Below are positions 1 through 10,945 of a stretch of 10,945 bases of DNA, one piece after another. The position numbers and the translations under genes are program-made. Source of the stretch: Octopus sinensis (taxonomy: Eukaryota); the NCBI RefSeq assembly GCF_006345805.1, contig NW_021827236.1:1-10945 (forward strand), written 5' to 3'. The notes beneath the pieces are model-generated. The model saw nothing but the letters and a program-made list of their open reading frames with translations, did not search any database and was not told the DNA's origin. The number at the start of each line of letters is the position of its first letter. The first letter of the stretch is position 1.

Positions 1-52
1 CCGAAAATCAGTTTTGACGTTGCCAAAACAGTTATATTTATGATTATTAATA

Positions 53-260
53 CGATAACTCGGCAGAATAGTTAGCACGCCGGACAAAATTATTAAAAAC
101 ATTTCTACCGGCTCTTTATGCTCTGAGGTTAAACACCACCAAAATCAACTTCGCTTTAATTCTTTTGGAAATAAGTGCCAGTCAAGTACTGGAGTCGGTG
201 GTATCAACTTCAGCACTCCCCTCAAAAGTTACTGGCCTTGTGCCAAAATACGAAAACCAA
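53..260 (+). mobile_element. Degenerate tRNA-derived SINE (Octopus-type family)
   Basis: A-box-like CGGCAGAATAG (61-71) is followed by TTAGCACGCCGGACAAAAT and a B-box-like GAGGTTAAACACC (~125-137). The body AAGTGCCAGTCAAGTACTGGAGTCG and the 3' end CTGGCCTTGTGCCAAAATACGAAAACCA resemble an abundant octopus SINE as I remember it. The copy is heavily diverged. Confidence 0.65.
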
Positions 261-274
261 TTTACTTTTCTTAA

Positions 275-1372
275 CAGTTTTCTTCACCGGAGGAGGAAAC
301 GAAGTGTCAGCTGTCCAAAAACAGTGGACCAAAGAAACACATTTCATTTGAATTTCGAGAATCTTTTGTGGAGGGATTCCTACAATTCCGAGCAACACTG
401 ACTTGAGTAGATGGTCCTTCTTCACATTCACTATAATAATTTAAATTCTGTTTGTGAGCTTCATACATATTGTTCCAACATGAACACATACTCACCTTCT
501 TCAATGATCAGTCTTTATTTCCAACTTCAAATCATCATGTCGTCTCATCTGTTTTACTTCTTTCCGATACTCTGCCATCACCAGGACGTGCTCTATCTAT
601 AATTCAACAGAGCTTTCCTCACTTATTCATAACTACTATATCCGGCTCTCAATGTTCTGTTTTACGATCTCATTGGATCATTATGTCCCATAGTCTCTTC
701 TCATTCTTAACTTCTTCTTGGGTTTGCCCATATCACATCTTTGCTCAGTCCAGTCCATACTTAGCCCACAGCTCTCAATAAATCAGTCTTGCGATATAAT
801 CGCATCTCCTTTTGTATTCTTTGTGGTCCAATACCACTACTTCACACTCTGTCATACGTCGCGTTTTTATCACCGCTCAGCTTGCACTTGTCCCTTAGTG
901 GCCGAGTGGCAACCCTGCATTTGGTCTATTTTCTCCTAATTACTTGTTCCTGCGCAACACAGATAAGAGCTTCCGTCTCTGGCTTCAAGTCACTCTTCCA
1001 GAGCCTCTGTCACCTTCTATCTGTACTCTCTCTACTCCTGCTTACCTCAGTCACAAACTACATGCACATCTTTCTATTCCATTGTCTTTCGTTTTCCCTA
1101 CCACTATTTTTTCCATACATCTATCTGTCCTGACTCTACCTAGAACCACCTTTGTGTCGGCCAATATAACAATTGAGGTGGAATGTTCTCAATTGTCCGC
1201 CACCCTCCCTATCTCATCTGTCTTCCTATTGATTATACCCGCAACAGGCCACAGCAATGCAAACGACCGTCTAGTGATTGATTGGGACTTACTTGTTCCA
1301 TTCAATTTTGACGCAGCCCCAATCTAAGTCTTCGGGAATACTCTTGCGTTAAGACTGTCTTCATGTTTTCCC
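275..1372 (-). mobile_element. 5'-truncated, decayed R4-clade (Dong/Rex6-like) non-LTR retrotransposon: post-RT region, CCHC knuckle, restriction-like endonuclease and 3' UTR
   Basis: Manual minus-strand translation across stops and frameshifts gives MKTVLTQEYSRRLRL/SKLNG...AGIIN (post-RT), KSDLKPETEALICVAQEQVIR, KCKLSG...ECE (decayed CCHC), KEYKRRCDYIARLIY*EL, LWDIMIQ*DRKTEH*EPDIVV...IIDRARPGDGRV (PD..D endonuclease), RRHDDLKLEI and HLLKSVLLG...KILEI. The motif order is typical of R4-clade ORF C-termini. Confidence 0.88.
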
Positions 1373-1421
1373 CTCTGCTTGCCTGTCTGTCGGTCTGTCT
1401 GAGTGTCTCTCACACTCGCTG

Positions 1422-1428
1422 TATACAT

Positions 1429-1463
<35 letters not shown>
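1422..1463. repeat. (TACA)/(CA)n(TA)n compound microsatellite
   Basis: Read directly from the sequence. Confidence 0.95.
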
Positions 1464-1626
1464 CGAGAACGGATTTGGTACCTATATATCTGCAGTATCC
1501 TACCAACCCATGATAACTTCGTAGTTGTTTTACCTCACTATGAACCTTATGCTATTGTCTTATGCGTTGATGTGCTTAGATTCTAATGTATCCTATAACT
1601 AGTCTATGTATACGTACTCACGCTTG

Positions 1627-1691
1627 CACACACACACACACACACACACACACAACACACACACACACACATACACAGACACACACACATA
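1627..1691. repeat. (CA)n microsatellite
   Basis: Read directly; it ends at the TA flanking the mariner-like TIR. Confidence 0.95.
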
Positions 1692-2509
1692 CACGGTGTT
1701 CGAGCTAAATTTGACAGTTTACGTAAAAGAAAAACAAAACGTAACATCTAATTCAAATCAGATACAATTCAGTCTCCCATCTCGATAAGAGTTTATTCGA
1801 AATAACCGCCTTCAGCTTCCACTATATCCTCAAGACGGCTGCGAAACCTGTCGCATGCGCTCCTCGCAGTGGCCATGGGAAGATCTTCAAGAACCAGCTT
1901 GGCCCTGATGTTGCAGTCAGAGCCATTGGCTCTCTTTTTCAGTCATAATCCACATTTAGTAATCCATGGGATTACAATCGGGGTTATTAGATCAGAAATT
2001 GGCTTTTGGTGAAGTTGCAGAAATTCTCCAGCAACCACTTCTGACAATTTCTGGAGGTATCGCATGGAGCCGCTACCTGCTGCCACACATATGGCCTTCC
2101 AGAACTAAACCTCTCTAGCCAGGGATTAACCATGATCCCTAGCAGCTTCACATACACATCTGAATCTAGCTGAAGGCCTTCTTCAAAGAAATGGTGTGGC
2201 AGGATGTCACCATCACAGTTTTGGGGGACTTGGTTTCTCTGATGACCATATCAGGTCTTACGGCCTTCACAGTTTTTTCAGAGCACTGAGCAGCAGTAAT
2301 GATGTCGGCGGTCTGATGTCCGACGTGAGTCATAATGCACGCGTCTCTTCCAATATTCAAATGGCTTCCAATGCTCTATGTTAGCTATCTTTTGCTAAAT
2401 CGCAACTTCAGTTTTTATACTCCTCGACGCCGTTGACAGATTAGTAATGCATTGAGCTGTTTCTGATATAAGAAATCATAAAGTCAACAAATTTAACTCG
2501 GACATCTTG
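1692..2509 (-). mobile_element. Internally deleted Tc1/mariner DNA transposon, DD37D (maT)-like
   Basis: The TIRs CACGGTGTTCGAGCTAAATTTG (1692-1713) and the reverse complement of 2488-2509 (CAAGATGTCCGAGTTAAATTTG) match at 18/22. There is TA at 1690-1691 and TG (mutated TA?) at 2510-2511. The TIRs enclose transposase remnants. Confidence 0.88.
1793..2360 (-). pseudogene. DD37D/maT-like transposase pseudogene
   Basis: An N-terminal HTH-like RDACIMTHVGHQTADIITAAQCSEKTVKAVR is fused to ETKSPKTVMV/DILPHHFFEEGLQLDSDVYVKLL...PWLERFSSGRPYVWQQVAAPC...QKWLLENF/NF*SNNPDCNPMDY*MW...ACDRFRSRLEDIVEAEGGYFE* (stop 1793-1795). It has frameshifts and stops, and the QQD catalytic D is mutated to V. Confidence 0.88.
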
Positions 2510-2590
2510 TGTAAGGTTTGGAATTCACGTCGACAAAAGACGCAATAAAAACTAGGTTATGGTATTTCATATTCAATTCATGATGAAGCG

Positions 2591-2631
2591 AAATTTCGAC
2601 GTTTTGAATGTAAGCACTTCTTCAGGAATTT
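2591..2631 (-). ncRNA. Degenerate (probably inactive) minimal type I hammerhead ribozyme relic
   Basis: The minus strand reads AAATTC-CTGAAGA-AGTG CTTA CATT C-AAAA-CG-TC-GAAATTT. The CUGANGA box is intact, stem III is the palindrome ACGU and the cleavage triplet is GUC, but GAAA reads AAAA (G12 lost). Confidence 0.45.
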
Positions 2632-2900
2632 ATGTAATCAAAAGGAATTTATATAATTAAAAGAGATTTTGTGGAAGGGAAGGAAGAGATGTCTGTAAAT
2701 TAAACATACCGTCAAGTTATCTGTCCGAAGAGACTTCTTCGCATTTCGCAAGCACATTCACATAAAGATGTCTACACACACCACACACACACACAAATAA
2801 AACGTGTGTGCGTGAGTGTCAATATATGTATGGGTGTGTAATAGTATATTTCAAAAGGTTACGGCTTTTGCAGGATTTCAAGTAGATAACAACATCCAGA

Positions 2901-2992
2901 ACACACATACACATATATATATTTATACACACATACATACATACATACATACATACATACTTACATATATATAATCCGCACACACACGTATA
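2901..2992. repeat. (TACA)n/(CA)/(TA) compound microsatellite
   Basis: Read directly from the sequence. Confidence 0.9.
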
Positions 2993-3052
2993 TAATCAAA
3001 TCTGTGTGTATGCATAATTCGATCGCTATTCAGAAGGTAATGAAACACAGAC

Positions 3053-3089
3053 GTGTGTGTGTGAGAGAGAGAGAGAGAGAGAAAAGAGA
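3053..3089. repeat. (TG)n(GA)n microsatellite
   Basis: Read directly from the sequence. Confidence 0.9.
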
Positions 3090-3233
3090 GGAGTAGGAGG
3101 AGATAATTTGCCAGTGCAGCTGATGATACCAAGTGTTTCCCCATTCTGGGTAGAACCAACATTATTACGTCTTTACATTCCTTCTGATGGTGGTGAGGGT
3201 AGCGGTGTTAGTCTTATTGTCGTTGATGTCGAA

Positions 3234-3272
3234 GTGTGTACACACACACACAAACACACGCATATACATACA

Positions 3273-3312
<40 letters not shown>

Positions 3313-3575
3313 GTGTGTGTGTGTGTGTGTACGTGTGTATGTATCTGTATATATATATATATAGACACATACTCTTCGAAAGTATTGACTAGCAATTCAC
3401 ATGACCAGCTGTAGGAAGAATGCCAAAATAGATATGTCTGTGCATATGTGTGTGTGTGTGTGTGTATACATGCATATATATATATATATATATATATATA
3501 GCTGTTTGTGTAAGGGTGTTTTTGGCTTGTATTTGTGTGTGTATATATACATGCCTATATACATACGTATGTATG
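3234..3575. repeat. Compound (CA)/(TA)/(TG) microsatellite cluster
   Basis: Read directly; interrupted by short unique stretches. Confidence 0.9.
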
Positions 3576-3656
3576 TCGCTGTGTGGTGTATGTGATTACT
3601 TTCGCTTTATTAATATATTTGCTTAAATGAATTTCACAACGCACCACCCTCTGTTA

Positions 3657-3688
3657 CTCTCTCTCTCTCTCTTTCCATTTACTCTCTG

Positions 3689-3724
<36 letters not shown>
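3657..3724. repeat. (CT)n and (CA)n microsatellites
   Basis: Read directly from the sequence. Confidence 0.9.
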
Positions 3725-3725
<1 letters not shown>

Positions 3726-4038
3726 AATCGCTGTGCCTGCGTGAGAGTGGAAGGACGAGGTGTAGTTGCAACCTGTGAAGCTAAGAATAGCAAATAAACA
3801 GCCTGCTGTGCAGATGCATGTGTGCGTACGTGCAGAGATAAACGTGTGTGCGTGCGCGCATGTGCGTGTGTGTAAATTTATGAAGATCTCCAAAGATATG
3901 CTTATGTGTATATCACTGTCCGTGTGAATGTGTCTGTGTGTATCGCCATAAATGCGTGTGAACGTAATGCTAAATATCTGCGGACGCATCAAACATTTTC
4001 GTAGAATACACAATTACACGTTAGCGGAAATTCATCTT

Positions 4039-4450
4039 TGTGTGTGTGTGTGTATATGTATGAGAGTGTGTGCGAGCTCGCATATATGTATATATGTTTG
4101 TTTGTACATACCTATATGATTATACTCACATATTTGTAGGTGTAACAATATGTTTGTGTGTGTATACATACATTTATATATACACATGTCCATGTATACA
4201 TATATAAGTATATATGTATGTATATACACACATATATTTACAGATGCCTAAGCATATATTTCTATTACATACAGATATATATATATATATATATATGAAT
4301 ATATATACGTACGTATGAATGTCTATGTATATTATAAATACATATTATTATATATATGTGTACGTAGGTGTACTTATCTTTGTGTGTGTGTGTGTATGTA
4401 TATACATATGTTTGTTTGTGTATACATACAAATCGAGCGTGCATGCGTAT
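4039..4450. repeat. Degenerate (TG)/(TA)/(CA) low-complexity tract
   Basis: Alternating purine-pyrimidine degenerate repeats. Confidence 0.85.
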
Positions 4451-4689
4451 GTGAGCATAGAGTAGCTGGTGAGGCGGAGCAGATCCCTAGATATATATTG
4501 ACATGCAGATTAGCTGCACCCATTGTTGCACCCGATTGTTGGTACATAGCATTTGGTGCCAGCTTTGAGCTGCAGCGGTAGCGTTTGTGGTGTGGTGTCG
4601 GTGGGTTTAATTCAACCCGAAAGACTCCAGGCTGGAGATGGAATTCTAGAAAAAAGTGTTGTTTGAATCTATTCAGGTTGGTGTAGGGA

Positions 4690-4960
4690 GTAGTGGCGGC
4701 GGCGGCGGTGGCGGTGTGGCTGTATTGGTGGTGGCGGGGGCGGGAGTTGCAGTGTTTATAGTGATATGTATTAGTATTTGTTTGTGTTTTGTGTGTAGTG
4801 GAGTATGGATAGAAAGAACGATGGGGAGGGAGGTGGGAGTGAGTTGTAATGAGTGAAAGGTGGGAAGGGGAGATAGGAAAATGCAAAAGAATTGTAAGAG
4901 AGGGAGAGTAATTTCTAGGGAGAAGGAGAGTGGAACAGAGAGGGAGAGATGAAGGAATAT
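4690..4960. repeat. (GGC/GGT)n and GA-rich low-complexity tract
   Basis: GGCGGCGGCGGCGGTGGCGG near 4695-4715, followed by purine-rich GGGA/GAGA runs. Confidence 0.75.
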
Positions 4961-5124
4961 AAGTTAGAATATGAGATGATAATCAAGAATTTAGTCTTTG
5001 TGTATGTGTCTCTGTATATATATAATCTTAAGCATTGAGGTTCCAATAATCTGGTGTAAAACTCTGAACGAAGCATTAATGTAGGTTCCGATGAAACTAT
5101 AAGGCTTTACTCAGGCACTTAATT

Positions 5125-5262
5125 TGAATTCACAGCATCCCGCAGCAGAAACAGTTGTAAGCCAATGAAGTTCATCCCCCCCCACATATATATATATATA
5201 CGTGGGGGGGGGTGAACTTCATTGGCATACAACTGTTTCTGCTGCGGGATGCTGTGAATTCA
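5125..5262. repeat. Near-perfect 138-bp palindrome (61-bp arms around a (TA)7 centre)
   Basis: 5125-5185 versus the reverse complement of 5202-5262 is 59/61 identical. The central (TA)7 at 5187-5200 is itself self-complementary. Confidence 0.97.
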
Positions 5263-5375
5263 TAGTTAAGGACGCGCACTCTTAACTCTTTACTTGTCCT
5301 TTCCTCCCTGCCTGTCTGTCTTCCTCTCTACCTGTCTCTCTCCTTCTTATTTTCCACCCTTTCTGGTTTCTTTTC

Positions 5376-5427
5376 CTCTCTCTCTCTCTCTCTCACTCCT
5401 CCTCCTCTCTCTCTCTCTCTCTCTCTC
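5376..5427. repeat. (CT)n microsatellite
   Basis: Read directly from the sequence. Confidence 0.9.
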
Positions 5428-5890
5428 GTCTCTGACCGGACGACGACTAGCTTTCTTTCTGCCCACAGCTTTCAACAAGCCAACATCGGCTTTCTTCTGT
5501 CTTCCGCAAGCCGATCTTCAGAATGCGTTCTAACGAATTTTTCCACTGTCTAGGCTTAAAAAGAGCCCTTATTGTTGGTTCCTTGTCCTGTTATTCTTTA
5601 CTTGTACTGTTTTTTTCTGACATATTTTATTTAATTCATTTTGTAGGAAGGATTGCTTCGGCCGGATCGTGTTCTGCCCTTACCTTCGAAACACGCATTG
5701 AGTCGAAACAGGGGCAGCTGATGAAGGGGAATTTTCCTTGTATTGTTTGTCTTCTACTTCGTTGTTAAAAAAAAGTCCGTTTCCTTGCTTGATTTTATGT
5801 TTTCGTTTCTCGTGTTCTACGTTTATTTGTGGTGTCTTGTACTCATATATGCATGTATATATGCATATGTTTTATTTATTAAATTGTTAT

Positions 5891-6024
5891 TATATATATA
5901 TATATATATATATTATATACAAAATAAGAAAATGGAGGAATAGATTTCTTTCAATCATCAACTACCAGATAATACCAATTCATATAATTTATTAACTAAT
6001 TATTTAGATTTTTGTACTTTTACA

Positions 6025-6063
<39 letters not shown>

Positions 6064-6203
6064 GAGTATTCATATTGCATACTTGCATTTACATTCGCTC
6101 ACCACCACCACTAATGCCACCAATGGGGGCTGTATAATATATATATATATGTGTGTGCATACACACACACACATACACACATATATATATATAGAGAGAG
6201 AGA
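5891..6203. repeat. (TA)n tracts (5891-5918, 6024-6062) and a compound TA/CA/GA tract (6137-6203)
   Basis: Read directly from the sequence. Confidence 0.85.
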
Positions 6204-6908
6204 AATAGAGTATTGGAGAATTTTGGAATTTTTCCATGCAACACATGTAACTTTACAAATAGGTGTTACATAGGAACGCATATAGAAAAATGCACATACT
6301 ATTAGCAATAGCTCATATATTATTTGAATTCTCTATCTCTTGATTGCTAATCGGTTCCTTTTCTGTTGATCTACAAGCGAATTCACGGTAACACCTATTG
6401 GCAAGGAAACACGTGTAATATGGCATAAATGACAAAACTTTCCACTTTTCTGTTTTAATGTATAATTACACTACTATCAATACTTTCCAGTATTGATAGT
6501 ATTTTCATCAAATTTGATGTGTTTCGCACTTTTTGTCCCAGCGAAAGACTTGCACGTGTTGGAATCGCTACAGCTGGCGTGCAAGATGGCCTGACGCCTG
6601 CACCTATCAACTATCGTTCTTTCCGTGGATTCTTCACGAATCTTGTGTTTTCTATACGGATATATATATCTGTTTTCAACTCTCATAATATCTACGGATT
6701 TACTTTGGACAATTGGAATGTGCAGATGTGCTTCATGAAGACACATCTTGTATCATAACCCCCTGTACTTACTCCCTCGCCTGAGTGAACAAGAGAGACA
6801 GAGACAGGCAGAAACAAGGAAAATGCCACTTGTATTTGAACACTATACAAATATTCTTTAAAAATAACATTTCTTTTAATTTTTCTAAATTTAATTATTC
6901 ATTTGTTA

Positions 6909-6944
6909 CAGTTGAAAAAGTCTCAATGACTGAAACCGGTACTG
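6909..6944 (+). ncRNA. Minimal type I hammerhead ribozyme motif (U3-A8 core variant)
   Basis: CAG-UUGAAAA-AGUC[UCAAU]GACU-GAAA-CCGG-UA-CUG. Stem I is CAG/CUG, extendable by CAUUU 6900-6904 with AAAUG 6945-6949. Stem II is a perfect 4 bp, the GAAA box is intact, stem III is the palindrome ACCGGU and the cleavage triplet is GUA. The core changes C3>U and G8>A are mutually compensatory. Confidence 0.7.
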
Positions 6945-7050
6945 AAATGTTTTTTTATAAAATTATTTTAACATTTTCTATCGTGACTTTTTTTTCCATA
7001 TATATCAACTCGTGTGTTCCTTTTCTTCCTTATACACACACATATATATA

Positions 7051-7222
7051 TTCTTCTTGTACTTGTTTCAGCCATTTTGACTGCGGCCATGCTGGAGCGC
7101 CGCCTTAAAGGATTTTTAGTCGAGGCAATCGACCTCAGGACTTATTGTGTGTGAGCCTAGTAATCATTCTATCGGCTTTTTTGCCGAACTGTTAAGTTAC
7201 GGGGACTTATAAACACCAACAC
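7051..7222 (-). mobile_element. 5'-truncated SINE copy (3' half), related to the 8831-9218 SINE
   Basis: The reverse complement (GTGTTGGTGTTTATAAGTCCCCGTAACTTAACAGTTCGGCAAAAA...AAGGCGGCGCTCCAGCATGGCCGCAGTCAAAATGGCTGAAACAAGTA) aligns with 9050-9203 in this window. Confidence 0.9.
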
Positions 7223-7223
7223 T

Positions 7224-7277
7224 CACACAAACGCGCGCGCACACACACACGCACGCACACACACACACACACACACG

Positions 7278-7318
<41 letters not shown>
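7224..7318. repeat. (CG)(CA)n(TA)n compound microsatellite
   Basis: Read directly from the sequence. Confidence 0.95.
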
Positions 7319-7320
<2 letters not shown>

Positions 7321-8095
7321 CAGAGATAAATGAGAGCAAGGGAGATAATATTCTTAAGATTATAAACCTGGAAAATTACAGGACAACTTATTAGACTTGG
7401 AAAAGTTCAGGACAACTTATTAAATCTGGTAAAGTACAGATTTCAAATAAAATATTTAGATTTAGAAAATATTAGCTTTTATTCAAACTGGAAATTTTAT
7501 TGCAAGTTATTACTTCTGTTTGCTATTACTTAAAAATTAAAAATAACACAAAATATTTTGCACTTAGAAAAAAATAATTTTTTTGATTATCAATTAATAA
7601 TTAGAAATTTGAAAATAGGTTATAAAAAATAATAGTAGTACATAATTAATACAATAAATAGGATAATACAAAAATTAGTTATATATTACAGTAAAATCTA
7701 CCTCTAACAACAAATTCACATGAATATTTGCTTGAGTTACTTGACCCTATTTTTTCATAATGAATTTGCCTACCATATATACGATGCTACTTTGCATAAA
7801 ACTAGCTATATTGGTACTTCTGGTTCTCATTCTTTAAGTATTCTAGTGTATCAATATTTTAACAAAATTATGGTGCCTTTTTAAATGATATTGTTAGTTT
7901 TCAAATTAAAATCAAATAATTTTTGATATTCAAATCTTATCCTTAGCTGCCATATTTTAACTAGAAATTTTCTTGTTCTGTTCTTTACCAGATGTAATAA
8001 GTTGTCCTGCACTTTTCCAACTCTAATCACGTGACCTGTTGTTTTCAAGGTTCATAGTCTTAAGAATATTTTCTTGCTCACATTTTTTCATGCAA
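7318..8095. mobile_element. MITE or non-autonomous DNA transposon with ~120-bp TIRs containing 29-bp tandem units
   Basis: 7318-7440 is inverted relative to 7977-8095. The core 7391-7440 versus the reverse complement of 7977-8026 matches at 46/50, and the outer arms share GAGCAAG...AATATTCTTAAGA. The interior is AT-rich and non-coding. Confidence 0.8.
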
Positions 8096-8830
8096 TCCAT
8101 GTTTTTTCTTTTAGGTTATGTTATTATGGTAACTAATAATGTGTCAAACATGTCAATTAGCAGTGTCGTCTACAATTTTCTCCTTACCTCAGTGACACTG
8201 GTGACATACATTAAAAGTCCCCTTATAGAACTATATTCATAACAAAGTATATAATTATATTATCACACTTAGATTAACTTTTTTCTTTAAAAACTTCATT
8301 GCATGAGATTGATACCATGAAATTCCTAAAATTGCGTTCTATCGTTTAACCTTAATTAAAATATAGTTTGTTTTTAAAATAGAAACTTAATTATACTTTA
8401 AACCAATTTTTTGCTCTATATTTTTTTCATATTTTACCTCACAACATTTTTGATAGGAATTTTTGTTGCATTGGAACAAAATGATGAAATTCCTCATGCT
8501 TTCTTCTATCATTGAAGCTAAGATAAGTATACTTTCCTTTTAAAATAAAAAAACCTTATTTAGATCTCAACTTGATTGGTGGCGTATCTTACTGTCCCAT
8601 AACGTTGCTACAAATTTTGATGTAAACTTTTTTTATTCTATTGGAACAAATTTCAATTTTTTTCAATGCGAAAATGTGGTTAGGGATCAGGCCGCTTCAA
8701 AAATAATAACAGCTTCAAAAATATTAACTGAATTGGCGGCAATCTCTGAAAGATGCACCGTGTGAGTATATTGCGGCCTTAAGAATATTATTCCACTACT
8801 ACCGGGGTTGAAAGATATATATATATATAT

Positions 8831-9217
8831 AGGAGTGGCTGTGTGGTAAGTAGCTTGCTTACCAACCACGTGGTTCCGAGTTCAGTCCCACTGCGTGGCA
8901 CCTTGGGCAAGTGTATTCTGATATAGCCCCGGGCCGACCAATGCCTTGTGAGTGGATTTGGTAGACGGAAACTGAAAGAAGCCTGTCGTATATATGTATA
9001 TATATGTGTGTGTGTTTGTGTTTGTCCCTCTAGCATTGCTTGACAACCGATGCTGGTGTGTTTACGTCCCCGTCACTTAGCGGTTCGGCAAATAGAGACC
9101 GATAGAATAAGTACTGGGCTTACAAAGAATAAGTCCTGGGATCGATTTGCTCGACTAAAGGCGGTGCGGCAGCATGGCCGCAGTCAAATGACTGAAACAA
9201 GTAATAGTAATGTAAAG

Positions 9218-9218
<1 letters not shown>
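8831..9218 (+). mobile_element. Full-length tRNA-derived SINE with a CORE-like segment and an internal microsatellite
   Basis: A box TGGCTGTGTGG (8836-8846), B box-like AGTTCAGTCCC (8879-8889), CORE-like GGCACCTTGGGCAAGTGT (8897-8914), internal (TA)(TG) at 8989-9020, 3' stem-loop CAGTCAAATGACTG and a GTAA-type tail. It is preceded by (AT)n and has a second copy at 7051-7222. Confidence 0.92.
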
Positions 9219-9252
<34 letters not shown>

Positions 9253-9697
9253 ATGTACATATGTGTGTGTATATATATGTGTGTGTATGTATATATGTAT
9301 GTGTGTGTATATGTGTGTATGTATATATATGTGTGTGTATATGTATATATGTGTATATTTATGTATATATGTATATGTATGTATACATATATGTATATAT
9401 GTGTATGTATACGTATATCTATCTATCTATCTATATATATATTTAAGTGTAGGTATATGTATATATATGTGTGTGTGTATGCGTATATGTATATATGTGT
9501 ATATATATATGTATATATATGTGTGTGTGTGTATATATATATATATATGTTTATATATATGCGGGTATATGTATGTGTGTATATGTGTATATATATATGT
9601 GTGTGTATATGTGTGTATATATGTGTGTGTGTGTATATATATATAATATGTGTGTATATATATGTGTATGTATATGAGCGTATATATATATATATAT
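9217..9697. repeat. ~480-bp compound (TA)/(TG) microsatellite
   Basis: Almost uninterrupted alternating purine-pyrimidine tract between two SINEs; it is the source of the long C/V/Y/I/M ORFs. Confidence 0.97.
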
Positions 9698-10086
9698 GGA
9701 GGCGCAATGGCCCAGTGGTTAGGGCAGCGGACTCGCGGTCATAGGATCGCGGTTTCGATTCCCAGACCGGGCGTTGTGAGTGTTTATTGAGCGAAACACC
9801 TAAAGCTCCACGAGGCTTCGGCAGGGGATGGTGGTGATCCCTGCTGTACTCTTTCACCACAACTTTCTCTCACTCATACCTCCTGTTTCTGTTGTACCTG
9901 TATTTCAAAGGGCCGGCCTTGTCACTCTCTGTGTCACGCTGAATATCCCCGAGAACTACGTTAAGGGTACACGTGTCTGTGGAGTGCTCAGCCACTTACA
10001 CGTTAATTTCACGAGCAGGCTGTTCCGTTGATTCGGACCAACCGGAACCCTCGTCGTCGTAACCGACGGAGTGCTTCCATCCAACC
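9698..10086 (+). mobile_element. Full-length tRNA-derived SINE (tRNA-Arg-like head; octopus OR-type by inference)
   Basis: A box TGGCCCAGTGG (9708-9718) and B box GTTTCGATTCC (9752-9762) have tRNA-like spacing. A ~310-bp tRNA-unrelated body and a CCATCCAACCA tail follow. The copy is flanked on both sides by (TA)n and retains CpGs, suggesting it is young. Confidence 0.9.
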
Positions 10087-10108
10087 ATATATATATATGT
10101 ATATATAT

Positions 10109-10274
10109 AATGTTAAATTAAAACCCGCAAATCCTGAAATTACAGCAGCTATCCAGAGTTTCCTGGTTGAAATAATATTTTATTCCGCCATTTATTAATC
10201 TGAAAACAACACCGTCTGTCAGTTGTCTTTTGGGTAACTGTAATTGTTCGATTTATGGGTTTTAATTTAAGATT
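10109..10274. repeat. 166-bp element with 37-bp imperfect inverted ends (MITE-like)
   Basis: AATGTTAAATTAAAACCCGCAAATCCTGAAATTACAG versus the reverse complement of 10238-10274 (AATCTTAAATTAAAACCCATAAATCGAACAATTACAG) matches at 30/37. Confidence 0.65.
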
Positions 10275-10352
10275 CTCTTTACTCTCTTAGCTGATATGAT
10301 CGACTGCTTTTTCTACTCGTTCTAGCATTACCACCTAATATATATGGTAACC

Positions 10353-10457
10353 GGTAATATGACTGCAGGTAGGTTTACTCTCGTTATTTTGACTGCGGGA
10401 TTTTGATCCCCAGCAATTTGACTGCCAATCAGTTTCATTCCCGGTAATTTCATTTTC
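10353..10457. repeat. Degenerate ~15-bp tandem array (7 units), probably a DNA-transposon subterminal array
   Basis: Units are GGTAATATGACTGCA/GGTAGGTTTACTCTC/GTTATTTTGACTGC/GGGATTTTGATCCCC/AGCAATTTGACTGCC/AATCAGTTTCATTCCC/GGTAATTTCATTTTC. Confidence 0.7.
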
Positions 10458-10461
10458 GATA

Positions 10462-10945
10462 TTAGGCAGTAATTACAGCTTGAATTCTACGAGGTATGGA
10501 CTCGTACAAAGTTTGAATTTTTTCCTAAGGAATTTTTGTCCATTCTTCAGCTGAAGCTGTTTCCAGTTCTTGTAGTGATGTTGGTGGAGGATATCAGCTC
10601 CTTACATGTTTTTCTGAAGTGCACCATAAATGTAAAATAATATTGAGATCTTGGGACCGTGGGGGCCAGATAAGATGTTAAACTTCACTAGAATGTTCCT
10701 CGTGTCATTCAGCAACAACTTTAGCTGTGGGAATTGGTGTATTGTCATCCTGAAAGAGTGCGCTTCCCTCCAGAAACAGCTGCGCAACCAAAGGAGGAAT
10801 TTGATCAGATAAAATGTTTAAACAGTCTTCACTATTGATTCTGCCATGAAGAAAAACCATTTGGGTCGGCGGGTTTCCAAGATATAACCCCCCCCCCCCC
10901 AGATCATCAGATCTTCCTCCCATGTTTAAGATGTGGAAGAAGTCA
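10462..10945 (-). pseudogene. Tc1-like transposase pseudogene, C-terminal catalytic half (DD36E spacing), continuing beyond the window
   Basis: KHGG.../MIWG (frameshifted), then MVFLHGRINSEDCLNILSDQIPPLVAQLFLEGSALFQDDNTPIPTAKVVAE*HEEHSSEV*HLIWPPRSQDLNIILHLW...PPPTSLQELETASAEEWTKIP*EKIQTLYESIPRRIQAVITA*. Multiple in-frame stops. Confidence 0.93.

What the first reader, a model, noticed from the sequence alone, without database searches (positions are those of the whole stretch)
6900..6949. Stand-alone minimal hammerhead ribozyme with a compensatory U3-A8 core and a palindromic stem III
Seen in sequence: every element of a type I hammerhead is present in order in 36 nt. These are stem I (CAG 6909-6911 with CUG 6942-6944, plus CAUUU/AAAUG beyond a 4-nt bulge), core UUGAAAA, a perfect stem II AGUC/GACU, GAAA, stem III ACCGGU and a GUA site (predicted cut after A6941). 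The two departures from CUGANGA (C3>U, G8>A) are exactly the two bases that form the 3-8 tertiary Watson-Crick pair, so they covary, and a CUGANGA-only search would miss the motif. Established: minimal type I hammerheads with very short palindromic stem III occur in Penelope-like element pLTRs and retrozymes and can cleave as dimers. Inference: this marks a non-autonomous self-cleaving retroelement family or an exapted self-cleaving site; no RT or GIY-YIG remnant is visible nearby.
Basis: partly seen in the sequence, partly recalled or inferred. Interest (0 to 1): 0.75.

Follow-up and report, generated by a model that had tools for sequence, protein, structure and literature searches.

The report
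Penelope retroelement end with minimal hammerhead
The motif is real, but it lies in a cut-off end piece of a Penelope-type jumping gene with thousands of copies in this genome; it is an already published variant of a small RNA predicted to cut itself only with a partner, this lone copy is likely inactive, and a few other copies begin exactly at the predicted cut, likely a trace of real cutting.

Summary
The motif is present as described at 6909-6944 and is not chance (0 of 7,540 shuffles). It is not stand-alone. Window 6783-7042 is a 5'-truncated 3' end (pseudo-LTR plus tail) of a Penelope-like retroelement. The exact 36-mer occurs 335 times and the family motif 3,135 times. Longer copies encode reverse transcriptase, a CX4CxxC linker and a GIY-YIG endonuclease, and some carry the hammerhead twice or three times about 4.4 kb apart. 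U3-A8 is the family's normal state, and the variant is in print (Schistosoma PLEs, PMC4209133). Selection on the fold shows between lineages: the outer stem II pair is A-U or G-C by subfamily, and sister families keep the core with a different stem I. Inserted copies decay neutrally, so exaptation is unsupported. The CAUUU/AAAUG extension depends on two changes private to this copy. Five to seven young loci start exactly at the predicted cut, against none at two control positions, a modest sign of cleavage in vivo. This scan has reported U3-A8 Penelope hammerheads and cut-site breaks before on other DNA. Verdict: new member of a known kind; this copy is probably inert; cleavage untested.

The parts
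6783..7042 (+). 5'-truncated 3' end (pseudo-LTR plus tail) of a Penelope-like retroelement, older subfamily
   Evidence: 91-95% identity to 19 of 19 other fetched loci over about 6783-7051; 83% to both pLTRs of the long copy L088
6909..6944 (+). minimal type I hammerhead motif, U3-A8 core, GUA site; identical to the subfamily majority at all 36 positions
   Evidence: 335 exact copies in G000, 0 for the reversed control
6909..6911 (+). stem I, 5' strand (CAG), pairs with 6942-6944
   Evidence: sister families have a different, still paired stem I
6912..6918 (+). core box UUGAAAA (U3, A8)
   Evidence: U-A at 3-8 in 85 of 89 aligned copies; 98 of the first 100 listed of 3,135 hits have U3 and all 100 have A8
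6919..6931 (+). stem II, 4 bp, A10.1-U11.1 in this subfamily, G-C in the young subfamily
   Evidence: pair counts AU 40, GC 40, GU 2, unpaired 7 of 89
6932..6941 (+). GAAA box, palindrome ACCGGU (intermolecular stem III) and cleavage triplet GUA; predicted cut between 6941 and 6942
   Evidence: young copies that begin at the base matching 6942
7006..7036 (+). optional 3' 'tail' of about 30 nt; in tandem copies it runs on into the 5' UTR of the upstream ORF
   Evidence: of 58 aligned pieces 29 end at 7003-7005 and 26 at 7036-7051 (some loci fetched twice); continuation into the ORF in L088 and L008
7037..7053 (.). short (AC)n/(AT)n tract at the 3' junction, the family's usual landing sequence

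Best explanation
Window 6783-7042 is a 5'-truncated end piece (pseudo-LTR plus tail) of a Penelope-like retrotransposon, and the motif at 6909-6944 is that element's minimal U3-A8 hammerhead, predicted to cut slowly and only with a second copy or the element's protein, so this lone copy is likely inert. Shown: the repeat family, its RT and GIY-YIG reading frame, the tandem and inverted layouts, the two fixed 3' ends, and compensatory changes between lineages. Inferred from work on other Penelope elements: a tandem transcript carries two hammerheads; their ACCGGU palindromes pair to form a shared 6-bp stem III; cleavage after GUA leaves a free 5' end; the endonuclease nicks AT-rich DNA and the RT starts at either end of the tail and copies towards 5'. 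This copy arose when copying stopped after about 260 nt, through an uncut hammerhead. Most copies come from uncut RNA; a few tenths of a percent of young copies start at the cut site and likely record a cleaved template.
For: Repeat family: 1,331 candidates, 40 scored, 91-96% identical; 335 exact and 3,135 relaxed motif hits, controls 0. Coding region upstream in longer copies: GIY-YIG trace in L030 and L041; 11 of 114 protein matches have open frames of 780 aa or more; L088 protein hits RVT_1 (E 2.8e-8, above cut-off) and GIY-YIG (E 3.2e-4, just under cut-off); 1,763 homologues among 7,995 scored. Motif in 27 of 30 loci picked by protein alone; same-strand pairs or triplets 4.37-4.42 kb apart in L088, L090, L094, L095, 4 of 12 long loci. 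Inverted partner in 7 of 19 loci; 21 head-to-head pairs among the first 100 listed hits. Only 2 of 36 motif positions differ between subfamily majorities and they are the two sides of one pair, against 25 of 182 flank positions, 10 of them one indel block. Sister families 42-63% identical in protein keep UUGAAAA and GAAACCGGUA with a 7-bp AAGAAAU/AUUUCUU stem I. Dimer -17.3 kcal/mol against +1.5 for the closed monomer. Breaks at the cut site: 5 clean loci and 2 ambiguous, against 0 at each of two control positions. Literature: PMC4209133, PMC8557442, PMC11167929.
Against: No cleavage was measured. No Rfam hammerhead model scores it. Stem I has only 3 continuous pairs, there is no extra base between positions 9 and 10.1, and this subfamily lacks the conserved G10.1-C11.1 pair of the published consensus. 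Published minimal PLE hammerheads cut poorly even as dimers; the lizard one cut only with protein, was not needed for insertion in vitro, and no RNA reads ended at its cut site. Sister families were found with the motif itself, so core conservation across them is partly circular; two have a stem II of only 2 bp, and 3 of 3 loci of the UUGAUAA family showed no ORF homology. The break-point test has small numbers, two controls and covers only the young subfamily. Clade is assigned from motifs, not from a tree.
Confidence: 0.85

Rival explanations
1. The family's hammerhead is a vestige: it no longer cuts, and the sequence is kept for another reason such as a promoter element, a protein-binding fold or a splice acceptor.
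For: Weak stems and A10.1-U11.1; 2-bp stem II in sister families; nearly all copies derive from uncut RNA (3,135 intact motifs against 9 hits without A17); mutants of the lizard hammerhead still insert in vitro; a T-rich tract ending in TTACAG precedes the core, like the intron end at helix I in D. virilis Penelope.
Against: Both catalytic boxes, the 3-8 pair and the palindrome stay fixed while stem I changes completely and stays paired across families; compensatory pair in stem II; breaks at the exact cut site; the AG before the core is absent in sister families and no spliced joint was listed there.
Confidence: 0.2
2. The window copy is a non-autonomous retrozyme-like element of its own.
For: No coding remnant in the window; a separate 360-nt tandem hammerhead repeat exists in this genome; retrozymes are argued to derive from pLTRs.
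Against: 5' ends of 19 relatives vary continuously and run on into the 3' UTR and the ORF; there is no fixed monomer and no short tandem array at the window.
Confidence: 0.04
3. The window copy is an exapted self-cleaving site serving the host.
For: Its 36 nt match the subfamily majority while about 8 differences lie in the other roughly 185 nt.
Against: At 3-4% divergence about 1.3 changes are expected in 36 nt, so zero has a probability near 0.27; old copies mutate at 3.3% in the core and 3.6% in the flanks; there is no second hammerhead in the 10.9-kb window.
Confidence: 0.03
4. The motif is a decayed SINE tail or a chance match.
For: It shares ATGACTGAAAC and a small hairpin with the 3' ends of two SINE-like repeats in the window (local scores 27 and 23; SINE label recalled).
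Against: The match covers only 24-27 nt, against 260 nt at 91-95% to the Penelope family; chance 0 of 7,540.
Confidence: 0.01

Closest known systems
Minimal type I hammerheads in pLTRs of metazoan Penelope-like elements, including the U3-A8 variant of Schistosoma mansoni Cercyon (Cervera and de la Pena 2014, PMC4209133; results, discussion and part of methods read, supplement searched by term)
   Same: Type I topology, U3-A8 core, small palindromic helix III, U-rich 5' and AU-rich 3' flanks, mostly solo copies from truncated elements, pairs in tandem at element length and pairs on opposite strands
   Different: Stem II is 4 bp rather than 6-8; no extra base between 9 and 10.1; A10.1-U11.1 in this subfamily; cleavage triplet GUA; octopus not found in the searched supplement text (one file not searchable)
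Neptune/Nematis-type EN+ Penelope-like elements (Craig et al. 2021, PMC8557442; introduction and passages read)
   Same: [quoted passage not shown]
   Different: This family has a separate 411-aa upstream ORF overlapping the RT frame at a U UUU UUA site; the paper's legend says ORF1 can be separated by a frameshift but the text I saw does not say in which clade; Neptune versus Nematis not settled
PAc (Poseidon of Anolis carolinensis; Frangieh et al. 2024, PMC11167929; main text read)
   Same: Hammerhead in the pLTR; tail defined by two RT start sites; AT-rich targets
   Different: PAc has C3-G8, a single ORF starting inside the hammerhead and belongs to another clade; there cleavage needed protein and no RNA ends were seen at the site
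Animal non-LTR retrozymes (PMC7229834, passages; bioRxiv 10.64898/2026.07.22.740005, abstract, introduction and part of methods)
   Same: Type I hammerhead, likely Penelope-related
   Different: Retrozymes are short non-coding tandem monomers; this piece is collinear with the 3' UTR of a coding element

Membership tests
Minimal type I hammerhead of PLEs | Core boxes YUGANRA and GAAA with a Watson-Crick 3-8 pair and an NUH site | tested here: met
   U-A in 85 of 89 copies; C-G in other families of the genome
Minimal type I hammerhead of PLEs | Helices I and II supported by covariation | tested here: met
   A-U to G-C at 10.1-11.1 between subfamilies; different paired stem I in sister families; few independent events
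Minimal type I hammerhead of PLEs | Palindromic 15.2-16.2 region that allows a dimer | tested here: met
   ACCGGU; dimer -17.3 against +1.5 kcal/mol
Minimal type I hammerhead of PLEs | G10.1-C11.1 and an extra base between 9 and 10.1 (consensus traits, not obligatory) | tested here: not met
   window copy has A-U and no extra base; the young subfamily has G-C; consensus
Minimal type I hammerhead of PLEs | Self-cleavage | not testable with these tools
   only indirect: copies starting at the cut site
EN+ Penelope-like element | RT plus C-terminal GIY-YIG with CCHH finger | tested here: met
   (L088); absent from the truncated window copy
EN+ Penelope-like element | pLTRs in partial tandem and inverted arrangement, hammerhead in the pLTR | tested here: met
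EN+ Penelope-like element | 30-40 bp tail on one end only | tested here: met
   two 3' ends; in 8 of 8 loci with a direct and an inverted arm only one arm has the tail
Neptune/Nematis clade | CX2-5CxxC linker between RT and EN | tested here: met
   CGRPNCGIC in the L088 protein; definition
Neptune/Nematis clade | Placement in an RT tree with named reference elements | not tested
   no named references were at hand; homologues carry no clade names
Non-LTR retrozyme | Short non-coding monomer in tandem repeats | tested here: not met
   variable 5' ends running into a coding region

The most novel reading that the evidence does not exclude
This young Penelope family carries a genomic record that its U3-A8 hammerhead cuts in the living germline (insertions that start exactly after GUA), the host edits the catalytic adenosines of the same motif in RNA, and intact tandem copies with two hammerheads and an HIV-type -1 slippery site between two ORFs make it a ready system to settle what Penelope hammerheads are for.
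Probability: 0.45. Interest if true: 0.55.

Novelty: new member of a known kind. Interest (0 to 1): 0.27.

Why it matters
The locus itself is ordinary: one dead end piece among thousands. The family is useful because the role of Penelope hammerheads is still open: they cut poorly in vitro, were dispensable for insertion in the one reconstituted system, and are absent from Naiads. A young family with tandem hammerheads, natural A-U and G-C stem II variants, and copies that begin at the predicted cut gives a direct way to test cleavage in vivo. It also shows that Rfam models and CUGANGA-only searches miss thousands of motifs in this genome.

Tried and rejected
Rfam scans of the window and of 6800-7050 gave no hammerhead. 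A 27-nt microexon or an intron ending at TTACAG was considered from the sequence and dropped: the stretch is a repeat, the AG is not kept in sister families and no such joint was listed in contigs, which cannot prove absence. The run search listed no holder on record as RNA (15 of 20 guessed RNA). Three guessed-RNA runs gave no cover on the unique flank 6500-6690 while X17 did; this is not evidence on expression of this copy. A search for the A-to-G form in G000 gave 0 hits with 1 mismatch, and none of 75 classified copies had 4 or more A-to-G changes. No target-site duplication was evident by eye at 6783 and 7053. The region after the slippery site folds at only -3 kcal/mol. Lunse et al. (RNA Biol, hammerhead variants cleaving as dimers) is not held; I saw only its title in a reference list and a review's summary, so its variants may include this exact one. 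The Atlas could not read the upstream ORF. Paper searches: penelope-like + octopus + hammerhead gave 1 paper; octopus + penelope + neptune + transposable the same paper; hammerhead + A-to-I editing + ADAR + retrotransposon 1 unrelated paper; penelope + hammerhead + truncated + cleavage site + genomic copies 2 papers, seen as listings only. The library lacks most subscription journals and Repbase, where the family may be catalogued. In one search, 14 of 89 copies fell in neither subfamily class and were left out of the subfamily counts but kept in the pair counts.

Full report
Observation. A type I descriptor that allows either 3-8 pair finds only this site in the window, and 0 of 7,540 local dinucleotide shuffles give a hit with Watson-Crick stems, 4 of 7,524 with G-U pairs. 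The descriptor was written after seeing the motif, so the figure flatters it. Rfam gives no hammerhead and the monomer folds no better than shuffles.

It is a repeat. The 181 nt around the motif found 1,331 candidates in the own genome G000, of which 40 were scored, at 91-96% identity. The exact 36-mer occurs 335 times and a relaxed family pattern 3,135 times; reversed controls gave 0. The window copy spans 6783 to about 7042. Relatives share its 3' end, followed by (AT)n or (AC)n, but begin at many different 5' points. Seven of 19 relatives have an inverted partial copy upstream, and 21 head-to-head pairs lie among the first 100 listed hits. The host looks like an octopus from its SINE and microsatellite content; that label is recalled, and earlier notes use it too.

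It is the 3' repeat of a Penelope-like element. Walking 5' reached frames with RT motifs and a GIY-YIG trace. A protein search gave 114 matches, 11 with open frames of 780 aa or more. The protein of L088 hits RVT_1 above the cut-off and GIY-YIG just below it, has a CX4CxxC linker and the CxxC-H-H finger, and has 1,763 homologues among 7,995 scored. Of 30 loci picked by protein alone, 27 carry the hammerhead downstream, and 4 of 12 long loci carry it two or three times on one strand, 4.37-4.42 kb apart. Copies end at either of two points about 30 nt apart, and in 8 of 8 direct-plus-inverted loci only one arm has the extension. These are the pLTR, inverted copy, tail and Neptune/Nematis linker described in PMC8557442. 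The window holds no coding remnant because copying stopped after about 260 nt.

Is the fold under selection? Among inserted copies, no: in 40 old-subfamily copies the core changes at 3.3% and the flanks at 3.6%. Between lineages, yes. Old and young subfamilies differ at 2 of 36 motif positions, and these are the two sides of pair 10.1-11.1 (A-U in 40 copies, G-C in 40, of 89), against 25 of 182 flank positions, 10 of them one indel block. Sister families whose proteins are 42-63% identical keep UUGAAAA and GAAACCGGUA but use a 7-bp AAGAAAU/AUUUCUU stem I; a third uses UUGAUAA with a 5-bp stem I; C3-G8 families with paired stems also exist. These families were found with the motif, so only their stems and their position behind a homologous ORF are independent. 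U3-A8 is the family's normal state (85 of 89).

How it likely works. The palindrome cannot close in a monomer (+1.5 kcal/mol) but gives a 6-bp shared stem in a dimer (-17.3; young form -20.7). Cervera and de la Pena report the U3-A8 variant in about 1,300 Schistosoma motifs, no monomer activity and low dimer activity for a minimal motif. Frangieh et al. show that the lizard element's RT starts at two sites that define the tail, that its hammerhead cuts only with protein, that it is not needed for insertion in vitro, and that no reads ended at the cut. I infer the same cycle here. The window copy has no partner in its 10.9-kb contig, lacks G10.1-C11.1, and is 3-4% diverged, so it is likely inert.

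A test for cleavage in vivo. In the young subfamily, 9 hits lack A17 in front of the 3' fragment. One is a point insertion; the other 8 lie in 6 loci whose upstream sequence is not the hammerhead: four clean (L167, L171, L172, L175), one with filler at both arms (L173/174) and one fold-back whose break is uncertain by 1-2 nt (L169/170). The control one base upstream gave 5 hits: 4 point mutants and L180, whose A belongs to the joined ORF sequence, so it too breaks at the cut. The control 12 bases downstream gave 2 hits, both point mutants. So 5 clean and 2 ambiguous loci start at the cut against none at two controls; with equal rates, 5 of 5 at the named position has a probability of about 0.004. 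The numbers are small and only two controls were run, and these are a few tenths of a percent of copies, so most insertions come from uncut RNA.

RNA. Contigs of guessed-RNA runs cover the whole element in pieces, but none is on record as RNA. In run X7, 5 contigs continue past the first G of the core with 26 letters that match the young motif except for 9 A-to-G changes among 12 adenosines, including A6, A8, A9, A14 and A15.1. That form is absent from G000. It fits ADAR editing of fold-back transcripts from inverted copies, but it is one run, without DNA of the same animal, and earlier notes report edited copies fixed in DNA.

Verdict. This is a new member of a known kind, and the scan has reported U3-A8 Penelope hammerheads before on other DNA. 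What remains of interest is the family as a test case for hammerhead function. Supplement file 1 of PMC4209133, the bioRxiv supplements and the Lunse paper were not seen and may already list this motif.

Noticed in passing
L088:1483-2718 and 2655-5009 (G000:C3): A 411-aa upstream ORF without a Pfam family overlaps the RT frame by about 63 nt at an in-frame U UUU UUA site (2679-2685), kept in 25 of 27 listed contexts including an old-subfamily copy (some loci fetched twice); the RT frame is the -1 frame and its first Met lies behind a stretch that I recall as a conserved PLE N-terminal motif. No stable downstream fold. Candidate programmed -1 frameshift.
   Followed up: partly
L088:1331-1356, run X7: Five contigs show the hammerhead core with 9 A-to-G changes among 12 adenosines and no other change; absent from G000. 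Candidate ADAR hyper-editing of the ribozyme.
   Followed up: partly
L137, L143 and related loci: A separate non-coding family with a C3-G8 hammerhead in 360-nt tandem units plus an inverted arm: a retrozyme-like repeat, roughly 80 of the 100 listed hits.
   Followed up: partly
L101, L106, L108, L152, L153: Sister Penelope families whose hammerhead has a stem II of only 2 bp and lies about 150-170 nt behind the ORF.
   Followed up: partly
L086:1543; G000:C1:44606296 and 44718555: Copies with C3 and A8 (unpaired 3-8), one in a subfamily with a different 5' flank; possible intermediate between C-G and U-A cores.
   Followed up: no
window 5440-5870: Another high-copy repeat (2,505 candidates) with a CUGAUGA box and two GAAAC motifs upstream of it but no complete hammerhead by my descriptor; followed by (AT)n. 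Not resolved.
   Followed up: partly
window 5125-5262: Near-perfect palindrome of two 72-nt arms (96%) centred on (AT)n.
   Followed up: no
window 7343-8074: Inverted arms of 98 nt (86%) with 29-nt subterminal repeats around 536 AT-rich bases: MITE-like.
   Followed up: no
window 7054-7295 (-), 8832-9215 (+), 9698-10080 (+): SINE-like repeats (label recalled); the 3' ends of the first two resemble the stem II-GAAA half of the hammerhead over 24-27 nt, probably by chance.
   Followed up: partly
P0045, P0057, P0058, P0069, P0086, P0094, P0108: Homologues of this eukaryotic retroelement protein are labelled as bacterial symbiont proteins of bivalves, probably host DNA in those assemblies.
   Followed up: no
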